This document shows, one piece after another, positions 1 to 64,000 of a DNA stretch of 64,000 nucleotides; the first letter of the stretch is position 1, and every line of letters begins with the position of its first letter. The position numbers were made by a program, and so were the translations under genes. Origin of the DNA: Escherichia phage 241Ecol014PP. The notes beneath the pieces are model-generated. The model was given only the letters and a program-made list of their open reading frames with translations, did not search any database and was not told where the DNA came from. Location: the sequence record OR062943.1, one strand, 5' to 3'.

Positions 1-37
1 TGAAAGATTCTATCGTTGTTGATGTCTGGAGGTATTA

Positions 38-3000
38 ATGCCAATTGCAATGATTGATAACATCGTTGCTTCTGCAAGATCTTCAAGTTATGACTGGAAC
101 GCATCCAAGGCAGCTCTGGCTGACAGCCTGAACACTGTTACCACCAGAACTCTGGATAAGATTTTTGAGGGCAACAAATCTTACAGAAGTCAGCAAGATA
201 GACAAAAGCTTCTCAGATCTTCTGCTGCACCTTGCTCTGTAGTGTATGGGAAGACACGCACATCCGGATTGCTTGCGTTTTTGGAGCAGGATAGCGACAG
301 AACCCTCCATTGTGCTATTGTTCTTGCTAATCATCCTCTGGAAGGTATAGAAGACATACTCATCGACGGTAATCCTATTTCCTCGTATGGAGATCTGGTA
401 TCGTGGGAGCTACATAACGACAGAAAAACATCTGATCCTTTCATGGGTACACACTGCCCATCATGGTCACCTGACATGATAGGTAGAGGGATTAGTTGGC
501 TACGTGCCAGTTTCAAGTTTGACCCTAACAAGTTTCCTTTTGGGTTGCCAAACGTTACACTCGTTAAGGTTGGTAAAAAATGCTATGATCCTCGTATCAG
601 TAAAGAGGTGTACACCAATAACGCAGCCTTGGTGATCCTAGACTATTTAAGAACGTACCTTAAATGTCCTGACGAAACCATCAACTGGGAGTCCTTTAAG
701 GAGGCTGCCAACATATGCGACGAAGCGGTAAAAAACGCTGACGGAACCAGTGAGCGACGTTACACCATTAACGGTGAGTTCGACATGGATGAGGCTCCAG
801 CAAGTATTATGGCAGAAATGTTGAAAGCTTGTGGTGCAGATCTCAGTTATGTAGCTGGTAAGTATGGTTTGCTGGTTGGTGCATACTATGGCCCGGCAAC
901 AATGACACTGAGTGAGGACTGTGTCTGCGGTGAGGTCAAGATCTATCCGGAAGCCTCGTTTGACAAAAGATCCAACACAATAACTGGCAGATTCACTAGT
1001 CCGACCAAAGGGTATTCTGAAACAGATTTTCCATCAGTGTTTGTCCCAGAGTGGATAGAGAAGGATGGAGAAAGAAAGATAATCGATATAGACTATCGCT
1101 TTGTTACCAGCCCTTATCAAGCTCAGCGTGTTTCTGCAATCTTCTTAAGACGTGCTAGAGCTGGCAGGATTATTGAAGTCACCTGCAATATGCGAGGTTT
1201 TAAATTTAAGCCTGGTCGTTATGTTACAATGGACCTCCCAAGTATTGGTATAGTGGGCCAAGAAATGAGGGTTCTTGAATGGGAGTTCACCAAAAAGGGC
1301 GGTGTCAAGGTAAAACTTCGTCAAGATGCTAAAGAGTGGAATGATGCCACAGGGCAACTTCCGGATTCCGGTGATGTAGATATTCCGATATCCCCGTCCG
1401 GTGTAGCTCAGCCGCAAAACTTCAGATACTCCGTTCTCCAAGCTGGGGAAGTAACTCACGGTGTTTTGGCTTGGGACAACGTTGGGACTTACGCTCAAAA
1501 TATTGTGCAAGTAAGAAAGAACGGAGAGATTGTTTGGACAGCACAGACAGTTGAGCAGTTTGTCAGAGTAGAAGGTTTGACCAAAGGGTCATACACAGCA
1601 ACCGTGGTTGCAACATCTTATAAAGGTGGTGTATCTCCAGAAGCGTACTGTGAGTTTAACATTCAGGCACCTGAAGCTCCGGTTTCTGTAGAGGTTAAGC
1701 AAGGATACTTTGCTATCACCTTGATTCCGCATAGTAGGGATTTAGCAAGTGTTAGCACCCAGTATGACTTTTGGACATCTGGTATGACAAGGTTGCCCGA
1801 CACCAGTGATGCAACCGTTACTTCAAACGCCACCCGTATGGGTGTTGGTTCAACTTGGACATCTGAAGGCCTGCAGAACGATAAGGTTTATTATTGGTAT
1901 ATTCGAACCACAAACGCTTTTGGTAGTTCTCAGTTTGTAGAATGCGCTGCACGTTGCTACACCTCTATTGAGGATTTGATGCCTCAGATAGATGCTGAAT
2001 TCAAAAAGACAGAAACTTATAAAGAGTTGATGAGCACTTTGGATTCCTCTATTGAAGAGGTTGAAAATCGTGTCACAGAACTTAACAGGTACATGGATGG
2101 TAGGGTAGATGAAGCGTTCCAGCAACTTGGGGACAGAATAGGTGCGGTAGTTACAGAAACAACTCAGAAGTTTGAAGATGTCAATGGTAACATTACAGCG
2201 CTGGATAGGAAACTTGTTGCTGCACAGAACAAGTTCACCAACGATCTGAACACTGAAAGTGGAAGATTGGCATCCCTGATTGAGACAACCAATAAAGCAA
2301 CTACTGATCTTCTGAACAAAAAGACAGAGGCTTTAGATGAGAAATTGGTTGCCGCCAAAGGTGAGCTGGTAGAGCAGATAGAGGGAGTTGAGAGCGGGTA
2401 TTTAGCCGGAGATAAAACTCTGGATGGTAAGATCAATACCCAGAGAACAGAACTTGACGCAAGCATCTTGAGCACTAACCAGGCCACTGTGGATCTTTTG
2501 AACAGGACATCTGAAACTCTGGATCAAAAGATCAGTCAGACAAACGCGACGGTATCTAAAAACTATACCACCCTGGATGGCAAGATAACCACCGCAAAAA
2601 CTGACCTCAACACCTTGATTGCCAATACCAACAAGACCACCACTGACTTGTTGAATCAGAAAACATCTGCACTGTCAGAGCAAATAACTTCTGCACGTGG
2701 GGAGATCTCTACCAACAAGCAAGCGATTGATGCTTTGGATGGAAAACTGACCTCCACAAAAACAGCGCTGGATGCTACAATTTCCGATACCAACAAGGCC
2801 ACTGTGGACCTTATCAACGGCACAGCGTCAGCTATTCGTCAAGAACTTGCTGTTGCTAAGCAGGAGATCATTGATGATGTTGGAGATGTGTCCGAGATCA
2901 GGGCTGCAGTAGCTACAACATCTAAGGCTGTGACCGACTTAGAGGGTAAAGTAAATGCTCAGTGGGGCACAAAAATACAGGTAGACTCCGCAGGGAATAA

Positions 3001-3877
3001 ATATGTTGCAGGTATCCAGTTGGGGATGGAAGGGTCTGGGGGCCAAGTTCAATCCTACTTCATGGTTAGTGCAAACAATTTTGCGGTATACAACCCCGGC
3101 AATGGAACAGCAACCCTTGCTTTCGCAATCAAGAACAACCAAGCATTCTTGAAAGACGCTTTTATAGAGAATGGCACGATCTCCTCTGCCAAGATCGCAC
3201 AAGAAATTTCGTCAAACAACTACGATGGCAACGGGTACCATAAATACGGTTGGTATATTAACAAGAACGGGCACGCCCAATTTATGGATGTGTGGGTGAA
3301 AGGCAACATCAACGCTAGTTCTGGTAACTTCACAGGGGCAGTTAACGCCACTAGTGGTACCTTCCGTGGAGATGTTTATGCCAATAATGGTAGCTTCAGG
3401 GGCACCATAGATGCAACCGGAGGTACCTTCCGTGGGCGTGTAGAAGCTTCTGTTATTCGTGCCAACCAGTTTGAAGGTGCAATTGTTGCACACAGGACTT
3501 ACGGGGATTGTGCACCAGTATACAACTCCCGGCAGAGGGTTTGCCGTTGGAGGTGGAGATACGTAGATAACGTTTCAGGTCAGGGTAAGAACGTAACATT
3601 CTTCTTTAAACTGAACGGTACTCGTGCCAACTCCCAACTAAATGCGTGGATAGCTGGTCATCAACTCCTTGCTGGCAAGAAGTACGGAAACGACAACGAT
3701 GGCATGTGTGCAGTTGGGATAACAGGTCTAGGTGAACAAACTATAGACATTATTATTGAAATCTACACCCCGTGGTCAACGTCAAACGTGACAGGTATTA
3801 CAATATCCTGTCCTACTGTGGTTGTTAGTCGTTCTAACTCCAGCTTCCAGGGACCTTGGAACGAGTCTCACGACTAA
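38..3877 (+). CDS. large tail/baseplate-associated fibre protein (host-specificity-like)
   Basis: 1279-aa ORF, GGAGG RBS upstream of ATG; central ~35-aa coiled-coil tandem repeats (LDGKITT..TDLLN), C-terminal TFRG/GxF beta repeats; terminator follows. Confidence 0.6.
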   Translation: MPIAMIDNIVASARSSSYDWNASKAALADSLNTVTTRTLDKIFEGNKSYRSQQDRQKLLRSSAAPCSVVYGKTRTSGLLAFLEQDSDRTLHCAIVLANHPLEGIEDILIDGNPISSYGDLVSWELHNDRKTSDPFMGTHCPSWSPDMIGRGISWLRASFKFDPNKFPFGLPNVTLVKVGKKCYDPRISKEVYTNNAALVILDYLRTYLKCPDETINWESFKEAANICDEAVKNADGTSERRYTINGEFDMDEAPASIMAEMLKACGADLSYVAGKYGLLVGAYYGPATMTLSEDCVCGEVKIYPEASFDKRSNTITGRFTSPTKGYSETDFPSVFVPEWIEKDGERKIIDIDYRFVTSPYQAQRVSAIFLRRARAGRIIEVTCNMRGFKFKPGRYVTMDLPSIGIVGQEMRVLEWEFTKKGGVKVKLRQDAKEWNDATGQLPDSGDVDIPISPSGVAQPQNFRYSVLQAGEVTHGVLAWDNVGTYAQNIVQVRKNGEIVWTAQTVEQFVRVEGLTKGSYTATVVATSYKGGVSPEAYCEFNIQAPEAPVSVEVKQGYFAITLIPHSRDLASVSTQYDFWTSGMTRLPDTSDATVTSNATRMGVGSTWTSEGLQNDKVYYWYIRTTNAFGSSQFVECAARCYTSIEDLMPQIDAEFKKTETYKELMSTLDSSIEEVENRVTELNRYMDGRVDEAFQQLGDRIGAVVTETTQKFEDVNGNITALDRKLVAAQNKFTNDLNTESGRLASLIETTNKATTDLLNKKTEALDEKLVAAKGELVEQIEGVESGYLAGDKTLDGKINTQRTELDASILSTNQATVDLLNRTSETLDQKISQTNATVSKNYTTLDGKITTAKTDLNTLIANTNKTTTDLLNQKTSALSEQITSARGEISTNKQAIDALDGKLTSTKTALDATISDTNKATVDLINGTASAIRQELAVAKQEIIDDVGDVSEIRAAVATTSKAVTDLEGKVNAQWGTKIQVDSAGNKYVAGIQLGMEGSGGQVQSYFMVSANNFAVYNPGNGTATLAFAIKNNQAFLKDAFIENGTISSAKIAQEISSNNYDGNGYHKYGWYINKNGHAQFMDVWVKGNINASSGNFTGAVNATSGTFRGDVYANNGSFRGTIDATGGTFRGRVEASVIRANQFEGAIVAHRTYGDCAPVYNSRQRVCRWRWRYVDNVSGQGKNVTFFFKLNGTRANSQLNAWIAGHQLLAGKKYGNDNDGMCAVGITGLGEQTIDIIIEIYTPWSTSNVTGITISCPTVVVSRSNSSFQGPWNESHD

Positions 3878-3885
3878 CCTTTAAA

Positions 3886-3912
3886 GCCCCGCTTCGGCGG
3901 GGTTTATTTTTA
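3886..3912 (+). terminator. rho-independent terminator
   Basis: hairpin CCCCGC-TTCG-GCGGGG followed by TTTATTTTT, 9 nt after stop. Confidence 0.75.
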
Positions 3913-3920
3913 TGCTCAGA

Positions 3921-3949
3921 TTGACTATTGTTACAAAATTTGGTAAAAT
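3921..3949 (+). promoter_or_regulatory. sigma70-like promoter
   Basis: TTGACT, 17-nt spacer, TAAAAT; upstream of GTG start at 3983. Confidence 0.5.
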
Positions 3950-3982
3950 ACCTTGTAGAGATTTTCATACCGGAGGAGTGAC

Positions 3983-5473
3983 GTGGCTAAGTATGGATTG
4001 ACAGAGGCTGGTTTCGTTATACCAACCCTAAATGACCTAATCGTTGAAACTAAGCAAAGCCTGATCCGTGCTTTTGGCGAAAACTTCAACGTACAGAGTA
4101 ACTCCGTTGCAGATAAGCTGACCACTATCTTCAACGAGCGAGAGTATCAACTTATTCTTATGGCAGCATCTGTATACGCATCACAGACGCTGTATGGGGC
4201 AGAAGGTATTTACCTAGATGAGCTTCTTGGAAGACAGGGTATTTACCGAAGAGGCCGTTCTAAATCATCAGGTACCTGCCAGTTGACAATCAACACAACT
4301 GTGCCGTACAATATGATTTATGATTCCAAAACTTATACGCTGGACAGTGGCAACTTTGTTCTTAGTAATGATGTGCAAGTAGCAGGGAATCTTATTGCTC
4401 ACAGAATAAATGCTCCAGACCTAAGGATTGGGAAATACAACTTCCAAATTACCAACCAAACAGACGGAAGTATCAAAACAAAAAGCCTGGTTTTAACAGA
4501 TAAGTCTCTGGACTCTTCTGATTTGCCAAGCTTTTACGGAGAGATTAAGCAATTCATTGTCGATAATACAACCCTGTTGAACGACGATTTGATTCAGATC
4601 GATATGTTGACAGGAACGTTGTGGATAGGGTACAATTCGAATCTTGATCAAGTTGGGCTTAACAGCAGGGTAGATTTCAGAGTATCCCCGATTGTAGGGG
4701 AAAGAACTATCACACTGGATGTTATCGCTAACGAGGCTGGTGAGCTGTCAAGAGAGGCAGAAACCGTGACAACAATGTCACCTACTCCCAGTGGATTCAT
4801 CAAGCTTACCAACCGAGAAAGATTCAATGAGGGCAGGGATGTTGAGAAAGACTCAGAGTATCGCTTAAGAGCTTCCAGCACAAAACAGTTAACATCTAAG
4901 GCTACCCGTCCTGCAATCCTTAGCGCTGTAAGCGAGGTGAAAGGTGTTGAGAAAGTGAGAGTGTTCTCCAACAACACCGATAAAACTGATGCTAAAGGTA
5001 TACCTCCTTACAAGTTCCAAGTGGTTGTGTTTGGTGGTGCAACGGAGGACATTTGCCAAGCACTTTACCAAACTATAGCCTGTACGAACAGGACTTATGG
5101 TAATATTTTCTACGATGTAACTACATCTGACGGTCAAACTGAAAGAATTTATTACTCCAAGGCAAATACCTACCGCCTAGATGTAAGAATTACCTACTCC
5201 GGTGCCGCACTTTCCACAACAGAAAAAGATGCCATTGTAGAGGCTCTTTTGCAGGTTGTTAACGGACTGGATGTTGCAGATACGTTGTATAATATCCAAT
5301 TGGTCGGTGCTGCATCTGCTGCTGTGTCAATAGGCAGATTTAATAGACTGGTAATTCAAGTTAAGCCAGTAGGAGCTTCTGATGAAGCTTACACTACAAA
5401 CGATATTGTTGCGAACATGACCGAGGTGTTTGACCTCGACGAAAGTAATATAACTTTCCAACAAACTATTTAA
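3983..5473 (+). CDS. baseplate wedge protein (Baseplate_J / gp6-like)
   Basis: 496-aa ORF, GTG start 5 nt after GGAGG; N-terminal region resembles baseplate J family as recalled; position in tail module. Confidence 0.45.
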   Translation: MAKYGLTEAGFVIPTLNDLIVETKQSLIRAFGENFNVQSNSVADKLTTIFNEREYQLILMAASVYASQTLYGAEGIYLDELLGRQGIYRRGRSKSSGTCQLTINTTVPYNMIYDSKTYTLDSGNFVLSNDVQVAGNLIAHRINAPDLRIGKYNFQITNQTDGSIKTKSLVLTDKSLDSSDLPSFYGEIKQFIVDNTTLLNDDLIQIDMLTGTLWIGYNSNLDQVGLNSRVDFRVSPIVGERTITLDVIANEAGELSREAETVTTMSPTPSGFIKLTNRERFNEGRDVEKDSEYRLRASSTKQLTSKATRPAILSAVSEVKGVEKVRVFSNNTDKTDAKGIPPYKFQVVVFGGATEDICQALYQTIACTNRTYGNIFYDVTTSDGQTERIYYSKANTYRLDVRITYSGAALSTTEKDAIVEALLQVVNGLDVADTLYNIQLVGAASAAVSIGRFNRLVIQVKPVGASDEAYTTNDIVANMTEVFDLDESNITFQQTI

Positions 5474-5484
5474 GGCGGCGAGAT

Positions 5485-6171
5485 ATGGCAGAGATTAAGT
5501 CGGATGTTAACCACATCCACACTCTGCCAGATTTTGTTCAGGGGGGTCTTGACTACCTACCTGGAGATTTTCTGGCTGAGAAGGTTAATTTAGTCACATT
5601 CTTAACCGTATACCTTAAAAGGTTGGAGGATGTTGATAAGATGCTGGTAGGTTTGGCTGAAGGAAGATTGCTTAACAATGCCAGCGGAAGATACCTTGAC
5701 GAAGTTGGTAATCAACTTGGTATTCTTAGGAATGGACTTTCAGATGCTGATTTTCGTGCCACACTAATTATTCAGCAGGCCGCAGCATCAAGGGGCGGGA
5801 CTCGCGAAGATGTCATCTCCACCTTGCGACAATTGTTCGGAAGAGACAATTTCGATACGTGGAAAGGAGACAACTTCAGGTTTGACATAAATATTAGAAA
5901 AACTTGCTTTGACATATTGCAGTCTATCGATCAGATCTTAGATATGCTACCATTGCCTTGTCATTTGCGTCTTACAGAATCGCAAGGGCAAGCTTTTGGT
6001 TTTGAAGGGGACTCTACAGCTCTGGGCTTCGGATCAGTGTGGGAAGAAAACCAATTCGGAGTTGGTGGGCTGGCTACTTTGCTGTATGTTCCTGACGTAA
6101 GACCTGATTGGGACACCACAACCATTTATTGTGAAAGTATTACAGTAAACGCAACTAGACAGGAGGGTTAA
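5485..6171 (+). CDS. baseplate/tail protein (P2 gpI-like, DUF2313-like)
   Basis: 228-aa ORF directly after baseplate J-like gene; synteny-based call, weak motif support. Confidence 0.35.
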   Translation: MAEIKSDVNHIHTLPDFVQGGLDYLPGDFLAEKVNLVTFLTVYLKRLEDVDKMLVGLAEGRLLNNASGRYLDEVGNQLGILRNGLSDADFRATLIIQQAAASRGGTREDVISTLRQLFGRDNFDTWKGDNFRFDINIRKTCFDILQSIDQILDMLPLPCHLRLTESQGQAFGFEGDSTALGFGSVWEENQFGVGGLATLLYVPDVRPDWDTTTIYCESITVNATRQEG

Positions 6172-8243
6172 TGGCAACAGCTGTTTTTAAACCTTACCGT
6201 GATTACTCTACAATGGCTGCACAGTTTCATTACCGAACAGTTCAGGATACTGCCGTTCCTGGTAGAGATTATAATCATGTTGAGGGCGATGTAACTATCC
6301 CAATTGGGGCAACCAGTATTGAGATCCCCGTGGAAATTGTTGACAAATTACCCAACAGGTTGCCAAGAAGCTTCTTTATGGAGTTTTCATCAAAATCTCA
6401 AGGGGTAATGATTGGAACACAAAGGGCGAAATGTACAATAGTTTCAGATGAGAATCTCGACAGGATATCTTGGGATACTGTTGAGGAGAGAATGTTCCAC
6501 CCAAGATATTGGGTTACAACTACTCAGCAGACTGAAAGTACCTGTATTGTTGCAGATAACAACTGTTGTATTAACCGTTTAGTGTCAAGAACATATGGAG
6601 GTATGGCTGGGTGCATTTGGGAAACAGTTGACAAGTATGACCATTTCGGCATTGGGTTTGATGATCATTATGAGATGAGAAACACCAAGCTATGGTTCAG
6701 AATGTCAATAACCAACGCCAGCAACTTCTCCACTCCTGAAAAGATGATTATGACTGTAGACCTTGTTGATGGCACAATCATCTATGTTCCTTTAGCTCAA
6801 TATGCTGTCAGCATCTCAGAGGATAAGAATGTTGCAGAAATTCATATTGATTTTGAGGACTGCGTCGGGATGGACCAGAACAACAACATGATGGGTGTTG
6901 ATCCTCGGCAGGTGAGAAGGATTTTAATACCACTTATGCCTAAAGACTGGGTAAGTAACAGCACAGACCCGAGAACGGAAAACGTAGAGTGTGAGTTGCG
7001 CCTAGATCTGCTTCAGCCAGACACAGGCTGGAAAATGATGCAACTTAATAATATCCAGGTGAAAGAACACGACGTTGGAATCTGCACAGCATATGACGAT
7101 ATGTGGAACGTATCCCCTTTAAGGGTGTTGAACAATATCAAACGTCTGGGCTATACCGGAACCATAAACCATTATGTTGGTATGAGTCATTATTATGACT
7201 ACACATGGTCAGGAACCCAATGGTCTATAAACAAAACAGGAGCGCTAAACGCTGCAGCTTATAAATGGCATGATGATTTTATGTACAATGCCAAACGACA
7301 TAACTTCGACGTTATGCAATCTGTAAGTTTTGAGCTTTTCAGTGATGCCTGCCCGTTGGAATGGACCCAAAGAGACTGGAACGATAACTACGCTAAAACA
7401 GGGTATACACCTTGTAGTTACCTCCTGTCTCCAACCATTGAAGAGGGTATGAATTTTCTTACTGCAGTATTTAAGAATTTTGCATCAGCCGCTATGAGAA
7501 ACAATCTGCCAGTGATTATGCAGGTTGGTGAACCATGGTGGTGGTACAATACCGATACTCGTAGACCTTGTATTTATGATTACCCTACAAAGCAGGCGTT
7601 TTATGATGAGACAGGTGAGTATGCATTAGATATTGGGACTATTGACGATCCTAAAACTGGCGGTGTTTACGATAAGTATGTAGCATTTTGTCGTGGTAAG
7701 CTTGGCGCTCGTATTGCAGCTATTTCAAAGGCAATAAAGGCACACGCTGCATCAGCTCAGATGACAGCTTTGCTGTTTTTCCCAACCATCATGGAAACCG
7801 AGCTTACACAAAAGCTGAACCTTGCTGACCAATATAAAAAGGAAGCAGGTGCTCTTGATTTCTTCTGTACCGAGTGCTACGATTGGGTGATGCAGGGAGG
7901 TATTGAAAAGGCAAAAGAGTCTGTAAACATACCTATCGTTAAGTTAGGCTGGCAACCGTCTGAAATACAATACCTTGCAGGGTTCGTTCCTAGTAAAGAG
8001 CTTGCTCCGGTATATGGCTACGACCCAACTAGGAATTACCAAGAATTTTTATGGAGATGTATTTGCGGAAACATGGCAACTATAGAGTATAGATACCCTG
8101 AGGTAAAACAGTATGTGTGGGCATACCCGCAAGTAATGTCTGACAGCATCACTGTTACCGCTAGAGATTCTACCGTGCTTCATATGGGGCAGGTTGCTCT
8201 GAAAGGGTATGTAGAAGATGTTGTCCCGCCAGACTTCTCATAA
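6171..8243 (+). CDS. tail-associated protein with N-terminal Calx-beta-like domain
   Basis: 690-aa ORF, start overlaps upstream stop (TAATGG); N-terminal AVPGRDY..GDVTIPIGATSIEIPVEIVD fits Calx-beta pattern; rest unassigned. Confidence 0.35.
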   Translation: MATAVFKPYRDYSTMAAQFHYRTVQDTAVPGRDYNHVEGDVTIPIGATSIEIPVEIVDKLPNRLPRSFFMEFSSKSQGVMIGTQRAKCTIVSDENLDRISWDTVEERMFHPRYWVTTTQQTESTCIVADNNCCINRLVSRTYGGMAGCIWETVDKYDHFGIGFDDHYEMRNTKLWFRMSITNASNFSTPEKMIMTVDLVDGTIIYVPLAQYAVSISEDKNVAEIHIDFEDCVGMDQNNNMMGVDPRQVRRILIPLMPKDWVSNSTDPRTENVECELRLDLLQPDTGWKMMQLNNIQVKEHDVGICTAYDDMWNVSPLRVLNNIKRLGYTGTINHYVGMSHYYDYTWSGTQWSINKTGALNAAAYKWHDDFMYNAKRHNFDVMQSVSFELFSDACPLEWTQRDWNDNYAKTGYTPCSYLLSPTIEEGMNFLTAVFKNFASAAMRNNLPVIMQVGEPWWWYNTDTRRPCIYDYPTKQAFYDETGEYALDIGTIDDPKTGGVYDKYVAFCRGKLGARIAAISKAIKAHAASAQMTALLFFPTIMETELTQKLNLADQYKKEAGALDFFCTECYDWVMQGGIEKAKESVNIPIVKLGWQPSEIQYLAGFVPSKELAPVYGYDPTRNYQEFLWRCICGNMATIEYRYPEVKQYVWAYPQVMSDSITVTARDSTVLHMGQVALKGYVEDVVPPDFS

Positions 8244-8255
8244 TCAGGAGATAAA

Positions 8256-9296
8256 ATGTCAAAACCTAGTTTTCCATTAGAGATTTGGGCAGAGGAGGAT
8301 CAGGTTCTGCCTAACACCCACAGACAGAACAGGCTACGCCCGATTGATGATTTGTGGAGAAAAGGTTGGGATCTTGGTCAAAAGCCCTCATGTGAAGAAC
8401 TTAACTATATTTTCAATATGCTCGGGACTTGGGCAAAATACATTGCTGACGAGCAGATCCCCGCTCAAGAAGGCCGTTATCTGGTACGTGATAATAACTT
8501 GAGTGATCTTTTGAACATTCCTGTTGCCCGTAGAAACCTTGGGATTATTACTAAGGAAGAGGCAGACGCCAGGTATGTAAAAGTTACAGGTGATACAATG
8601 ACAGGCCCACTGGGTTTGCAACGTATCAACTTTAAAGCTGCCGAGACAGATAAGGCTTGGATAGAGACAACTATTGGCCCAGATAAGACAACTCTCGACT
8701 TTGGGTTAAGTGATAATATTGGGTCGTTTGATGATGGTGGCACATCTACAATAGATGCGTTTCGTTGGAGATTCCAGCCAACTCAGCCGGATATTAATCC
8801 AGAGTTCACTTTGATGTACCTTAACGCGATCACGGCTAACCGTGCGCTGTTGAAAGTGGTCGGCAATGTTGAAGTTGTCGATAACATGAGGTGCAATAAC
8901 CTTACTATCAGCAATACAGCAACATTCACCAACTGTAATGTGGCTAGTCAGTTGACGGCTGGGTCAGTATATGTTAATGGTGGTGCAAGTTGTGACAGTA
9001 TGGTTGTAAGAAGCCAGCACTGTGTTGTAGGTAACAGAAATGTGGTTCGCTCTGTGAACGGAGTGACGGCTAACGGTAACGGTGATGTAACGATCACTAT
9101 CCCGCAGACGGGTGTGCAAGACATCAGAATCGGTGCAAGACTTGTGGACGGCGTTTCTGAATCTCCAATCCGCAACGGCTACGTTGTCACAGGCTGGCAT
9201 TTCGGTGACAAAAAAGAGATGCGTGGTTCAACTTACTGGGCAGGACCTTTACAAAAACTTGTAAATGGTCAATGGATCACTGTTAATTATGCATAG
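8256..9296 (+). CDS. tail fibre protein, paralogue A
   Basis: 346 aa; N-terminus PLEIWA..LPN and C-terminus QKLVNGQWITVNYA shared with ORF 10308-11354; Gly/Asn/Thr-rich beta-type centre. Confidence 0.55.
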   Translation: MSKPSFPLEIWAEEDQVLPNTHRQNRLRPIDDLWRKGWDLGQKPSCEELNYIFNMLGTWAKYIADEQIPAQEGRYLVRDNNLSDLLNIPVARRNLGIITKEEADARYVKVTGDTMTGPLGLQRINFKAAETDKAWIETTIGPDKTTLDFGLSDNIGSFDDGGTSTIDAFRWRFQPTQPDINPEFTLMYLNAITANRALLKVVGNVEVVDNMRCNNLTISNTATFTNCNVASQLTAGSVYVNGGASCDSMVVRSQHCVVGNRNVVRSVNGVTANGNGDVTITIPQTGVQDIRIGARLVDGVSESPIRNGYVVTGWHFGDKKEMRGSTYWAGPLQKLVNGQWITVNYA

Positions 9297-9310
9297 ATCG
9301 GAGGACTAGC

Positions 9311-9895
9311 ATGAAAATACTTCAAGAGTTTAAACTTTACCAACCGGGATCTGGCGAATACCACGCCAACAAGGAAACCAAAGAGCTGACCCCTCAAGAG
9401 GTCGAGGATTACACCGCATACACTGGGTATTTTTTACGTAATGATGATGGTGATTGGTATGTGCAGTCACGAACATTACGACAAGAAAATCCAGGGTGTA
9501 TCTTCCTACTTGTTGACGAGAAGGGAATTCTTAAGACATCTACAGAAGAACCTGATGCCTTATGGCCTGCTCCAGGTCTTCGTGTGGTTATCGCCAAAAA
9601 AGAAGAGGTACCAGAAAACATTATGCTTCACCACGACGATTTGCGTTTAGTTGGTGATGAATTTGTCACAGACAATGAATTCTTTGTTCAACAGGCAGAG
9701 GGTGTCATAGAGACAGAACTTGCTTGGGCTACTGCTAGAATTGGTGCCTATCAAGACATGATTGACCTTGAATATGATCTTACTGATGACCAGAAACGTA
9801 ACATCAGAGATTTGAAAATGTACAGGGTAAAACTTCTTGAAATAGATACATCTAAAGCCCCTGACATTTTCTTCCCGGAGCGACCTACCCTCTAA
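9311..9895 (+). CDS. hypothetical protein (possible tail-fibre chaperone by position)
   Basis: 194-aa ORF between the two fibre paralogues; no motif recognised. Confidence 0.35.
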   Translation: MKILQEFKLYQPGSGEYHANKETKELTPQEVEDYTAYTGYFLRNDDGDWYVQSRTLRQENPGCIFLLVDEKGILKTSTEEPDALWPAPGLRVVIAKKEEVPENIMLHHDDLRLVGDEFVTDNEFFVQQAEGVIETELAWATARIGAYQDMIDLEYDLTDDQKRNIRDLKMYRVKLLEIDTSKAPDIFFPERPTL

Positions 9896-9906
9896 GAGGA
9901 GGTGTT

Positions 9907-10221
9907 GTGGAGTTGGATTTGGCGGCATTGTACGGTATCTGCATGGGTACCGTTGTCCCGATCTGTGTATGGGCTTTCAACCAGTGGCACACCAAATGGA
10001 AAGGCATTTCCAAGAGGTTGGAAGAGCTGGAGAAAGACCTCATCTTAGTGAAAAACAGTATGGTTACAAAAGATAAACTTGATTCCGTTATAGAGACCCG
10101 GTTAAGCAAGCTAGAGGCCGATATTAACGACCTTAAGCAGGATGTCAGGACAGATGTCTCCGGCATCAGAGCCGATGTACAAAAGATTTTGCACATGCTC
10201 GTAGAGCATAGTAAAAGGTAA
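9907..10221 (+). CDS. membrane-anchored coiled-coil protein
   Basis: GTG start after GGAGG; one N-terminal hydrophobic helix then heptad-like LEELEKDL..LSKLEADINDLKQD. Confidence 0.35.
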   Translation: MELDLAALYGICMGTVVPICVWAFNQWHTKWKGISKRLEELEKDLILVKNSMVTKDKLDSVIETRLSKLEADINDLKQDVRTDVSGIRADVQKILHMLVEHSKR

Positions 10222-10230
10222 ACAAAGGTC

Positions 10231-10263
10231 AGAACGGAAAGGACTCCGTTCTTGCATTTTGTT
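10231..10263 (+). terminator. rho-independent terminator
   Basis: hairpin AGAACGGA-AAGGAC-TCCGTTCT then TGCATTTTGTT. Confidence 0.5.
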
Positions 10264-10307
10264 CCCTAAAGTGTTAAAATAGTCCTAAGGAATTTTCTCA
10301 GGAGAAC

Positions 10308-11354
10308 GTGATGACTAAACCAGTTATCCCTCTTGATATTTGGGCCAATCAGGATGTTGTGCTTGAAAATACGGGAGAGTTGAATAAGTCTCAACCAAAA
10401 AAAGAAGAGAGATTGAAAGGTTGGGATATGACACAAAGAGTGGCATGTGAAGTTGTTAACTTTGAACTTCACATGCTTTCTGCGTGGTTAAAGCATTTAA
10501 CAGAAGATGTTGTCCCAGGATGGGATAATAGATTCTTAAGGGTCACTAATAATCTAGCAGACGTTCCAGACAAAGCTGCTGCACGTCAAGTTCTCAATGT
10601 ATACTCGCCTGAAGAAATGGACGATCTGTATGTTGACAAGTCTGGAGACATAATGACTCAGACTCAAACTTTAGGCCTTCAAAGAATCGAGTTTGCATCT
10701 GCGTCAACAGACAATGCGGCAATATATACCACCATAACTCCAGACAAGACGACGATGGACTTCTGGATTATGGACAACATCGGTGGTGCTGACGGCACAG
10801 ACCTTGATGATCCTTCTCACCAAATAGACGGGTTCCGTTGGAGATTTCAACCTTCTGGTGGGCAGCCTGTGTTTTCGGCTATGAAGCTCAATGCTATAAC
10901 TGCCAACCGTGCAAGACTGGCTATCCAAGGAAATCTTGAATGCAACGATGCAAAAAGTTCCTCTGCAAATGCCAATGCGGTCACGATACCAAGAGCCACT
11001 GTTAACGGACAACAATCCTGCGGAAGCGCTCAAATAGGTGGAAGAGTTGATTGTAACGATGAAACCGTTAGAGGCCAATATGCAACCGTTGGTGGAAGAA
11101 ACGTGGTCCGCAGGGTAAACGGTAACAGCGCAGACGGTAGTGGTAACCTTACTGTCCCTATGCCCAGTAGAGGGGTTGACGATGTAAGGATAGCGAACCG
11201 TTTCAAAACCACCTACAGAGAGTCAAGAGTCTACCCTGGACATGTGATGTGCTCTGGTAACTACGCTTATAAACACCCTTATCAAGGTGATTACTGGACA
11301 GGTGCTATCCAAAAACTTGTAAACGGTCAATGGATCACTATATCTTATGCTTAA
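10308..11354 (+). CDS. tail fibre protein, paralogue B
   Basis: 348 aa; likely ATG at 10311 after AGGAGAA; homologous end-to-end with 8256-9296, identical C-terminal QKLVNGQWIT motif. Confidence 0.55.
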   Translation: MMTKPVIPLDIWANQDVVLENTGELNKSQPKKEERLKGWDMTQRVACEVVNFELHMLSAWLKHLTEDVVPGWDNRFLRVTNNLADVPDKAAARQVLNVYSPEEMDDLYVDKSGDIMTQTQTLGLQRIEFASASTDNAAIYTTITPDKTTMDFWIMDNIGGADGTDLDDPSHQIDGFRWRFQPSGGQPVFSAMKLNAITANRARLAIQGNLECNDAKSSSANANAVTIPRATVNGQQSCGSAQIGGRVDCNDETVRGQYATVGGRNVVRRVNGNSADGSGNLTVPMPSRGVDDVRIANRFKTTYRESRVYPGHVMCSGNYAYKHPYQGDYWTGAIQKLVNGQWITISYA

Positions 11355-11365
11355 AAAGAGGGTAA

Positions 11366-11632
11366 ATGAAACTAACTCAGTTTTTATGGGGACTGGTTGC
11401 GGCATCTGATGACCCTACGAAAGTATCCCAATCTAAGCTATGGTCGAACATAGGCATGGCGGTGATGACTGGGGTGTTTATTCATATGGGGTATAATGAT
11501 ACGCTTCCTGAATGGTATGCGTGGATATATGCACCTTCAGTAGCCTGCCCCCAGCTTATTAGCAAATTCATCTCGCTCCGGTGGGGTTGCCAGCACCCTG
11601 ACCACGTTAAAAACGAAGAGCAAAAAGCTTAA
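11366..11632 (+). CDS. small membrane protein
   Basis: 88 aa with two hydrophobic segments; RBS GAGGG present. Confidence 0.35.
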   Translation: MKLTQFLWGLVAASDDPTKVSQSKLWSNIGMAVMTGVFIHMGYNDTLPEWYAWIYAPSVACPQLISKFISLRWGCQHPDHVKNEEQKA

Positions 11633-11641
11633 GGAGAAATC

Positions 11642-13387
11642 ATGGCGCAAGACATGACAAGCTTCGAGCAGGCGGTAGATCAAGTAATTGTTGATTCTGA
11701 ACGTTTGCACTTGATTGTCAACGGTAACGCTGTGGATGAAGTTGTCGTAGAGGATGGGACCACTATCCCTACGGTACGAAAAGCCATGCTTGACACCCTT
11801 TATTTTAAAACGCCACCAATCCCTTGGGCGTATGGTGCATCCACAACAGTTTTTAACCAGTTGTATGAGTTTAAAGGGGATACAGGCACTCAGTGGTGGT
11901 ACGCCCCAGCAGCATCAAAATCTAACCCGGTTAGAATGCCAGCAGATCCTTCACAATCTCCAAACTGGAGATTATACACCGACTCTGCAGTAATGGCAAA
12001 ATACTACGCAAAACTTAACAGCCCAAGGTTCGAAGGTGACCCGCGAGTACCTACACCTCCAATGGACGATAAGTCAGAGTCCATAGCAAACACAGAGTTT
12101 GTTGTTGACTATGTTGATAGCATATTTAAAGCCATGGAGGGGATGAAAGTTACTGTAGGATCTTTGGTGGTAAAAGGTCTTACAGAACTCGCTAACACTA
12201 TAGTTGGTGGCACCCTTACCTTACATGGACCTGTTAATGGGGCAGATTCTACTGCACGCTTTAGGAATCTAATCCTCACGGCAAATACTTCTACACTTAC
12301 TTTTGCGTGGAGCGATCCTAAGCATGCAGACTGGAGAAGTACAGAGCTGCAACCTCATGAAGTGTCCACCCACAGGGTTATAGCTGACACTATAACTTCT
12401 GGGAAACCAGTGGCTAATAATAACGATGTGCATTTTGATGGTCTGGGTAATAACTTTTTTGACTACGTGTACATTCGTGGTAATGCCATGAAGGCAGCAA
12501 CCGAGCCGACATTGCAGGTCGATGGGACCGCCAGGGTTAAGAACCTTGAGGTGACAGGCACCGTTACAGGGATAACATACTCTGTCGATGGCACCATGAT
12601 CTACCCTAGCTATATTGAAAGCACGGGTGATGCATTGATAAATGGCGATTTGGAGGTTGGCGGATCTGTAGTTATTCGAGGTACAGCCTCTATCCAAAAC
12701 ATAGCTCTGAATACCCTAAGAGTCAATGAGCGTGCAACTTTTGAAGGGGAAGGACTTACAGCCAACAAAGGTGTAATTACCGAGCTGACAACCACTACTT
12801 TAACTGCAACAACTGCAAACTCTGAAAACTGCAACGTTACCAGAAACTTGCAGGTAAATGGAGATGTTAGTTTAAACGCAGCAGGGACGGGCACCACCTA
12901 CCTTCACAACCTTGAAATATCCGGCACAGTGACTGGGTGGCTGCCAGACTTCTCTAATGTCAACTTTGTTTGTAATGGCATTAACTCCAGTGGCAAGATA
13001 ACCACCTCTCAAGAAATTGAGGCGGGTAAAACCATTACTGCCCCTACTTTCCACGCAGGAAAGGTAGATTTTGATTTAGAGGAGGTTGACGCGTCCAGTG
13101 GGACATGGACACCTAACGGGCAGGCCAGTATGTATGTTGTCCACGCGAAAGGGGATTTTACAATAGGACAATGGCCTGGGACATCAGCGGAAGATAAACC
13201 TTATCCATTCACTGCAGTTATCTATGTCATTCAGGATGCTGTAGGTCACAACGTGACTTTGCACGATAAGTATGCTATCCTGTCGGCAACACCTGTTATT
13301 AACAACAAGGCTAACAGTGTTACCTTGCTGCAATTAACGTATTGTGGTGTTGGTGATATTGTAGACGTAGTAATTGCACAACGTTAA
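11642..13387 (+). CDS. tail fibre / tail spike-like protein
   Basis: 581 aa, Thr/Gly/Asn-rich beta-helix-like repeats (LTATTANSEN.., GTGTTYLHNLEISGTVTG). Confidence 0.45.
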   Translation: MAQDMTSFEQAVDQVIVDSERLHLIVNGNAVDEVVVEDGTTIPTVRKAMLDTLYFKTPPIPWAYGASTTVFNQLYEFKGDTGTQWWYAPAASKSNPVRMPADPSQSPNWRLYTDSAVMAKYYAKLNSPRFEGDPRVPTPPMDDKSESIANTEFVVDYVDSIFKAMEGMKVTVGSLVVKGLTELANTIVGGTLTLHGPVNGADSTARFRNLILTANTSTLTFAWSDPKHADWRSTELQPHEVSTHRVIADTITSGKPVANNNDVHFDGLGNNFFDYVYIRGNAMKAATEPTLQVDGTARVKNLEVTGTVTGITYSVDGTMIYPSYIESTGDALINGDLEVGGSVVIRGTASIQNIALNTLRVNERATFEGEGLTANKGVITELTTTTLTATTANSENCNVTRNLQVNGDVSLNAAGTGTTYLHNLEISGTVTGWLPDFSNVNFVCNGINSSGKITTSQEIEAGKTITAPTFHAGKVDFDLEEVDASSGTWTPNGQASMYVVHAKGDFTIGQWPGTSAEDKPYPFTAVIYVIQDAVGHNVTLHDKYAILSATPVINNKANSVTLLQLTYCGVGDIVDVVIAQR

Positions 13388-13396
13388 TATATCTAA

Positions 13397-13421
13397 CCGC
13401 TCCTGACGGGGCGGTTTTCTT
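13397..13421 (+). terminator. rho-independent terminator
   Basis: hairpin CCGCTCC-TGAC-GGGGCGG then TTTTCTT. Confidence 0.55.
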
Positions 13422-13435
13422 ATCTGGAGAACACA

Positions 13436-16400
13436 ATGCTTCCAATCCCTTTGCTAAAACTTGGTCGTCATTTCCTCGATAAGAGGGGTGGAATTAAGGA
13501 ACTTGCTGTTCTGTCATACCCAATAGACAACAGTGATGGTACAAGCAACACAGTATCCTATGTAAATAGCTTAGCTATACTTTTTGATGATGGTCAGCTT
13601 AATATTACTGGCTATAATAGGTTCGGAGAGTGTCGGACTGGAGATCTTGATACAATAAACTATCCTAATGAGGCTGCCTGGAACGTTGATCATGTGTGGA
13701 GAGCAGACCGTGCGTTTGTGATCCGAACTTTTGATAACCAGTTTTTCTACATCGGCTGCACTGCAGGGCTTATTGGGTCTGATGCTGCAGGCGGTAATGA
13801 TGTTTGTGTAAGAGAGTGGACACCTCTTCCTGAACAGATCGTTAAAGGGTTGCACCTTGACACCCACCCAGAGCGCCTTATTGAGGTGATGGGTGGTATT
13901 AACAACACTGTCTGGGTTATTGCAGAGGCAGAAGGCACTGGCATACTTAACCTGTATGGATCTGGTAACAACACCTACGGATCTTTGCATGTAGATAAAA
14001 ACCAGCATGCAACCCCTGTAAAGATTGGTGAGACATCGGAAAATCCTGAAACAGGCCCTTGGAAAAACCCAAGCATCAACTGTGAGGTGCATGACAACTC
14101 TGTTATTTTCGGTGGTCCTAGGGGTTTCTGGATTGCTGGATACGACTTTCTAAGAAATAACAGTAGAAACGACCTTGTTTGGCCTCCTGTGCAGATTACT
14201 CGTAACGATTTGAGAGGCATTCCTGCAGATGAGGAGTGGAAAGGGTTTATGTGCGGTCCTAACGGGGCAATAATTGCCACACAGAGGATGCACACACCTA
14301 ATGACCAGCAGCTTGTTAACGTATTCTACGGGCAAGACGTTTGGGGAGATGACACATGGCGTTCCTTAAATATCACCTACACCCATGAGGTGATAATGGC
14401 TCGTGGATACGGCACAAGTGGCATTTTCTTCAATAATGGCACTAAACAGTATCGTGGATTCTCTCGCAACTTGTGTAATGATATTGGTGCACAATCTGCA
14501 AACAATAGCCCTAGGGCTAATTTTATCCACTATCAGGCTCTTGCTACAGCTAAATATGTTGAGCAACGCCTGCCAGTTAGCTGGACAGAGAGTGTTTATT
14601 TCCAAGGCATCCACAGGGAAGGTTTCTTAGGAACCTTTACTGTTGTTAATGGCAAACTTTGGTGGTCAGGCATCCCAAGGGGAAGTTTTGCAGGCTCTAA
14701 CAACCTGTTTGGCGGCAGACTTAATAGCCAGGGGTTCACAGAGGTTCCTGAGAATTGGTATAAAAATGTCCCGGTAGATAGTTGGGGTGTTGATGATATT
14801 TTCGACGTTAACGGTGTTAGCAGCGTTAGCAATATTTACATTGGTGACACGGTCAAGATGAAATTGAAGCCTCAGCCAGAGGGGGCTACGTTCATTATTG
14901 ACAAGATTGAACTGGTAAATGCTGCAGGCACGGTTGTTACAGATGCAAATTACCAATTCTCCACCAACTGGAACCACGGCGGGGCCAACGAAGTTGTTGT
15001 TACCCAATATAACAGAAATGTTAACAGACGTGGACTGTACTCTGTAAAAATAACCTATCATGACAAACATGGCACAGGCAGAACCCACACAACAAGGACT
15101 TTGAACTGGAACACTATCGTCCCAGCGTACCCGTCTGATGGTAAATGGCATACTGTCGGTAGAAACAAACAGTTCCATGTTAATGATACTGTATACTTTG
15201 GGCTGAATGCGGCTCAGCCTGCAGTAGAAGGGGATACATCGTATATGGTCAGACTCCACAGAATGGATGCTGGATCAGTAACTTATGATGTTACCCAAGA
15301 GATTTATAATCAGCGACGAAATACCTATGATAACTTGGTGCAGACACAGGCCTTATGGGAGTTCAACCCAAACGGCAGAGGTGGTAAAATGTTGCAGGTC
15401 AATGAACAAAACGGGACATCGTTGACTGTCCATGAACATCCAAATCCTTGGCCTGATCCTGGAAAACCTAACTCTGGTGCTCGTACACTGAAAATTGTTA
15501 GCCATGATGCAGGATATTTCGGAATACGCTGGGAAGCCACAGTAAGATATGCCGACGGGACAACAAACAATATAGGGATCACCCTTGGTGGCACTAGTGA
15601 GGATAACTCACTGAAAATTGCCTACACCCCTAGAGGCATCTCTATTGACAATATGGATGTTGTTCGCAACGGTTACGGCGATGTGAATGTCAAAGTTACT
15701 CTTGGCGAACATCTTGGTGGGGAAAGGATCATCATGTATGCCTTTGATCATGATCCGCGCACCAATGGGACTTATGCAAATCAGGCATGGAGTTATCTGA
15801 TAAATGCACCTGAGCCGAATACTAAAGAGTTCTACTACGGTATGAAGCGAGATGTGTGCAAGAAAACAGGAACACATGACTGGATTGCTATCTGCGTTAA
15901 AGATGAGCGCACAGCTTGGGATGAGCCTGTTAACAGATGGTTCATAGGTATTCCTACCAGAAGTGATAAGTATGTCGCAGAATATATTGTATGCATGGGC
16001 GGTACCAACCTAAACATGTGTTGGAACGAAGATGTAAACAAATACTCTGATTATGACTATATGAGGGATTACTCTTGTAATTTGTGGTTTAACCAAACTA
16101 CAGGTTACCCTCCGCGTCAGGCAAGGGTAAATCCTGCAATCTTTACAGATACGCAGGTTTTCTTGACAAAACAGGCCAACGAGGTCCAGACCTTCAAGAA
16201 CAAATACGACCCTAATAAGTGGTTCTATAACTGCTATGGGGCATTTTTCTGGGGACCTGGAGAATTACCTGGTGGTGGCTCTTGTTTTGAGGCTGCAACT
16301 TACGCCAGTGACAGATTTATGGGCCAGGTCAAGAAATACAAGATAATTCCAGGGCCTGAAACTTTAGGCAACGCTGTCGACCCCTATATCATCATGAGTG

Positions 16401-19072
16401 ATCTAAGATCGAACATGGATGGAACATCCATATCTATGCAAGTTCCGGTAACAAACGGATACAAGCGTGTTGTGATGATCATTAAGTGCGATCTGATAGG
16501 TAAGCAAGTTCTTGCAGAGAACGGAACTTCCACCCACCTATTTGAGACTGCTCTGCACTATCAGTTTGCTGATTCACCTTTTGCAGGGGATAAGAGAATA
16601 TCTGACACAGACGCTGTGCGATGCAAGAAATTTATGCTAGGTGGTGGGTGGTGGTGGTATGAATTTGACTTAACAGACAAATTCACCGACACGTCTAAAG
16701 TAGTGACGGGGCTTCGTCTAGACCTTGGCGAAAACATGCACAAAAGTGTTTGTGATGGCACCTACGGTGACCCAACAATCTACTTAAAGTATGTCTCTTT
16801 TGAGCACCCAGAGGATGTTGTTTATGGTCCAAAACTGAGACTGTTTGGCAATTGGATTGCTAAAGACAGGGTAGGTATGGGCAAGAAGGTAAGAGGCTTC
16901 TTAATGGATGCCGGTACAGAGGACATGCTAGTCAATGCAGTGTGGCCTGAATTACCTGGGACTCAGTGGAACAACTCAGCCAAATCTATAAACTGGTTCA
17001 ATATCCACAGGGCTATGTGGACAACCAACTGTTACCTGTGGAAAGAGCTGAATGACGGCGCTTTCGGGTTCACAGGCGGCAGAAGAATGGCAATCATTTG
17101 CTGGACAACGTTGCAAAGATGTTATGACCATGACTACGAGATTGGAGGTAGGGCATGGAAAAATATTAGGGATAGAATCATAACCAACTTTGCAGATCCT
17201 AACGGTGGTGGAGCGTATGGCTTCGACTGCAGCAGGCTCATCCATTTGAACGGATCCTCTGCCTACAAGAAAGAAGGTTACTCTGGGTCTATGATAGAAT
17301 GGGGCCTGGTGAAAGATGCTCGCGTGCTGATGGGTCAACAACTTGCTGCTGCAATAGGTCCTAATGCAGTGCAATCTGTTAAACCTGCGTGGTTTGATAT
17401 CCCATTGTGGTCATCCGGTACACCAGGAACTGCTGCAATCAACCCTACCACGGGGGATCTGGAAATCTCTTGGGAGGACTTGAAGCAGGTTGGAGGCTGG
17501 GATAAAACAGGGTATCAGGTCCAGTGGTGGAGGGCTGATGGATCTTTAGCCGCTGATGAGTTTGTTAAGGACAATTTCTACACCATGTCCTCTGCAAAAG
17601 CACAGCAATTATTTGGTCAGGCCACTCCGTCAACGATCACCATGTCTATGTGCTGTAAAGACAACAGGACTGGAGCTTTGGGGCCAAGGGTTGCTAAGGT
17701 TTTCTCAGGTATTAAATGGAATCTCCCTGTTCAAAGTGTTTCATGGAAGCAAATAGGTGATAACAAGCTGCTGGTTACCCCTGCCTGTCAGTTCAACGCA
17801 ACTCTTAACGTTGATCCTGCTGTTGCGGCAAACTCAGCTAAAGCTTCTGACTTCTCTGTGTCTAACACTGCTATGGCAGATGTGAGGAAGATTGACACAC
17901 TGAACGCCAGAATTACCTGTAAAAACACTTATGGCACATTCCAAATCATCAACAACTTCACAGATGCTGATTCTAAGGTAGTAAGGACAGCAAGCCAGAC
18001 TCTGAGTTTAGGGACTCTAGCCTATGCGGCCATGATCACCGAACAGTCGGCAACACTCCAAGGAGGCGGTGTAGGCAAGTCCATTGCAACACCTGTGTGG
18101 AAGCCGAATGAGTGGGTTGTGTTTGATTTGACTGTGGACTTCTCCAGTGATAATAACTGGACATGGGTAAGGAATTGTTTGTCACAGTTGATGGGCGGTC
18201 CAAGCTCCATTAGCGATAGTCACGACTCTACTGACCCGAGCGTGTTCCAGGTGGGTAAAACTCACCCAGAGACTGGAGAAACGTTGCCTGACAGGAAGTA
18301 TGCTTTGGTTTGCATCTCTTACGGGAAGGCAGATGTCACCTTCTCAGGGACACACACTTATAACGGAACCTACAACTTCTCAAGGAAGTATAGTCTCAAA
18401 GCAGGGAACATTGTAGACGAGGTTGGTGTGCTGTATAATCCAGGTAACGGCATAGGGATTGTGGGTGGTAAACTGCAGATGCAGGAACCTTCTATTACCC
18501 CTTCCAACGTATCCGGTATTAGAAAGACTTGGGAAAGTAGTAATACCAACATTGCAACAGTGGATGCTGCCACAGGGCTGGTAACATTTAAAGCTACTGG
18601 GAATGTCACCATAAAGTTTGTAGTTACTGATGATGCAGGGCGCAAAACGTCTTCAACATCTTTTACTGTCAAACAGATGGCACCACAGTGGAGAATGTGG
18701 ATAGGTACAGCAACAAACGGGGCATACCCTAATCCGGCAGGTACTTCTGGTATGAAGACTTTCTCTACAAGCAAACCGATGGAGTACGGCAGCGGTCCTA
18801 AGGTAGGGCAGATGGTGTACTTTGGTGCGTATATTCCTGAAATTATAGGGCTTCCTAGAAGTCAGCTTCAGTTGCTGTTTGGGGCTGGTGTTGACGATCT
18901 TGCCACTTTCGGGTATAGCGACAACATCGAGGCTGCAAGGAGTTCAGGATGGGTAGGGTTCAGAATGGAGTCTGGAAAGGAAGGCAGGATTCTAGGGACA
19001 GCCTCTATAGGTGTTATGTTCCCTGGTGACCAGCAGTATCGTCTAGAAGCCTACGCAACCTTTTCTCGTTAA
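13436..19072 (+). CDS. giant virion-associated adhesin-like protein with Big_2 Ig-like domain
   Basis: 1878-aa ORF; near C-terminus ITPSNVSGIRKTW..TGLVTFKATGNVTIKFVVTDDAGRKTSSTSFTVKQ fits bacterial Ig-like group 2 pattern. Confidence 0.5.
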   Translation: MLPIPLLKLGRHFLDKRGGIKELAVLSYPIDNSDGTSNTVSYVNSLAILFDDGQLNITGYNRFGECRTGDLDTINYPNEAAWNVDHVWRADRAFVIRTFDNQFFYIGCTAGLIGSDAAGGNDVCVREWTPLPEQIVKGLHLDTHPERLIEVMGGINNTVWVIAEAEGTGILNLYGSGNNTYGSLHVDKNQHATPVKIGETSENPETGPWKNPSINCEVHDNSVIFGGPRGFWIAGYDFLRNNSRNDLVWPPVQITRNDLRGIPADEEWKGFMCGPNGAIIATQRMHTPNDQQLVNVFYGQDVWGDDTWRSLNITYTHEVIMARGYGTSGIFFNNGTKQYRGFSRNLCNDIGAQSANNSPRANFIHYQALATAKYVEQRLPVSWTESVYFQGIHREGFLGTFTVVNGKLWWSGIPRGSFAGSNNLFGGRLNSQGFTEVPENWYKNVPVDSWGVDDIFDVNGVSSVSNIYIGDTVKMKLKPQPEGATFIIDKIELVNAAGTVVTDANYQFSTNWNHGGANEVVVTQYNRNVNRRGLYSVKITYHDKHGTGRTHTTRTLNWNTIVPAYPSDGKWHTVGRNKQFHVNDTVYFGLNAAQPAVEGDTSYMVRLHRMDAGSVTYDVTQEIYNQRRNTYDNLVQTQALWEFNPNGRGGKMLQVNEQNGTSLTVHEHPNPWPDPGKPNSGARTLKIVSHDAGYFGIRWEATVRYADGTTNNIGITLGGTSEDNSLKIAYTPRGISIDNMDVVRNGYGDVNVKVTLGEHLGGERIIMYAFDHDPRTNGTYANQAWSYLINAPEPNTKEFYYGMKRDVCKKTGTHDWIAICVKDERTAWDEPVNRWFIGIPTRSDKYVAEYIVCMGGTNLNMCWNEDVNKYSDYDYMRDYSCNLWFNQTTGYPPRQARVNPAIFTDTQVFLTKQANEVQTFKNKYDPNKWFYNCYGAFFWGPGELPGGGSCFEAATYASDRFMGQVKKYKIIPGPETLGNAVDPYIIMSDLRSNMDGTSISMQVPVTNGYKRVVMIIKCDLIGKQVLAENGTSTHLFETALHYQFADSPFAGDKRISDTDAVRCKKFMLGGGWWWYEFDLTDKFTDTSKVVTGLRLDLGENMHKSVCDGTYGDPTIYLKYVSFEHPEDVVYGPKLRLFGNWIAKDRVGMGKKVRGFLMDAGTEDMLVNAVWPELPGTQWNNSAKSINWFNIHRAMWTTNCYLWKELNDGAFGFTGGRRMAIICWTTLQRCYDHDYEIGGRAWKNIRDRIITNFADPNGGGAYGFDCSRLIHLNGSSAYKKEGYSGSMIEWGLVKDARVLMGQQLAAAIGPNAVQSVKPAWFDIPLWSSGTPGTAAINPTTGDLEISWEDLKQVGGWDKTGYQVQWWRADGSLAADEFVKDNFYTMSSAKAQQLFGQATPSTITMSMCCKDNRTGALGPRVAKVFSGIKWNLPVQSVSWKQIGDNKLLVTPACQFNATLNVDPAVAANSAKASDFSVSNTAMADVRKIDTLNARITCKNTYGTFQIINNFTDADSKVVRTASQTLSLGTLAYAAMITEQSATLQGGGVGKSIATPVWKPNEWVVFDLTVDFSSDNNWTWVRNCLSQLMGGPSSISDSHDSTDPSVFQVGKTHPETGETLPDRKYALVCISYGKADVTFSGTHTYNGTYNFSRKYSLKAGNIVDEVGVLYNPGNGIGIVGGKLQMQEPSITPSNVSGIRKTWESSNTNIATVDAATGLVTFKATGNVTIKFVVTDDAGRKTSSTSFTVKQMAPQWRMWIGTATNGAYPNPAGTSGMKTFSTSKPMEYGSGPKVGQMVYFGAYIPEIIGLPRSQLQLLFGAGVDDLATFGYSDNIEAARSSGWVGFRMESGKEGRILGTASIGVMFPGDQQYRLEAYATFSR

Positions 19073-19083
19073 CAAGGGGGTAA

Positions 19084-19116
19084 ATAAAAAAGGGGCCGTT
19101 TGGCCCCTTTCTTTTT
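19084..19116. terminator. bidirectional rho-independent terminator
   Basis: AAAAAA-AGGGGCC-GTTT-GGCCCCT-TTCTTTTT between convergent genes ending at 19072 (+) and 19121 (-). Confidence 0.75.
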
Positions 19117-19120
19117 ATAG

Positions 19121-19321
19121 TTAGTAATACTCCCAACATGCCCCATCTTCAGACGGCTTGACGCGCTTACCTTTATGGTCAACATAGGTATAGCCACAAC
19201 CTTCACAAATAACAGGTGCTGCATAGCCTTCCTTCCACTGATCCTCAGTGATCAGACCTTCCAAATCTTTGCAGTCAAAGCCAAACAACTCTTCAGAACA
19301 GTCTTTACAAAAATCAGCCAT
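19121..19321 (-). CDS. small Cys-rich putative zinc-binding protein
   Basis: 66 aa with CxxC...CxxC pairs. Confidence 0.4.
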   Translation of the reverse strand: MADFCKDCSEELFGFDCKDLEGLITEDQWKEGYAAPVICEGCGYTYVDHKGKRVKPSEDGACWEYY

Positions 19322-19390
19322 CTCTATCAGTCTCCATATTTAACCAATCTATATTACATATTGCCGAAGAAACAGTATTTCATTTCATCA

Positions 19391-19609
19391 TCACAGATCT
19401 CCAACAACTTCCCAAATACCCCAGTGAGCATCTATATCCTTGATAAAGTATCTTTCTCCACGGTTTGTCCACACACCTATCCCAACTTTACCATCTATCC
19501 CATTGTATACATCTGCCTCATACTCTTTGCCCGGTGTAAAGTGTACACCCATCATAAGGGCTGTTATTCCATTAGGATTTTTAAATTTAACAAATTTTAC
19601 TTTGCTCAT
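19391..19609 (-). CDS. hypothetical protein
   Basis: 72-aa ORF in co-directional minus-strand block. Confidence 0.4.
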   Translation of the reverse strand: MSKVKFVKFKNPNGITALMMGVHFTPGKEYEADVYNGIDGKVGIGVWTNRGERYFIKDIDAHWGIWEVVGDL

Positions 19610-19610
19610 A

Positions 19611-19940
19611 TTACTTAATCCTTGCAGTTACAGTAGCGCTATACCCCATGTAGTTATGAGACATAAAGAATGTAAGCCCTTTAAGTTCAGGATTCTTTCT
19701 AAGAAATCGTTTCAATTTTCGAATGCAATTAACACCATGATCATAGTTTGAGAAATTAAATTTAATACCCTGCTCCATCATAGTGCACACTTCTTCATGG
19801 GTATGCCATTGTCTATCGTGGTCACAAAACCAGTAACCAATACCTTCTTTTTCTTGGATATGCAATCCCCAAAATACTTTATGCATTGGATATTTTGGTT
19901 TTCTACCATGATAATGTAGTTTAATATTCACATGTGCCAT
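19611..19940 (-). CDS. hypothetical protein
   Basis: 109-aa ORF, stop-start coupled with downstream gene. Confidence 0.4.
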   Translation of the reverse strand: MAHVNIKLHYHGRKPKYPMHKVFWGLHIQEKEGIGYWFCDHDRQWHTHEEVCTMMEQGIKFNFSNYDHGVNCIRKLKRFLRKNPELKGLTFFMSHNYMGYSATVTARIK

Positions 19941-20111
19941 TTTTTTTTGTTACTCCGTTCTGTATCTGTGATAATGAGAATAGCAAACTGGGGTGTGTGC
20001 TGTCAACAACATTTTTAAGCGTTTTGGGGAAGTTTTTTGAAAGGTGGGTGTAATCACAAGAGAGGGTGGAGTTATTGAAGGCACAGGCCTCTTTTGAGGC
20101 CTTAAAATCGA

Positions 20112-20492
20112 TTATGACACTTTGACGTAGCGCTCTGACAGAGCTGGAAAGCCAAAAGCAGTACCTATACTACCGTATGCTACCCACCATTGAAGTTCAT
20201 CGTGACACCATTTTCCGATCAGGAAGGTGCTGGGGTAGCGGGTCAGTATTTTGGCATAAGCTTTAGGGTCTGCATCTTCTGGGATAATGATACTTGGAAC
20301 ATCTTTGTTATGGCCACAGCAGCAGTTTAGAGTTTTCAATCCTGCCGCCCATAGACTCATGATAGGCTTAGCCATGCACTTATCAAGGCACACACGTTTT
20401 TTGCCGTCACGGAGCTTTTTAGGCACATCAACGATAACATTTTGATGCTTGGCACCTTTCACTTTCCAATTATAGGATTTACACTTGCACAT
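20112..20492 (-). CDS. hypothetical Cys-rich protein
   Basis: 126-aa ORF. Confidence 0.4.
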   Translation of the reverse strand: MCKCKSYNWKVKGAKHQNVIVDVPKKLRDGKKRVCLDKCMAKPIMSLWAAGLKTLNCCCGHNKDVPSIIIPEDADPKAYAKILTRYPSTFLIGKWCHDELQWWVAYGSIGTAFGFPALSERYVKVS

Positions 20493-20522
20493 TTAATCAG
20501 TCTCCATCTAGAAAGTAATACT

Positions 20523-20693
20523 TTACTTAAAATCTTTGTCACCTATTACGATTGCACGAATCCACTCATTGTGATGTTCAATGGCGGTAAGGTGTAACAT
20601 AATGCAGTGATTGTCATTACCAAACACGGTGCGGTAAGCTTTAGCAGCACCATGATATAACTTCCACATCAGGTAATGATATCTTCGCCTCAT
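20523..20693 (-). CDS. small hypothetical protein (56 aa)
   Basis: ATG preceded by GGAG on minus strand; below the 60-aa track cutoff; found by eye. Confidence 0.25.
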   Translation of the reverse strand: MRRRYHYLMWKLYHGAAKAYRTVFGNDNHCIMLHLTAIEHHNEWIRAIVIGDKDFK

Positions 20694-20698
20694 GGCTC

Positions 20699-21169
20699 TT
20701 ACTCCGGTTCAGGATCTGGGTAATCTTCAATAATAAAGGGCCATCCGTTCCGCTTAGCCTCAGACTTATACTCGATCTCCTTCATTGCAAACTCTAACTG
20801 ATTCTTAGCCGGAATACATGCCGGAGAATCATCAATCCAGATATCTGGGTAGATATCAAACTGCGCCAGATAGGCTGCCTTCTGAACACCACCAGTATAA
20901 AACACACCAACATCGAGCTCCTTGCGCCAATACTCAATGTCTACATTGTCTTGAGTAATGAATCGGAAAGTTACAAGGTAGACTGTCCACCCCTCATTCT
21001 TTAGATCCCTGATCAGGCGGGAGAAGATGAAAGGGCTCGCATTAAACGTTCCATCAAAGTCAATGGCAATGATGTGCGTGCCGTGGCGAGTCTCATATGG
21101 ATTGCTAGTGGTAAGATTGCTGTAGTTAAAAGGAACTTCTTCCCCGCAGTAGCTGTAGTCCATATTCAC
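20699..21169 (-). CDS. HAD-superfamily phosphatase (nucleotidase-like)
   Basis: motif I IIAIDFDGT and acidic WIDDSP motif. Confidence 0.5.
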   Translation of the reverse strand: MNMDYSYCGEEVPFNYSNLTTSNPYETRHGTHIIAIDFDGTFNASPFIFSRLIRDLKNEGWTVYLVTFRFITQDNVDIEYWRKELDVGVFYTGGVQKAAYLAQFDIYPDIWIDDSPACIPAKNQLEFAMKEIEYKSEAKRNGWPFIIEDYPDPEPE

Positions 21170-21441
21170 ACCTTCTCGTTGATAAATTTACGGGCGGTTT
21201 GGTGAGTTGTTTCTGCTGTCTTCAGAATGATATTAATTTTATTGTCAAGATCATTCATCTCTGCAGTTAATTCAGGAATCTCTCCGGCATGCATAGTGAA
21301 ATCATACATAGACATTCCCAGAATCTCATTGATGCGGCGGTTGCATTCTGCAGCACGCTGGTTCATTTTCCAAGCTAACACCAAAGCCTCCTGCGTAGCC
21401 TCTAGTGCAAAATCTAATACGTCGGCCTCTTCTTTCGTCAT
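21166..21441 (-). CDS. hypothetical protein
   Basis: 91-aa ORF overlapping neighbour by 4 nt. Confidence 0.4.
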   Translation of the reverse strand: MTKEEADVLDFALEATQEALVLAWKMNQRAAECNRRINEILGMSMYDFTMHAGEIPELTAEMNDLDNKINIILKTAETTHQTARKFINEKV

Positions 21442-21498
21442 GTCAGTCTCTCCTGTTGTATTGTTGGTAGGTGTATGAATACCTTATAACTCACCTTT

Positions 21499-22065
21499 TT
21501 ATTCAAACTGCAATAGTAAATCCACCACCGCGCTAGGTCTGTCAACAAATTCCCCTGGCCCACATGCCCATAAAGGGTATCCGTCTACATACCGCCAAAT
21601 CCAACCTGCAGTGTGGAGTTCGAGCAGGGCAGTACCGTCCTTGCTGTCAACCACTCTTTCCCACAGTGTTGGGCAGCGAAGCTTGAGAATCGGATCACCT
21701 CCCTTATACCCATCCATGTAGATACCCATTGCAAAGTTCAGCATCATCTTTTTGTGCACCGATCTCTTACTGAGGGTGCTCATCACTTCCTCTTTGTGAA
21801 TGTTTGTAAGCCTCTCCTTGGCTACCCGCAGATCGTTGCAACCATTGTTCAGCAGATCTTCCAGACACTTGATCCGAAGGTCGTGAATGTCTTTGTCGTG
21901 TACCGTTGGCACAGGGTCGTAGCGGTATAGCACTGTTGATACAAGGTTGCTCGGGTGTGGGTCTGACAGCAACCCATAACCCCAATACTCTTCTGTATCT
22001 GAAAGGACAAGACACCCAATGTCTCTGTCAAGCTTTCCTGTGTTGTAAGCCACATTGACCGCCAT
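21499..22065 (-). CDS. hypothetical protein
   Basis: 188-aa ORF. Confidence 0.4.
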   Translation of the reverse strand: MAVNVAYNTGKLDRDIGCLVLSDTEEYWGYGLLSDPHPSNLVSTVLYRYDPVPTVHDKDIHDLRIKCLEDLLNNGCNDLRVAKERLTNIHKEEVMSTLSKRSVHKKMMLNFAMGIYMDGYKGGDPILKLRCPTLWERVVDSKDGTALLELHTAGWIWRYVDGYPLWACGPGEFVDRPSAVVDLLLQFE

Positions 22066-22067
22066 GA

Positions 22068-22313
22068 CTATAGCTCCACTAGCAAAGTGCTTTCAAAGTG
22101 CCGTTCATGCAGACCGTTGTAAGGAACCACTTCTACAACGCCATCACGGACATATGAGGCCATCATGGTGGTATAATCTCCAAACGGGTTGGTATTGTCA
22201 CTAACCACAACCACCTTCTGCCCTTCCTTGGCAGAGTGCCAAATAGATCTGCACTTCATCAGGTGTTCGAGAGCTCCAGGTAAAATTTTGTTACGTTCTT
22301 TACGGGTCTTCAT
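22068..22313 (-). CDS. hypothetical protein
   Basis: 81-aa ORF. Confidence 0.4.
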   Translation of the reverse strand: MKTRKERNKILPGALEHLMKCRSIWHSAKEGQKVVVVSDNTNPFGDYTTMMASYVRDGVVEVVPYNGLHERHFESTLLVEL

Positions 22314-22759
22314 AACAGATATAGCTCCTTATGAAAGTGGTCTTTTAATTTCTCACTGAGAAACTTCTTGATACCTTCCTCTAAAGTGTTTTCGATGTAG
22401 TCCAGCTTAACTGCTTCGATGGACATATCATAGATCGCCAGCTCTAAGCTGTCAAGTCCCATCATAGCATGAACCATAAGATTTTCATCTTCAGATACAT
22501 TTAGGGGACTTCCTATAACATCTGGAGGCAGAATAGTTTCCCAATTATTCTGGGTGGTAGTTCTCCCTCCCTCTACTTTACGGCGCAGTTCGAATGTGTT
22601 CTTAGTGTAGAACACTTCATAAGAAACGATACGACTGTCGCTCTCATAATAAACGAAGTTCAGGTAGGAGCCTAGCCGCAGTCGGCAAACTTCCACCCCA
22701 AACCATTGTTTCTTATAAGAATTCAGGCTAATGCTGTCGCATTCACGTTTGCTCAACAC
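22310..22759 (-). CDS. hypothetical protein
   Basis: 149-aa ORF. Confidence 0.4.
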   Translation of the reverse strand: MLSKRECDSISLNSYKKQWFGVEVCRLRLGSYLNFVYYESDSRIVSYEVFYTKNTFELRRKVEGGRTTTQNNWETILPPDVIGSPLNVSEDENLMVHAMMGLDSLELAIYDMSIEAVKLDYIENTLEEGIKKFLSEKLKDHFHKELYLL

Positions 22760-22775
22760 GGCTCTCTCCTTTTTG

Positions 22776-23009
22776 TTAATCTTCGTAAATCAGGATTTCT
22801 GCTTTAGGTTTTCGTGCTTTCAGGTCCAGCTCTATCCAGTGCACCATAGCTGTTTCAAGAAAAACAGCTTGGATGCATCCGTCCTCAGCGTGCCCCACCA
22901 ACATAACAAGATCTTCACCTTCGTCATCTGCATCACGAACATACAGAATCTCTCCAGATTCAAAGTCTTTCACAACCTGATTGTTGGATAATTTACGAAT
23001 TTTTGCCAT
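22776..23009 (-). CDS. hypothetical protein
   Basis: 77-aa ORF. Confidence 0.4.
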   Translation of the reverse strand: MAKIRKLSNNQVVKDFESGEILYVRDADDEGEDLVMLVGHAEDGCIQAVFLETAMVHWIELDLKARKPKAEILIYED

Positions 23010-23010
23010 A

Positions 23011-23274
23011 TCAGAAACCCTCTAAAAAGCTCTTGTAGAAAACAATCTCAGTATCAACACCAGTAACGATCTTGTCGTTCCTGATTTCATCCGTAAGGTA
23101 GGTGTCAAAACGCAGAACCTGTGTGGTATTGTCACACATCCACTCAGCTGTGACCATAGCGAAAATCTTAGCATCTTCATTATCTGGTGTGAATGTTACC
23201 ACCTCGCCGCATTTAAACTTTTCGATGGGTTGAGTGTTAGCTTTCGGTTCTGCAATGGTGATTTTCGTGGTCAT
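23011..23274 (-). CDS. hypothetical protein
   Basis: 87-aa ORF. Confidence 0.4.
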   Translation of the reverse strand: MTTKITIAEPKANTQPIEKFKCGEVVTFTPDNEDAKIFAMVTAEWMCDNTTQVLRFDTYLTDEIRNDKIVTGVDTEIVFYKSFLEGF

Positions 23275-23534
23275 TACTCTTCCTCCATAGTTTCACCAAA
23301 TACTTCGATACGAGCATCGAGCTCGGTTGCTTTCAGCTCTCCAACAAAATCTTTTAGTTCTTTCTCGTCCAGATCGTAAGCCCACACACAAGAGGAACAT
23401 GCAGATTTCACAATCAGCAGCGTAGATACACGGCCTGACTCTGTGATCATGCTCACAATGGTTCCCACAGGGAACGTGTTGATAGCTTTTTTTTTAACTG
23501 GGCGTTCAGATTTGATTACTACTTCTGTTGCCAT
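23274..23534 (-). CDS. hypothetical protein
   Basis: 86-aa ORF. Confidence 0.4.
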   Translation of the reverse strand: MATEVVIKSERPVKKKAINTFPVGTIVSMITESGRVSTLLIVKSACSSCVWAYDLDEKELKDFVGELKATELDARIEVFGETMEEE

Positions 23535-23549
23535 AAATAACGTCCTCTC

Positions 23550-25031
23550 TTACTTGGCGTACTCGATTAATTCCACAGTTTTCCCAAAGCTAGGGATATA
23601 ATTTTTATTATACCCTTCAGTGAGAACCCATAAAGTATCGTACTTTTTCCACTTATTGTCAACAGCCTTTTGTTCAAAGTTATGCTCAAAGTATAGGTCG
23701 GTCAGGACGATGACATCTTTTGCATTCGGTATGTTGGCATCCAGATACTCGAACACGCAAGCAGCTGTTGTGCCCCATGTTGAGTGGACCTCATAGTTGA
23801 TCATCTCATCTATGTTACCGCGAGTGTATACTTTGACCTCTCCAACCTCGGTTGACCAACAGAACATCGTAACCTTAAACTCTTTATACAGATTGCACAA
23901 TCCGGTGATTTCATTGAACATTTTCTTTAAAGTTCTTTGAGATATCGAGCCAGAAACGTCTAAAGCTACAACAATATCTATAGTGTTTTCAGGATTACGA
24001 CCGGGAACAATAACGTGCTGGTTCTTGTTTATAGCCCCAACTTTTCGCATTGTGCTGGTCAAAGAACCAGATCGGCGACCAGGTTTTCTGTAGGTCAGTT
24101 CAGCCTTTCGTTTAGACAACATGCGTTGCTTAATAATGTCTATATAGTTGATTACAGGCTTACCTCTGTTCTTGACAAACTCACGCACCGCCTCAGGGCA
24201 ACGACCTCCGGAAGCTTGCATTGCTGCCTCCAGCATGTCACCAGAGTCCTGCATGGCCTGATCTTTATCAGATTGGCTGATTACAGGTTGTGGCTGATCA
24301 TATCCCAGAGCCTTTCCAAGATCATCACTGGTGCCACCGTTCCCACTCATGTGATCATCGGTTTGTCGCTTATCCCCTTGAGAGTTCTCACCTTTACCGC
24401 TCTTACTTTTACCGTTATTCTGATCTCTTTGCTTATCAAGAACTGCATAGACGTTCTCAGCAATCCACCCATGAAACTTCATGTCGCAGTAGCAGCTGGC
24501 TAAGAAGCCAAAAGGCTTACCTTTCACAAACGTAGTGCTTTTCCCCTTCGGGAAGAAAACACAAGGGGGCTTGCTAAAGTCAACCACAAGACCTGTGTTG
24601 ATAACGTGATCACAAGCAATATTGAACAGTTCCGGCTCAAAGCTTTTGCCACGGACCAGGTGATCACAGATAATATGCCCCACCTCATGTGACAGAAGGA
24701 AAGCCACCTCTTTCACAGATTTGGGGGAATAGAAAACTTCAGCCATCTCAAACTGCTCGCCAGTTAGAGAGGCCTTAAGAATAGCCTTGCGTTCATCAGC
24801 CAACCCCATAATGAACTCAGGACTGTAATAGATGCGTTTATGGTCGGTTGCCATGGTGGAGCACCATGTGTGGTTTTCTACGAACTGTAACCCTGACAGC
24901 AGTGTGCCATAAAACGGCAGCTTTTCAAGGAGATACATACGTGCAGCCTGTAACATTCTCAGGGCATCATCTTTCTGTGAGGCAATGATTTCTGAACTTC
25001 TGCTATCCATTAAAACTCCAGAAGGGGCCAT
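23550..25031 (-). CDS. vWA-domain protein with N-terminal HExxH metallopeptidase-like motif
   Basis: 493 aa; LSHEVGHIICDH (HExxH) in N-half; C-half VVALDVSGSISQ MIDAS-type motif. Confidence 0.55.
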   Translation of the reverse strand: MAPSGVLMDSRSSEIIASQKDDALRMLQAARMYLLEKLPFYGTLLSGLQFVENHTWCSTMATDHKRIYYSPEFIMGLADERKAILKASLTGEQFEMAEVFYSPKSVKEVAFLLSHEVGHIICDHLVRGKSFEPELFNIACDHVINTGLVVDFSKPPCVFFPKGKSTTFVKGKPFGFLASCYCDMKFHGWIAENVYAVLDKQRDQNNGKSKSGKGENSQGDKRQTDDHMSGNGGTSDDLGKALGYDQPQPVISQSDKDQAMQDSGDMLEAAMQASGGRCPEAVREFVKNRGKPVINYIDIIKQRMLSKRKAELTYRKPGRRSGSLTSTMRKVGAINKNQHVIVPGRNPENTIDIVVALDVSGSISQRTLKKMFNEITGLCNLYKEFKVTMFCWSTEVGEVKVYTRGNIDEMINYEVHSTWGTTAACVFEYLDANIPNAKDVIVLTDLYFEHNFEQKAVDNKWKKYDTLWVLTEGYNKNYIPSFGKTVELIEYAK

Positions 25032-25043
25032 TGGCCCCTGTTA

Positions 25044-26087
25044 TTATTTAACGTGTTTGAAAATACCTGCCAACTCGGTCATTGTCATGCGGGTGGTCTT
25101 CATAAGATCTGTCATAGCTTTCTCCATAATTGGGGATACTACCATAAAGTTTCCTTTAGTGAAACCTTTATTCCAGTCGGTCACTAACAGGGGTTTAAGT
25201 CCAGCTCCGAGACGTTCACCAGTTAAAGCACAGCATTTGCGAATATACAAACTCTTAAATTGGCTGAACGACAGATCAACCTTCATACCTGCATCGTAGA
25301 ACGTTTGACAATAGAAAGTGTAAGCCTTAGCAACCTCAACATCATCAGGCAGTGCAGGAACCTCTTCTGCAATCTCCTCTTCGACCTCCTGAGGCTCTTT
25401 TTCCTCTTCAGAGTTCTGTTCTTCAATTTCTTCTGTCACAGTTTCGTTTACGATGTCTGAAATGTGTTTGTTGGCTGCACGATCAGCCATGAAATTTTTA
25501 AAGTCCTGCATTGGTGACATATCTTCTTCCTCTTCGTCAAAAAGTGCTAGTTTATCTTCTTCTGTCCCGTATTGCAAGATGAAATCTTCAAAAGTATAAT
25601 CACCTTTCAATTTCTCCATACGCTCTTCGCTCAGGTGGAGCATCATCTGCTGGACAATTTTTCGATCAGTTTCGTCTTTAATCAAGACTGCAGTCTTTTT
25701 ATCTACCAGACAGTCCTTCAGAGCGTTGCACCTCAACCCTACCACACAACAATTATCAATTGCGTAAGGACCTTCATCATCTATCCGCTCCAGAGATGGG
25801 TAGAAAGGATTTCCCAGTCCGTTTTCATCTGTGTGCGTGTCGAAAGGTATAAGGGTATAGTCGCATACCCCTTCTCCTAAAAGTTTTTTACCAAATAGGA
25901 GGTATTCTTCCCACGACAGTTCGAACTCTATATCTCGTTTCCGTGCATTATTCTTTTTGCGTCTATATTTTTTGAGCAGGCGCTCTAACTCTTCTGTTGT
26001 ATAATATTTTTCAAGATTCATGAGTTGTCTCTCGTGCTCTGTAAGTGAAGAAATCGTATCAATTGTCTCAACAGATGTCAACATCAA
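25044..26087 (-). CDS. HNH_3-like nuclease-domain protein (two tandem modules, acidic linker)
   Basis: 347 aa; PSLERIDDEGPYAIDNC..CN motif and a weaker second copy; Glu-rich linker; likely ATG at 26084. Confidence 0.35.
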   Translation of the reverse strand: MMLTSVETIDTISSLTEHERQLMNLEKYYTTEELERLLKKYRRKKNNARKRDIEFELSWEEYLLFGKKLLGEGVCDYTLIPFDTHTDENGLGNPFYPSLERIDDEGPYAIDNCCVVGLRCNALKDCLVDKKTAVLIKDETDRKIVQQMMLHLSEERMEKLKGDYTFEDFILQYGTEEDKLALFDEEEEDMSPMQDFKNFMADRAANKHISDIVNETVTEEIEEQNSEEEKEPQEVEEEIAEEVPALPDDVEVAKAYTFYCQTFYDAGMKVDLSFSQFKSLYIRKCCALTGERLGAGLKPLLVTDWNKGFTKGNFMVVSPIMEKAMTDLMKTTRMTMTELAGIFKHVK

Positions 26088-26094
26088 GAACGTG

Positions 26095-26123
26095 TTGACT
26101 TTACTCTAAATCTCCGATATAGT
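26095..26123 (+). promoter_or_regulatory. sigma70-like promoter in divergent intergenic region
   Basis: TTGACT, 17-nt spacer, TATAGT; 40 nt upstream of ATG at 26164. Confidence 0.5.
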
Positions 26124-26163
26124 GCACCCATTCGAAAGAAAACCAACATAGGAGCACTCACTC

Positions 26164-27063
26164 ATGGCAAATCTTAACAGTTTTAGTACTCGGTGGCAAC
26201 AGGATATAACAACCAATCTCTCGGCTGGAGACATTCTTTCTGCAATTTACGAGGCTTTAGATGCTAAAGCTACTTCAAAAGCGGTTTGTACCAACCCCCT
26301 AATCCCTGTAGTGATGAAGGTGATTGAGCGTAGATTGGTATCTGGGTCTGATAAGTGGACATATTTAGATAATGAAGGACACACCTATTCCAATGGGTAT
26401 GTCGATATAAAAGTAGAATACGCGGTATCATACCGCCGGAGCGGTTCTGTAACTTTCAACTTCTCTGGAGGTTTTCGATCTCTGGCTACCTCACCTTTTG
26501 TTTCCTCAGAGGAGAAGTATGAGCTGCCATTTCTTTGGATGATGGCTAACGCGACAGGAAAAACCCCCGTTAGCATCCGAGTAGAATACAACTACAACGG
26601 ATCTAGTAAGATCTATGCCGAAAGTGTCTCAGCAAGTTTTTATTTTGTGATGGGGGATGGAATCCTCAAACATATAAAGATGTGTGATATGCATGATGTT
26701 ATAAATGAAGTGACTGATAAGAATGTTCTAGTGAAAGACCTCAACAATTTTTATACACCCGGAGACTATTACGTCAGCCGTCCACTGTGCATCTTTAATG
26801 CCGCACATCCTCTAGGTGAGTATTTGATCGCCAATAGCGATATTGCCAATAACCGCTTCGAGGTAGCAAGAGTTCAGAATGAGGTATTGACATCTTGTAA
26901 GAGCGGTGATAAGTTTACCGAAGAAGAGATGGGTGTTTTAGAAATGATGGGATATAAGTGTAGCCTTTGGGTAGATGAGGTGTTCAATGATTGCATCTAT
27001 GGACAGGATATTTACCCATTAAAGAAGTATACTGATTCCAGTTTAATTTACGCGGAGATTTGA
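26164..27063 (+). CDS. hypothetical protein
   Basis: 299-aa ORF, first gene of + strand block. Confidence 0.45.
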   Translation: MANLNSFSTRWQQDITTNLSAGDILSAIYEALDAKATSKAVCTNPLIPVVMKVIERRLVSGSDKWTYLDNEGHTYSNGYVDIKVEYAVSYRRSGSVTFNFSGGFRSLATSPFVSSEEKYELPFLWMMANATGKTPVSIRVEYNYNGSSKIYAESVSASFYFVMGDGILKHIKMCDMHDVINEVTDKNVLVKDLNNFYTPGDYYVSRPLCIFNAAHPLGEYLIANSDIANNRFEVARVQNEVLTSCKSGDKFTEEEMGVLEMMGYKCSLWVDEVFNDCIYGQDIYPLKKYTDSSLIYAEI

Positions 27064-27338
27064 CTATGATGAAGTCATGTGGTAGTGTATATTATGTTGG
27101 TGAGAATGTTCAGGCAGATAGTGTGTGGAAATCCATTAAGTCCACCACCGATGATGCCTTTCTGAGCGGGTTATGTTTTCCCAGCCCAGGGGACACTCTC
27201 CCTTACCCTGGAGATTTTGTTGTCAACAAGATGGACGGTTATACCGTGTGCCTGATGGTTGAAAAAATCTTTTTAGACACTAGACACAATCACCGTCTTG
27301 TGTTAAAATTTCAAGAATGTAAAATGACAATTGCCTAA
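27060..27338 (+). CDS. hypothetical protein
   Basis: 92-aa ORF, 4-nt overlap with upstream gene. Confidence 0.35.
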   Translation: MTMMKSCGSVYYVGENVQADSVWKSIKSTTDDAFLSGLCFPSPGDTLPYPGDFVVNKMDGYTVCLMVEKIFLDTRHNHRLVLKFQECKMTIA

Positions 27339-27351
27339 GGAGACCTTGCCG

Positions 27352-27708
27352 ATGTCTAAAGTTACTTATCGTGCAGCTATTTACTGCAATGAACACCCAA
27401 TCAATAATGATGGTCACTGCCTTTTTAAAGAAAATCAATTGGGCTGTATTGTCCTCCCTGATGAAGGGGAAGGTTATCTGATTGCATTGACAGGGTTTGA
27501 ACCTGAGGCTCTGGAAGCCAATCTGGACTACCTGGTAGAAGAGGGTGCTGCAGACCTGGTTGCCAATGGCCTCTCCATAAGCCTTGACGAAGTGGAGCGC
27601 TTCATGGGTAATTACCGTGTAGTGCGTGAGTTTACTATCGAGGTTGAAACTCCAGAGTGGGGCAGCCCTGAAACTAATGTCGAAGAAAAAGAAGAGGAGG
27701 TAGAATAA
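27352..27708 (+). CDS. hypothetical acidic protein
   Basis: ATG at 27352, 8 nt after AGGAGA; track ORF begins earlier at TTG 27331. Confidence 0.4.
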   Translation: MSKVTYRAAIYCNEHPINNDGHCLFKENQLGCIVLPDEGEGYLIALTGFEPEALEANLDYLVEEGAADLVANGLSISLDEVERFMGNYRVVREFTIEVETPEWGSPETNVEEKEEEVE

Positions 27709-27965
27709 TGAAAGTGCAGATCTTGACTAATGCCGAGAAGATGTTTATTGAAGATACACCTTTTGAAGCTGGTGAGCTACAGTTCGTTTATTTTGTTGAC
27801 TTAGATAAGGTGTTTCCTGCACTGAATCTAGGTTTTGATGAAGTTCCTCATAAGGTTTTGTGCCAAGTTGTTCGTGCCTTAGCGGCAGAGGGGGAGTTCC
27901 GCACCCTTCAAGATGTCCAGACCTACGGGTACCTTGAACTACAACGAGAAGAAGAGGTGGACTGA
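27708..27965 (+). CDS. hypothetical protein
   Basis: 85-aa ORF with GAGGAGG RBS. Confidence 0.4.
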   Translation: MKVQILTNAEKMFIEDTPFEAGELQFVYFVDLDKVFPALNLGFDEVPHKVLCQVVRALAAEGEFRTLQDVQTYGYLELQREEEVD

Positions 27966-27967
27966 TA

Positions 27968-28348
27968 ATGGCTCAGTGGAAGACAACAGTTGACCTTCAT
28001 GATCAGTGGTTAGGACGCATCACTGAAGACGGGAAGCTAGTGGAGTGGGACAATAAGCATGTTAGCGAGTTGGCAAGTATTGTGGCTGGTAAGTTACGCT
28101 CCAAGTTCCCTGAACAACTGGATCCTGATAGTTCAAAGTTCGATCCTGAGTTGGAGGATGTTGTATACTACTTCGATACCGTGGATGACTACGATGCGTG
28201 GTTTGCAGCACGGGAGCTTTACCCACAAGGCTCTGCTATGCGCCAGATGGAAGAAGATTATCCTCCGTGTGAGCAATTCAATAGTGCAATGACTTGCCTC
28301 TATGATTGGGCAGATAAGAACCTTGTCTGGATTCGGACTGCATTTTAG
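27968..28348 (+). CDS. hypothetical protein
   Basis: 126-aa ORF. Confidence 0.4.
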   Translation: MAQWKTTVDLHDQWLGRITEDGKLVEWDNKHVSELASIVAGKLRSKFPEQLDPDSSKFDPELEDVVYYFDTVDDYDAWFAARELYPQGSAMRQMEEDYPPCEQFNSAMTCLYDWADKNLVWIRTAF

Positions 28349-28392
28349 TGGGCAGGAATGGCGGCAAGGATGCTGCTTAAGGAGTAGTAGAG

Positions 28393-28662
28393 ATGTTATA
28401 CCAGCAATATGAACTTCGTGCAGAAAAAGAGTTAAATTTTGACAAAGATATTCACAGATATTATTATGGGAAAGTTAGAGGGCAAGCAAGAAAGTGTACT
28501 CCAACACTCTTTTATGCCAGCAGACGACTAGCGCCAGAAGAGGCAACAGCAGAAAGGGTTGCGTTCAACTGGAAAGTCACGTATGATATTGACAGATCCG
28601 ATGTGATATCTGTTTTGGAAAACTTTGAAAACACTTACACACAAGTAGAGGACTTTTACTAA
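28393..28662 (+). CDS. hypothetical protein
   Basis: 89-aa ORF, AGGAG RBS. Confidence 0.4.
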   Translation: MLYQQYELRAEKELNFDKDIHRYYYGKVRGQARKCTPTLFYASRRLAPEEATAERVAFNWKVTYDIDRSDVISVLENFENTYTQVEDFY

Positions 28663-29846
28663 TGTCAAGAAACGTATTCGAAAGTGGTCAAATCACTGTC
28701 CGTGAGTTGCCAGCTATTATTCAGTTTGCCCAACGTCATAGCCGATCTGTCCTAATTTTGGGACCAATGGGTGTGGGTAAAAGCCAGGTGATGAAGCAGA
28801 TCGCTGATAATATGTTCGGTGAGCGAGATGACAACCTTATTGACGTGCGACTGTCAGATAAAGATCCTGCCGACTTATCTGGGCTACCTATCCCTGTAGA
28901 AGCGGATGGAACTACACGTACAGTGTTTGCAATTCCAGAATTTTGGCCTGCGGATCCTGACTGGAGCGGAATTATCTTTCTGGATGAGCTCACTCATGCA
29001 GATAACTACCTGCAAAAGGTTGCAATGCAAATTATGCTTGACCACAAGTGCGGCACCTATGCATTCCCTAAGGGTTCTGTTTTTGTGGCTGCGGGTAACC
29101 GTTCTACAGATGGTGCGGTTCTTTCGGCGCTCGAAGCCCCTCTGGCTAACCGTTTTATCATTGTAGAGGTTACAAGCAATGCAGAGGTGTTTATTGAGGA
29201 CTACGCATTCCTTAATGGGGTGCATTCCTCTGTAATTGGATATTTGAAAAGAGTTCCCTCAGCTATCGATAATTATGAGGCCATGGCTGAGATTAATTGT
29301 CCATCTTTTGCCACACCGCGATCTTGGGTTGCTGCATCTGATATCTTGCACGATTTTGACAGCGGTATTATTTCTGACGCTATGGCCCGTGTTCTTCTGC
29401 AAGGTGCTATTGGTCACACTGCAGCGGTAGAGATCTGGACCTACCACACCAAGAAGCGCAACTTACCGGAAATTGGTCGGATTATGGCAGGGGGTTGCAA
29501 AGAATACGTCGGTCCTAAACAGCCAGACATCTTGTGGATTCTTGGATCTGAAGGTTGTATCGCTATTCGTAATATGATGGAAAATGCAAGTATCTCAGAC
29601 GAAGATCTTGTCAGCTGCGTGGCAAACTTCCTTGATTTCCTTTGGGAAAACTTCAAGGACGAGAACCGAGATTTTGTATTCTCAGTCTTTATGGCGATGA
29701 TGAAACCTAATGCCTTAGGAAATGCCTTGCTTATCGGTAAAGGGCGTGACAAGATCGTTGCTCAACTGATCAAAGCGTATCCAAACCTGATGAAGATTGT
29801 AAAAGAGTTTGGTGAAGAGTTTAGCGCCATTTTAGCTAAAGCTTGA
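28662..29846 (+). CDS. MoxR-like AAA+ ATPase
   Basis: Walker A GPMGVGKS, Walker B IIFLDELTHA, 394 aa. Confidence 0.6.
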   Translation: MSRNVFESGQITVRELPAIIQFAQRHSRSVLILGPMGVGKSQVMKQIADNMFGERDDNLIDVRLSDKDPADLSGLPIPVEADGTTRTVFAIPEFWPADPDWSGIIFLDELTHADNYLQKVAMQIMLDHKCGTYAFPKGSVFVAAGNRSTDGAVLSALEAPLANRFIIVEVTSNAEVFIEDYAFLNGVHSSVIGYLKRVPSAIDNYEAMAEINCPSFATPRSWVAASDILHDFDSGIISDAMARVLLQGAIGHTAAVEIWTYHTKKRNLPEIGRIMAGGCKEYVGPKQPDILWILGSEGCIAIRNMMENASISDEDLVSCVANFLDFLWENFKDENRDFVFSVFMAMMKPNALGNALLIGKGRDKIVAQLIKAYPNLMKIVKEFGEEFSAILAKA

Positions 29847-29855
29847 GGAGGTTGT

Positions 29856-30236
29856 ATGGCTAAAGTAGGTAAGCGGGGAAACTACTTGGTAGTATTGACC
29901 GAGGAGCCGGAGAAGGAGTACGAATGCAGCTCCACTTGCGTGATCGATATCCGAGAAAAAGATGTAGATGAAATCTGGTTTGAAATATTAGACGCTTGCG
30001 ACAGCAGTGATTATTTCTTCATCTATGTCAACGATAAGGCTGGGTTCTTCCATGACGACGGAGAGTTGCCATATGAAATCTATGAACTTGTAGAGGCTTG
30101 CCATCGTGGAGATGCAGAGTTGTTTGGCCTACGGCTGAAAAGTGGTAAATTCTTCTATCAAGATGAGTGCATGAATCTTCATAACTTTGTAGAGGGAACT
30201 TGCAACGATGGAGAGATTTTGGCACACTACGATTAA
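29856..30236 (+). CDS. hypothetical protein
   Basis: 126-aa ORF, GAGGAGG RBS. Confidence 0.4.
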   Translation: MAKVGKRGNYLVVLTEEPEKEYECSSTCVIDIREKDVDEIWFEILDACDSSDYFFIYVNDKAGFFHDDGELPYEIYELVEACHRGDAELFGLRLKSGKFFYQDECMNLHNFVEGTCNDGEILAHYD

Positions 30237-30247
30237 TTTCTAAGACA

Positions 30248-30275
30248 CCCCCGCTTCGGCGGGGATTTTCTATTT
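30248..30275 (+). terminator. rho-independent terminator
   Basis: CCCCGC-TTCG-GCGGGG hairpin (same stem-loop as at 3886) then ATTTTCTATTT. Confidence 0.7.
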
Positions 30276-30284
30276 GGAGTTATT

Positions 30285-30785
30285 GTGAAAATTAAGATCT
30301 TTGCTATTATTTTGAGCGCATTTTTATCGCTGCCTGTTGTTGCAGCACCAAAACAAAAAGTATATCATACTTGCAAGCCCTCAGATACTAAGGAAAACAT
30401 TCTGGCATGCAATATCTACAGGGAAGCTAGAGGAGATGGCACGATGGGTATGCTGGCATCTGGGTTTGCCACACTGAACAGGAAATCCCACCCTAAATAC
30501 CCAGACACTATAAGAAAGATTGTCTACCAACCTAACCAATTTTCGTGGACAAACCACGGCAAAACTTTTAAGGTGACAGAAAAAGATTCATGGGATCACG
30601 CTAAAAGTCTTGCAAAGATGCTTCTAAAGGTTTATAATAACAACCATGTTGCATACATGGCTATGGATATAACAGGTGGAGCAACACACTACCATACAAC
30701 CAAAGTACGACCGAAATGGGCAAAAAAGATGCAGAGGACAGCTCAATTCGGGAACCATATCTACTACAAGGAGCGCAATAAATGA
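30285..30785 (+). CDS. SleB-like cell-wall hydrolase (putative endolysin) with signal peptide
   Basis: GTG start after GGAG; N-terminal MKIKIFAIILSAFLSLPVVAAP signal-like segment; NIYREARGDG region fits SleB/Hydrolase_2 pattern. Confidence 0.55.
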   Translation: MKIKIFAIILSAFLSLPVVAAPKQKVYHTCKPSDTKENILACNIYREARGDGTMGMLASGFATLNRKSHPKYPDTIRKIVYQPNQFSWTNHGKTFKVTEKDSWDHAKSLAKMLLKVYNNNHVAYMAMDITGGATHYHTTKVRPKWAKKMQRTAQFGNHIYYKERNK

Positions 30786-32764
30786 TTGTAAACAGTAATG
30801 AAACTAAAGCAGTGCTAACCGGAAATATGGAGGTCACCAGGGGCTCAATTTCTCTGAACAAAGAGACTTTTGGGCTAATCATTAAAGGGATTTACGAAGA
30901 TAAGGTGCTGGCAAGCTGCCGTGAACCAATCTTCAATGCTGTAGACTCCCATGTTGAGTCTGGACGGGGTGATGTACCGATCATCATTCACTCCCCTACA
31001 GACCTTGAACCATACTTCTTTGTGCAGGACGTTGGATTGGGCATGTCAGAAGAGATGGTCCGCAACACGTTCATGAACCTTGGAGAGTCAACCAAGCGCA
31101 ACAGCAACGCTCTGGTAGGTAATAAAGGTGTTGGTTCAAAGGCTCCGTTCAGCATGGTGGACACTTTCGATGTTATCAGTGTGCACAATGGTGTTGAAAG
31201 CACATATCTATTGTTCTTGGATCAGGGTATCCCAAACGTTACCAAGATCCGCGAGCGGAAGACTAAAGAGCACAACGGGGTAAAAGTTCAGTTTCATGTT
31301 AAGAAAGAGCATGTCCTGAAATATCGCACTGCTATTGCATCGTGCTTACGCTACGCGAAGTTTCCGTTCACCGTCACCGATCCCATGACCAGTAAGATGC
31401 TGGAAGGTGACAAGGTTGAGGCGCAGTATCAATACGAGAAAGATGGTTGGAAAATGACCATCCTGAAAGGTTATACCAGCTCTGACGAGAGTCGCGTGGT
31501 AATGGGTCACCAACCTTACCGCTCCAAGTTCCTGGAAACATTAACCGATTATCCTGCGATCTGTGTAGAAATCCCTATCGGGGATTGCAATATTAACCCT
31601 GGGCGCGAATGGACCATAGAGGGTCACGACGATGGTGGATTCCAAGAGCGTTTGGAGGCTTTTGTCAAAGAAGGTATCCGTCTTCGTGGGGCAGAAGTTG
31701 TTGCAGAACTGGAGACGGCAAAAACCTCCGCAGAAGCACGTGAAATGATGAAGAATAGTGGAGTGTTCGGACACATCTTCGGCAAAAACTTTATGTGGAA
31801 CCGTTGGGAAGAAACAGGGCTTGGCGACTTAGGCGATTGTGAAATTTTCGCTGGCGGCTTAAATAAAGGCCGCATAGGCTATGCTCGTTACGGAAAGTCG
31901 GAGTTCTTACGGGGGGTCTACTTAGTATTTAACGACGGAGACGGCAAATATAACCGAAATAAGTGTAACTACTTAAGCGAGATCACCGGACGCAACGTTT
32001 TCTATTGCCGTAACACGGATCTGGTGGAAGAGTTTAAAGAAGCGGCACACCACCCGTTCTTTGCAGATACGGTCAAATTGTTATCAGAGCTCCCTCGCCG
32101 ACCTGTAAAGAAAGGTGAAACAAAAACTCACTATGAGCCAGGGTATTGGGTTAAAAAACTTGAGAAAGACGGTTACTTCCGTCGTGAGCGTATTACTAAG
32201 GCAGAGTTCAAGAAGATTAAGCACTGCATTCCTTATGAGGGTGATATCCAACGTGGAAGTTGTTGGCTGGGACAGCTAAGTAACATCTACCAGCAAAATT
32301 ATGACCGTGTGCGTGCGGCACTCCAGATTCCTGAAGGGGAAGATCTGTACCTGGTATCAGAATCTCGTCTGCTTTGGACTGATCCTGATTGCCAGTATGT
32401 TACAGAGAAGAATGTGGAACATTTGTTGAAAGAGGATGCTTGGAAATTCTTACTAACTCGCGCAGCAAATGAAACTTCATATGACAGCCTGTATAGACAA
32501 TTAGGGAAAATTATCCCCATGCAAGATTTTGGAAATTATCAGCCACATTTCCACAAGTGGGAAGGTAACACCACGTGGAAGCACAGTGAGCTAAATCATC
32601 GTGCCAAAATCTTAATCGCCAACCGAGTCAAGTGCGGGAAGGCCTATATTGCAAGATTGGAAAAGAAATACCCACTTTTGAAGCATGTAGGCTTGAAATA
32701 TTGGGACACCCCTGCTATGATTGAATACCGTGAACTGATTGACACAAAGAATAACACCAACTAA
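30782..32764 (+). CDS. rIIA: rIIA-like protein (N-terminal GHKL ATPase fold)
   Basis: 660 aa; ETKAVLTGNMEV N-terminus, NAVD / DVGLGMSEE / GNKGVGSKAPF boxes typical of HATPase_c as in T4 rIIA; rIIB-like gene follows. Confidence 0.55.
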   Translation: MIVNSNETKAVLTGNMEVTRGSISLNKETFGLIIKGIYEDKVLASCREPIFNAVDSHVESGRGDVPIIIHSPTDLEPYFFVQDVGLGMSEEMVRNTFMNLGESTKRNSNALVGNKGVGSKAPFSMVDTFDVISVHNGVESTYLLFLDQGIPNVTKIRERKTKEHNGVKVQFHVKKEHVLKYRTAIASCLRYAKFPFTVTDPMTSKMLEGDKVEAQYQYEKDGWKMTILKGYTSSDESRVVMGHQPYRSKFLETLTDYPAICVEIPIGDCNINPGREWTIEGHDDGGFQERLEAFVKEGIRLRGAEVVAELETAKTSAEAREMMKNSGVFGHIFGKNFMWNRWEETGLGDLGDCEIFAGGLNKGRIGYARYGKSEFLRGVYLVFNDGDGKYNRNKCNYLSEITGRNVFYCRNTDLVEEFKEAAHHPFFADTVKLLSELPRRPVKKGETKTHYEPGYWVKKLEKDGYFRRERITKAEFKKIKHCIPYEGDIQRGSCWLGQLSNIYQQNYDRVRAALQIPEGEDLYLVSESRLLWTDPDCQYVTEKNVEHLLKEDAWKFLLTRAANETSYDSLYRQLGKIIPMQDFGNYQPHFHKWEGNTTWKHSELNHRAKILIANRVKCGKAYIARLEKKYPLLKHVGLKYWDTPAMIEYRELIDTKNNTN

Positions 32765-32774
32765 GGAGACCAAG

Positions 32775-33980
32775 ATGATTTTCATCTACGAACATTTCAA
32801 AACTCGTAAAGAAGCACGCGACCGCCGTGCAGAACTTGAGAGGAAGGGTTTCACATGTGCCATTGAGAAAGGTAACACAACCTGGACACTGGCAGTGGGT
32901 GCCCCAGAGGTGTTCGATCCTGACCGTGACAGCGTCTGCTACACCCGTGAGGATTTTGAAACCCGTGAAGAGGCCCGTTTATTCCGCTATGGACTGGAAG
33001 ACAACGGTAAGTACGCCATGATCTTAGACTTAGGTGAGGGTTCCGTTAAACGTTGGGGTGTGGTATACCCACTGTGTGTTGTTCACGGTGTGGGGTTCAC
33101 TGGGGTGGCAATCAAGTCAGAAGAACCTTTAGTAGAAGTCAAAGATCCGGTGCTGGAGGTGGTGAGCAGTGTGTCTCAGCAACAGACTCGAAGCATCGAG
33201 CCTTTAGTGGTTATTTGCGGGGAACTCCTCCAGATCACCTGCAACGAAGGCATTTTTGAAATTCGCCGCAGTGAAAGTGAGGAAGTTTACCAGAAAGTCT
33301 TCGACCATATCTCTGTTCAGGAATATGACGAGGCAATTGGTGAAATCCTTGTCTGGTTGGAACGCAAGAATGAGTTCACCACACTTGCAGACAACCTGAT
33401 CATGAAGGATGGTAAGCTCTACTACTACGGTGTAGAGATGCGATCCACCATTGCAAAGAAAATTGAGAAAGATTATGCAGACGGAACACTGGATGACCGC
33501 TATGTGAAATTCTTAGTTCGCCTGCTACGCAATCCTTCTGCAAAATCTGTAAACATGCTCTACGATTTTATGCAGGCCAATGATATTCAGATTGCAGAAG
33601 ATGGTCGAATCATTTGCTACAAAGGGGTTCAGTTTAACGGAAGCAAGTGGGTGGACTGGCACAGTGGTAAAGTTCCACAATACCAGGGTGCTTTTGTATC
33701 CATGCCTCGTAACTTTGTAGAGGATGATCCGGAAGCTGCGTGCTCCTATGGCTTACACTGCGCCAGCAAAGAGTATGCAAAGAGCTACGGTACTGTAATG
33801 ACTGTCATGGTTGATCCTGCAGATGTGGTTAGTGTGCCATACCAACACAATAGCGCCAAGTGCCGTGCATGCCGATATGAGATTGTGGTAGCTCCGGAAG
33901 CACGCAAGGACGGAGACCCGATTGAATACGTGGTTGACCGAGACGGCAACACTATCGACATTCTTTACGAGGAGGCGTAA
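32775..33980 (+). CDS. rIIB: rIIB-like protein
   Basis: ATG 32775 after AAGGAGA; C-terminal blocks LYDFMQANDIQIAEDG, SYGLHCASKEY, VDPADVVSVPY..CRYEIV resemble T4 rIIB as recalled; follows rIIA. Confidence 0.45.
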   Translation: MIFIYEHFKTRKEARDRRAELERKGFTCAIEKGNTTWTLAVGAPEVFDPDRDSVCYTREDFETREEARLFRYGLEDNGKYAMILDLGEGSVKRWGVVYPLCVVHGVGFTGVAIKSEEPLVEVKDPVLEVVSSVSQQQTRSIEPLVVICGELLQITCNEGIFEIRRSESEEVYQKVFDHISVQEYDEAIGEILVWLERKNEFTTLADNLIMKDGKLYYYGVEMRSTIAKKIEKDYADGTLDDRYVKFLVRLLRNPSAKSVNMLYDFMQANDIQIAEDGRIICYKGVQFNGSKWVDWHSGKVPQYQGAFVSMPRNFVEDDPEAACSYGLHCASKEYAKSYGTVMTVMVDPADVVSVPYQHNSAKCRACRYEIVVAPEARKDGDPIEYVVDRDGNTIDILYEEA

Positions 33981-35350
33981 TGGAAAAAGGGCAGTATGAT
34001 GTAGGCACAGATGCTGCCCTCGTTGCAATCATGAGCGGTGAGAATGTCTTCGTTTCAGGACCTGCAGGTTGTGGGAAGACGTACCTCATCAACATGATCC
34101 AGTCAATGTATGGGGACTCTTGCATAACGGTTGCCCCGACAGGGGTAGCCGCTTTAAACGTTAATGGAGCAACAGCACACCGAACCTTCGATCTTGCAGC
34201 AGGTGTGAGCATGGAGTCAGACTGGACCGCAATAAGGGCAAAAACAGCAAAGCCTTTGAAAAGCAAGGCATTTACCATCCTAATTATCGATGAAATCTCT
34301 ATGATCCGTGCTGATAAGTTTATAGAGATGGATAGGAAACTTCGCTTCCTTCGAAAAAATGACAAACCTTTCGGAGGCATACAGGTCATATTGTTTGGCG
34401 ATTTTTACCAGGCACCTCCTGTTGTCTCTTCTATGGAGAAGGAGGCCTACTTCAACTTCTACCATACAGACCTGTGTTGCTATACCGAATCTTGGAAAGA
34501 GCTTGACCTCCACAACATAGCCCTAATAGATCAGTTCCGACAGGAGTCTATTCGATTTGCCACAATGCTCAACTGTGTTCGTGAGGGTCGTCGCATAAAA
34601 GAGGTTGTAGCAGAGCTTAATGCTCGCTGTTACAAAGGTGGTGTACCAACAGACGCTCTCACAATTTGCGCCACCAACAAACAAGCAGAGGAAGTGAACA
34701 GAAGGTTCTATGATGCCATCAACGCCCCAGAGAAGGTATACACTGGTGAAATGAAGGGTAAGTTTCCCTCCACCCTGCCAGTTGAGCAGGAGATGAAGTT
34801 GAAAATTGGCATGAAAGTTATGATAACCGCCAACGATGTTGACCCGACGCACAAAGTACCTTATTATGTTAACGGAACACGTGCCACAATTGTTAAATTT
34901 AAGAACAAGGCGGTGGTGGTAGAGCTTGAAGATGGAACACAGGTTGACATAGAGCAGAGGTTATGGGAGAATAACGAGTATAAGCCATCTCAGAGATACA
35001 ACATTGCAGAAAGGAAGATGGAGAAGTTTATAGAGAGGGTAGTGATTGGGTCATACAAGCAACTTCCTCTGAAATCTGGGTACGCCGTAACATCTCATAA
35101 AAGTCAAGGACTTACGCTAGATTGTTACAACCTAGACCTTGGAAAGAACGGAGCTTTCTCTCCTGGGATGACATATGTCGCTTTGAGTAGAGTTAAGACA
35201 ATACAAGGAATAAACTTGTTGCGTCCACTAAGAGAAGTTGACATTATTGTTGACCCGCGAGTCGTAGAGTTTTACAATACAACATTCCCTGACTTAGACA
35301 AAATTGTCAGGAAAGATTTTGAAACCAGAGCCGAAGAGGGGGACGTATGA
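33980..35350 (+). CDS. Dda/RecD/Pif1-like SF1B DNA helicase
   Basis: Walker A GPAGCGKTY, Walker B IIDEISM, C-terminal VTSHKSQGLT motif; 456 aa. Confidence 0.65.
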   Translation: MEKGQYDVGTDAALVAIMSGENVFVSGPAGCGKTYLINMIQSMYGDSCITVAPTGVAALNVNGATAHRTFDLAAGVSMESDWTAIRAKTAKPLKSKAFTILIIDEISMIRADKFIEMDRKLRFLRKNDKPFGGIQVILFGDFYQAPPVVSSMEKEAYFNFYHTDLCCYTESWKELDLHNIALIDQFRQESIRFATMLNCVREGRRIKEVVAELNARCYKGGVPTDALTICATNKQAEEVNRRFYDAINAPEKVYTGEMKGKFPSTLPVEQEMKLKIGMKVMITANDVDPTHKVPYYVNGTRATIVKFKNKAVVVELEDGTQVDIEQRLWENNEYKPSQRYNIAERKMEKFIERVVIGSYKQLPLKSGYAVTSHKSQGLTLDCYNLDLGKNGAFSPGMTYVALSRVKTIQGINLLRPLREVDIIVDPRVVEFYNTTFPDLDKIVRKDFETRAEEGDV

Positions 35351-35688
35351 GTTTGTGGAGAAATATAGTTAACTACGTGTGTGGCAATCCAACTCCTGAA
35401 GAGAAGGATGTTGTGATTCACGATTTTACTAAAAGATCTCGTGAAAAAGATCTACTGCTAACAAAGGTGACTGATAAAGATCCTGCAGTAGGGGACTGGG
35501 CAGGTTTTGCGTTCACATCGGACAAATACACCTTTAACAAAGGTGACTACCTTGTTGTGGATTTTAACGAGGACATCGAGGGTGCTGAACCTTACTATCA
35601 GACCCTTATCGTTGCAGGGTGTGTTAATCTCTCTGCAGGTGTGCACAGTTTGATTCTTTTTGAGCTTGACTCTGAAGACCTCCAGTAG
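35347..35688 (+). CDS. hypothetical protein
   Basis: 113-aa ORF. Confidence 0.4.
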   Translation: MSLWRNIVNYVCGNPTPEEKDVVIHDFTKRSREKDLLLTKVTDKDPAVGDWAGFAFTSDKYTFNKGDYLVVDFNEDIEGAEPYYQTLIVAGCVNLSAGVHSLILFELDSEDLQ

Positions 35689-35748
35689 TAAGATGTGAGT
35701 ATAAAGGGGAGGCACTCCTCCCCACAAAAACTAAGGAAGCACTGAACG

Positions 35749-36051
35749 ATGAAACGTTATAAACCATACACTTTTGAAATCGATTTCGAACTTGACGATA
35801 TGTTCACTGTAGAAGCTCAGGCAGTTGTCCAGTTGCCAGACCCGGAGTGCCGTGATTCTGATGTTGACTATTACGGATTTAGACAAATTACCGATGTGCA
35901 TGTTTACCACAACGGTGAAGAGGTGGACTTCCACAAACTGCCAAACGATATGCGCCACTCAATTTACAAACGTGCAGCCCGTGAACTAGAGTCCTATCTG
36001 GATGCAGCGACGACAGCAGCTGCATTTGCTGAAGAAGTGGGAGGTTTCTGA
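35749..36051 (+). CDS. hypothetical protein
   Basis: 100-aa ORF with AAGGAAG RBS. Confidence 0.4.
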   Translation: MKRYKPYTFEIDFELDDMFTVEAQAVVQLPDPECRDSDVDYYGFRQITDVHVYHNGEEVDFHKLPNDMRHSIYKRAARELESYLDAATTAAAFAEEVGGF

Positions 36052-36446
36052 TGATTACAGGTGTGAAGGTTATCCAATACCACTTAACCAAATTGGAAGA
36101 TGCTGAAAAAGAGCTTGCAGAAGTTCTGAATAGTGGATATACTTTGCTATCATGCGCCTGCTCAGACACCTACGTTGTGTGGACACTTATCCGGAAGGAA
36201 GAGCCTGCAGGGATCTTGGTGCCAAACCATAAGATTATTAGTGAGGTGGATGACTACTCTCAGGACGGACTGCCGGAAGTATGGGAAGTATGGGAAGGTG
36301 GTGAAAATCCTGCACCAGGTAAGTGGGTAAAATACAAACTACGTAGCGGTGCACAGTACGCTGACTACTCTGATGACCTAGACTGGAGTCATTCTTCACC
36401 AGGATCATCTGCAAGTTCATATGATATCATAGCTTTTCAGGAATAA
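36051..36446 (+). CDS. hypothetical protein
   Basis: 131-aa ORF, start overlaps upstream stop. Confidence 0.4.
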   Translation: MITGVKVIQYHLTKLEDAEKELAEVLNSGYTLLSCACSDTYVVWTLIRKEEPAGILVPNHKIISEVDDYSQDGLPEVWEVWEGGENPAPGKWVKYKLRSGAQYADYSDDLDWSHSSPGSSASSYDIIAFQE

Positions 36447-36458
36447 GGAGAAGAAGGT

Positions 36459-36941
36459 ATGTCAGATTTTATGTGGAAAGTAGGTTACGCAACCCCTGAA
36501 ATGTGTGAGGCTTGCTTTGTTAAAATAGGCCGCGAGGATATCGACAAAGTGATCCTTAAGTTTCGTGATGTGGCTGTGATCGGCAACCGAGTGCTTAAGC
36601 ACTTAAAGAATCTGAAGCTCACCAAAAAGAAGTTCTTCGGACTTTTCGAAGAGAAGGTTGATGCTTGGACTCATTGCATTCAGGAAGCCAAATCTCACTA
36701 CAGTGCCATCGTTACTCCAGAACGGGTAGCAAAGATGGAAGGATTCATCAACAGCACAGAATTTGAGTGCCTAAAGGCTGCCCTTGATAGCTATCCAAAG
36801 TGCCTCAAACACCTTGACAAGTATGCAGAAAAGGATGGTGAAATGTATCTCACCCTGGACGCATATTATGAGATGCAAGAAATTTTAAATTTAGATTTGA
36901 CATTGGTATCCACCGAGTATACAATAGGTATCCGGGTTTAA
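36459..36941 (+). CDS. hypothetical protein
   Basis: 160-aa ORF, AAGGAGAAG RBS. Confidence 0.4.
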   Translation: MSDFMWKVGYATPEMCEACFVKIGREDIDKVILKFRDVAVIGNRVLKHLKNLKLTKKKFFGLFEEKVDAWTHCIQEAKSHYSAIVTPERVAKMEGFINSTEFECLKAALDSYPKCLKHLDKYAEKDGEMYLTLDAYYEMQEILNLDLTLVSTEYTIGIRV

Positions 36942-36947
36942 CACTAG

Positions 36948-36974
36948 GCCCTGCCCGAAAGGGTGGGGCTTTTT
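36948..36974 (+). terminator. rho-independent terminator
   Basis: GCCCTGCCC-GAAA-GGGTGGGGC with GAAA tetraloop then TTTTT; same hairpin recurs at 49592. Confidence 0.65.
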
Positions 36975-36992
36975 GCATTAGGAGACAGCAAA

Positions 36993-37757
36993 TTGAAATT
37001 TATCTACAAAGAACACTACCACAAAGGTGTTGTGTGGAGTCTATTTGACGGATCTGGTGGTGCAGTCATTGACTGGGCAAAAGCTGGGTACCTGTGCCTG
37101 TGCTTTAATGCAGAAGGTGCTGATCACGGCAGTTATGCAGAGGTGATAACCGATCATCACAACATTCACTATGTGGATTATTGGATTGACCCATGGTTCC
37201 CTCAGGAAACTTTTTGCATGTACCCAGCTCCAGACTTTATTCTTGCATTTCCTCCGTGCACGCATTTAGCGGTATCGGGTGCTGCACATTTTAAGAAAAA
37301 GCTGGCTAAGGACCCCATGATCCAAATTAATGCTGTAAAGGATGCTCGGGTTGCGGAAGAGCTGGGAGAGATTTACGATTGCCCGTGGCATGTAGAGAAT
37401 CCTGTTGGTGTTATGTCCACACTGTGGCGCAAACCTGATTACCGTTTTCATCCTTCTGACTATGGCGGGTATTTACCGGAGGATGATGTAAACCCCTGGT
37501 TTCCTGAATTTATAGCTCCACGTGATGCCTATCCAAAAATAACTTGCGGCTGGATAGGTAATGGATTTATAATCCCGGCCACAAAACCTGTCCCGCAAAT
37601 AGTTGACGCGGTTAGTGGGTATTCAATGCAACACGCCAAGCTGGGTGGAAAGAGTGCAAGAACGAAGATGATTCGAAGCCTCACACCACGTGGCTGGGCA
37701 AAAGCCGTATTCTTAGCAAACGAGCCTGCAGTAAGGAGCAGAATTAATGGGAAGTAA
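36993..37757 (+). CDS. C5-cytosine methyltransferase-like protein (compact, no obvious target-recognition domain)
   Basis: TTG 36993 after AGGAGA (track ORF starts inside the terminator); motif I LFDGSGGA, motif IV-like FPPCTHLAVSG, motif VI-like HVENPVG. Confidence 0.4.
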   Translation: MKFIYKEHYHKGVVWSLFDGSGGAVIDWAKAGYLCLCFNAEGADHGSYAEVITDHHNIHYVDYWIDPWFPQETFCMYPAPDFILAFPPCTHLAVSGAAHFKKKLAKDPMIQINAVKDARVAEELGEIYDCPWHVENPVGVMSTLWRKPDYRFHPSDYGGYLPEDDVNPWFPEFIAPRDAYPKITCGWIGNGFIIPATKPVPQIVDAVSGYSMQHAKLGGKSARTKMIRSLTPRGWAKAVFLANEPAVRSRINGK

Positions 37758-39825
37758 ATTTATGGCATCTGCATACAACCGTTTCGGTGAGCCAAACCCG
37801 GTTGCAACAAGATACAAAAGTGGGGGTAGTATGAAACGAGACTATCGTGATGAAAAAGAGGTTGAAACTGTAGAGACTGTTTTAGAAAATACTAAAATTG
37901 TCCCTGTCCCACAACAAAATATCGGTCTGATGGCTGCACAATATTTTGGTGTGCGATCAGCATTGTCCCAAGAAGACGGTGTGACAGTCACTGCAACATA
38001 TTTCCCATATTACGACCGCTACGGGAATCTGTCCGGTTTCAAAAAGCGTGACTGGACTAAGCCGAAAGAGCAGAAAGGACACTGGTCTGTAGTAGGCATC
38101 GTAAAGGCCAACTCCCAGATGTTTGGTCAAAAGTTGTGTGCATCTTCCAACAACCGTAAGCAGATTAACGTTTGTGAGGGGGAAGGCGATGTTATTGCAG
38201 CATGGCAGGCTGCATATCAGATACAGGTAAAAGGGATTCTCACCAACGCTAAAGCTCCGGCAAAGGTGAAGCAGTGGGCTAAAGAGGTCCAGGACGGGAT
38301 CGACGCAGTTATCAACGGTGGTGATCTGGCAGGAAAACCCTGCCTGCCTTTTGTTGGAATTAACTGTGGATGTGCAAACGCAGTAGATACTTTTGCAAAC
38401 AATGAGAAGTTTATCCGTAGCTATGGAACAGTTGTGCTGGCAATGGATAACGATGCAGCTAACGAGGTAGAAAAGCAAAAACACGTCATTAAAGGTGTTG
38501 AGGCAACTCACAATATCGCAGCATTTTTGATGGCTGATAACGTTTACCACGTAGAATATCCCGGTGAGGTAAACGATCCTGACGGTGTAAAAGATATCCG
38601 TGACATGCTGAAGGCTAAAAAGCTAGAAGATATTGTCAACATGTTCCGGCATCCTGTTAAATATGTACCTGATGCTGTGTCGGATTTAGAAGACTTCTCT
38701 ATCGAGTCTTTGCGGAAAAAGACTTCCAACGGGGTGGATATCAGCGCAGAGTTCCCAAAACTGCAAAAAATGCTAAAAGGCTTGCACAAAGGGACACTCG
38801 TAATGCTTACAGGTCCATCGGGGGGCGGTAAAACAACTATAGCTAAAAAACTGGAACACTGTATTGCAAGATACCTAATGGACCCAACATGCCCGAAGGC
38901 TGATGACTACGAGGAGGATGATCGTCTATGCATGATCCATCTTGAGGAGGACCCAGAGGAAGCAATTAACTCCTTGTATGCAAACCAGTTGGGGTTCGAT
39001 GTTAAAGAGTTTGTTGAAGATCCTAGCCGGTTTTTAACTGATCAGGAACACGCAGAGATTCACCAATCATGGGCAAAAGCCGGAAAAATCAAAGTGTTCA
39101 AACATTTCGGGTCTATTCCGGTGGACGAGTTGATTACCAAGCTTAAGCAAATGGTTTGCCTGTACCATTGCCGTTATATTGTGCTGGATCACCTGTCCAT
39201 GGTAATTTCAGGGCTTAATGTTAAGGATGAGCGAAAAGAACTGGACATGGCTATGACCCAACTGGCTGCGTTTTGTAAGCAGTTTAATGTGTTTATCTTG
39301 GTGATCGCTCACCTCAAACGTACAGAGATTGTGCCCCCTAAGGACAAGGATGGTAACCCGTTACCTTTCTGGTATCCTGTGCGAAAAGAGAATTTGCGAG
39401 GATCGGCTGGGCTTGAGCAGTTGAGTTGGGTAGTCATAGGTGTCGAGGCCGAAGAAATGGTGGATCGTTCTCGTGGGCGTGTCCGTCTGGTAAGTCTTAA
39501 AAACCGTCCAGCAAAAACTTTAGGTATTGCTGACACTTTAGTTATGGACCCGCACACAGGTAAGTTCCATGATGCCAGTAATTGGTACTGGGACAAAGAA
39601 ATGCAGATGTTTACAGACGGAGAAGGTGGGGAGGTTGTTTGGAGACCTCAGGCTATGTTTGAGGATCAGGAGCATGCAGTTGTAGAAACACCTGTTGGCA
39701 AGGTTGTGGCTGATAAGGTTGTAACTTCTACTGTTAAACCTGTTGACACGCAGGAAGACCTCCAGTACGATGATCCATCCTCTGACCCTGTCCCTGGTTT
39801 TGAGGATGATGAAACGCCTTTTTAA
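37747..39825 (+). CDS. primase-helicase (T7 gp4-like: TOPRIM + DnaB-type helicase)
   Basis: TOPRIM CEGEGDVIAAW and LAMDNDAAN; Walker A GPSGGGKTT; 692 aa; no N-terminal Cys4 zinc ribbon. Confidence 0.7.
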   Translation: MGSKFMASAYNRFGEPNPVATRYKSGGSMKRDYRDEKEVETVETVLENTKIVPVPQQNIGLMAAQYFGVRSALSQEDGVTVTATYFPYYDRYGNLSGFKKRDWTKPKEQKGHWSVVGIVKANSQMFGQKLCASSNNRKQINVCEGEGDVIAAWQAAYQIQVKGILTNAKAPAKVKQWAKEVQDGIDAVINGGDLAGKPCLPFVGINCGCANAVDTFANNEKFIRSYGTVVLAMDNDAANEVEKQKHVIKGVEATHNIAAFLMADNVYHVEYPGEVNDPDGVKDIRDMLKAKKLEDIVNMFRHPVKYVPDAVSDLEDFSIESLRKKTSNGVDISAEFPKLQKMLKGLHKGTLVMLTGPSGGGKTTIAKKLEHCIARYLMDPTCPKADDYEEDDRLCMIHLEEDPEEAINSLYANQLGFDVKEFVEDPSRFLTDQEHAEIHQSWAKAGKIKVFKHFGSIPVDELITKLKQMVCLYHCRYIVLDHLSMVISGLNVKDERKELDMAMTQLAAFCKQFNVFILVIAHLKRTEIVPPKDKDGNPLPFWYPVRKENLRGSAGLEQLSWVVIGVEAEEMVDRSRGRVRLVSLKNRPAKTLGIADTLVMDPHTGKFHDASNWYWDKEMQMFTDGEGGEVVWRPQAMFEDQEHAVVETPVGKVVADKVVTSTVKPVDTQEDLQYDDPSSDPVPGFEDDETPF

Positions 39826-39883
39826 TGTTTAACCAAGAGTGGGAGGGGTAGTACAACCGCCTCCCCTTTAAGGAGAACACTTT

Positions 39884-42800
39884 ATGAGCATGTATAGCTT
39901 CGATTTTGAGGCCTCCGGGCTTTTGGAAGACCCAGATCTTTATTACCACTGCGGCCTGTTTAAAGAGCTGAATAAGAACCGTTTTATGCTGTTCCTCCCT
40001 CTAAATGACCGCACACACTACTCCGAGGAGGATATAGAGAAGGCTAAGAACTTCATTCTGGCAAAGAAAACTCTTTATAAAGATTTTGAAGTTCGCATAG
40101 CAGATTTTTCGGAGTTGGAAGGTTGGCTTACAGGCAATTCCGACTGGTCACCAACAGCTTTGAACTGCCATAACTGCTACAGTTATGACTTTATGCTGAT
40201 GGAGAAATTATCCGGTATTCATTTTGATATGTTCCGTGATCCTAAATGCATGGGTACTATCAACGATCACCAGGTTAACCTGTTCGATACGTTGGCGATG
40301 AGCCGAATCTTGTGGCCTGATCGCCCTTTACCAAAAGGTTGTCCGGACTCTGTATTCAACCCGGTTACTAAGAAAATGCAGCCTGTTGGTGCCCACGGCC
40401 TTATGGCATGGGGCTACGCCCTTGGTAACCAGAAAGTTCAAATTGATGACTGGCGTGATCTTCCGTTGTGGAAGTATGTGGATCGTGTATTCGAGGACGT
40501 TATCATCCAGGAGCTGCTCTGGAAAGAGCTGGTAGCGGAATCAAAAGGTGTATTCTACGGCAAATCTGACATGCAGAACTTTATGTACGATCCTGCCAAA
40601 GAGAAGCCGAAAGGGTTCAAGAAGATCACCTGGAAGAACGCATTACGCCGGGGTATGCTGCAGCACTTCCTGATGGAGCTGCAGGCCCGTCAGGGTGTAT
40701 ACTTCGACATAGATGGAGCTATTGCTTTACGTGACCGTTGCGATGCGTGGATGAAAGAGATCGCTGATCGTGTTGAACCTCAACTTCCTTTAAAAGAGTT
40801 GTCAATGTCTCAGCGGCCCAAGTTCCCTGAAAAGCCGTTTAACCAAGATGGGACAATCTCCAATAATGGTTGGAAATGGTTAAAAGATAAGCTTGGCTAT
40901 CCTGTGGACATGAGTGCTTTAGAGTTCAAAGCCCCGCCTAAGCGAGCATTTACCTCCACAGGAGATGTCAGCAAGATGGGGATAAAATGGTGTGAAGAGA
41001 TGGGCTGCAAAGACCCCGATAAGATGGCTGATTTCTTGAGAGGCTATATTAAGGGCACTTCCACACCACACCCTTTACCTAAAGAGCTGATGGATCAGGC
41101 GATAAGTGATCTACAGCAGAAGCGAATGCCGGACTGCAAGATACCTATGAAAATCAGCAATCAGGACGACATTAAGCGATACCTGATCAGTGCTGGTTGG
41201 CTTCCGACAATGTGGAGAACTAAGGATGTAACTAAAGACAGCAAGAAGAAAGCTCTACCTGATGCAGATGTTGATGCACGAGTATATGCATATATGGACG
41301 AGCTTTTAGAGTCAGAGTATTGTGATCTGATTATCAACTTCTGGAACAAAACTGATGCTAAGTTCCAGACAACCGTGCACAAGTTCCGAAGCTTTCCTAA
41401 CTCCGAAAGGATTAAAAAGGAAGTGTTCGGGAAAATACGTAGAAAAGCCAGAGCACTTATTACTTCTCCGCAGCTGAAAGATACGTTTGGACACCTATGC
41501 CCAAATCTTGAAAAATTGAACGGAGAGATGGCTAAAGATATCGTCTTGTGGTTATCATTGCGAAACCGCAGATCGGTCCTTGATCCAATCAAGGAGGATA
41601 AGGTTGATACTGGTCTTCTTAATCACCCACGTTTGAAGATTGACCATAAGCTTCCTGCTAAAAGTTCTGGGTTAACAAACACTTCCCGACAGAAACACAG
41701 TATTTGTGCAAACATGCCTAAACCATCTCCTAAAGTGGTTATGGGTAAAGAGATGCGTAGTCTGTGGGGTGTTCCTCCAGGATACTTTGAGATCGGTATT
41801 GACGGGTCCAACTTAGAGCAGCTTATCGGGGCTTGGGGTGCCTTTGAGTTCGACAACGGCCTGTATTATGATGTTGTAAGTAACGGCGATGCACACTGTT
41901 ATTCAGGAGATACACAAATTCTCACGGAGAAAGGGTGGGTGAGGTTTGAAGATCTTGATCCGGGAACACAAGTGTTCCAGTACGATCACAACACCTCGTC
42001 GATGAACCTTGTTACTCCATTAAATTACGTTAAGCGTAGTTATTGTGGGGATATGTATCATTTCCACAACAGCAGTGTGGATTTTATGGTTACAGATCAA
42101 CACAGGATGCTGACCGTGGATCACAGAAGCAATAAATTGTTTGAAGATTTGGCAAAAGACCTGAAAGCAGGTAAAGGGTCTAATTCAGGAAGAAGGTTTA
42201 TCCATGCGGCAGAGTTTTATGGGAATACAACCTTATCTCCTGCCCAGATTAATTTGCTTATTGCTATTCACGATGATGGGCACTTGCATACAAATAAGGA
42301 CGGCAGCATCGTGTGCAGGATTCAGGTCGGGAAGGGCAGAAAAGTTGCAACGCTTTTAGATACTTTTTCTGCTCTAAGCCTTAGTTATGTAGAGCAGAGC
42401 GGGAAAACCACAAAAGGGGGCTTACTGGCGAGAAGGTTCCAATTCCACGTTCCGTCCTGGGTATTTGAGTTTTTGGACAGCAATAAGGATTTCACCTACA
42501 ACCTGATGGACCTTGATAAAGAATCTAAAAACCTGTTTATAGCTTCTTTATCTAACTGGGACGGATGGGTATCTTCCGAAGGTGGAAAAGTTGCCTACTA
42601 CTCTCAGTCCGAGTGCAGGAAGAAATCTGTAGAGGTTGTGTCTGCGCTGGCTACTCAGTGTGGTTTACGGAATAATACGGTGGCGATTCACAAAAAAGGT
42701 CGTTCCGTACAGCACAGAATCACGATTGGTAGCAAACAGAGAGCAGGGTTGCTGACACTATCTAAAGAGTCTGTCGAGGTGAGTGGTTCTTTGGTTTATT

Positions 42801-43276
42801 GCGTTACCGTCCCTTCTGGAGCAATCATTGTGAGAAGGAATGGTAAAGTGGCAGTGTGCGGTAACTGTAATAACGCCAAAGCTTACTCTTCTGTAGCAGG
42901 CAAGGAGATTTCCCGTAACGATGGTAAGCCTGTCACGTATGGGGTTATGTACGGGGCACAAAAAGATAAAGTTGCAGATATGCTGGATATCTCCCCAGAG
43001 TTGGGGCAAAGGGTGATCGATGCACTTTGGGATGCCAACCCCGGTCTTAAGGGGCGCAAAGAGGATCTGGAGAAATTCTGGGAAGCAACAGGTAAGAAGT
43101 TTATCTACTCTTTTGATGGTCATGCTATCTGGACTCGATCTAAACACTCTTTACTTAATGCATACCAACAAAATGGTGGTGCATCGCTGTGTGACTTAGT
43201 TGGGATACTCATGCACCACCAAATGGTGAAGCGTGGGTGGTACGATGAAGGTGTTCGTCGTATTATTTATTACCAT
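39884..43276 (+). CDS. family-A DNA polymerase, exon 1 (contains intein)
   Basis: Exo I FDFEASGL; motif A-like IDGSNLEQL; motif B-like RNDGKPVTYGVMYGA; ORF stops 2 codons after the His expected to begin motif C (HDE). Confidence 0.7.
41897..42865 (+). mobile_element. intein (323 aa) within DNA polymerase, putative LAGLIDADG endonuclease core
   Basis: in-frame insert between motifs A and B: starts CYSGDTQILTEKG, block B-like VTDQHRM, ends VYCVTV..NGKVAVCGN with +1 Cys; LLIAIHDDGHL and FIASLSNWDGW candidate LAGLIDADG motifs. Confidence 0.65.
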
Positions 43277-43552
43277 AAATAACATTGTGGCTTCATAGAG
43301 TAATCTATGTCGAATAACCTCTTTAACTGCGGGAAGCCTAAACCTTATGGCAAGGTAATCCGCAACGAAGCGCTCAAAAGAGCGAACGCTCAGAGGCCAT
43401 TCCGAAAGGAAGTAGACCAGCAAGTGCGGTCGAAATGGGAGGATTCCTGTGGTTGCTTATCATAGGAATATGAGATGGTCCGATCCTACGTGAAAACGTA
43501 TGGCTATGCACGTAATGGTGCGGGGTAGCTTAACGACCTACCTGAACTATTG
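43277..43552 (+). mobile_element. group I self-splicing intron (ORF-less) in DNA polymerase gene
   Basis: 276 nt; exon 1 ends ..CCAU pairing with GUGG guide at 43287-43290; P-like CTGCGGGAAG 43327, Q-like AATCCGCAAC 43357, P7 AGACCA 43414 / TGGTC 43476; last nt G; joins H|DE of motif C. Confidence 0.6.
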
Positions 43553-43906
43553 GATGAGTACCAAATTCAAGTCCCTGACACGCCTAAGTATAAGACTGTG
43601 TACACCTTCGACACAATTGAAGAACTGGAAGCATTTAAGGCAGAGCAGGAGGCCAAACTTCATGTGTTTGACGGTCATAAGTACAAAAAGGCACGCAAGG
43701 ATGAGAACGGAAACGAAGTGGTTGACAGAGACGGAAACACGGTGTACGATCCTATCCTGAACGATGACGGAAAGCTTGAACTTATCTGGAGCCCTGTGGG
43801 TGAAATGGTGGTGCATTGCTTCTGGCAAGCTTCTAAAATGATGGGCGTCCCGTTCCAGATCACAGGTGAATACTTGTGTGGGGCTAATTGGGGTAGTTGC
43901 CATTGA
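43553..43906 (+). CDS. family-A DNA polymerase, exon 2 (C-terminal part)
   Basis: begins DEYQIQV (motif C DE), ends GANWGSCH resembling the family-A C-terminus; no RBS or ATG of its own. Confidence 0.6.
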   Translation, partial: DEYQIQVPDTPKYKTVYTFDTIEELEAFKAEQEAKLHVFDGHKYKKARKDENGNEVVDRDGNTVYDPILNDDGKLELIWSPVGEMVVHCFWQASKMMGVPFQITGEYLCGANWGSCH

Positions 43907-43926
43907 TCTGATAAGAGATATTTGCT

Positions 43927-44574
43927 ATGGAAGAATGGAGAAAACTGGTTGGCAGGGAGGCCAACTATGAAGTTAGCAGTAAAGGAAGGATTAAAAGGCT
44001 GTCTTACCTGAGGAAGTACAGTAACCAAACAGGTAAAGTTACTTTCAAAGCTGTCCCTGACAGGATTTTAAAAGGTAGCGTAGACAGTAGCGGTTACATT
44101 CAAGTAAATGTAGATGGAAGATCGGAATTGCTTCACAGGTTAATTGCCGAGACCTTTCTAGAGCCTCCTTCAAAAGAGCTTGTAGAGGAATGTAAGGCAG
44201 CAGGGCTGGACTATGTGCCGATCAATCATAAAGACCATAACCGCCTAAACAATGCTGCTGACAACCTTGAATGGGCCTCGCCTTCAAAAAATGCACAAGA
44301 TGTGGACTACGACTACCATAAAACAAGAGGGGAAAGTTCATACTGTGCAAAACTTAAAGAGCGAGATGTTGACGAAATATTAAAGCTTTCCAAAACAGGT
44401 ATGTCACAGCAAGCTATAGCAGATCTTTTCGGTGTTAATCAGATAACCATTTCCAATATCTTGACAGGTAGGAGTTGGGCATGGTACACTGGGATACCTA
44501 AAACCGCAAGGTGTAAAAACAAAAGGGGGAGATCCCCGAAAAGCATGTCTGAGCAAAATTTCTCTGTAAGCTGA
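43927..44574 (+). CDS. HNH homing endonuclease (NUMOD4-like N-term, HTH C-term)
   Basis: EEWRKLVG..YEVSSKGRIKR N-terminus; INHKDHNRLNN..NLEW HNH core; C-terminal MSQQAIADLFGVNQITISNIL helix-turn-helix. Confidence 0.6.
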   Translation: MEEWRKLVGREANYEVSSKGRIKRLSYLRKYSNQTGKVTFKAVPDRILKGSVDSSGYIQVNVDGRSELLHRLIAETFLEPPSKELVEECKAAGLDYVPINHKDHNRLNNAADNLEWASPSKNAQDVDYDYHKTRGESSYCAKLKERDVDEILKLSKTGMSQQAIADLFGVNQITISNILTGRSWAWYTGIPKTARCKNKRGRSPKSMSEQNFSVS

Positions 44575-44633
44575 TTGTCACTAATGTAAACTATCAACAC
44601 ATGGAAGTGTTGTTGAGCAAAGAGGAGACTTTT

Positions 44634-44918
44634 ATGGTAGTAGAACCAACAAAAACATTTACATCTATGACTATCCCTGTTATTATGCAGGTGGAGTGTG
44701 TTCAGGTATCTCAAGTGTGGCCTGGCACCAAAATCCCAACAGGGCCTGATTTCTTTCAGGTTGGCAAAGTGTACAATGTCTGGAAGGCACCAGATTGTTA
44801 CCCTTTCATTAAAGATGACCGTGGGATGCTGTGGTATCTTGGAAATGATTTGACACTGCACCTTGGGAATGCTATTATTGCAGTATTCAGACTTAACAAG
44901 AAGGAGACCGATCAATGA
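44634..44918 (+). CDS. hypothetical protein
   Basis: ATG 44634 after AGAGGAGA; track ORF begins at 44601. Confidence 0.35.
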   Translation: MVVEPTKTFTSMTIPVIMQVECVQVSQVWPGTKIPTGPDFFQVGKVYNVWKAPDCYPFIKDDRGMLWYLGNDLTLHLGNAIIAVFRLNKKETDQ

Positions 44919-45142
44919 CAACTTTGGTTAAAGCTACTTTTGTAGAAGAAAAGATGACAGACCTGTCCTTCTTTAAAGAAGGAAAGACCTACGAGGTTTA
45001 TTACGATAAAGATCGTGCAAACAAGATGATTAAAGACGAGGAAGGGATTGCCTGGTTTATCTCCCATCTGGCAAACGGTGAGTATCATATCTACGGAACC
45101 ACCCTGCTTGCCAAGTTTGTAGCTGTCGAAGAGGACCTATGA
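44915..45142 (+). CDS. hypothetical protein
   Basis: 75-aa ORF, AAGGAGA RBS. Confidence 0.4.
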   Translation: MTTLVKATFVEEKMTDLSFFKEGKTYEVYYDKDRANKMIKDEEGIAWFISHLANGEYHIYGTTLLAKFVAVEEDL

Positions 45143-45333
45143 AAGTAAAGTATCTGGCTGAGGGCATGAGCAGGTATTTTACCCTTGGTGAAGAATATTG
45201 GCCCTTTACAAACAACGGTGATGTCTACGTGAAAGATAATTTCGGCACGCCGTGGTTTCTGCACTCTAATGGGCTGGGATACTCCATTTACTGCGGTGCA
45301 GTGAACAACACAACTCTTGCAGAGTTCGTTTAG
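45139..45333 (+). CDS. hypothetical protein
   Basis: 64-aa ORF. Confidence 0.4.
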   Translation: MKVKYLAEGMSRYFTLGEEYWPFTNNGDVYVKDNFGTPWFLHSNGLGYSIYCGAVNNTTLAEFV

Positions 45334-45343
45334 AGGAGGTAGG

Positions 45344-45715
45344 ATGTTAGTAAAAGGTACCCACACAGTCAAACAACGTATTGAAGTTGAGATTGATGAT
45401 TGTGAGCTGAAGCATATTTTACGGTCATGCTCCAACGTTTTGCTCCTTAGTATTCTTCAGGAGCGAGCGGAGAACGAGTTCTTAAATGCACTGGCAGGCC
45501 GTCCTGGTGACTTCTGTGTGCGTAAGCGTGGTGACAACAAGTCATGGCTGTGGGAAATCGATGCCGACTGGGATTACCACAAAAATGAGGGTATAGATGA
45601 GCCTATTCGTGAACTGACGGACAAAGAGGTTCAGATGTACAATGAAGTTTGTCAGTGGGCAAAAAGTCAACAAACTTATCTTGATCCTTGGTGGATGATC
45701 GAAAATAGTCGTTGA
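45344..45715 (+). CDS. hypothetical protein
   Basis: ATG 45344 after GAGGAGG; track ORF starts at 45317. Confidence 0.4.
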   Translation: MLVKGTHTVKQRIEVEIDDCELKHILRSCSNVLLLSILQERAENEFLNALAGRPGDFCVRKRGDNKSWLWEIDADWDYHKNEGIDEPIRELTDKEVQMYNEVCQWAKSQQTYLDPWWMIENSR

Positions 45716-45738
45716 CAGGAAGTAAGATTAGATATAAG
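45712..45738 (+). promoter_or_regulatory. sigma70-like promoter (weaker spacing)
   Basis: TTGACA overlapping stop codon, 15-nt spacer, TATAAG. Confidence 0.35.
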
Positions 45739-45791
45739 ATGCTTCACACAAACAGAGCGTTGATTGTTTAACACTTAAGGAGACCGCTAAG

Positions 45792-46046
45792 ATGAAAATC
45801 ATGTTGAAACCAGAGTGCGTTGCAAATGACCGAGCTTTTAAAGATTGCACGCTTGGTGCTATTTATGAAGCCGAGTTTTGTGATAACCCTCTGGTAAAAG
45901 CTCTCCTGGAAGAGGGTGCCCCTTTATCTCAAGAAGAGATTGATGAACTGGAAAACTCAGCCCAGTGCCTTACCTTTAAAGATGATGAAGGAGATTCTGT
46001 CTGGTGCACCGTTAACGAAGTGGTTTTTGTAAAACCTGAACATTAA
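45792..46046 (+). CDS. hypothetical small protein (paralogue of 46110-46370)
   Basis: 84 aa; KPECVANDRAFKDCT and DDEGDSVWCT blocks shared with next gene. Confidence 0.4.
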   Translation: MKIMLKPECVANDRAFKDCTLGAIYEAEFCDNPLVKALLEEGAPLSQEEIDELENSAQCLTFKDDEGDSVWCTVNEVVFVKPEH

Positions 46047-46049
46047 TAC

Positions 46050-46078
46050 TTGACAAGAAAGATGGGACCTATTATAAT
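46050..46078 (+). promoter_or_regulatory. sigma70 promoter, consensus hexamers
   Basis: TTGACA, 17-nt spacer, TATAAT. Confidence 0.65.
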
Positions 46079-46109
46079 GGCCCTATCAAAACGAAAGGGG
46101 ACCACAGTA

Positions 46110-46370
46110 ATGACCAAACAATATCAACGAATTAAAGCCAAGGTTAAGCCAGACTATCTGGAGAAGGACTCTGCTTTTCGGGACTGCACAGCCGACAAAG
46201 TTTACACAGGAGCTGTCCTGTTGAACGATAAACTTGAAGTAGATGTGCTGGGTAAAGAGGCCGTTATCGAGGATGACAACGGTGACTGTGTTTTCTGCAC
46301 CACACGGGAGCTGGAAGTCTTAGAATACTTCGGTGAAATCTTCAACTCCTTAGACGACGAGGAAGCGTGA
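46110..46370 (+). CDS. hypothetical small protein (paralogue of 45792-46046)
   Basis: ATG 46110 downstream of the promoter; track ORF starts at 46050 inside the promoter. Confidence 0.4.
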   Translation: MTKQYQRIKAKVKPDYLEKDSAFRDCTADKVYTGAVLLNDKLEVDVLGKEAVIEDDNGDCVFCTTRELEVLEYFGEIFNSLDDEEA

Positions 46371-46759
46371 TGAAAAATATTTGGGATATTGATATCTTTG
46401 AAGCCTCTAAGCTTGACGGTGCTGATGGAGTTATTATGGTGTCTGATGGCAAGGCAACACTAACTTCTGGAGATATCATCTATGCCTTGGACGAGCTGGC
46501 GCTTCTGAAATCTACCGGTAACACTTTAGAGGAGCGTCTTCAAGGCTTCGCCTTCAAAGAAGGCACAAATACCGCCATGATGTGCACCACACGGACAGTT
46601 CAGGTTGGTAACGGTGTCTATATGATCATTGCTGTGTGTCCTAAATTCAGCAACGTCAATAAAGATGATGCTGACGCTGTCAACGATGGGGTTGTTCTCT
46701 TCGTGGGTGACGCTATGGCAGATCTGATGAATGCAGGAGAAGCAGCAAATGAAGACTGA
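46367..46759 (+). CDS. hypothetical protein
   Basis: 130-aa ORF, start overlaps upstream stop. Confidence 0.4.
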   Translation: MMKNIWDIDIFEASKLDGADGVIMVSDGKATLTSGDIIYALDELALLKSTGNTLEERLQGFAFKEGTNTAMMCTTRTVQVGNGVYMIIAVCPKFSNVNKDDADAVNDGVVLFVGDAMADLMNAGEAANED

Positions 46760-47051
46760 AAACATCACCCCAGCAGGGTTTTTAAAAGTATACCGTGAAC
46801 TGCTATATACTACAGAGGACAGTGTTCTAGAGTATCCAGAATATCTTTTGCTGTATAAGTATCTGCAGGAGGCTGGTGAAAATCTGCCAGTTAGTGCAGA
46901 AGGTGGTCCGAACTGGATATACAGCGCATGGAGAAAGGTTGACATTCTCCCAGATCCAGGTAAAGATATGGTAGTTTGGCAGCTTATCAACAACATCGGG
47001 ATTCCAATCTTTGATGAAGCTGTTAAAATCTATTTTGAACTTGACGATTAA
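46749..47051 (+). CDS. hypothetical protein
   Basis: ATG 46749 after AGGAGAAG; track ORF begins at 46731. Confidence 0.4.
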   Translation: MKTENITPAGFLKVYRELLYTTEDSVLEYPEYLLLYKYLQEAGENLPVSAEGGPNWIYSAWRKVDILPDPGKDMVVWQLINNIGIPIFDEAVKIYFELDD

Positions 47052-47068
47052 TATCAGGAGACCTTAAG

Positions 47069-47314
47069 ATGACTGAAGTAGTTGCTCGCGCAGGACAGAA
47101 AGTACGTTGTGTTGAAGTAGGTTTTGGTGGCAAAGGGTGTCAAAACTTGACTCAAGGTAAGGAATACGCTGTTATTTCTGGTGGTGGCGACGAAAGTATT
47201 GTGTTCGAGGGCCACATCCTGGATGCTGAAAACTTTGAAATCTTTGACGACGATGGGGATCCGATCACCTGCCTGCTGGACGGGAATTGGGGAACTTTCG
47301 AAGTGATTGGCTAA
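47069..47314 (+). CDS. hypothetical protein
   Basis: 81-aa ORF, AGGAGA RBS. Confidence 0.4.
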   Translation: MTEVVARAGQKVRCVEVGFGGKGCQNLTQGKEYAVISGGGDESIVFEGHILDAENFEIFDDDGDPITCLLDGNWGTFEVIG

Positions 47315-47324
47315 CAAATACCTA

Positions 47325-47353
47325 TTGTAATTTACAGAAGGGGATGCTAAAAT
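47325..47353 (+). promoter_or_regulatory. sigma70-like promoter
   Basis: TTGTAA, 17-nt spacer, TAAAAT. Confidence 0.45.
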
Positions 47354-47397
47354 AGTGTCTCCTTCTATGTTGTTCAAATAAAATCGGAGATTCCATA

Positions 47398-47763
47398 ATG
47401 GAACAAATGAACGATCAAGCGTCGGTTGCGATGAACGAGCAAGAACAACCTCAAGAATTTTTCTTAGGGTTAAGTAAAGATCAAGTGTCTCTTTTGCTAG
47501 TGCTTTCTTCTTTCATGGGAAGACTTCAGGAGCTCACACAACAGCCGGAGGCTGAACAATTATTTCAGGCTCTGCGTGAAGAAGAAAAATATCGTCGTTT
47601 GGACTATGCCTTAGGTTGGGTAGCTCAACAACGAGATATGCTGATGGCCCTCTCTGGGACCACAAGTTTTGCAATGGGCCTGTTGGCTCAAGTTCAGGAC
47701 AAATTAATTCAAGCAGGGTTTGCACACACGGCAAACACTAACGAAGAACAAGGAGACAAATAA
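47398..47763 (+). CDS. hypothetical Gln/Glu-rich protein
   Basis: 121-aa ORF; codon choice CTG/CGT-rich. Confidence 0.4.
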   Translation: MEQMNDQASVAMNEQEQPQEFFLGLSKDQVSLLLVLSSFMGRLQELTQQPEAEQLFQALREEEKYRRLDYALGWVAQQRDMLMALSGTTSFAMGLLAQVQDKLIQAGFAHTANTNEEQGDK

Positions 47764-48989
47764 TGAGCGTTATTCAACAATTCGCTAACCCGATGAATCC
47801 GCGTGAAACTGTTTTACTGGCTCACGGCATGATTAAACGCGTCAGCATCAAGCCTATCAAAGGTGCTGATCCTACAACAGGTATTAAAACCACTGTGTGG
47901 CAAGGTAAGAAAATTGAGTCCAGCCACACCATCTCTTTACTGATTTCTGAACTGGATTCCTCTGATAACCTGCTTCAAGGTGGTGAAGAAGTCTGGATCA
48001 GCATGGGTGATAAACTGCTTAAACCGGGTCATCAAGACTCTGTCTCTGTTAAAATTGATGACAAGTGGGAAACCGTAACACCGGGATGGATCGTAAATAT
48101 TCCTTTGAAGGCAAACGAGCATAACGGTAAGACCTATTACAAAGGCTCACTGGCTAAGATGGTCAAGCTGGGTGCAGGAGAGGCTCCAGCAGCGACTCAG
48201 CAGCAAAAACAGCAACAAGGTGCACAATCACAAGGCCAGAAGCAGAAACCTCAGCAGAATGCCAATCAGGACGTTTTACGCATCTACGGTGATGTGACTC
48301 AGATTGTTGGCAACGTGGTTACTGTTAATGACCACAAGATTGGCGAAGGTGCTATGGTTGTCACTGATGAGCAGCTTAAAGACCTGGTGGTGGGTGGTCG
48401 TGTTGCCGCCATTGTTGACAAAGACACCGGAAACATTATCAGTGGTTTCAAAGCCTATCCACCTAAGGCAGAGAACGGCACTCAAGGCTCTGGTGGCAAG
48501 CGTAAATCATCTTACGACCCTATCGGTGTGGAAACGGGGCATAGCATCAATGCGTTGCAGATCATCCTGGATCGCGGGTTTAAGGTAGACGACCCACTGG
48601 GCGTGGCTAAAACACTGCACGTAGTCACCATTGAGCTTAAGAAAGAGTATGCTCAAGCCACCAACCGAACTGAAGATGAAGTAGGTGCCAGTGTCGGTAA
48701 TGCGGTGTTGAACGCTTGTCGCCGTATTGACAAGAAAACGAAAGTTGATGATTTTGCAGCGGCAATTACTGCAGAAGCAAAAGATGTCTTGACTAATCTG
48801 GCTGAACCGTTGTACGATTGGATCAAGAACGGTGCTGGGTCAACCGACCATCAAGAACCTCAGGCTGCCAAACAGGAAGCAGCTCCACAGCAAAACACTG
48901 TAGACGCTCCTCCTGTAAATGATGAGGGAGATGACCCGATGGATCAGAATCCAGCACAGTATGAGTTCGATGACTCGATCCCTTTCTGA
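47763..48989 (+). CDS. SSB-like single-stranded DNA-binding protein with acidic C-terminal tip
   Basis: 408 aa; Gln-rich linker; C-terminus DDPMDQNPAQYEFDDSIPF resembles the bacterial SSB ...DDDIPF tail. Confidence 0.45.
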   Translation: MSVIQQFANPMNPRETVLLAHGMIKRVSIKPIKGADPTTGIKTTVWQGKKIESSHTISLLISELDSSDNLLQGGEEVWISMGDKLLKPGHQDSVSVKIDDKWETVTPGWIVNIPLKANEHNGKTYYKGSLAKMVKLGAGEAPAATQQQKQQQGAQSQGQKQKPQQNANQDVLRIYGDVTQIVGNVVTVNDHKIGEGAMVVTDEQLKDLVVGGRVAAIVDKDTGNIISGFKAYPPKAENGTQGSGGKRKSSYDPIGVETGHSINALQIILDRGFKVDDPLGVAKTLHVVTIELKKEYAQATNRTEDEVGASVGNAVLNACRRIDKKTKVDDFAAAITAEAKDVLTNLAEPLYDWIKNGAGSTDHQEPQAAKQEAAPQQNTVDAPPVNDEGDDPMDQNPAQYEFDDSIPF

Positions 48990-48997
48990 GGTCAGTT

Positions 48998-49576
48998 ATG
49001 AAATGCAAACGTTGTGGAGAGGACAAGGAGGCCTCCGACTTCTACACCAGTAACAAATCAACGTGCAAAGAGTGTTGCAAGAAGGCCAGCAGGGAGGCTG
49101 ACCAATTTGCTAAAGACTCTTCAGAAAAAGGTGTAATACGCGTGCTGTACAAGTCTCAAAAGTGCAACAGCAAGCAAAGAGGTCACCCTCCTCCGACTTA
49201 CACCAAAAAAGAGTTTAAGGAGTGGCTATACCTGAACGGTTACAAAGAGTTGTATGATCAGTGGGTAGCCAGCGGATACGACAAAAGGAAAAAGCCTTCT
49301 TGTGACAGGATAGATGATTTCAAAGGGTACTCTTTTGATAATATCCGTTTAACGACTTGGGGAGAAAATAAAGACAAGCAGACAGAAGATATTCTGTTAC
49401 ATAGAAGCACCAGCGGTAGACGGTGCAAAAATGTAAGGAGGTTGGACATGAATGGTAACGTTCTTAAAGAATGGGTATCCCACAACTCTTGTAGCAGAGA
49501 AACCGGAATATATATTGGTTACTACATTCATGAAAAAATTCCAGCTCCAGATGGATACTTCTATGAATACTTTTAG
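48998..49576 (+). CDS. HNH_3-type endonuclease with N-terminal Cys-rich zinc finger
   Basis: CKRCG..CKECC pairs; PSCDRIDDFKGYSFDNIRLTTWGEN HNH_3-like core. Confidence 0.5.
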   Translation: MKCKRCGEDKEASDFYTSNKSTCKECCKKASREADQFAKDSSEKGVIRVLYKSQKCNSKQRGHPPPTYTKKEFKEWLYLNGYKELYDQWVASGYDKRKKPSCDRIDDFKGYSFDNIRLTTWGENKDKQTEDILLHRSTSGRRCKNVRRLDMNGNVLKEWVSHNSCSRETGIYIGYYIHEKIPAPDGYFYEYF

Positions 49577-49591
49577 CACCTAACTGACATA

Positions 49592-49620
49592 GCCCTGCCC
49601 GAAAGGGTGGGGCATTTTTG
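49592..49620 (+). terminator. rho-independent terminator
   Basis: GCCCTGCCC-GAAA-GGGTGGGGC then ATTTTTG; same hairpin as at 36948. Confidence 0.65.
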
Positions 49621-49638
49621 TATAAGGAGATCTGAAAA

Positions 49639-50055
49639 ATGACATTAGAAGATATCATTGTTAAGCCTGAGAACTATGACCAATACAACCTGTCAACTCA
49701 ATCTGTAGACCTCGGATGCGCCACAGTCAGTGCATGGCTGGTTAACGGAAAAGAGCTTGACGAGTGCCTGGAAGCACACATGTCGGTGAATAAATTCCTT
49801 GATGAAAATACCCACTGGCTAGAGGGTGCAGGAGTATATGCTTCATGGTTGGAGAGTATGGGATTCAACTACCAATCTGAAGAGGGGTGGTGGAGCTATT
49901 TAGCTATCTGCCCAGAGACGCTGCAATGCTTCATGAAATATTCTGAAGATTTGGAGTACCGGGCGGTGGTTGATAGTGCTATTGCCCGTTATAGCCGTAA
50001 ACCTTTTTCCCACGACATTAAAACTGTGGAAGAATTTGTTGAAGTTTTCTGTTGA
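49639..50055 (+). CDS. hypothetical protein
   Basis: 138-aa ORF, AAGGAGA RBS. Confidence 0.4.
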   Translation: MTLEDIIVKPENYDQYNLSTQSVDLGCATVSAWLVNGKELDECLEAHMSVNKFLDENTHWLEGAGVYASWLESMGFNYQSEEGWWSYLAICPETLQCFMKYSEDLEYRAVVDSAIARYSRKPFSHDIKTVEEFVEVFC

Positions 50056-50080
50056 CACAGGTTGAAAGGTGTGCAATTAT
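50052..50080 (+). promoter_or_regulatory. sigma70-like promoter (weak -10)
   Basis: TTGACA overlapping stop codon, 17-nt spacer, AATTAT. Confidence 0.35.
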
Positions 50081-50151
50081 AACTTCATAGAACGGGAGGA
50101 CGTGATGAACGAAGAAAACTGGGATGTATAACTAACAGGAGGCCACTGCCC

Positions 50152-50349
50152 ATGATTTATCGAATCCGTGTAAGAGAAGATGCACCAGGCTGTTACTTTG
50201 ACTGGCGTGGGTGGTGGTTTCTCCACCCGATGGATGGACTCACAGATAGAATGCTGGATGCTGCCCTTTATACAGATACCGATATAGAATATAATCTCTA
50301 TCTGAAGGACGGTATAGATAACGGCCTATTTGAAGCAATTCCTGTGTAA
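50152..50349 (+). CDS. hypothetical protein
   Basis: 65-aa ORF with AGGAGG RBS. Confidence 0.4.
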   Translation: MIYRIRVREDAPGCYFDWRGWWFLHPMDGLTDRMLDAALYTDTDIEYNLYLKDGIDNGLFEAIPV

Positions 50350-50417
50350 GAGACTGTGATAGCTATGTTTTATGATCTTCCTGTAGCGCCACCACCTGTT
50401 GAACCCGGAGAACTAAG

Positions 50418-50843
50418 ATGATCTATGAAATGCCAAAACTGATTCGTGACGATGCCCAAAACGCTCACACCATTATTATGGGCAAACGCATGGATATTAT
50501 TTGTCATAAAGATTTCTGGGAAGGAAGTTACTTCACAGAGTATTTTGGTAAACTGGACAATGGTCTGCTGATCCAGTTCTACACCGATGCGGAAAACAAC
50601 ATTCCCTGGGAGTTCGAAACTGAAGATGTCAATAAACTTTTCACCTTCCTCGGTATTAAGGTTAAGGCCAAGTTTGAAGAAGGTGAGTGCGACGATTGTG
50701 GATTTTATGAGGTAACAGATTTCTACCTTCCTAGCGGTAAGAACCTTTACTATGAAAGCCACTTCGGTAACTCCAATATGCCACAGTGCTGGACTGAGTT
50801 TTTTGAAATTGCGGAAGAGGAGCTGGCTTACCGTGATTATTGA
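50418..50843 (+). CDS. hypothetical protein
   Basis: 141-aa ORF; ends 11 nt inside the macro-domain gene. Confidence 0.4.
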   Translation: MIYEMPKLIRDDAQNAHTIIMGKRMDIICHKDFWEGSYFTEYFGKLDNGLLIQFYTDAENNIPWEFETEDVNKLFTFLGIKVKAKFEEGECDDCGFYEVTDFYLPSGKNLYYESHFGNSNMPQCWTEFFEIAEEELAYRDY

Positions 50844-51291
50844 TACTGTAGAGGGAGATTTAATCTCCCTTTTTAAGAGCGGTGCTGGTCACCTGATCCA
50901 CGGTTGTAACTGCTTCCACACAATGGGCAAGGGTATAGCAAAACAGATTGCCCGTGAGTTTCCTCAAGCACTGTCAGCCGACAAAGAGACTAGATACGGT
51001 TGCCTAAGTAAACTGGGTGCGTTCTCCCGATGGGAGCACTTATCTCCGATAGGTATTGTCTACGGAATCAATCTATATACCCAGTTCTACCCAGGACCTA
51101 ATGCTGAGTATTTCTCAATCCTGAAAGGCTTTGAGCTAGTCAATGAAGTATTCAGCGGATCGACTTTACCATTCTACATCCCTAAGATCGGGTGCGGCAT
51201 AGGCGGTTTGAAGTGGGAACACGTAGAGGACGTTATTAACCTTGCCACTTTCGACATAGATATTGTCGTGGTGGAGTACAAAAAGTGTTGA
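50833..51291 (+). CDS. macro-domain protein (ADP-ribose binding/hydrolase fold)
   Basis: GTG 50833 after GAGGAG; GDLISLFKSGAGHLIHGCNCFHTMGKGIAKQI and IPKIGCGIGGLKWEHV fit macro-domain signature. Confidence 0.55.
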   Translation: MIIDTVEGDLISLFKSGAGHLIHGCNCFHTMGKGIAKQIAREFPQALSADKETRYGCLSKLGAFSRWEHLSPIGIVYGINLYTQFYPGPNAEYFSILKGFELVNEVFSGSTLPFYIPKIGCGIGGLKWEHVEDVINLATFDIDIVVVEYKKC

Positions 51292-51316
51292 CGACCATCT
51301 TCTGAGGTGATATAGT
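51288..51316 (+). promoter_or_regulatory. sigma70-like promoter
   Basis: TTGACG overlapping stop codon, 17-nt spacer, TATAGT. Confidence 0.5.
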
Positions 51317-51345
51317 TTCCACGACAACTAAGAGAGGAGAGCACT

Positions 51346-51516
51346 GTGGAGACTAAAATCTTAATTCTTGCTGTGGTAGATACAACCGAAGGAGCTATAT
51401 TCGAATCTGCAGGAGGGTATTTCTACCTACCATACGGAAAAAGAACTTCCGAGCCAAGTAAAGATTCAATCCTCAAAGTGTTCCCGTGTGCTTTCTGGCT
51501 GGAGATTTTGGTATAA
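51346..51516 (+). CDS. small hypothetical protein (56 aa)
   Basis: GTG after AGAGAGGAGAG, downstream of the 51288 promoter; below track cutoff. Confidence 0.3.
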   Translation: METKILILAVVDTTEGAIFESAGGYFYLPYGKRTSEPSKDSILKVFPCAFWLEILV

Positions 51517-51542
51517 GATTGCAGAGGATTTGGGAGAGAATT

Positions 51543-51737
51543 ATGAGAAACAAGAAAGAACTTTACTCCGGTGAGTGGATCAACGATCAACAGGTGGGAG
51601 AGGTAACCTGCTTCCGATGTTTTACCAGGTACAATCTTAAAACTGCACCAAAAAGTGTTCCAAAGACTGACGGTTACTACATAAAAGAACCTCATTGCCC
51701 AAAATGTAAATGCCGATTGTACTGGAGCAATCTATAA
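51543..51737 (+). CDS. zinc-ribbon protein
   Basis: ATG 51543; CFRC..(24 aa)..CPKCKC pattern; track ORF starts at GTG 51486. Confidence 0.4.
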   Translation: MRNKKELYSGEWINDQQVGEVTCFRCFTRYNLKTAPKSVPKTDGYYIKEPHCPKCKCRLYWSNL

Positions 51738-51741
51738 GAGG

Positions 51742-51769
51742 TTGACATCTGAAAACTGCAGTGTATAGT
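51742..51769 (+). promoter_or_regulatory. sigma70-like promoter
   Basis: TTGACA, 16-nt spacer, TATAGT. Confidence 0.5.
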
Positions 51770-51800
51770 ATACGCATAAACTAACAGAGAGCGATGTATT

Positions 51801-51992
51801 ATGGTAATTTTTAACCGGGATGGTATCATAGTTAGACAGCACCCGTTCCTTGAATACTATCAAATTGAGCAATGGTGCTACGGGGATTGCAGTCACTCCT
51901 ATGGGCAAAGTTGGGGATATCGTACAGTTTTTGAATCAACAGACCTTGACAAAGTAAGACAGAAAGTTTTAGAACTTATTAACAACAAGTGA
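51801..51992 (+). CDS. hypothetical protein
   Basis: 63-aa ORF. Confidence 0.35.
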   Translation: MVIFNRDGIIVRQHPFLEYYQIEQWCYGDCSHSYGQSWGYRTVFESTDLDKVRQKVLELINNK

Positions 51993-52001
51993 GTATGATA
52001 T

Positions 52002-52334
52002 ATGGTAACATTAGAAAGACGTAAAGCTATCGCCGCCACACTGGCAGACATCTTTTGGGATTGCAACTTAAAAGATACCCGAAATTGTGGCGCATCTGTA
52101 GATGTATTATTCCCACGGCCCACCATTGTTGCAATGGGAAACCTGTTAAACGTAGTGTACGGAGCATGGGACAAAGAAGGTGGATTCTATGTCTGGCAAC
52201 CTGACTACGGAGCCTGGAAAGAGGTAAGGGGTGCGGATGACTTTGGGCCTACAGTTGCTAAGATGGATGGCTGGCAAATTTATGTTGGAAACGACATGGA
52301 ACTGAAAGGCGAAATTGTTTACTGGTTACCTTAA
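52002..52334 (+). CDS. hypothetical protein
   Basis: 110-aa ORF. Confidence 0.4.
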   Translation: MVTLERRKAIAATLADIFWDCNLKDTRNCGASVDVLFPRPTIVAMGNLLNVVYGAWDKEGGFYVWQPDYGAWKEVRGADDFGPTVAKMDGWQIYVGNDMELKGEIVYWLP

Positions 52335-52354
52335 GAAAGTGCAGGAGATAAAGC

Positions 52355-52600
52355 ATGAACAAAGAATGGACATTAGTAGACGGCGTTAAAAACATGCCTC
52401 TCGGAAAGTATATCGTAGCCATGACGGATGAGAATGGCAATGTGGATTTCGGAGCTTGCGAGGTTGTTCTTGCAGGATCTGGTAACTACGTGGACAAAAC
52501 TGGGATAATTAACGGTCAGTTCTACTTTGATCACAACCCTGTTGTAGCGTATATGGCTATGCCAGAGTTCAAGCTACCAAAGGAGTGCGCTAATGTTTAA
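52355..52600 (+). CDS. hypothetical protein
   Basis: 81-aa ORF with GCAGGAGA RBS. Confidence 0.4.
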   Translation: MNKEWTLVDGVKNMPLGKYIVAMTDENGNVDFGACEVVLAGSGNYVDKTGIINGQFYFDHNPVVAYMAMPEFKLPKECANV

Positions 52601-52790
52601 GCTAAAATCCGCATGGAACATTGCTGTAGGAGATGAGATCCGCATCCCAGGCGGGAAGACCATTATGAAGATATCTCGTATTGAGTACGAAGGTGACCGT
52701 GTATTCCACATCTTTGCAGAAGATGGTCGAGAAATTTATGTGCAGGCAGGCTCTCACATCTATATCCGTAAGAAAGGAGATGACAAATGA
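52593..52790 (+). CDS. hypothetical protein
   Basis: 65-aa ORF. Confidence 0.4.
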   Translation: MFKLKSAWNIAVGDEIRIPGGKTIMKISRIEYEGDRVFHIFAEDGREIYVQAGSHIYIRKKGDDK

Positions 52791-53113
52791 CAGAGATCAT
52801 CATTTCAACTGCAGGGTATGTATTCCTGACAATCCTTGCGCTGACTATTTTGGTGGTGGTATATGGGATTGTTATTCTCCCTATTCTTGAGACAATTAGT
52901 TTGTGTCGGTGTTGGAGAAAGGCTTACGGTCCACAGCCGTGGAAGGACTGGCCCCACCTGGTGCACATAGCGTTCTCTTATGCCTACGATCACTCTAGCA
53001 GTGCATGCATAACCGGATACCACGCCCACAATTGGAGATGGGAAGGGTTGAGGAAGTGGAATGTTACAAAGACTATACCTCTGCGCATGTACAAAGGAAA
53101 AAGGAGGGATTGA
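52787..53113 (+). CDS. membrane protein
   Basis: 108 aa; long N-terminal hydrophobic segment YVFLTILALTILVVVYGIVILPIL. Confidence 0.4.
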   Translation: MTEIIISTAGYVFLTILALTILVVVYGIVILPILETISLCRCWRKAYGPQPWKDWPHLVHIAFSYAYDHSSSACITGYHAHNWRWEGLRKWNVTKTIPLRMYKGKRRD

Positions 53114-53757
53114 TGGGAATACCTGTTAAAGACAGAAAAATATGTGGTCGTGGAGTAAACGATTTAAAAGACAAAGTCCCAATGTACCAATCTGTTAATG
53201 GTAAGAGAGTACCAGAACCTCACTATGCTACATGGAAAGCATTATTCCAGAGGTGCTACGGCGATAACTCAAAGTACCATACAGGTTGTGAAGTTGTAGA
53301 AGATTGGTGGTTGTTCTCAGAATTCTGGAAATGGATGGATACACAAGAGTGGAAAAGAAACGCTAAGAAGTTCACTCTTGACAAAGATCTGAAAATCCCC
53401 GGAAACAGAATATACTCCCCAGAAACATGTATGTTTGCTCCACCACAAATAAACACCTTATTTGGCATAAGACAGGCAGCACGAGGGGATTTACCTTTGG
53501 GTGTGACACTTAGAAAAGATGTAAACAAGTACCTCGTGCATTGTCATCAAGATGGAAAAATTGTTCATGGTGGTCATTTCGCTGATCCGCAGATAGCACA
53601 CAAGGTGTGGCAAGAAATGAAACTTGAGGAGATGAAGCTTCAAGCTATTAAAAACAAAGATGAGATTTGGCTGTTCGCCATTAAACGTGCAATAACTATC
53701 CTTGAGAATGATTTGAAAAATAATAAGGAGACTATAACATTGGTGAAATTTATTTAA
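53113..53757 (+). CDS. HNH_3-type endonuclease
   Basis: ATG 53113 after AAGGAGGG; Trp-rich region then TLDKDLKIPGNRIYSPETCMFAPPQIN core; track ORF begins at 53005. Confidence 0.5.
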   Translation: MGIPVKDRKICGRGVNDLKDKVPMYQSVNGKRVPEPHYATWKALFQRCYGDNSKYHTGCEVVEDWWLFSEFWKWMDTQEWKRNAKKFTLDKDLKIPGNRIYSPETCMFAPPQINTLFGIRQAARGDLPLGVTLRKDVNKYLVHCHQDGKIVHGGHFADPQIAHKVWQEMKLEEMKLQAIKNKDEIWLFAIKRAITILENDLKNNKETITLVKFI

Positions 53758-54085
53758 GATATTTATGGTAGTATTTATTTTAAAATTATAAAAATTTTAG
53801 GTGATGAGGGAAAATATGTAATGGATTTTCCCTTATTTATCAGATATTTGCAGATATTTGGAAATCCTTAGAAAATCAGAAAATGGATCGAAAACTAAAA
53901 TGGATTTTTCAGGGTAGACACGATGAGCTGAACCACTCATCCTATCGTTTGCGGCATATTCCGGACTACCATTCCAGATTTTCCGCGTATGCTCACATCC
54001 TCCTACTAGAACTTCCCCCACTTATCCTTGACCTTTTATGGTAATAATATAACCACTATCTTGAAGTTGCGGTGCAGCTTTCCAG

Positions 54086-54173
54086 GTACTCGATCTGTTT
54101 TTCGTTTCAAAGATTGAATTTTCTGAAAATTTTTCTCGATAAATTTCTTAGTACTCGATCTGTTTTTCGTTTT
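54086..54173. repeat. 22-bp direct repeat pair (GTACTCGATCTGTTTTTCGTTT) within ORF-free region
   Basis: copies at 54086-54107 and 54151-54173; surrounded by further short repeats (AAATGGAT x3, CAGATATTTG x2). Confidence 0.6.
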
Positions 54174-54377
54174 CTGAATCAGATTTTCTGGAAATCGTTC
54201 CGGCGCTCGACCTAAAATTTTTGGGGGCGAAATCGATTTTTCGTTTTCAGAAATGGATTTTTAAAATTTATATATGGGGATATTTTATGGGATATTGTTT
54301 TATAGGAAATTGTTACGGAGGATAATTAGCATGCTAATTAAATTTATTAAATGTGAGGAGTTCTCATTTAGAATTTT

Positions 54378-54392
54378 GAATGATAATCATTC
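54378..54392. promoter_or_regulatory. 15-bp palindrome GAATGATAATCATTC (operator-like)
   Basis: near-perfect dyad symmetry directly upstream of first GC-rich element copy. Confidence 0.35.
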
Positions 54393-54409
54393 TCGTTTGC
54401 AGAATAACG

Positions 54410-54432
54410 GGCAGGCCCGGTGATTGTCTCCC
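54410..54432. repeat. GC-rich element, copy 1 (direct)
   Basis: GGCAGGCCCGGTGATTGTCTCCC; 22/23 match to reverse complement of 62071-62093. Confidence 0.6.
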
Positions 54433-54548
54433 GGCCCCTGTTGCCCCGGCTTGTTATTATAGTATCACACAGGACAAAGAAGGCAAGGATTTTTTGCATA
54501 AATTTTTAAATGATAATGATAACCGTTCTCATTTTATGCAGCGCCCAT

Positions 54549-54586
54549 CTCCGGTGGTTGTCTCCCCCGTCACCGGTGCCTGCCGT
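54549..54586. repeat. GC-rich element, copy 2 (direct, longer)
   Basis: CTCCGGTGGTTGTCTCCCCCGTCACCGGTGCCTGCC; matches reverse complement of 62051-62093 with few mismatches. Confidence 0.6.
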
Positions 54587-54755
54587 CCTTTCGATAGGTA
54601 TATTGTGCCACCTGGCGGGGCCGCTGTCAACACTTTTCAAAAAATTTTTCTAACCTGGTGCGCTAACCGTTGCAACCTGGCGGGGCCAGCCTGGCAGGGG
54701 GGTGAAAGCTTGCAAACCTGGTAGTAGGGTAAACAATTGAAGAGGAGGTACAAAA

Positions 54756-54914
54756 ATGAAAGGTAATGCTACTCACCTGGAAAATGTAGCGATTAATGAC
54801 GCTGAGGCTATCGCCCTGGTTGAAAAGGCTATGGCGGGAGCGTTGGAACATAAAGAAGAGTACGAAAAAATGGTGGTTAACCTGGAGGGGGGCGGCAGGT
54901 GGATTCTATCATAA
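54756..54914 (+). CDS. small hypothetical protein (52 aa)
   Basis: ATG 7 nt after GAGGAGG; below track cutoff. Confidence 0.4.
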   Translation: MKGNATHLENVAINDAEAIALVEKAMAGALEHKEEYEKMVVNLEGGGRWILS

Positions 54915-54933
54915 AAATAATTTAAAATAGTCG

Positions 54934-54961
54934 TTGACAACAAGGTTAATCATGGTATTAT
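54934..54961 (+). promoter_or_regulatory. sigma70-like promoter
   Basis: TTGACA, 16-nt spacer, TATTAT. Confidence 0.5.
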
Positions 54962-55011
54962 TACCCTACAAGGTGAACAACACCGCACTAACCAGTAAAG
55001 AGGATAAATTT

Positions 55012-55209
55012 ATGAACGCATACGGGATCAAAGTACGTCGCAACACTCGCCAGGTGGTCACCAATCAAGTGATTTGCCGGGTGGATGTAACCATCAACAA
55101 CGGGCAAGGCCTTTATAAATTTCGTCGCGGTCATAGCTATACTCTGCAACAGCTTAATCGTTGCGCCCTGACAAAAGGTCAGATCAACCACTGGTTTAAT
55201 AAAAAATAA
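55012..55209 (+). CDS. hypothetical basic protein
   Basis: ATG 55012 after AAAGAGGA; track ORF begins inside the promoter at 54934. Confidence 0.4.
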   Translation: MNAYGIKVRRNTRQVVTNQVICRVDVTINNGQGLYKFRRGHSYTLQQLNRCALTKGQINHWFNKK

Positions 55210-55212
55210 ATA

Positions 55213-55241
55213 TTGACATGTAGTCTGAAACAAAATATACT
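55213..55241 (+). promoter_or_regulatory. sigma70-like promoter
   Basis: TTGACA, 17-nt spacer, TATACT. Confidence 0.6.
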
Positions 55242-55273
55242 GAAAGCACAAAAGACACTAAGAGGATAAAATC

Positions 55274-55672
55274 ATGAAAACCACAACCTTTAATTTTGAC
55301 AATGCTGACTTCTCTTTTTCTGATGTTAAAAGCTGCCGCCGTGATCGCGGATTCTACAAGGCCTATAATCTGGTTGGCCTGGACGATGATAATAATTTGC
55401 ACGAAGTAGCGGAGATCCGGTACTATGCCGCCGCCAGCGGTAACACTCACTACTGTGTATTTTGGATTCACGACAACAAGAACAATAAGTACGGTTATAC
55501 TGGCGGCAAGGCGAGCGGTCACGGTTATGATAAAGCCAACGCTGCACTTGAAAGCGCATTAAGTGCCATGGGAATCACTGCCGACGGCTGGATCTATGAA
55601 GAAGAGTTTTTGGCGGCACTTGCTAACCACCTAGGCTATAAAAAGCACATTGTAACATGCGCCCACGAATAA
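55274..55672 (+). CDS. hypothetical protein
   Basis: 132-aa ORF, AAGAGGA RBS; CTG/GGC/CGC-rich codon choice. Confidence 0.45.
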   Translation: MKTTTFNFDNADFSFSDVKSCRRDRGFYKAYNLVGLDDDNNLHEVAEIRYYAAASGNTHYCVFWIHDNKNNKYGYTGGKASGHGYDKANAALESALSAMGITADGWIYEEEFLAALANHLGYKKHIVTCAHE

Positions 55673-55682
55673 AAAAAAATTA

Positions 55683-55710
55683 TTGACACGCTGCAAAATT
55701 AAAGTAAACT
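55683..55710 (+). promoter_or_regulatory. sigma70-like promoter
   Basis: TTGACA, 16-nt spacer, TAAACT. Confidence 0.55.
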
Positions 55711-55720
55711 AGACACAAAA

Positions 55721-55739
55721 GGCGGGAATGTTTCCCGCC
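55721..55739 (+). promoter_or_regulatory. conserved 5' leader hairpin GGCGGGAA-TGT-TTCCCGCC
   Basis: perfect 8-bp stem downstream of promoter, upstream of RBS; near-identical hairpin at 57922. Confidence 0.5.
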
Positions 55740-55758
55740 AGCACAAAGGAAAAAGATC

Positions 55759-56163
55759 ATGAATAAGAACGTACGCCGCATCATGAACGAACTGGCAAAC
55801 GATGAAAAAATTATTGATATGCATTTGGTCAACATTTGCCGCCGTTGTGTAACATACAACAACCGAGCCGCAAAAGCGCGTGAGATGAACGCAAAAGGCA
55901 CCTTAAAGCCATTCCAGGTGGTGGTAAAGGCCATTAAAGATGTAACTAATACGGCAAACCAGGTACAGGGGAACACCAACGAGAGTACCAATATTGATCC
56001 GGCTTACATCATGAAACGGATCCGGACCTGCAAGAACAAAGAGCAAGTGTATAATGTTATAGACTGGTTGGATTCTATGGGCGATGTGGTTTACAATAGG
56101 TTTTCTGCAGCTATTGAGATCCAGCTTGACAGGTTGGACGGTAAAGTACTGAAAACTTACTGA
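55759..56163 (+). CDS. hypothetical protein
   Basis: 134-aa ORF. Confidence 0.45.
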   Translation: MNKNVRRIMNELANDEKIIDMHLVNICRRCVTYNNRAAKAREMNAKGTLKPFQVVVKAIKDVTNTANQVQGNTNESTNIDPAYIMKRIRTCKNKEQVYNVIDWLDSMGDVVYNRFSAAIEIQLDRLDGKVLKTY

Positions 56164-56164
56164 G

Positions 56165-56205
56165 TTTATTTTTAGATGGCCTTGACACCAGGGCCATCAA
56201 TAAAG
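56165..56205 (+). repeat. 41-bp promoter/palindrome cassette, copy 1
   Basis: TTTATTTTTAGATGGCCTTGACACCAGGGCCATCAATAAAG; dyad GATGGCC..GGCCATC surrounds TTGACA. Confidence 0.65.
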
Positions 56206-56243
56206 TAAACTAATCTCAACTAAGCGAAAAAGGGGGCTTTAAG

Positions 56244-56363
56244 ATGAGCGCTACACGCCAATACACAAAGGTAACTATTATCGTTTGCGTTGTCGGTTAC
56301 ATCCTGGCGCAAATGTTAATGAGTAGCGCTAACAGTTTTGCAAAATTTTTCTTAAATTTTTAA
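56244..56363 (+). CDS. small hydrophobic peptide (39 aa)
   Basis: ATG after AAAGGGGG; single transmembrane-like segment; below track cutoff. Confidence 0.3.
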   Translation: MSATRQYTKVTIIVCVVGYILAQMLMSSANSFAKFFLNF

Positions 56364-56391
56364 TTGACAAACTAACTTAGATCAATATACT
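56364..56391 (+). promoter_or_regulatory. sigma70-like promoter
   Basis: TTGACA, 16-nt spacer, TATACT; followed by leader hairpin GGGAAAACTTCCC at 56405. Confidence 0.55.
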
Positions 56392-56442
56392 TAAACACGT
56401 AAACGGGAAAACTTCCCAGAGCACACAAAAGGAGAAAACACC

Positions 56443-56784
56443 ATGACTACTATGACCGCCGAAGAAAAAGCCCTGCAGATCGCCGCTCTGAAAAAACAGA
56501 TTGCAGAACTTGAAGACAAGATCGACAATTTTGAAATCGACGAAGACAAACACGACGATAAATATGATGAATGGTTAGACGAGATCTACGGCGAAATCAT
56601 GATCGGAAACATTTCTTTTCTTCCGTCGCGTATCCTCAAGGAGCTAGATCCTATCGCTTACCGCTGCGGATTTAGCGACTACATCGACAGCCTGGATATT
56701 GAGGACGATGAAGAATACCAAGAATTACAGACAGAGCTTGAAGAAGTGAAAGAAGAGCTTGCAGAACTGGAAGAAAACGAGTAA
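56443..56784 (+). CDS. highly acidic protein (candidate DNA mimic)
   Basis: 113 aa with roughly one third Asp/Glu and few basic residues; AAAGGAGAA RBS. Confidence 0.45.
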   Translation: MTTMTAEEKALQIAALKKQIAELEDKIDNFEIDEDKHDDKYDEWLDEIYGEIMIGNISFLPSRILKELDPIAYRCGFSDYIDSLDIEDDEEYQELQTELEEVKEELAELEENE

Positions 56785-56826
56785 ATTTATTTTTAGATGG
56801 CCTTGACACCAGGGCCATCAATAAAG
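56785..56826 (+). repeat. promoter/palindrome cassette, copy 2
   Basis: ATTTATTTTTAGATGGCCTTGACACCAGGGCCATCAATAAAG. Confidence 0.65.
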
Positions 56827-56859
56827 ATAATTTATTAACACCATGAAAGGAGAAAGTAC

Positions 56860-57213
56860 ATGATCAGCGGGGCTAGTTTTATTATTGGCGCTATTGCTAC
56901 GGCTTTAATTGTAAACAAGATCCAATCTAAAAACGAAAAAGATAGCAACGCGCTCACAGAATACCCATTTTGGGTATTCAACGACAACGAAGACTACATA
57001 ATCAAGTACAAGAATGAGAAGGGCGACCAGGTAACACCGCGACCGATCCCGGCTTACAAAATGCAAGAAACACTATACCGCCTAAAGGCTGGAGGCGCAA
57101 AAATCGTAGACTTTTGGGGATATGATTGCAAGGATCAGGAGGTTATAAAACGGCGTATCCGGGCGATTCAGGCAAATATTGAGATCAGTAAGGGGGGAAG
57201 TTATGAAAATTAA
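56860..57213 (+). CDS. membrane-anchored protein
   Basis: 117 aa; N-terminal hydrophobic helix ISGASFIIGAIATALIV. Confidence 0.45.
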   Translation: MISGASFIIGAIATALIVNKIQSKNEKDSNALTEYPFWVFNDNEDYIIKYKNEKGDQVTPRPIPAYKMQETLYRLKAGGAKIVDFWGYDCKDQEVIKRRIRAIQANIEISKGGSYEN

Positions 57214-57400
57214 TTTCGAAAAAATTGTAAAGCGCCCCCACGATTCCGAAGAGCTGCCGGAACGCCGCCAGCGCAACAATAAACTGAATAAACCGAAAAG
57301 ATTTGGGAAGATCTGGCGGAATCATTATGATCGTAAACTGCCTGTCCTACTTTTGGAACGTGAACGACAGGCGGAACGATACCGCCACAAAGGCAAATAA
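57203..57400 (+). CDS. small basic protein
   Basis: ATG 57203 after AGGGGGGAAG; Arg/Lys-rich; overlaps end of upstream gene. Confidence 0.35.
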   Translation: MKINFEKIVKRPHDSEELPERRQRNNKLNKPKRFGKIWRNHYDRKLPVLLLERERQAERYRHKGK

Positions 57401-57408
57401 CAACCAAC

Positions 57409-57438
57409 GCCCCGCCATTGTGCGGGGCTTTTTATTTC
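57409..57438 (+). terminator. rho-independent terminator
   Basis: GCCCCGC-CATTGT-GCGGGGC then TTTTTATTTC. Confidence 0.7.
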
Positions 57439-57570
57439 TATCCTACGAATAGCGCCCCTGGTTGGCCCTACAAACGCCACAAAAGCCCCTACCTATGCAA
57501 TCCCCTTTCTTAGCCTGAAAACATCACCCAGGGCCGTTTTATGGTGTTAAAAATATCTTTTATTTAAAGC

Positions 57571-57598
57571 TTGACACCTTGGAATCGCCTGATATACT
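57571..57598 (+). promoter_or_regulatory. sigma70-like promoter
   Basis: TTGACA, 16-nt spacer, TATACT. Confidence 0.55.
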
Positions 57599-57633
57599 AA
57601 CCACATCAAAGCAAGAAGGAAGGAGTAAACGCC

Positions 57634-57894
57634 ATGCGTAAATTAAAAAATTTTGATAAAGTCGATGTTGTCCTGAATAATTTTTACTACTGCAACAACA
57701 AGGCCATTTGGTGGCGTGATAGTTCCACCGATAAAGTCAAGGCGCGCTTTCTCCAGGGGCACTGGCAAGGCCGCCCAGTGATTAAAATCATGGGGCAATT
57801 GGTAGCGTTTAAAAATTGCCGCCGTGTTGATGACGTTGAAGAGATTCTAAACATTTTACGCCACAATAATTTAAAAAATAGTGTTGACAAGTAA
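57634..57894 (+). CDS. hypothetical protein
   Basis: 86-aa ORF with AGGAAGGAG RBS. Confidence 0.45.
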   Translation: MRKLKNFDKVDVVLNNFYYCNNKAIWWRDSSTDKVKARFLQGHWQGRPVIKIMGQLVAFKNCRRVDDVEEILNILRHNNLKNSVDK

Positions 57895-57911
57895 GCCTCA
57901 ATAAGTATACT
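57884..57911 (+). promoter_or_regulatory. sigma70-like promoter
   Basis: TTGACA overlapping stop codon, 16-nt spacer, TATACT. Confidence 0.55.
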
Positions 57912-57921
57912 TAAACACGCA

Positions 57922-57940
57922 GGCGGGAAAACTTCCCGCC
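57922..57940 (+). promoter_or_regulatory. conserved 5' leader hairpin GGCGGGAA-AAC-TTCCCGCC
   Basis: same stem as 55721-55739, located between promoter and RBS. Confidence 0.5.
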
Positions 57941-57968
57941 ACTAACAAAGAAAATAGGAGAAAATATC

Positions 57969-58592
57969 ATGACCACCGTTAACATTACTACAGGTTACAA
58001 TTTATCTTTCGACGTGCTGACCGACGAACAAAAAGAAAAAGCCGTTGAAATGGTCCGCGAAAGAGAAGAACACAGCGGGGATAACTTTTTTGCAGAAAGT
58101 GTAATTGAAGACTATAAAGAATATGTCTTTCCAGAGTATGGCCTTGAAGATACCAAGGTACATTGGTCCGGCTTTTGGTGCCAGGGTGACGGCGCGTCAA
58201 TCAGTGCGGAAAACGTGGATTTAGAAAAATTCTTGCGTAAAGTAAAGGCCCTGACCAAGTTCCGATCAATTCGTCACTTGTTCGGCACAATGCACGATGG
58301 CGAGCTATCCGCAAGTGTTGAGCGTGATCCATATAGCCGCTATAGTCACGAAAACACTGTAAGCGGGTACATCGATACTACATGGCTAGACCTGACCGCC
58401 AAACAAGAAAATAAAGTGGAAGATCTGGAAGAGCTGATCACCGAGACGGTACGGGAGCTATCCCGCAAGGTTTACGTAGACCTGGAGGGGGCCTATCTTG
58501 AACAATTCACTACCGAAAACCTGATCGGCCTTATCAAGGCCAATGATTGGCGGTTTGATGTGGATGAAGATGGCGAGATGACTTTTTCATAA
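57969..58592 (+). CDS. hypothetical protein
   Basis: 207-aa ORF, acidic. Confidence 0.45.
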   Translation: MTTVNITTGYNLSFDVLTDEQKEKAVEMVREREEHSGDNFFAESVIEDYKEYVFPEYGLEDTKVHWSGFWCQGDGASISAENVDLEKFLRKVKALTKFRSIRHLFGTMHDGELSASVERDPYSRYSHENTVSGYIDTTWLDLTAKQENKVEDLEELITETVRELSRKVYVDLEGAYLEQFTTENLIGLIKANDWRFDVDEDGEMTFS

Positions 58593-58682
58593 ATAAAGTG
58601 TTGCAATAACCTAAAAACCTGCTATATTAAAACTCAAGGGGGCAAGACGTTTGCCCCCACACAAAACAAAGAGGAAAACATC

Positions 58683-59063
58683 ATGAAAAACACTACTAAA
58701 GCTATTGACACCGTTATGTTTAACCTGGTTACCTTTCGCGAGGATATGAAAGATCTTCCACGTGAAACAGTGTGCGATCACATTGAAAACTATCGCAAAC
58801 TAATCAAAGAGTTGCCTTTAAAACGTGATCAGTATGCGGCTAACGCCATGCTTAATGCCATGATCAAAAAGATGATCCAGTGTGATTTAACTCTAGCCTA
58901 TGATTATGCGGGTGGTCGTTTTGCAGTATACAATCAGCCCGTGCCTGGTATGAGCACCACAGAAGAATTGCACGCGTTAAATCTAAAACAAGACGTGTGG
59001 GATAGTATGCCCCGCGTGGTGGTATGGGTAGAAAGCGGGAAGATTTACGGCGATAATTTTTAA
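58683..59063 (+). CDS. hypothetical protein
   Basis: 126-aa ORF with AAGAGGAAA RBS. Confidence 0.45.
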   Translation: MKNTTKAIDTVMFNLVTFREDMKDLPRETVCDHIENYRKLIKELPLKRDQYAANAMLNAMIKKMIQCDLTLAYDYAGGRFAVYNQPVPGMSTTEELHALNLKQDVWDSMPRVVVWVESGKIYGDNF

Positions 59064-59073
59064 TCAGGTAACA

Positions 59074-59102
59074 GGCGGCGGCATATTTGCCGCCTTATTG
59101 TT
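59074..59102 (+). terminator. rho-independent terminator
   Basis: GGCGGCA-TATT-TGCCGCC then TTATTGTT. Confidence 0.6.
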
Positions 59103-59130
59103 AAACAGAACTGCAAAAGAGGTACATAGA

Positions 59131-59502
59131 ATGGAATTTATTATTTTGGCTGTATTGGTTGCCTTGTTTAACGCCTGGATCGCTGGCAAGATGGGCAGAT
59201 CCGCCTTTTTATGGTTTATTATATCTATTTTCCTGGGGGTGGTTGCAACTATTGTATTGGTTATCCTTGCAATTGTTGACAAGGGGAATAATAGAAAGGG
59301 TAAAGTATTTTCAGACCTGTACGACGCTCAAACGTTTGTCAACGCATATTATAGTGATCTCCCAGTCTCCCTACGCTGCAGCCTGGCACAACAAGTTTTC
59401 GATGAGGCTAAAACCAGAGATCAAGCCCATGAGATATGTTTAACTGAGGCGGATCGCCTATTTGAGAGGAATAGAAAATATGTGGGCCAACCGTTTAAAT
59501 AA
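59131..59502 (+). CDS. two-helix membrane protein
   Basis: ATG 59131 after AAAGAGG; two hydrophobic segments in first 60 aa; track ORF starts at TTG 59098. Confidence 0.45.
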   Translation: MEFIILAVLVALFNAWIAGKMGRSAFLWFIISIFLGVVATIVLVILAIVDKGNNRKGKVFSDLYDAQTFVNAYYSDLPVSLRCSLAQQVFDEAKTRDQAHEICLTEADRLFERNRKYVGQPFK

Positions 59503-59725
59503 TGCCACGTTAATTAATCCCTTTAGTGAAGATTTGAAGCCAGCCGCCTGGCGTGATGGATTCAATACCGAACGCTTTATTTTCAGGCCTGATCTTGAGG
59601 AATTTTATAACAATGGATCGAACAACGACAGAGATAATTTTTCTTGTGATGTGCGTAGTGATGGTACTCCTGGGGGCCATTGTAAACCACGTCACTACTA
59701 CCAGGAGGAAAGGTGGAGACGATGA
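59480..59725 (+). CDS. hypothetical protein (uncertain)
   Basis: ATG 59480; overlaps both neighbours; weak RBS. Confidence 0.25.
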   Translation: MWANRLNNATLINPFSEDLKPAAWRDGFNTERFIFRPDLEEFYNNGSNNDRDNFSCDVRSDGTPGGHCKPRHYYQEERWRR

Positions 59726-59841
59726 CACCCAAGGATAAGCCACGCACCGATAAGGCGCGCCGTGTTATGGTGTGGCTGGAGATCATCGCCCTTGAAATAT
59801 TGTTAGGCGTAGGGATGTACTTTATCGCTATAAGTAACTAA
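59722..59841 (+). CDS. small membrane peptide (39 aa)
   Basis: ATG after AGGAGGAAAGGTGGAG; C-terminal hydrophobic helix; terminator follows. Confidence 0.35.
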   Translation: MTPKDKPRTDKARRVMVWLEIIALEILLGVGMYFIAISN

Positions 59842-59846
59842 GAACG

Positions 59847-59876
59847 GCCCCCGATCATGGGGGCTTATCTTTTTAA
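59847..59876 (+). terminator. rho-independent terminator
   Basis: GCCCCC-GATCAT-GGGGGC then TTATCTTTTT. Confidence 0.7.
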
Positions 59877-59980
59877 AAAATTTTTCTTCTAGGGTGTTGC
59901 AATCCGGTCCGGAATGTGGATAATGACAATCAACGGGGAGCTAATCCCCACCAACACAAAAACCAGAAAGGAGAAACAAA

Positions 59981-60181
59981 ATGAGCAACAATATCCGCGT
60001 TATTAACTTCAAAAAAGAAGAAAAAATTGCCGTGCTGATTGACGGTCAAGAAATCTTCAAGGGCGATTATGAAGATCATCAAACGGCGATTAGTATCACT
60101 CGCGTGATCGGTTACCATAATTTCTACCCCCAAGGCGCTGAGGCAGCAGTTAAACGAATCAAAGAGATTGTAGGCCTGTAA
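59981..60181 (+). CDS. hypothetical protein
   Basis: 66-aa ORF, AAAGGAGAA RBS. Confidence 0.4.
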   Translation: MSNNIRVINFKKEEKIAVLIDGQEIFKGDYEDHQTAISITRVIGYHNFYPQGAEAAVKRIKEIVGL

Positions 60182-60182
60182 A

Positions 60183-60224
60183 ATTTATTTTTAGATGGCC
60201 TTGACCCCAGGGCCATCAATAAAG
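60183..60224 (+). repeat. promoter/palindrome cassette, copy 3 (TTGACC variant)
   Basis: ATTTATTTTTAGATGGCCTTGACCCCAGGGCCATCAATAAAG. Confidence 0.65.
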
Positions 60225-60272
60225 TAAATTTAAACCCTGTTAAAATAATCAGTACAAAAAGGAGTAATGATC

Positions 60273-60572
60273 ATGTTTATACCCGCCAATAATCTTTATT
60301 TCTTTGATGGTCAGATCGTAGACGGTGTGGAAGTGGAGATCACCGGGTGCCCTGGCGGTCAGGCTATGACTTTTCGGAATAATGCCTTTGATGATTCTCA
60401 TATCGTTATGAGAATGGAAGTTACGAAGCTGGACGACAAGAAAACACTTATTGACTATTCTGTGAAAGATCATCCAGACTACCGCATGATCCATGGCGAT
60501 TTGTGCATTGTTGACCGTGACAAGGTGGGCGGCATTGTGATCGCTATTGTGAACGATGTTTTCTCAAACTAA
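60273..60572 (+). CDS. hypothetical protein
   Basis: ATG 60273 is 8 nt after GGAG; track start 60267 is too close to the RBS. Confidence 0.4.
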   Translation: MFIPANNLYFFDGQIVDGVEVEITGCPGGQAMTFRNNAFDDSHIVMRMEVTKLDDKKTLIDYSVKDHPDYRMIHGDLCIVDRDKVGGIVIAIVNDVFSN

Positions 60573-60589
60573 TTTCAGCAGGTGATTTT

Positions 60590-60940
60590 ATGAAAGTTAA
60601 ACTATATTACCTTAATGAGCTTAACCCCCTTGCCCAGGTCCGCGCCCTGGCTAATACCTTGATTTGTGAGAAATCTGCATATTGTGTTGAGCTTAACGCC
60701 ATGCGTGAACGTCTTAAAGGGGGTTACTTTGACATCCATGCTGCAATCAACGGCCTGAATATGGAATTTATACGCTTACGTAACAGCCGCCGGAATCTGG
60801 TAAGAATGGAACAAGATCCGGCCCACCTTCGTAAGCTGGTTATTGAAAACCATCTGATGTTTAATGCCGAGGGTGATTATTACCATTTTCACCGCAAACG
60901 TTGGTACCGTGGCGGCAATACAAGCAAGAATGCAAAATAA
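60590..60940 (+). CDS. hypothetical basic protein
   Basis: 116-aa ORF. Confidence 0.4.
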   Translation: MKVKLYYLNELNPLAQVRALANTLICEKSAYCVELNAMRERLKGGYFDIHAAINGLNMEFIRLRNSRRNLVRMEQDPAHLRKLVIENHLMFNAEGDYYHFHRKRWYRGGNTSKNAK

Positions 60941-61143
60941 GGCCCCTAGCAGGGCCTGCAGCTATATAATCACATAAAGGCTATGCGGTTGCATGGCCTT
61001 TATTATTTTAGCGTTACAGCGACCCCCCAAGGCGCTTAAAAAATTTTTTAAAGAAGTACTTGCATCATTCCCGACAATATGGATAATAAGAGTTATCGAG
61101 GGGGCGGCCCCAATCATTAACCAGATAGATAGGAGTTAAAACC

Positions 61144-61428
61144 ATGGCTATTGTTACCGCTGGTGATGTAGTAGAAATGGAAGCAAAATACTTAAAAGCT
61201 GGTATGCATATCATCCGCAATGATCTTGAACTGGTCCTCACTATGGTTGATTATAACCCTGGTCAAGATTATCCAAGTGTTGACTACTTTTTCCAGTATG
61301 TTGATGAAGAATTAAAAGAGGATGAGGCTTATCAGGGTGAATTTTGTAATTTCTTTTGCCCTGATGAGGTTGTAAAAGTTATTTATCGACCTGGCGTACC
61401 TTTCCCACTGCACGCTATCAATAAATAA
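61144..61428 (+). CDS. hypothetical protein
   Basis: 94-aa ORF with AGGAG RBS. Confidence 0.4.
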   Translation: MAIVTAGDVVEMEAKYLKAGMHIIRNDLELVLTMVDYNPGQDYPSVDYFFQYVDEELKEDEAYQGEFCNFFCPDEVVKVIYRPGVPFPLHAINK

Positions 61429-61485
61429 ACCTGGAGGGGCCGAAAAGGCCCCCCCAATTATGAAAATAAAGAGGGGCAAATCATC

Positions 61486-61719
61486 ATGATGGAACAAATT
61501 AAACGCGCTGAGGCTATTAATGGCAATGTGATCTATTTTGTCAGCAATAACGAAAAAGGCGTACCATATGCGGCGGTAATAGTACAGCCTGACGGCAATT
61601 ATTGGTTTACTGTATACGGATCTTATTCTTTCGGGCGTCCGGTGCATGATAGAATTTTGAAAGTAGCGAACCCCACCGGGAAGAATATCACGGCAGAAAA
61701 ATTTTTTGAAAATAATTGA
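61486..61719 (+). CDS. hypothetical protein
   Basis: 77-aa ORF. Confidence 0.4.
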   Translation: MMEQIKRAEAINGNVIYFVSNNEKGVPYAAVIVQPDGNYWFTVYGSYSFGRPVHDRILKVANPTGKNITAEKFFENN

Positions 61720-61743
61720 CAACGTTTTAAATTAGTTTAAGAT
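61716..61743 (+). promoter_or_regulatory. sigma70-like promoter
   Basis: TTGACA overlapping stop codon, 16-nt spacer, TAAGAT. Confidence 0.4.
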
Positions 61744-61793
61744 GTATCACGTAGGGCGGCAATGGTGCCGCTCACAACTGGAAGGAAAACACC

Positions 61794-61997
61794 ATGACTA
61801 CAGCTAACCGCCTGATCGCCGTCCTGAACAAAGCAAAGGCTAACCGCCTGGATGTTCAAATCAAAGAGCAAGCAAATGGCGAGATCCTTGCTACGGTGTC
61901 CGATGGCGGTTATGTATCGGAATCATTTTTATCAGGGAGCTTAGATCATCTTGTTTGGAAATTAGAAATTATCGTGGAGGATATGCAGATCATCTAA
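61794..61997 (+). CDS. hypothetical protein
   Basis: 67-aa ORF with GGAAGGAAA RBS. Confidence 0.4.
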   Translation: MTTANRLIAVLNKAKANRLDVQIKEQANGEILATVSDGGYVSESFLSGSLDHLVWKLEIIVEDMQII

Positions 61998-62006
61998 TCT
62001 TTACAA

Positions 62007-62037
62007 AACAGGGCTTGTTTTTGTCCTGTTTTTTGTT
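62007..62037 (+). terminator. rho-independent terminator
   Basis: AACAGGGC..GTCCTGTT stem then TTTTGTT. Confidence 0.55.
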
Positions 62038-62050
62038 ATACTTGTTTCAC

Positions 62051-62093
62051 GGCAGGCACCTGGCGACGGGGGGAGACAATCATCGGGCCTGCC
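62051..62093. repeat. GC-rich element, copy 3 (inverted relative to copies at 54410 and 54549)
   Basis: GGCAGGCACCTGGCGACGGGGGGAGACAATCATCGGGCCTGCC; ends GGCAGGC/GCCTGCC are self-complementary. Confidence 0.6.
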
Positions 62094-62118
62094 TGTCATA
62101 TAAGAACTATAAAAACCG

Positions 62119-62147
62119 TTGACATCTGCCAGGTGGTGGGGTAACAT
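62119..62147 (+). promoter_or_regulatory. sigma70-like promoter
   Basis: TTGACA, 17-nt spacer, TAACAT. Confidence 0.45.
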
Positions 62148-62201
62148 TTATCTTGAAGGGGCAAAAGTGCCCACACAACAACCAGAAGAGAGGAAAACAT
62201 T

Positions 62202-62474
62202 ATGTCAAGCTGGATTAATCAAGAAGTCGAATCACGTTTTAACGCTATTTGGGATCTCATCGAAAAAGAGGACGGAACATCAAGCCCTTATCTCAATAAT
62301 CTTGAATTCCATTTCGTGGAAGCGATGAACGCAGAACATGATCACGAAGGTGGTGCGGATGAATTCGCTAAAGGATATGGCTTCAACAATGCCAACGAAA
62401 TGATCGAGGCGGTTGTACTCCAGGCTGAGGAAGATTATCAATTAAAAACGCTTGAATTCTGCCGCCGTAAGTAA
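62202..62474 (+). CDS. hypothetical acidic protein
   Basis: 90-aa ORF with AGAGAGGAAAA RBS. Confidence 0.4.
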   Translation: MSSWINQEVESRFNAIWDLIEKEDGTSSPYLNNLEFHFVEAMNAEHDHEGGADEFAKGYGFNNANEMIEAVVLQAEEDYQLKTLEFCRRK

Positions 62475-62536
62475 TAAGATAATGACACGGGCCAAAAGGC
62501 CCACTAAACAAAAACCACATAAAGAGGAAAAACATC

Positions 62537-62800
62537 ATGAAACGTCTTGATCAGCTCAAATTAGTTCAATATATGGCTTATCGTGTTCTTGAAGTCCAGA
62601 AAGGTAGCAAAAAAGAGGTTTGCGAGAAAGCTTATAAGATCTTCACTCGCAAAAAAGATGACTGGATGCTGCGCCAGACTAAAAAGGCTGACATCTTGGG
62701 GTACCTGGAAGAAGAGATCCGCCTTGAAGAGCAAGAAGAGATCCGCCGTAGTGAGGCAGATTATCAGGCAGCTTGGGAAAACTGGATGAGCAACAAATAA
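62537..62800 (+). CDS. hypothetical protein
   Basis: 87-aa ORF with AAAGAGGAAAA RBS. Confidence 0.4.
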   Translation: MKRLDQLKLVQYMAYRVLEVQKGSKKEVCEKAYKIFTRKKDDWMLRQTKKADILGYLEEEIRLEEQEEIRRSEADYQAAWENWMSNK

Positions 62801-62819
62801 TACAACAAGGTGCACGGTC

Positions 62820-62845
62820 AGGGGCTTAAAGCCCCTTTCTTTTTG
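62820..62845 (+). terminator. rho-independent terminator
   Basis: AGGGGC-TTAAA-GCCCCT then TTCTTTTTG. Confidence 0.75.
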
Positions 62846-63449
62846 TCCGCTATTCCCTATCACAAACGGCCCCGCCTGACAAGTGGAATAATCAACAAGC
62901 CAGCAATTTCCCACACTGTACAAACATACAGGTAAAATAACTATTGCATAATTTTTCATTGTGTGGTAGCAGGGCCATTTTTACCCGTTTTTCCTCCCAA
63001 AATTGCACGTAATGCCGCTATTGCATAAATTTTAACCTGATGCACATCTTCAATATCTTGTCAACAAATAAAAATTCTTATAAGTCATACACTTACATAA
63101 CCACAAAAGCGCGTTCTACGTGAAAAATCGAGTATAACTATAGCCGCCAGATCTCAGAATTTACGTACGCTCACCATTCTATAGCCTGCTAAGTATTTAT
63201 TCCAACCATAGAATAACGGAATAGTCAATACCTGCATAAAATAATTATTCGTTTAAATTGCATAACATAAATCAGCCAGGGTGTCAACATTTTTCGTAAA
63301 CAGTCCGAAATTATCACTGTGAGTTATCATAAACAGAGAAATCTTTAGTCGTCTAATGTTTACTGTACGTTACTATACTAACCGGAATCATTAGATGACT
63401 AATAGAAAAGATAAGAAATAATCAACAATACAATTATTTTATCTGTAAC

Positions 63450-63680
63450 AATAAGGCAACTATGCAAACGAATGGCATGGCGCGACGGAGTCGCGACATA
63501 ATATAAAAGCAGTAACCATCACCCCCGTGATAGTTTGTCTGCAAACTATTAATCAGATCATAGTTGCCTTGTATTTAGTTAATCATGACATAACAAGCAA
63601 GGCAACTATAGATCTTCTAATAGTTGCCTTGCTTTTATATTATGTCATAAATTATTAACATGCAAACGAATGGCATGGCT
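63450..63680. repeat. operator-like repeat cluster (coordinates approximate)
   Basis: 11-mer AAGGCAACTAT in four alternating-orientation copies; 19-mer TGCAAACGAATGGCATGGC twice; 17-bp inverted pair GACATAATATAAAAGCA / TGCTTTTATATTATGTC. Confidence 0.55.
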
Positions 63681-63714
63681 TATCATTTTTGAGTAAATAG
63701 TCTACACGTGAACA

Positions 63715-63860
63715 GTTAGCTATGTAAACTATTAGTCATGTAAACCGTTAGGCATGTAAACAGTAGAGGGAGTGAATAGTGACAGCGTAAACAGTCAGGC
63801 ATGTCAATTATGTCAATCGTGTCAGTTATGTCACAGTATGTCTAAAGTGTCAGACAAGTT
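63715..63860. repeat. iteron-like periodic repeats (coordinates approximate)
   Basis: ATGTAAAC at 16-bp period (3-4 copies) then six 9-bp-period TGTCA units. Confidence 0.55.
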
Positions 63861-64000
63861 TTTCTCCTCTTTGTCAAGTGCTGCATGAAAAATTTACAAA
63901 CTGGTATGGTAGCATTTTTGCGGCCCTGTTTACATTCAGTAATGTATGTATGACCCTTGTTGTGTGGGCGTTTAGACGTCTAGACGGTTGGAAGTCTACA

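Follow-up and report, generated by a model that had tools for sequence, protein, structure and literature searches.

A probable SSB with a host-type C-terminal tip in Escherichia phage 241Ecol014PP and its relatives

Escherichia phage 241Ecol014PP (sequence record OR062943.1) encodes a 408 aa SSB-like protein that we consider, with a probability of about 0.65, to be the phage's own SSB, in which an OB-like domain, a helical bundle and an acidic C-terminal tip act in the ways proposed below. The gene lies at positions 47763–48989 of the 64 000 nucleotide stretch analysed here (the window), and all of the features described are on the forward strand. The assignment draws on the predicted folds, a tip conserved across the family, replication synteny, the lack of a competing SSB, expression signals and published work on Bas52_0087. 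The protein is a member of the PHROG 4477/Bas52_0087 family: the match to phrog_4477, a group without a functional annotation, covers residues 1–408 (E = 1.6e-172), and Bas52_0087 and Bas51_0089 are its orthologues.

The ORF begins with ATG and its product ends in NPAQYEFDDSIPF, followed by a stop; the C-terminal residues are DQNPAQYEFDDSIPF and the next codon is TGA. Across the same interval the reverse strand is closed by many stops. A Shine–Dalgarno-like GGAGA (47751–47755), read from the sequence, is found 7 nt 5′ of the ATG. The upstream gene (47398–47763) encodes a 121 aa helical protein (phrog_7310, function not assigned), and the two genes are probably co-translated, because the stop of the first overlaps the ATG of the second in TAATG. 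A gene of the phrog_7310 type is a conserved neighbour among the three-domain members of the SSB-like family, and in two of the related loci, L004 and L006, homologous 113 aa genes (phmmer E ~1e-10) lie directly 5′ of the SSB-like gene. A homing endonuclease gene (48998–49576), discussed below, is found at the 3′ end. The 121 aa gene, the SSB-like gene and the endonuclease gene form one unit that ends at a GC-rich hairpin with a run of T after it (49592–49623), which resembles a terminator and is kept in a third related locus, L003. The codon choice of the SSB-like gene, described in a first-pass annotation of the sequence as of a high-expression type, has a CAI of 0.394 on the E. coli Sharp & Li index; the median over the window is 0.279 (sd 0.066). 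The gene ranks 6th when the 75 ORFs that reach 80 aa are compared, and first when only those longer than 150 aa are. The claim is moderately supported.

The closest relatives are in Vequintavirus (rV5-like) genomes, where 113 near-full-length matches were found, almost all of them annotated 'hypothetical protein'. Among these relatives, bas51_0089 of Escherichia phage WalterGehring shares 98.5% DNA identity with the SSB-like gene. Using tblastn, homologues were found across the Vequintavirinae and their relatives (PVP-SE1, CR3, phi92 and Av-05) and in phages of Klebsiella, Cronobacter, Pectobacterium, Erwinia, Proteus and Acinetobacter. In a few phi92-like records (BME3, ESCO5 and KP2025) the homologue is annotated as an SSB. 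When 1.84 billion cluster representatives were searched exhaustively with a profile, 248 family proteins were recovered at E ≤1e-3. Most are 250–320 aa and consist of an N-terminal domain, a helical bundle and a tail. An additional barrel in the middle is an insertion seen in a subset of ~350–430 aa, which includes the 241Ecol014PP protein.

An AlphaFold2 model of the 241Ecol014PP protein, built on a 27-sequence alignment (mean pLDDT 75, with 80–95 in the folded parts), contains three confident domains. The N-terminal domain (aa 1–139; 47763–48179) is all-beta and OB-like, and would be the main ssDNA-binding domain. A few of its positions are conserved (G22, H55, W77, G108, K123 and Y126). A Gln-rich linker (aa 140–169; 48180–48269) with pLDDT <50 leads to a small second beta-barrel (aa 170–235; 48270–48467), which is predicted to have five strands, the third and fourth joined through a short helix, an OB topology (b1-b2-b3-short helix-b4-b5). 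The Gln-rich character of the linker had been pointed out in the first-pass annotation and is borne out, with 13 Gln in the 33 residues from 140 to 172 and predicted disorder. That annotation missed the third domain, a conserved four-helix bundle (aa 250–358; 48510–48836). The bundle is the region of highest conservation in the family, with the strongest columns at G255, G259, H260, N263, G308, G312 and L316. Helices 1 and 3 each start with GxxxG (G255/G259-H260-N263 and G308/G312), and the bundle is a putative oligomerisation or partner-binding domain. It is followed by a second disordered linker (aa 359–399; 48837–48959), rich in Pro, Gln and acidic residues, that varies in both length and sequence across the family. 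The tip itself, YEFDDSIPF (aa 400–408, with the TGA; 48960–48989), matches the bacterial SSB-Ct motif DFDDDIPF, the acidic peptide through which the host SSB recruits its partners. Residues 359–408 have pLDDT <50 and terminate in DDSIPF and then the stop. As modelled, the protein fits the layout of a bacterial-type SSB, in which a disordered linker joins an OB fold to an acidic tip.

When the model was used to query structures with Foldseek, no match was significant (best E 0.03) and the top list was made up entirely of OB proteins, including RPA, MCM N-terminal domains, the SSB of lactococcal phage p2 and DUF2815. The predicted model has an OB fold that resembles SSB in three dimensions. The small OB folds of IF1 and of proteasome Rpt proteins aligned over 65–71 columns with probabilities of 0.97–0.99; judged from their size, these matches probably belong to the middle barrel (aa 170–235). 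A structure search with the helical bundle alone returned no specific solved relative.

At the level of sequence, the folded part of the family is unrelated to classical SSBs. A Pfam search with the 241Ecol014PP protein at E values up to 10 gave no SSB match, only a spurious one to DCX2 (E 0.23), and a PDB sequence search returned nothing meaningful. None of 100 family members matched PF00436, Pfam yielding only low-complexity noise. When the family profile was compared with the PDB, only the last ~25 positions, which correspond to the tip, aligned to E. coli SSB, and hhalign assigned a probability of 0.1% to a match between the family and the OB domain of E. coli SSB. As the protein fails the PF00436 profile comparison, we have not filed it in that family. 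These sequence results count against the assignment as an SSB, as does the fact that the most conserved part of the protein, the four-helix bundle, is without a counterpart in classical SSBs. Relative to the homotetrameric bacterial SSB (PF00436), the 241Ecol014PP protein is more than twice as long and adds the second small OB-like barrel, the four-helix bundle and the Gln-rich internal linker.

Membership of the other known groups that were considered (gp2.5-like, gp32-like and RecO-like) was rejected. T7 gp2.5, an OB-fold protein whose acidic C-terminal tail ends in an essential Phe, is the SSB of a replisome with a gp4-type primase-helicase and a family-A polymerase. The SSB-like protein shares with it an OB-like fold and an acidic tail ending in Phe, but differs in having a bacterial DDDIPF-type tail and extra domains that are absent from gp2.5. 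There is no sequence similarity between the two: phmmer --max with a gp2.5 query found no match at E up to 1, and the DUF2815 structure 4klk was only a weak Foldseek match (E 0.21). A phmmer --max search with T4 gp32 likewise gave no meaningful match, the Zn-binding core included. The combination that defines RecO, an OB fold with a RecO-type helical domain and a Zn finger, was not found.

What defines the family is its conserved acidic tip. P407 and F408 are invariant in an alignment of 27 homologues with identities down to 30%, and nearly all full-length family members end with an acidic run and [ILV]PF. In a set of 150 representatives clustered at 50%, an acidic run with an xP[F/W] terminus was present in 118. 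Among the others, one or two extra residues (6/150), an acidic run followed by F (5/150) or a longer extension (4/150) were found, and the remaining 17 are mostly truncated fragments. This conservation is far above chance. Several members share their 12 terminal residues, EPPMDFDDDIPF, with E. coli SSB. In the window and in a complete genome that is 97.6% identical (MG065662), the SSB-like ORF is the only one with the tip motif at its end. The first-pass annotation had noted that the YEFDDSIPF ending is close to SSB-Ct, and the ending proves to be conserved family-wide; its wider suggestion of an SSB-like protein with a host-type tip gains support from the family tip, the replication module and an independent preprint.

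The SSB-like gene sits in a replication module. It is downstream of primase-helicase and polymerase genes and directly after the phrog_7310 gene of ~120 aa, as expected of a Bas52_0087 family member. In Bas51, genes for a T7 gp4-like primase/helicase and a family-A DNA polymerase, the latter containing an intron, are 4–10 kb upstream on the same strand. The position is held in distant lineages. In P0053, genes for a family-A polymerase (PF00476) and a Toprim/DnaB primase-helicase lie 1–2 kb upstream of the homologue. In P0056, it is 1–2 kb downstream of a Toprim_2 primase-helicase and a 699 aa putative polymerase, which has only a faint RNase_H_2 match, and a T7 gp5.9-like gene is directly upstream of it. 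No SSB is listed in the rV5 genome paper, which names a ligase, a polymerase, a primase-helicase and a Pif1 helicase (PMC3606486). When E. coli SSB, T7 gp2.5 and T4 gp32 were used as phmmer --max queries, a search of only moderate sensitivity, no match was found in the window or in MG065662. As only these three query families were searched, the phage may encode a second, divergent SSB.

The SSB-like reading with a host-type tip has already been published for Bas52_0087 (QXV84166.1), which is 99% identical to the 241Ecol014PP protein (404/408 residues, equal length). In the Bas52 genome (MZ501102), bas52_0087 occupies the same position, after a 121 aa gene and downstream of the DNA polymerase. 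The homing endonuclease that is directly downstream in 241Ecol014PP is not present in Bas52, and the tips differ slightly (YEFDDSIPF in 241Ecol014PP and YSFDDDIPF in Bas52). A preprint dated 30 April 2026 found that Bas52_0087 of phage RudolfGeigy/Bas52 is required to activate the DRT10 (UG17) reverse-transcriptase/SLATT defence, and that phages escape through D252V or Y351C substitutions in it (bioRxiv 10.64898/2026.04.29.721553). Using Phold and AlphaFold2, its authors predicted two OB folds and a disordered C-terminus with an FDDDIPF tip, which they called an 'SSB-like architecture'; their prediction and tip reading agree with ours. They also reported that the dosage of SbcB, the host exonuclease I, modulates the defence and proposed a link between Bas52_0087 and this enzyme; these genetics suggest ExoI/SbcB as a candidate tip partner. 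When expressed alone, Bas52_0087 neither harmed cells nor triggered DRT10 (bioRxiv 10.64898/2026.04.29.721553), which counts against the assignment as an SSB.

Both D252 and Y351 are present in the 241Ecol014PP protein. In the AlphaFold2 model, D252 is just before bundle helix 1 and Y351 is inside helix 4, so that the DRT10-escape sites are placed by the model in the conserved four-helix bundle. This location fits the 'putative oligomerisation interface' of the preprint and names the domain to which it belongs. The preprint does not single out the bundle as a conserved domain of its own, and neither the wider family nor the endonuclease-linked extension considered below is described in it. Papers on Retron-Asa1/Squ1 and Eco2 that name Vequintavirinae were set aside, as they concern different genes.

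In our proposal, ssDNA produced by the T7-type primase-helicase and family-A polymerase would be coated by the N-terminal OB-like domain, probably with the assistance of the second OB-like barrel in the Vequintavirinae, and the protein would associate with itself or contact a partner through the four-helix bundle. The tail, long and disordered, would present its free C-terminal DDSIPF to host proteins that have SSB-Ct pockets, for example exonuclease I (SbcB), which is known to bind the SSB tip. Docking at the tip would then recruit host activities to phage ssDNA, or compete them away. Like the gp2.5 tail in T7, the same tail may also contact phage replisome proteins such as the polymerase and helicase, and the tip could serve the T7-like replisome of the phage in addition to host partners or in their place. 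In this scheme, ssDNA binding, oligomerisation via the bundle and the identity of the tip partners are what we infer only.

Three other explanations were considered, and they are not mutually exclusive. The protein could be a decoy or hub that displays many SSB-Ct tips and so sequesters or redirects ExoI, RecQ, PriA, Pol III chi and UDG, with the effect that the ends of phage ssDNA are protected or the DNA transactions of the host are shut down; coating of the fork would be secondary or absent. The tip is the most universally conserved feature and in several members is identical to that of the host over 12 residues, the folded domains are without sequence similarity to SSBs, and the preprint ties the protein to SbcB-dependent control of ssDNA species, all of which would suit such a role. 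However, classical SSBs bear the same tip, and the tip alone therefore does not imply a decoy. A conserved OB-like domain with aromatic and basic residues and a fixed position in the replication module fit a protein bound at the fork, and E. coli tolerates expression of the protein on its own, which argues against a strong withdrawal of essential SSB partners. We consider a decoy unlikely.

A further candidate was a recombination mediator, single-strand annealing protein or helicase loader, comparable to RecO, which has an OB domain and a helical domain; such a protein would be tethered by the tip to host or phage factors and would not coat ssDNA stoichiometrically. RecO does appear among the structural matches, but ranks below many SSB and RPA matches and probably aligns to the OB part only, while the helical domain alone failed to retrieve RecO, gp59 or any loader. 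RecO binds the SSB tip rather than carrying one, the SSB-like protein has no Zn-finger motif, and the three-query phmmer search found no other SSB on which a mediator could act. We consider a mediator very unlikely. Alternatively, the tip might act mainly within the replisome, docking on the phage polymerase or primase-helicase in the manner of the gp2.5 tail, with its likeness to the host tip ancestral or convergent. The replisome genes are of the T7 type (a gp4-like primase-helicase and a family-A polymerase), the SSB-like gene holds its place beside them in distant lineages, and it is established that the C-terminal Phe of gp2.5 is essential for contact with gp5 and gp4. Yet the motif D-F-D-D-D-I-P-F matches the bacterial SSB-Ct and not the gp2.5 tail, and the SbcB genetics of the preprint point to host partners. 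The two uses are compatible, and we give little credence to one that is mainly internal.

The endonuclease gene at the 3′ end of the SSB-like gene encodes 192 aa and belongs to phrog_1035 ('endonuclease VII'). It follows the SSB-like gene in ~50 of 115 Vequintavirus records. The SSB-like ORF continues for 15 codons beyond IPF in 22 endonuclease-bearing Vequintavirus records and also in several distant homologues. The added peptide is APVGLQYGKSRIHAL in L003, and the distant homologues have similar forms. Recognition of SSB-Ct depends on the terminal Phe carboxylate, and because of this the 15 aa extension, which would bury that carboxylate, would mask the tip. In 241Ecol014PP, the junction has been remodelled: ~35 nt are missing, the N-terminus of the endonuclease is different and TGA directly follows IPF, and the tip is therefore free. 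The possibility that the SSB-like gene contains an intron that houses the endonuclease gene, with the 15 aa 'APVGLQY...' tail of relatives as the second exon and a real product that does not end in IPF, was rejected for the 241Ecol014PP window because no such exon is present and a terminator follows the endonuclease gene.

That the extension is a by-product of the endonuclease cassette is partly supported. In L003 and L006 it and the start codon of the endonuclease gene overlap in different frames, and all 22 of the extension-bearing Vequintavirus records carry the endonuclease. Against this, the L004 lineage has kept the extension without the endonuclease, either as a relic or because it is retained for a function.

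A broader and more tentative interpretation, to which we give somewhat less than even odds, is that the family of ~250 clusters forms a separate class, as yet uncurated, among the replicative SSBs of phages. Its members would combine an orphan OB domain, a GxxxG bundle that is a new oligomerisation or partner module sensed by defence systems such as DRT10, and an SSB-Ct tip for T7-type replisomes, and a homing endonuclease that targets the DNA encoding the tip would generate 'capped-tip' alleles (+15 aa). If this is true, the class would provide SSBs for T7-type replisomes in the Vequintavirinae and in other phages, and capped-tip alleles could tune or disable the recruitment of host partners.

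Vequintavirinae (rV5-like phages) are in wide use for phage therapy and biocontrol and, to our knowledge, had no recognised SSB until 2026. Beyond what the preprint reported, we add the architecture of the family, the placement of the escape sites in the bundle, the lack of a sequence relationship to classical SSBs and the link between the endonuclease and masked-tip alleles. Naming the SSB-like protein would fill a gap in the T7-like replication machinery of the Vequintavirinae with a protein that is sensed by bacterial immunity (DRT10), and its host-type tip would give these phages a concrete route by which to engage exonuclease I and other SSB partners.

The three-domain members of the family, in which the N-terminal OB-like domain is followed by a small second beta-barrel and a 4-helix bundle, always have a gene for a 113–121 aa helical protein (phrog_7310) directly 5' of the SSB-like gene. 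This gene is at 47398–47763 in the window, and at 2145–2486 and 642–983 in the related loci L004 and L006, respectively. Short family members, which lack the second barrel, do not have a phrog_7310 neighbour. In the window, the phrog_7310 and SSB-like genes are translationally coupled via a TAATG overlap, and the helical protein may be a functional partner of the SSB-like protein. A DUF7238 protein (PF23885; window 46731–47051) is encoded 2–3 genes upstream of the SSB-like gene, a position that is retained in the related loci L003 and L004. Further upstream, a perfect (12/12) match to the sigma-70 consensus promoter, TTGACA and TATAAT separated by a 17 nt spacer, lies at 46050–46078, on the same strand as the SSB-like gene and approximately 1.7 kb from it. 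In L008, from a distant phage contig, the gene immediately upstream of the family member, which it overlaps by 1 base, is T7 gp5.9-like (PF25708; 8837–9001). Gp5.9 is a RecBCD inhibitor.

Within the 4-helix bundle, helices 1 and 3 open with similar motifs, GxxxG(H/N)xxN (aa 255–265; window 48525–48560) and GxxxGNxxLN (aa 308–319; window 48684–48719). Their likeness suggests that either a helical hairpin was duplicated internally or the helices pack tightly through GxxxG.

Sixteen unannotated 'UNVERIFIED' records (MG065635–MG065690) are named 'Campylobacter phage' (A142, C2 and others) and carry the host label Campylobacter jejuni. Across the SSB-like locus they are 97–98% identical to rV5-like phages of E. 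coli, and probably either the host labels are wrong or the records are contaminants. In Salmonella phage 40 (KR296694; L002 4001–5182), the SSB-like orthologue is split into three annotated fragments, named 'terminase large subunit', 'hypothetical' and 'single-stranded DNA-binding protein', that look like the products of frameshifts or sequencing errors. These transferred names are unreliable.

The early/replication region around the SSB-like gene is rich in mobile endonucleases. A 192 aa homing endonuclease (phrog_1035, 'endonuclease VII') is encoded at 48998–49576, at the 3' end of the SSB-like gene, and its homing site may be the conserved tip-coding DNA of that gene. Of 115 Vequintavirus records, approximately 50 carry this endonuclease, and Bas52 lacks it. 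Another free-standing homing endonuclease, with NUMOD4, HNH_3 and HTH domains, is found at 43927–44574, and the DNA polymerase gene of Bas51 is interrupted by an endonuclease-containing intron. In the window, a 179 aa protein (50752–51291) with a weak Macro-domain match (PF01661, E 3.5e-6) and a match to phrog_335 'phosphatase' may be an ADP-ribose-processing enzyme, e.g. with a counter-defence function.

Comparison of L003 (4225–4275) with the window (48987–49000) revealed that the SSB-like ORF of some relatives continues for 15 aa beyond the IPF tip, with the consensus A-P-[IV]-G-L-Q-Y-x4-[IV]-[YH]-A-L. Relative to L003, the window has a gap of approximately 35 nt, and the stop codon immediately follows IPF. 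The extension is also found in P0001, P0007, P0020, P0044, P0048, P0051, P0060, P0092, P0147 and P0170, and it shares DNA, in another frame, with the beginning of the homing endonuclease gene that follows. Among the Vequintavirus records, 22/115 include the extension, and the endonuclease is present in all 22. The L004 lineage has kept the extension and the endonuclease is absent. Where present, the 15 aa would mask the free C-terminal Phe of the SSB-like protein.

Follow-up and report, generated by a model that had tools for sequence, protein, structure and literature searches.

The window analysed here is a stretch of 64,000 nucleotides from Escherichia phage 241Ecol014PP (sequence record OR062943.1), an rV5-like Vequintavirus. 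On its plus strand, positions 50833..51291 hold a gene for a macro-domain protein of 152 aa, with a GTG start and a TGA stop, which corresponds to a stand-alone ALC1-like macrodomain of the Tk.4/AdfM type. The translation of 50833-51288 (MIIDTVEGDLISLFKSGAGHLIHGCNCFHTMGKGIAKQIA...FYIPKIGCGIGGLKWEHV...) contains both macro-domain motifs that an initial annotation had reported for this ORF (GDL..AG.LIHG.NC..MGKGIA and IPKIGCGIGG), and the product was correctly described there as stand-alone, since it consists of a single domain. In the mechanical ORF list the same frame starts at ATG 50752, giving 179 aa. This start was rejected in favour of GTG 50833, because a Shine-Dalgarno-like GAGGAG can be read from the sequence at 50817..50822 (plus strand, 10 nt 5' of the GTG and within the 3' end of the upstream ORF), because 61 of the 89 members of the family alignment start with a Met at this aligned position, and because the CDS of this gene in GenBank relatives is 459 nt long.

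The macro gene overlaps by 11 nt an upstream ORF of 141 aa (50418..50843, plus strand, PHROG 8157), with which it is probably co-transcribed. A consensus scan, which is not evidence of function, detected a sigma-70-like promoter match TTTATA-17-TATAAT at 50267..50295 on the plus strand, 5' of this two-gene unit, and further matches at 50052-80 and 51288-51316, the latter overlapping the macro stop codon. Sigma-70-like matches at 50052, 50267, 51288 and 51742 flank the genes and are in line with the early region to which the locus had first been assigned, but their enrichment is modest (17 found versus 10.4 +/- 3.5 expected), and we keep this assignment tentatively. In a Pfam scan of 26 ORFs of the window, comprising all ORFs within about 1 kb of the macro gene and leaving out the structural genes and most small ORFs at 51.8-53.0 kb, no NADAR/AdfN, ADP-ribosyltransferase or NAD-salvage gene was detected.

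The product of ORF 50833-51291 was confirmed as a macro domain with confidence. The profile and structure searches that had been proposed as a check all back this fold. The protein matches the Pfam Macro family PF01661 with 28 bits (gathering cut-off 22, E 2.2e-6) and PHROG 335 with an E-value of 2e-59, and the family profile retrieves the PDB macrodomains DarG, BT1257, TARG1, SCO6735 and Poa1p with E-values of 1e-14 to 1e-17. The AF2 model (pLDDT 97, pTM 0.91) displays the three-layer alpha/beta/alpha fold, with the two glycine-rich loops of the ADP-ribose cleft (MGKGIA and IGCGIGG) conserved. Searching the PDB with this model using Foldseek gave TARG1, Poa1p, DarG, BT1257 and SCO6735 as top matches, with a probability of 1.00 for TARG1, Poa1p and DarG and TM values of 0.74-0.78 to TARG1 and DarG. 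All top PDB matches by sequence and by fold belong to the ALC1-like class (TARG1/DarG/SCO6735/Poa1p) and not to the MacroD, PARG or viral Mac1 types, the alphavirus and coronavirus macrodomains being 3-4 orders of magnitude weaker. Identity to any biochemically characterised macrodomain is 22-27%. The activity of ALC1-like macrodomains extends to protein-Glu-ADP-ribose, O-acetyl-ADP-ribose and ADP-ribose-1''-phosphate.

Roughly 5% of sequenced phages carry the PHROG 335 family, which was detected in 2,771 records of a collection of 50,697. Practically every Vequintavirus record retains the gene (the region is covered in 115 of 119), and the gene annotated 'macro domain protein' in KP869112 is nucleotide-identical to 50833-51291. 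GenBank labels for this gene in relatives are either 'macro domain protein' or 'phosphatase', and T4-like relatives carry the same PHROG 335 'phosphatase' annotation.

Active-site conservation was scored on a 62-sequence family alignment, the tallies for the start, Q84 and T30 being made on 89 family members. In a MAFFT alignment of nine reference sequences the Gln motif of SCO6735/BT1257 was misplaced by a few columns, and we relied on HMMER profile alignments. The codons of H23-G24-C25-N26 lie at 50899..50910 (plus strand); this motif aligns with the 'H(I/V)CND' of BT1257/SCO6735 and is the counterpart of H24-V25-C26-N27 in SCO6735, where mutagenesis indicated that N27 is required for activity and where the backbone of V25 holds in place the water proposed to be catalytic (PMC9411070). 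G24 and N26 are invariant and H23 is at least 90% conserved. The first glycine-rich loop, M31-G-K-G-I-A36 (50923..50940, plus strand), which binds ADP-ribose and phosphate, aligns with 'MGKGIA' in DarG and 'MGAGIA' in TARG1, with G34 and A36 invariant and M31 nearly so. The motif N80-L-Y-T-Q84 (51070..51084, plus strand) was placed by HMMER alignments to 5m3i, 2fg1 and 4j5r. The place of its Q84 is taken in TARG1 and DarG by the catalytic Lys (K84 and K80, respectively) and in SCO6735 by the essential Gln85; N80 and Q84 are invariant in the 62 sequences, and Gln is found in 88 of the 89 members. The second phosphate-binding loop, P117-K-I-G-C-G-I-G-G125 (51181..51207, plus strand), was located from alignments to macrodomains, G122 corresponding to SCO6735 G128, and G124 to TARG1 D125 and SCO6735 A130. 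P117 and G120 are invariant; I119, G122 and G125 are nearly so. Data on a G128E mutant of SCO6735 exist for the position equivalent to G122.

The key residues N27, Q85 and G128 of SCO6735 are represented in the phage family by N26, Q84 and G122, all invariant or nearly so. The combination of a Gln at the Lys position with a conserved Asn that stabilises it, typical of SCO6735 and BT1257 (N27/Q85), is reproduced by N26 and Q84, with the HxCN and NMIGQ motifs aligned. We considered whether the protein might be inactive for want of the Lys, and rejected this in view of the SCO6735 precedent and of the conserved Asn and Gly loops. A related proposal, also resting on the absence of the catalytic lysine, is that the protein binds ADP-ribose without turning it over, as a reader or sponge like the ALC1/CHD1L macro domain. 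Q84 does stand in place of the DarG/TARG1 Lys, and the ALC1 macro domain aligns with a Gln at this very position. SCO6735, however, has the same Gln and is highly active, and its Q85A and Q85E mutations abolish activity (PMC9411070). Moreover the phage family keeps N26 and the complete G-C-G-I-G-G loop where ALC1 has 'HCVDD' and 'RIGHATKG', and the invariance of N26, N80 and Q84 over about 90 diverged sequences fits catalysis. We regard a purely binding role as highly improbable.

The comparison with the individual members of the class distinguishes the phage protein from each of them. DarG, the DarTG2 antitoxin (PDB 5M3I, 5M3E, 7OMU), has the same fold and is the best single-sequence PDB match; it is also the best profile match in PADLOC and NCBIfam, although partial (E 2.9e-13 and 2.4e-12). 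The NCBIfam model NF048014 for DarG is matched with 46.8 bits, far short of its cut-off of 250, over model positions 3-141 of 338, which is below the level of an equivalog. DarG is about 340 aa long and carries a C-terminal DarT-binding domain that the phage protein of 152 aa does not have, and its catalytic Lys (K80 in the Taq and Mtb proteins) is replaced by Gln84. A PADLOC scan of the macro protein and the upstream ORF gave no match to DarT models for either, and the macro gene is flanked by short phage ORFs to which no function is assigned. On score, length, the Lys-to-Gln replacement and the lack of a darT detectable in this two-protein scan, identity with DarG was rejected. SCO6735 and the Bacteroides protein BT1257 (PDB 5E3B, 2FG1) share with the phage protein the Gln at the catalytic-Lys position, the His-x-Cys-Asn motif and the G-C-G-x-(A/G)-G loop, at about 23-25% identity. 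They differ by a 'mobile loop' bearing Lys89 and Lys94, about 5-6 residues longer and absent from the phage family, which also exceeds its counterpart in DarG and TARG1 by about 5 residues; HMMER aligns BT1257 to the family with a 6-residue insertion right after the Gln motif. SCO6735 of Streptomyces coelicolor is in addition a cellular, DNA-damage-inducible protein and not a phage one. The phage family has neither the DarG catalytic Lys nor this longer loop, so that the substrate range of those enzymes cannot simply be transferred to it.

The relationship to phage T4 bears most directly on function. T4 Tk.4 (NP_049723) is a full-length homologue (residues 1-150, 39% identity, E 3e-41), and the top viral Foldseek match of the AF2 model is Tk.4 of Acinetobacter phage 133 with a TM of 0.89. 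Both the window protein and T4 Tk.4 are stand-alone, of nearly equal length (152 and 155 aa) and encoded amid small early-type genes; they have in common the HGCNCFHTMG and NLYTQF.PGPN motifs, which extend to the invariant HGCNCFHTMG.G and NLYTQF.PGPN.EY, and the Gln at the catalytic-Lys position. They differ in phage lineage (Tequatrovirus and not Vequintavirus), in neighbours (vs-tk.4-tk.3 in T4, two unknown ORFs here) and in the second loop (RIGAGIGKG in T4, KIGCGIGGL here), and the anti-DarTG2 phenotype is that of T4. The closest relatives outside Vequintavirus are the Krischvirus Tk.4 proteins (RB49, GEC-3S), with 70% identity over the full length; in contrast to the window gene, they occupy the T4-syntenic vs-tk.4-tk locus.

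In T4, tk.4 has been renamed adfM, for 'anti-DarT factor macrodomain', in a 2025 preprint (bioRxiv 10.1101/2025.11.20.689424). According to the same preprint, no T4 gene other than tk.4, the single significant hit, was conditionally essential on a DarTG2 host, and T4 with a clean tk.4 knockout is DarTG2-sensitive, which is genetic evidence. Thymidine-linked ADP-ribose on DNA is a substrate of SCO6735, which also relieves the toxicity of DarT (PMC9411070). PhiKZ gp104 is a further stand-alone macrodomain of a phage; in vitro it frees DNA of the ADP-ribose added by DarT2, and it protects against DarTG2 (PMC13309987). This chimallivirus AdfM is likewise ALC1-like with the same predicted job, but it shares 20-22% identity with the window protein (hhalign probability 97.6%), undergoes import into the phage nucleus, resembles DarG (36% identity to the macrodomain of the Mtb protein) and retains the Lys (FPTKDNW versus LYTQFYP in the window protein), which sets the latter apart from the PhiKZ type. 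PhiKZ gp104 was probably acquired independently.

The initial annotation had suggested that the macro domain could reverse an ADP-ribosylation-based defence, with DarTG as an example. The homology to T4 Tk.4, the DarG profile matches and the SCO6735-like active site lend support to this suggestion. The novelty that it implied was not borne out: relatives are already annotated as macro-domain protein or phosphatase, and the counter-defence role of the family and of the PhiKZ AdfM is published. The idea is thus supported by homology and by an active site matching SCO6735, yet it is not new, and 50833-51291 is supported, as far as its sequence allows prediction, as a real counter-defence gene of an already recognised kind.

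Our preferred reading, which we consider probable, is that the gene encodes a Tk.4/AdfM-family ALC1-like macrodomain, predicted to be catalytically competent, that would remove DarT2 ADP-ribose from DNA and so act against DarTG2. The protein is probably an early product of the infection, expressed from promoters of the host type. When the host toxin DarT2 puts ADP-ribose on thymidines of the single-stranded phage DNA, the macro protein would most likely strip the adduct, so that replication would be restored and the DarTG2 abortive-infection defence neutralised. The chemistry is probably SCO6735-like rather than DarG-like: the invariant Asn26 would hold the invariant Gln84, Gln84 would orient the distal ribose, and an activated water would carry out the hydrolysis, with no catalytic lysine involved. 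The fold, the family membership, the active-site conservation and the homology to T4 Tk.4 were computed here; that substrate and role are the same for the rV5-type protein is suggested by analogy with the T4 phenotype and the SCO6735 activity, both taken from the literature. Against the DarTG2 reading stand an identity of only 39% to T4 Tk.4 and of only 22-27% to biochemically characterised macrodomains, the missing Lys and longer loop, the further substrates of the class, and a relative in Vibrio phage Ceto that sits in an operon resembling NAD salvage; the T4 evidence, moreover, is genetic and comes from a preprint. In the literature we found no experiment on an rV5-type macro protein and no DarTG2 report for Vequintavirinae, and no DarTG2 challenge is described for the Vequintavirinae HIDEN-SEQ library (Bas54).

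The 'phosphatase' label points to another type of substrate. The macro protein might process a soluble ADP-ribose derivative (ADP-ribose-1''-phosphate, O-acetyl-ADP-ribose or an ADP-ribose-derived immune signal) and not a DNA adduct; if so, NAD-based defences would be blunted, or ADP-ribose would be fed to NAD reconstitution. T4 Tk.4 and many relatives bear this label, historically 'A1pp phosphatase' and Poa1p-like. Yeast Poa1p (PDB 6LFQ), from which it originates, is among the best matches by sequence and fold; its N-terminal motif ILIHSCNC..WGGGIA resembles HLIHGCNC..MGKGIA here, and among the residues mutated in its structural study, H23 aligns with H23 and S30 with T30 (Thr in 69 of the 89 members), while F152 aligns with G124. 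In Vibrio phage Ceto the homologue has a Prs-like and a Nampt-like gene on either side, in an operon resembling NAD salvage, and a comparative-genomics survey argued for soluble ADP-ribose derivatives as the main targets of phage macrodomains (PMC9503650). The label is however purely motif-based, the sole known phenotype of the Tk.4 family is DarTG2-specific, and Poa1p has Ser and not Gln at the Q84 position, large insertions, a TM of 0.67-0.75 and an rmsd of 4-5 A. The 26 scanned ORFs, which comprise all those within about 1 kb of the gene but few of the small ones at 51.8-53.0 kb, gave no Pfam match related to NAD salvage or ADP-ribose. A soluble substrate is, in our assessment, unlikely.

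Reversal of protein or RNA ADP-ribosylation, whether the modification comes from other ADP-ribosyltransferase defences of the host or from an enzyme of the phage, is a further candidate activity in place of that on DNA, and one to which we give little credence. Glu-linked ADP-ribose on proteins is also removed by TARG1 and SCO6735 (PMC5087735), TARG1 is the top Foldseek match, and the ALC1-like class is broad in substrates. But Q84 and G124 stand here in place of the Lys84/Asp125 dyad with which TARG1 performs the protein-Glu reaction, no ADP-ribosyltransferase gene was detected by Pfam among the 26 scanned ORFs of the window, and T4 genetics point to DarTG2. One could also imagine, with low probability, that the Tk.4-type macrodomains (Gln-type, short-loop) do not just mimic DarG but form a mechanistically distinct clade of lysine-independent hydrolases with wider substrates, taking both thymidine-ADP-ribose DNA and soluble, RNA-linked or protein-linked ADP-ribose. 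Relatives in NAD-reconstitution operons, as in Vibrio phage Ceto, would then couple the removal of adduct or signal to NAD+ recycling, and a single enzyme of the rV5 type would act simultaneously against several defences based on NAD or ADP-ribose.

The initial annotation also mentioned the upstream overlapping gene (50418-50843) as a possible partner. The two genes could form a two-protein module in which, for instance, the upstream protein would bind DarT like the C-terminal domain of DarG. They have a common orientation besides their 11-nt overlap, their adjacency is kept across Vequintavirus records, and Krischvirus, whose Tk.4 is closest to the macro protein, has a homologue of the upstream gene too. 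Overlapping small genes are nevertheless routine in phage early regions. The upstream family is restricted to Vequintavirus and Krischvirus, with 176 phage records versus 2,771 for the macro family, 4 clusters among 5.8 billion proteins and 11 matches among 1.84 billion representatives. In RB49 its homologue adjoins dam, about 9 kb from tk.4, which keeps the T4-like vs-tk.4-tk position, and it is not detectable in T4, whose Tk.4 still works. No functional match was found for the upstream protein in Pfam, PHROGs, NCBIfam or PADLOC; 1 of 5 AF2 models was confident, and Foldseek against the PDB gave nothing with E < 0.02 or TM > 0.3. A match to a 3,189-aa protein (seven matched stretches) was discarded as Cys-rich noise because the target is a cysteine-rich mucin-like VWD/C8/TIL protein. 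Given the rarity of the upstream gene, the broken synteny in RB49 and the lack of a domain or fold match, we rejected a conserved partnership with the macro gene, and we hold a two-protein module to be very unlikely.

Phage therapy and O157 biocontrol make use of rV5-like phages, which are coliphages with a broad host range, and knowing which defences they disarm would help host-range prediction. If the gene encodes a functional AdfM, Vequintaviruses possess an enzyme that erases DarT2 DNA ADP-ribosylation; Bas60-62, of the same subfamily, have a NADAR eraser for DarT1 (PMC11825919). Since the concept is already published, the gain here lies in annotation and in a mechanistic refinement, namely an SCO6735-like Gln and not a DarG-like Lys. 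The family being very common, the mechanism of one Gln-type member would stand for thousands of genes. Finally, the macro gene has apparently been exchanged between Krischvirus and Vequintavirus.

The translation of 50833-51288 (+ strand) contains both of the macro-domain signatures reported in the initial annotation (...EGDLISLFKSGAGHLIHGCNCFHTMGKGIA... and ...IPKIGCGIGG...), and the 152-residue product scored above threshold against the Pfam Macro profile (28 bits for a gathering score of 22) and matched PHROG 335 with an E-value of 2e-59. The ORF (50833-51291) truly starts at the GTG at 50833, because a GAGGAG sequence lies 10 nt upstream, the aligned homologues start there and the GenBank CDS is the same, with 459 nt; this GTG was preferred to the ATG at 50752 proposed by a mechanical ORF call. 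The AF2 model, built from an alignment of 62 sequences, reached a pLDDT of 97 and a pTM of 0.91, and Foldseek matched it against the PDB to TARG1, Poa1p, DarG (Taq, Mtb and Thermosipho), BT1257 and SCO6735 with a probability of 1.00 and TM-scores of at most 0.78. The macro fold predicted from sequence and model is not in doubt, and the protein belongs to the ALC1-like class (TARG1/DarG), not to the MacroD or viral Mac1 classes. Among defence-system and NCBI family profiles, DarG provided the sole real matches (PADLOC, E-value 2.9e-13; NCBIfam NF048014, E-value 2.4e-12). Since the NF048014 match scored 46.8 bits, far under the equivalog cut-off (250), and was confined to the N-terminal macro part of the model (338 positions), the protein is DarG-like and its identification as DarG itself was ruled out.

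Using megablast, 119 phage records were found to match the region 49600-52400, 115 of them with at least 80% query coverage and 90-98% identity, nearly all being Vequintavirus (rV5-like) coliphages. In the top match, E. coli O157 typing phage 14 (KP869112, 98.4%), the gene is annotated as 'macro domain protein', and other GenBank records use the labels 'phosphatase' and 'T4-like protein with Macro domain'. Under the name 'Campylobacter phage' (host C. jejuni), sixteen records (MG065635, MG065662, MG065644, MG065646 and others) show 94-98% identity to the same region; they probably represent coliphage genomes, either mislabelled or contaminant. The family A DNA polymerase gene lies about 5.7 kb upstream of the macro gene, which sits amid small ORFs of the same strand. 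The macro protein is probably made early in infection, since sigma-70-like promoter matches, at consensus level only, occur at 50052, 50267 and 51288. Beyond the macro gene, after a gap of 195 nt, an ORF at 51486-51737 (+ strand) matches the 'phage zinc binding domain' PF23903 (E-value 1.6e-22).

Searching 50,697 phage genomes with tblastn, we detected the macro family in 2,771 records, comprising T4-like phages, Krischvirus, Felix-O1-like phages, Pakpunavirus, Ackermannviridae, Vibrio phages and others. The T4-like gene matched is tk.4, whose product (NP_049723) is annotated 'phosphatase; contains A1pp phosphatase motif'. T4 Tk.4 and the window protein align end to end with 39% identity (E-value 3e-41) and have in common HGCNCFHTMG.G and NLYTQF.PGPN.EY, including the Gln. 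The top structural match among viral models was Tk.4 of Acinetobacter phage 133 (TM-score 0.89). The window protein shares 70% identity with Tk.4 of the Krischvirus phages RB49 and GEC-3S, whereas Krischvirus Tk.4 (12001-12456 and 2671-3126 in the Krischvirus sequences L004 and L005, respectively) shares only 45% identity with T4 Tk.4.

The family was aligned over 94 homologous clusters, nearly all encoding proteins of about 150-200 residues and most located on phage-sized contigs. Invariant or nearly invariant positions were G8, H23, G24, N26, C27, M31, G34, A36, D50 and G62 in the first half and N80, Y82, T83, Q84, G88, P117, I119, G120, G122 and G125 in the second. In profile alignments to 4J5R and 5M3I, Q84 aligns exactly with the catalytic Lys84 of TARG1 and Lys80 of DarG, and a Gly stands in place of Asp125, the acidic member of the TARG1 dyad. 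An enzyme without this Lys need not be inactive, because the Streptomyces enzyme SCO6735 and its Bacteroides orthologue BT1257 also have a Gln there (Q85 and Q82, respectively), together with the same His-x-Cys-Asn motif. In stripping DarT-made thymidine-ADP-ribose off DNA, SCO6735 is faster than DarG or TARG1, and it relieves E. coli of DarT toxicity; activity is lost in each of the mutants Q85A, Q85E and N27S, and the authors of that work proposed a water-mediated, lysine-independent mechanism (PMC9411070; PMC5087735). Like SCO6735, the phage family retains the equivalents N26, Q84 and G122, but it does not have the 5-6-residue longer 'mobile loop' defining the SCO6735 subclass. A Gln occupies this position in the non-catalytic ALC1 macro domain as well, but that domain no longer has the Asn or the Gly-rich loop, both of which are retained in the phage family. 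A purely ADP-ribose-binding role is unlikely, the catalytic-site residues being conserved. The fold, the family membership and the residue conservation come from the present analysis of the window protein.

For phenotype and chemistry, the reading draws on T4, SCO6735 and PhiKZ. A November 2025 HIDEN-SEQ preprint reports tk.4 as the only T4 gene to be depleted on a host expressing DarTG2, and its clean deletion as making T4 sensitive to DarTG2; it names the gene adfM and deduces enzymatic removal of ADP-ribose from DNA without biochemistry, and its passages considered here do not discuss the Gln active site of the T4-type family (10.1101/2025.11.20.689424). PhiKZ gp104 (AdfM), a stand-alone macrodomain, removes DarT2-added ADP-ribose from DNA in vitro, rescues DarT2 toxicity and is needed for growth on DarTG2 strains (PMC13309987). 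It keeps the Lys and shares 36% identity with the macrodomain of Mtb DarG but only 20-22% with the window protein; the two AdfM proteins therefore represent different subfamilies of one class. The name was given independently to these two distant macrodomains, Lys-type and DarG-like for PhiKZ gp104 and Gln-type for T4 Tk.4, which share about 18% identity. By sequence, the window protein falls in the T4-type (Tk.4-type) AdfM family and not in the DarG or PhiKZ type.

The inference of a counter-defence role in the initial annotation is sound given the homology to T4 Tk.4. By analogy, the rV5-type protein probably removes DarT2-added ADP-ribose from phage DNA and so counteracts DarTG2. The macro protein, with Gln84 and Asn26 positioning the distal ribose in the SCO6735 fashion, would strip off the ADP-ribose that DarT2 attaches to thymidines in TNTC motifs of single-stranded phage DNA and so let replication proceed. 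Members of the ALC1-like class may also act on protein or RNA adducts. Action on soluble ADP-ribose derivatives, as in the old 'A1pp phosphatase' reading, we consider unlikely. It would agree with the good match of Poa1p to the N-terminal motif and with a comparative survey arguing that soluble derivatives are what most phage macrodomains act on (PMC9503650). In Vibrio phage Ceto (NC_042094, 3135-6149), moreover, a Gln-type homologue with 35% identity, gp176, lies between gp175 ('ribose-phosphate pyrophosphokinase', Prs-like) and gp177 ('nicotinamide phosphoribosyl transferase', Nampt-like), an adjacency also annotated in Vibrio phage VPG01. Such a gene order is reminiscent of NAD+ reconstitution operons, a hint that soluble ADP-ribose is the substrate of some family members. 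We found no published test of any Vequintavirinae macrodomain, and no described DarTG2 challenge of the existing Bas54 transposon library. The annotation of the gene as a macrodomain and the anti-DarTG2 role of the family (published 2025-2026) were already known; the present analysis assigns the rV5-type protein to the Tk.4-type family and recognises that this very common family combines a Gln active site like that of SCO6735 with a short loop.

It also dismisses the suggested partner gene, the upstream ORF at 50418-50843 (+ strand; PHROG 8157), which overlaps the macro ORF by 11 nt. This ORF had no match in Pfam, NCBIfam or PADLOC; of five AF2 runs only one gave a confident model, and no PDB fold matched it. 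Its family was present in 176 phage records (against 2,771 for the macro family), all Vequintavirus or Krischvirus; a few metagenomic clusters were its only other members. Searches of larger protein collections gave only 4 clusters out of 5.8 billion proteins and 11 representatives out of 1.84 billion. In RB49, the homologue (ORF064c) adjoins dam, about 9 kb from tk.4, which occupies the T4-syntenic vs-tk.4-tk slot. The overlap looks like the ordinary tight packing of a phage early operon and not like functional pairing. The restriction of this family to Krischvirus outside Vequintavirus, together with the 70% and 45% Tk.4 identities, suggests gene exchange between the two lineages. The family, whose L005 member lies at 12001-12432, has a strongly conserved C-terminal module (EG-ECDDCG-Y-V-D-LPSG-Y-E-HFGN-N-P-W-EFF), and its conserved Cys91, Cys94 and His115 possibly form a small metal site. 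The Cys-rich residues 76-124 match seven repeats of P0103, a 3,189-aa metagenomic/eukaryotic VWD/C8/TIL mucin-like giant protein (E-value 1.8e-12), which we judged to be cysteine-pattern noise.

Finally, blastn comparison with E. coli O157 typing phage 14 revealed three insertions in the window, which look like presence/absence polymorphisms of mobile endonucleases. Two carry HNH-type homing-endonuclease ORFs: 43927-44574 (NUMOD4 and HNH_3) in the insertion 43895-44571, and 48998-49576 (PHROG 1035, endonuclease VII/HNH) in 48962-49562. The 250-aa ORF 53005-53757 in the third (53096-53852) had no Pfam match. Elsewhere in the window, a 492-aa ORF at 23550-25031 (- strand) combines a DUF2201 putative metallopeptidase domain with a VWA-like domain.

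Follow-up and report, generated by a model that had tools for sequence, protein, structure and literature searches.

Anatomy of the non-coding region

The window analysed is a stretch of 64,000 nucleotides from Escherichia phage 241Ecol014PP (OR062943.1), an rV5-like Vequintavirus. Positions 53758-54755 contain no credible gene and are read as a conserved, modular cis-acting control region. It lies between the replication and middle genes and an early cassette of ~8 kb, which adjoins the genome end. The genes of a T7-like replisome lie upstream, a primase/helicase at 37747-39825 and a DNA polymerase at 39884-43282. The sole annotated neighbour is an HNH endonuclease, and most relatives are without the HNH gene. 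No tRNA or tmRNA genes were found. The region is routinely annotated as hypothetical proteins, and no published description of it was found in the literature on rV5 and Vequintavirus intergenic regions, origins, phage Fur boxes and transcriptomes. Its parts are as follows, from left to right, with an additional copy of the GC-rich element from the early cassette in the last line.

53804..53836, plus strand: hairpin with T-rich tail (inverted repeat I17, 12-nt arms, 92% complementary)
53841..53860, plus strand: two tandem copies of CAGATATTTG, part of the GATATTT cluster (TRF: period 10, 100% matches)
53862..53910, plus strand: conserved block with short repeats of the AAATGGAT(C/T) type, near-invariant among five Vequintavirus genomes
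53911..54085, no strand: fast-evolving spacer, 63-75% identical to three more distant relatives and 84-91% to the closest
54086..54150, plus strand: repeat unit 1 with the head GTACTCGATCTGTTTTTCGTTT, carrying TCGATAAATT at 54136-54145
54151..54214, plus strand: repeat unit 2 with an identical 22-nt head, 65 bp after unit 1
54215..54261, plus strand: degenerate repeat unit 3, 74 bp after unit 2 (family D1, 70% identical to unit 2)
54236..54385, no strand: extreme AT-rich tract with 24% GC, a candidate DNA-unwinding element, second-lowest 150-bp GC content in the 64 kb
54323..54340, no strand: perfect 18-bp palindrome TAATTAGCATGCTAATTA, conserved in five Vequintavirus genomes bar one position
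54350..54368, no strand: box 0, a degenerate 19-bp palindromic operator 29 bp before box 1, with 4 mismatches to AATGAKAATNATTMTCATT
54376..54405, plus strand: weak promoter candidate TTGAAT-18-CAGAAT with box 1 in its spacer, read from the sequence (8/12)
54379..54397, no strand: box 1, AATGATAATCATTCTCGTT, Fur-box-like and including a 15-bp palindrome, 15/19 to GATAATGATAATCATTATC
54402..54454, minus strand: GC-rich conserved element, copy 1, minus-strand sense ...GGGAGACAATCACCGGGCCTGCCCGTTATTC (sequence model R1, 39.6 bits)
54459..54486, minus strand: candidate leftward promoter P_L1, TTGCCT-16-TACTAT with an upstream TG, a consensus match that is sub-threshold here
54515..54533, no strand: box 2, AATGATAACCGTTCTCATT, in a duplicated unit, 16/19 to the Fur consensus read as GATAATGATAACCGTTCTC
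54536..54596, minus strand: GC-rich element, copy 2, a partial R1 match (13 bits) and the best-folding copy (z = -2.6)
54602..54630, minus strand: candidate leftward promoter P_L2, TTGACA-17-CACAAT with TG, a consensus match
54606..54722, no strand: GC-rich stretch with five CCTGG sites, reaching the first early gene (repeats D3 and D8), of variable length among relatives
54739..54758, plus strand: strong ribosome-binding site and ATG of the first early gene (54756-54914), GAAGAGGAGGTACAAAAATG, the right boundary of the region
62046..62100, plus strand: GC-rich element, copy 3, in the early cassette, GAGACAATCA sense, just downstream of TGTTATACT (R1, 30.2 bits)

The initial annotation had listed repeats, a palindrome and GC-rich copies, and every item was located. 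The 22-bp direct repeat pair is the 22-mer GTACTCGATCTGTTTTTCGTTT at 54086-54107 and 54151-54172. The shorter direct repeats comprise the two copies of CAGATATTTG at 53841-53860 and 2.1 copies of a 15-bp repeat at 54283-54314. The 15-bp palindrome is GAATGATAATCATTC at 54378-54392, and the two GC-rich copies share CCGGTG(A/G)TTGTCTCCC at 54417-54432 and 54551-54566. What had been missed is that the palindrome forms part of a Fur-box-like array, that the relevant promoters are minus-strand promoters and that conservation of the architecture reaches far outside the genus.

The hairpin probably acts as an intrinsic terminator for the plus-strand operon upstream, which would make it the left boundary of the control region. 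An equivalent hairpin, followed by TTTTGATATTT, is present in relatives without the HNH gene. GATATTT occurs four times in the region, compared with 0.28 per kb window-wide, and clusters of three to five copies of (T)GATATTT open the non-coding region in every genus examined. Equivalent GAAATGGTTTTC repeats have been found in Seuna-, Mydo- and Henunavirus. The spacer that follows is 63-91% identical overall, compared with 92-99% for the DNA on its right. A promoter-like TTGACC...TAATAT at ~54027 was dismissed, since its spacing is wrong and it sits in this non-conserved spacer.

The 22-mer is the head of a 47-57-nt unit, present in three copies at spacings of 65 and 74 bp. The motif TCGATAAATT in unit 1 equals the high-affinity consensus of H-NS. 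The two 150-bp windows of lowest GC content in the 64 kb start at 53710 and 54236, and the former, the lowest of all, lies at the region's left edge. GATC shows no enrichment (6 per kb here, compared with 9.9 per kb window-wide), while CCWGG reaches 12 per kb against 3.7 per kb for the whole window.

One to four 19-bp palindromes at an exact 29-bp spacing stand directly beside the AT-rich tract. Their family consensus is TGAGAATnATTCTCA, which differs from that of Fur at two symmetric positions (G/C preference). Box 1 has 2 mismatches to TGATAATNATTATCA and matches 13 of the 14 specified positions of TGATAATnATTATCA, the 7-1-7 motif; box 2 has 2 mismatches to the family consensus. A duplication of ~135 bp, to which box 2 belongs, is shown by the repeats D5 and D11. 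At the position homologous to the degenerate box 0, good boxes are found in GAP31, Mydovirus and phAPEC8. A perfect TGATAATCATTATCA occurs in the relatives 4MG and Klebsiella phage DP. The palindrome consensus yields five matches over the 64 kb, where 0.72 would be expected; the boxes at 54379-54397 and 54515-54533, each read on both strands, make up four of these. The Fur 7-1-7 pattern yields three matches in the window against 0.41 expected, only one of which (54381-54395) lies within the region. Palindrome consensus, Fur pattern and GC features thus exceed chance.

The GC-rich sequence shared by copies 1 and 2 recurs at 62071-62086 on the opposite strand. In all 20 loci that span the region, the R1 model detects one copy per genome, always beside a box. 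The box-proximal half of the element is 80-100% conserved, the far half 50-60%. A general promoter-proximal role was rejected, because the element is single-copy beside the box, with two extra copies in Vequintavirus. The product of the early gene 54756-54914 matches phrog_21957, and a run of near-consensus sigma-70 promoters follows this gene.

Conservation of order and spacing

The same order of modules is found in ~19 phages of two subfamilies. GATATTT repeats, a variable spacer and three phased units of ~65-75 bp lead into the DNA of lowest GC content. It is followed by the array of 19-bp palindromes, which match the Fur-box consensus and keep the exact 29-bp spacing, and then by the conserved GC-rich block. 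Two minus-strand promoters of the sigma-70 type, at fixed offsets and directed into the array, complete the series. Order and spacing are conserved in Vequinta-, Seuna-, Mydo-, Certre- and Henunavirus, and most modules are also present in Stephanstirmvirinae.

In the within-genus comparison, positions 54100-54700 are 92-99% identical to four relatives. The DNA from 54086 to ~54700 is, as judged by such identities, conserved to the same degree as the flanking genes, that is, as coding DNA. Relative to the anchor, the heads of units 1 and 2 are located at -302 and -237, and G(T/G)(A/T)CTCGATC heads are found at -300/-310, -224/-232 and -157/-169 in Seuna-, Mydo- and Certrevirus. The offsets of the three units are conserved in four genera. 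The spacings are 65/74 bp in this phage; other Vequintavirinae have 74-78/63-67 bp and phage SD2 has 67/75 bp. In Stephanstirmvirinae the units differ in sequence. Such a three-unit pattern would be expected for iterons that co-evolve with a phage protein. The only segment detected by BLAST across subfamilies consists of a box plus ~45 nt, with box 1 as its core. A scan of IMG/VR for the exact pattern of the box plus core gave one contig.

Coding potential

The earlier statement that 53758-54755 lacks convincing coding potential holds. Many records annotate the sole long ORF, 54380-54724 (rV5 ORF198, phrog_14993), and it matches phrog_14993 at 5.5e-64; this family, however, was built from automatic annotations of the same DNA. 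As the initial annotation had remarked, a ribosome-binding site is missing: no Shine-Dalgarno sequence precedes the ATG, which itself lies inside the palindromic operator. Substitutions among five Vequintavirus genomes are distributed 8:7:11 over codon positions 1:2:3, thus without a third-position bias, and one relative carries a frameshifting 1-nt insertion. Within the genus the product measures between 92 and 114 aa; other genera close the frame after 26-27 codons, and no Pfam hit was obtained for the ORF. That the region encodes a small protein is therefore very improbable.

Promoters and transcripts

Leftward transcription through the region is likely, as suggested by two conserved promoter matches on the minus strand; all promoter calls are consensus matches only. 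In 11 genomes from other genera of Vequintavirinae, a minus-strand site homologous to P_L1 scores at least 9/12, at +98 to +101 relative to the anchor. Three genomes of the phAPEC8 group have their P_L1 call at +130/131 with another hexamer pair. A promoter-like minus-strand site at +242 to +268, corresponding to P_L2, was present in each of the 16 genomes scanned. The hexamers of these leftward promoters are conserved and the spacers variable. The plus-strand candidate TTGAAT-18-CAGAAT was missed by the promoter scan. It scores 8/12, and its -11 A is a T in Mydovirus (CTGAAT), so it is not universally a promoter.

The initial annotation had also considered a locus for a non-coding RNA. The transcription that this implies is likely in the leftward direction, whereas a structured RNA found no support. 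At the gathering score, Rfam detected in the window only a group I intron elsewhere, and the region gave two noise hits (E > 4) at E <= 10. RNAalifold predicted no meaningful consensus fold for the GC-rich element of 17 genomes (3 pairs at -2 kcal/mol). Folding energies lay near the level of shuffled controls, with z-scores between -0.5 and -2.6, and no U-tract follows GC copy 2 or the 62-kb copy. A structured sRNA, an antiterminator or an intrinsic terminator at the GC-rich element was hence dropped. A type I toxin-antitoxin system was also dropped, because the small ORFs downstream of the candidate starts on both strands have no start codon preceded by a ribosome-binding site. The frame of 26-27 codons in Seunavirus starts upstream of any predicted transcript. 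The pseudo-ToxI locus of phiTE was rejected as a homologue; it shares only GGTGATT and occupies another place in the genome.

Genome ends

A packaging signal, another option of the initial annotation, does not fit the published genome ends, which lie ~9.5-10 kb downstream, beyond the early cassette. The region is rich in repeats, free of genes and placed just before the early genes, and GATATTT repeats also flank the terminal repeat of Mydovirus. The read-determined ends of relatives, however, map elsewhere. Among Vequintavirus phages, the ends of HdK5 and EdH4 are defined, include a terminal redundancy of 458 bp (PMC6563267) and correspond to about window positions 63854-64311. Position 1 of HdK5 aligns to ~64311 of the window, where the redundancy starts, and several Vequintavirus records begin at the point of the HdK5 end. 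Mydovirus KPP-1 has a 514-bp terminal repeat, and its short direct terminal repeats were scored as T7-type by PhageTerm (PMC9862379). The record of phage DP contains a 514-bp repeat as a repeat_region. In KPP-1 and DP this repeat lies ~10 kb downstream of the homologous element. With terminal repeats at this distance the packaging reading fails, and a pac or cos site or a terminus at 53758-54755 is barely conceivable. Certrevirus phiTE has been reported as circularly permuted (PMC3475682), so the structure of the ends may differ among genera.

The palindromes of the array also occur in the terminal non-coding region, at positions 10-160 of HdK5 and in the terminal repeat of KPP-1 and DP. They are consequently not specific for an origin.

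A candidate replication origin and its alternatives

The reading tentatively preferred here, as a real possibility that falls short of probable, is that the region may be the primary replication origin of the phage, activated by transcription and resembling the T7 primary origin and lambda ori. An origin had been one of the options of the initial annotation, and phased units, AT-rich tract, palindromes and promoters make it the best anatomical fit; the origin function itself is deduced from these parts. Host RNA polymerase would start at the tandem leftward promoters P_L2 and P_L1 and yield a G-rich RNA. Transcription would then cross the 19-bp palindromic operators, possibly bound by host Fur or another dimeric protein, and enter the most AT-rich DNA of the window, flanked by the three helically phased units of ~65-75 bp. 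A phage protein would assemble on these units. Opening or priming there would launch synthesis by the T7-like primase-helicase and the family-A polymerase of the phage. The arrangement on the DNA agrees with this course: the tract at 54236-54385 is located downstream of P_L2 and P_L1 on the minus strand, as in transcription-activated origins of the T7 primary or T4 oriF/oriG type, and three phased units at 65/74 bp accompany up to four palindromes at 29 bp, as in iteron-type origins such as lambda ori and those of plasmids. Packaging explains the one other large non-coding region, at the terminus; this counts for an origin here. The third copy of the GC-rich element in the early cassette and the recurrence of the palindromes at the terminus were counted against it. 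No initiator gene is recognisable in the flanks, where every neighbour falls into a PHROG of unknown function and lacks a Pfam hit. The region contains no TTWTNCACA DnaA box, nor one within one mismatch of TTATCCACA, and no IHF site; with these sites absent and GATC not enriched, an oriC-like arrangement of 13-mers and Dam sites was dropped. The GC skew shows no sign change here in the direction expected for an origin, although the transcription strand confounds this measure.

Alternatively, the palindromes may be genuine operators of host Fur, and the region an iron-responsive control switch or RNA locus and not an origin, which is considered rather unlikely. Fur could repress the rightward TTGAAT-18-CAGAAT promoter, which converges on P_L1 and would generate a short pair of sense and antisense RNAs, or it could block leftward transcription. 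On multiplying phage DNA the boxes would in addition titrate Fur, and host iron uptake would be derepressed; that Fur sites in multicopy have this titrating effect is known (FURTA assay, cited in PMC2189734). The matches of box 1 to the 19-bp consensus (15/19) and to the 7-1-7 motif (13/14), together with the perfect TGATAATCATTATCA of 4MG and DP, speak for Fur. Between subfamilies BLAST recognizes only the box and ~45 nt while the repeat units diverge, which fits the constraint of a conserved host factor. Box 1 is placed exactly between -35 and -10 of the plus-strand candidate, the classical position of a repressor, and the predicted starts of this candidate and of P_L1 face each other at ~40 nt across the conserved GC block. 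The family consensus, however, is unlike that of Fur at the two symmetric positions, and natural Fur clusters overlap at steps of 3 or 6 bp (PMC2189734), whereas these boxes are discrete and 29 bp apart. A consensus match may also not mean binding, since predicted Fur sites such as exbD and ygaC can fail to bind (PMC2189734). The plus-strand promoter is weak (8/12) and loses its -11 A in Mydovirus, and an RNA locus would have neither a terminator nor a conserved fold nor an Rfam hit. A distant BLAST search with 54330-54660 against 5,426 E. coli genomes gave no match; the boxes were accordingly not recently captured from a host promoter. More doubtful still is the wider proposal that Vequintavirinae and Stephanstirmvirinae have wired host Fur into their control DNA. 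Operator arrays at both boundaries of the early cassette would gate leftward transcription by iron status and soak up Fur as the genome amplifies, and the derepressed iron uptake of the host would benefit the iron-dependent ribonucleotide reductases of the phage.

An element for DNA entry or the docking of a host factor, analogous to the injection stop signal of T5, is improbable. The first ~9.5 kb, made up of the terminal repeat and the early cassette, would enter and be expressed, and the region would pause or organise the entry of the remainder; in a variant, the leftward promoters would pull in the remaining DNA, as in T7. The region is ~9.5 kb from the physical end, or ~7% of the genome, and bounds the early cassette, P_L1 and P_L2 are directed away from the near end, and related boxes recur inverted at the terminus. 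The first-step-transfer DNA of T5 comprises 7.9% of its genome. The untranslated Repeat Region 3 of T5, ~1.2 kb with direct repeats, inverted repeats and palindromes, is more conserved than the neighbouring ORFs and contains DnaA boxes and an inverted partner nearer the end (bioRxiv 10.1101/866236). The region studied here is likewise a conserved, ORF-free repeat region that bounds terminal early genes. Two-step injection has, however, not been reported for these phages, the paired DnaA boxes of T5 are absent in the region, the terminal repeat measures 0.46-0.5 kb instead of 10 kb, and the injection-stop model of T5 is itself unproven.

Phages of the rV5 type and their relatives are common in collections for phage therapy and biocontrol. 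A candidate origin or control region with parts at nucleotide resolution marks a site to avoid or to exploit in genome engineering. If the palindromes bind Fur, phage development would be tied to iron limitation, the prevailing condition in the gut and in infected tissue. To our knowledge, a strictly virulent phage with an iron-sensing operator array would then be without precedent.

Comparison with known systems

The pseudo-ToxI locus of the rV5-like phage phiTE is also a non-coding locus with repeats in a phage of the same subfamily. It differs in sequence, is located beside tRNA genes and a terminase gene and is not homologous. Repeat Region 3 of T5 has more in common with the present region. 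Both are ORF-free over ~1-1.2 kb, combine repeats with palindromes, exceed the neighbouring ORFs in conservation and bound terminal early genes, and both have boxes of a host-factor type with an inverted partner nearer the end. The boxes here are Fur-like instead of DnaA boxes, and the region lies outside a very short terminal repeat. With enterobacterial Fur boxes (19-bp GATAATGATAATCATTATC; 7-1-7 reading), the array shares a match of 15-16/19, perfect in some relatives, the presence of multiple copies and a position over the spacer of a candidate promoter. It departs from them in the 29-bp spacing in place of overlapping clusters with 3/6-bp steps, in the G/C preference at two symmetric positions and in its setting, a virulent phage with no iron-related gene downstream.

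Lambda ori consists of four 19-bp dyad-symmetric iterons beside an AT-rich segment and is activated by transcription. Up to four 19-bp palindromes at a fixed spacing are likewise found here beside an AT-rich tract, with promoters that read through. The spacing is 29 bp, compared with ~24-25 bp in lambda, and the palindromes resemble the site of a host regulator. The array lies outside any initiator gene, and no O-like initiator could be recognised in its neighbourhood. The primary origin of T7 is formed by the tandem promoters phi1.1A/1.1B and a subsequent AT-rich region near the boundary of early and middle genes. The origin proposed here is predicted from its anatomy. The promoters here are of the host sigma-70 type and not of the phage-polymerase type, and an operator array and three units of ~70 bp are placed between and beyond promoter and AT-rich tract. 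In both phages two tandem promoters at the boundary of the early region are directed away from the nearer end into an AT-rich tract, and both combine short direct terminal repeats with a gp4-like primase-helicase and a family-A polymerase.

Genome context

Region 53758-54755 of the window is matched by 121 phage records (megablast), nearly all of them Vequintavirus (rV5-like Escherichia myoviruses) with 88-95% identity. No description of it was found in the searchable literature, and GenBank records show hypothetical ORFs here or nothing. The initial annotation had placed it between replication genes and an early cassette, correctly, since genes for a Dda-like helicase, a DNA methyltransferase, a primase/helicase, a family-A DNA polymerase and an endonuclease VII lie upstream and a promoter-dense cassette of small genes (54756 to ~62810) downstream. 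A near-consensus sigma-70 promoter stands before each cassette gene, and terminators follow many of them; 35 promoter-like sites were counted versus 21.3 +/- 5.2 in shuffles. Small genes of unknown function fill ~4 kb after the replication genes, followed by an HNH endonuclease gene (53005-53757, 250 aa; phrog_953, 1.9e-62). It is present in few relatives (YP-6, SYGMH1) and absent from most. Most Vequintavirus genomes align only from ~53852, so a free-standing homing endonuclease has probably inserted at the border of the control region.

The polymerase gene is split by a group I intron (43267-43502; Rfam RF00028, 64.7 bits) at the 3' end of ORF 39884-43282; an HNH endonuclease ORF (43927-44574) follows the intron. 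An intein or inserted domain is suggested by an internal segment of the polymerase ORF (~335 aa, residues ~664-998), which matches unrelated PHROGs (PhoH-like, RNR, ThyA). Genes for RIIA-like (660 aa) and RIIB-like (413 aa) proteins adjoin in the replication/middle module (30782-33980).

Anatomy and conservation

Features of region 53758-54755, from left to right
Leftmost: hairpin, probable terminator of the upstream operon
Right of the hairpin: GATATTT repeat cluster
Between this cluster and the spacer: conserved block with AAATGGAT-type repeats
53910-54085: variable spacer
Right of the spacer: three repeat units with head GTACTCGATC, spacings 65 and 74 bp
Between repeat units and 18-bp palindrome: AT-rich tract, 24% GC
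Between this tract and the array: perfect 18-bp palindrome
54350 (box 0), 54379 (box 1), 54515 (box 2, in a duplicated unit): array of 19-bp palindromes, consensus AATGA(G/T)AAT-N-ATT(C/A)TCATT
Next to the boxes: GC-rich block, box-proximal half ACGGGCA...GGTG(A/T)TTGTCTC, 80-100% conserved
54486->54459, minus: promoter-like site P_L1
54630->54602, minus: promoter-like site P_L2
54606-54722: CCTGG-rich stretch, reaching to the first early gene

The repeats reported initially, a 22-mer pair (54086 and 54151), a 15-bp palindrome (54378-54392), both copies of the GC-rich element and various shorter repeats, were all recovered at their positions. No other windows of the 64 kb are as low in GC as the 24%-GC tract and the region's left edge.

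Judged by sequence comparison, the region is functional DNA. Identity to four relatives is 92-99% over 54100-54700, no lower than in the flanking genes; in the spacer it is 63-75% in three relatives and 84-91% in the closest. In distant BLAST searches, ~54343-54447 is the one segment still found in phages too diverged for anything else to align: PVP-SE1, GAP31, 4MG, Proteus phage Mydo and Klebsiella Mydoviruses; Pectobacterium, Cronobacter and Enterobacter Certreviruses and Erwinia Hena1; and the Stephanstirmvirinae phAPEC8, ESCO13 and SD2. The homologues always lie in a syntenic unannotated gap. One to four 19-bp palindromes occur per genome, spaced by exactly 29 bp.

Seuna-, Mydo- and Certrevirus carry three G(T/G)(A/T)CTCGATC-headed units at -300/-310, -224/-232 and -157/-169 from the palindrome, distances almost equal to those in the window. 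In Stephanstirmvirinae three units again occur with this period (67 and 75 bp), but their sequence differs. Repeat unit 1 sits in an AT-rich, A-tract-rich segment and contains TCGATAAATT (54136-54145), which we take to match exactly the high-affinity H-NS nucleation motif of Lang et al. 2007; H-NS may be drawn to the region.

All 16 genomes scanned have P_L2-type sites at +242 to +268 from the palindrome, and the other Vequintavirinae genera have P_L1-type sites at +98 to +101; the window's P_L1 scores 8/12, below the scan threshold. Hexamers are conserved, spacers variable. CCWGG (Dcm) sites cluster in GC-rich promoter spacers such as TTGACAgcggccccgccaggtggCACAAT (54606-54722; early promoters, e.g. 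62119-62147), a style shared by early promoters of Certre- and Seunavirus relatives. Downstream of P_L2, Seuna-, Mydo- and Stephanstirmvirinae loci (L003, L005, L007, L013, L015, L018) have a conserved GC-rich block of ~100 nt (CTACCGGCGATCCACC...GTTAGCCCCGCCTTTTCGCCGTGGGGTGGCG; ~+290 to +480 from the box). Before the early cassette, these loci also have a small gene on the minus strand (60-88 aa, PVP-SE1 gp201 type); Vequintavirus lacks both and has the duplicated box-plus-GC unit instead.

Transcription and coding potential

As to the non-coding RNA locus suggested initially, leftward transcription from the region is likely, but a structured RNA was unsupported. The GC-rich element has a third copy (GGCAGGCACCTGGCGACGGGGGGAGACAATCATCGGGCCTGCC; 62046-62100, plus) in an early-cassette intergenic gap, with a terminator (62005-62032) that has an extended -10 (TGTTATACT) on one side and the next promoter (62119-62147) on the other. 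Because this copy is on the cassette's coding strand just past a promoter, GAGACAATCA is suggested as the transcribed sense, the minus strand in region 53758-54755.

The long ORF 54380-54724 lacks a ribosome-binding site and behaves as non-coding, as had been claimed. It matches phrog_14993; its product found no match in Pfam. Substitutions are distributed 8:7:11 over codon positions, one relative has a frameshifting insertion, and length varies from 92 to 114 aa, with the frame shut after 26-27 codons in Seunavirus. A protein-coding gene is highly improbable.

Genome ends

HdK5 and EdH4 were linearised at abrupt read ends, with terminal redundancies of 458 bp (Korf et al., PMC6563267). HdK5 position 312 aligned to window 64000, which puts the HdK5 end at ~64311. 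The Mydovirus KPP-1 has a 514-bp repeat (PMC9862379), equal to the repeat_region with which the phage DP record begins; it maps ~10 kb downstream of the homologous element. The region therefore lies ~9.5 kb from the genome end, the early cassette between. The proposed packaging signal was thus not borne out, and a packaging site has as slight a chance as a gene. The same palindromes recur in the terminal non-coding region.

A second large ORF-free region closes the early cassette (~62840-64000, on to ~64311 in HdK5, L022 1-1468), with repeat families of its own (GTTTACA, CATGACAATAAT). By homology with HdK5, the last ~150 nt of the window fall within the 458-bp terminal repeat. Beyond the window, HdK5 has three more Fur-box-like palindromes, one within 30 nt of the genome end.

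Possible functions

The palindromes match the enterobacterial Fur box (box 1, 15/19; box 2, 16/19). Box 1 fits 13/14 specified positions of the 7-1-7 motif; 4MG and Klebsiella phage DP carry this motif without a mismatch. The GAGAAT variant found in the palindromes is also part of the aerobactin operator. The palindromes stay invariant across subfamilies while the repeat units change, which fits recognition by a conserved host protein. However, their consensus has G/C at two symmetric positions where Fur prefers T/A, and they lie 29 bp apart, whereas natural Fur clusters overlap. Earlier binding tests turned out negative for some Fur-consensus matches (PMC2189734). A Fur-gated regulatory or antisense locus with Fur titration as a side effect is a rather unlikely reading; a DNA-entry element like T5 iss is considerably less probable. 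The remaining probability goes to something beyond these readings.

A transcription-activated replication origin is tentatively favoured. Tandem promoters would read into the palindrome array, then into the most AT-rich DNA and the phased, lineage-specific repeat units. We infer all functional steps from anatomy, conservation and position, the only properties observed. The phage has T7-like ends and a T7-like replisome, and the region sits at its early/middle boundary. Both origins and operator arrays are familiar element types; new are the particular architecture and the way in which a virulent phage may use Fur. The origin is favoured because layout, position, ends and replisome together resemble the T7 primary origin and lambda ori most closely in logic.
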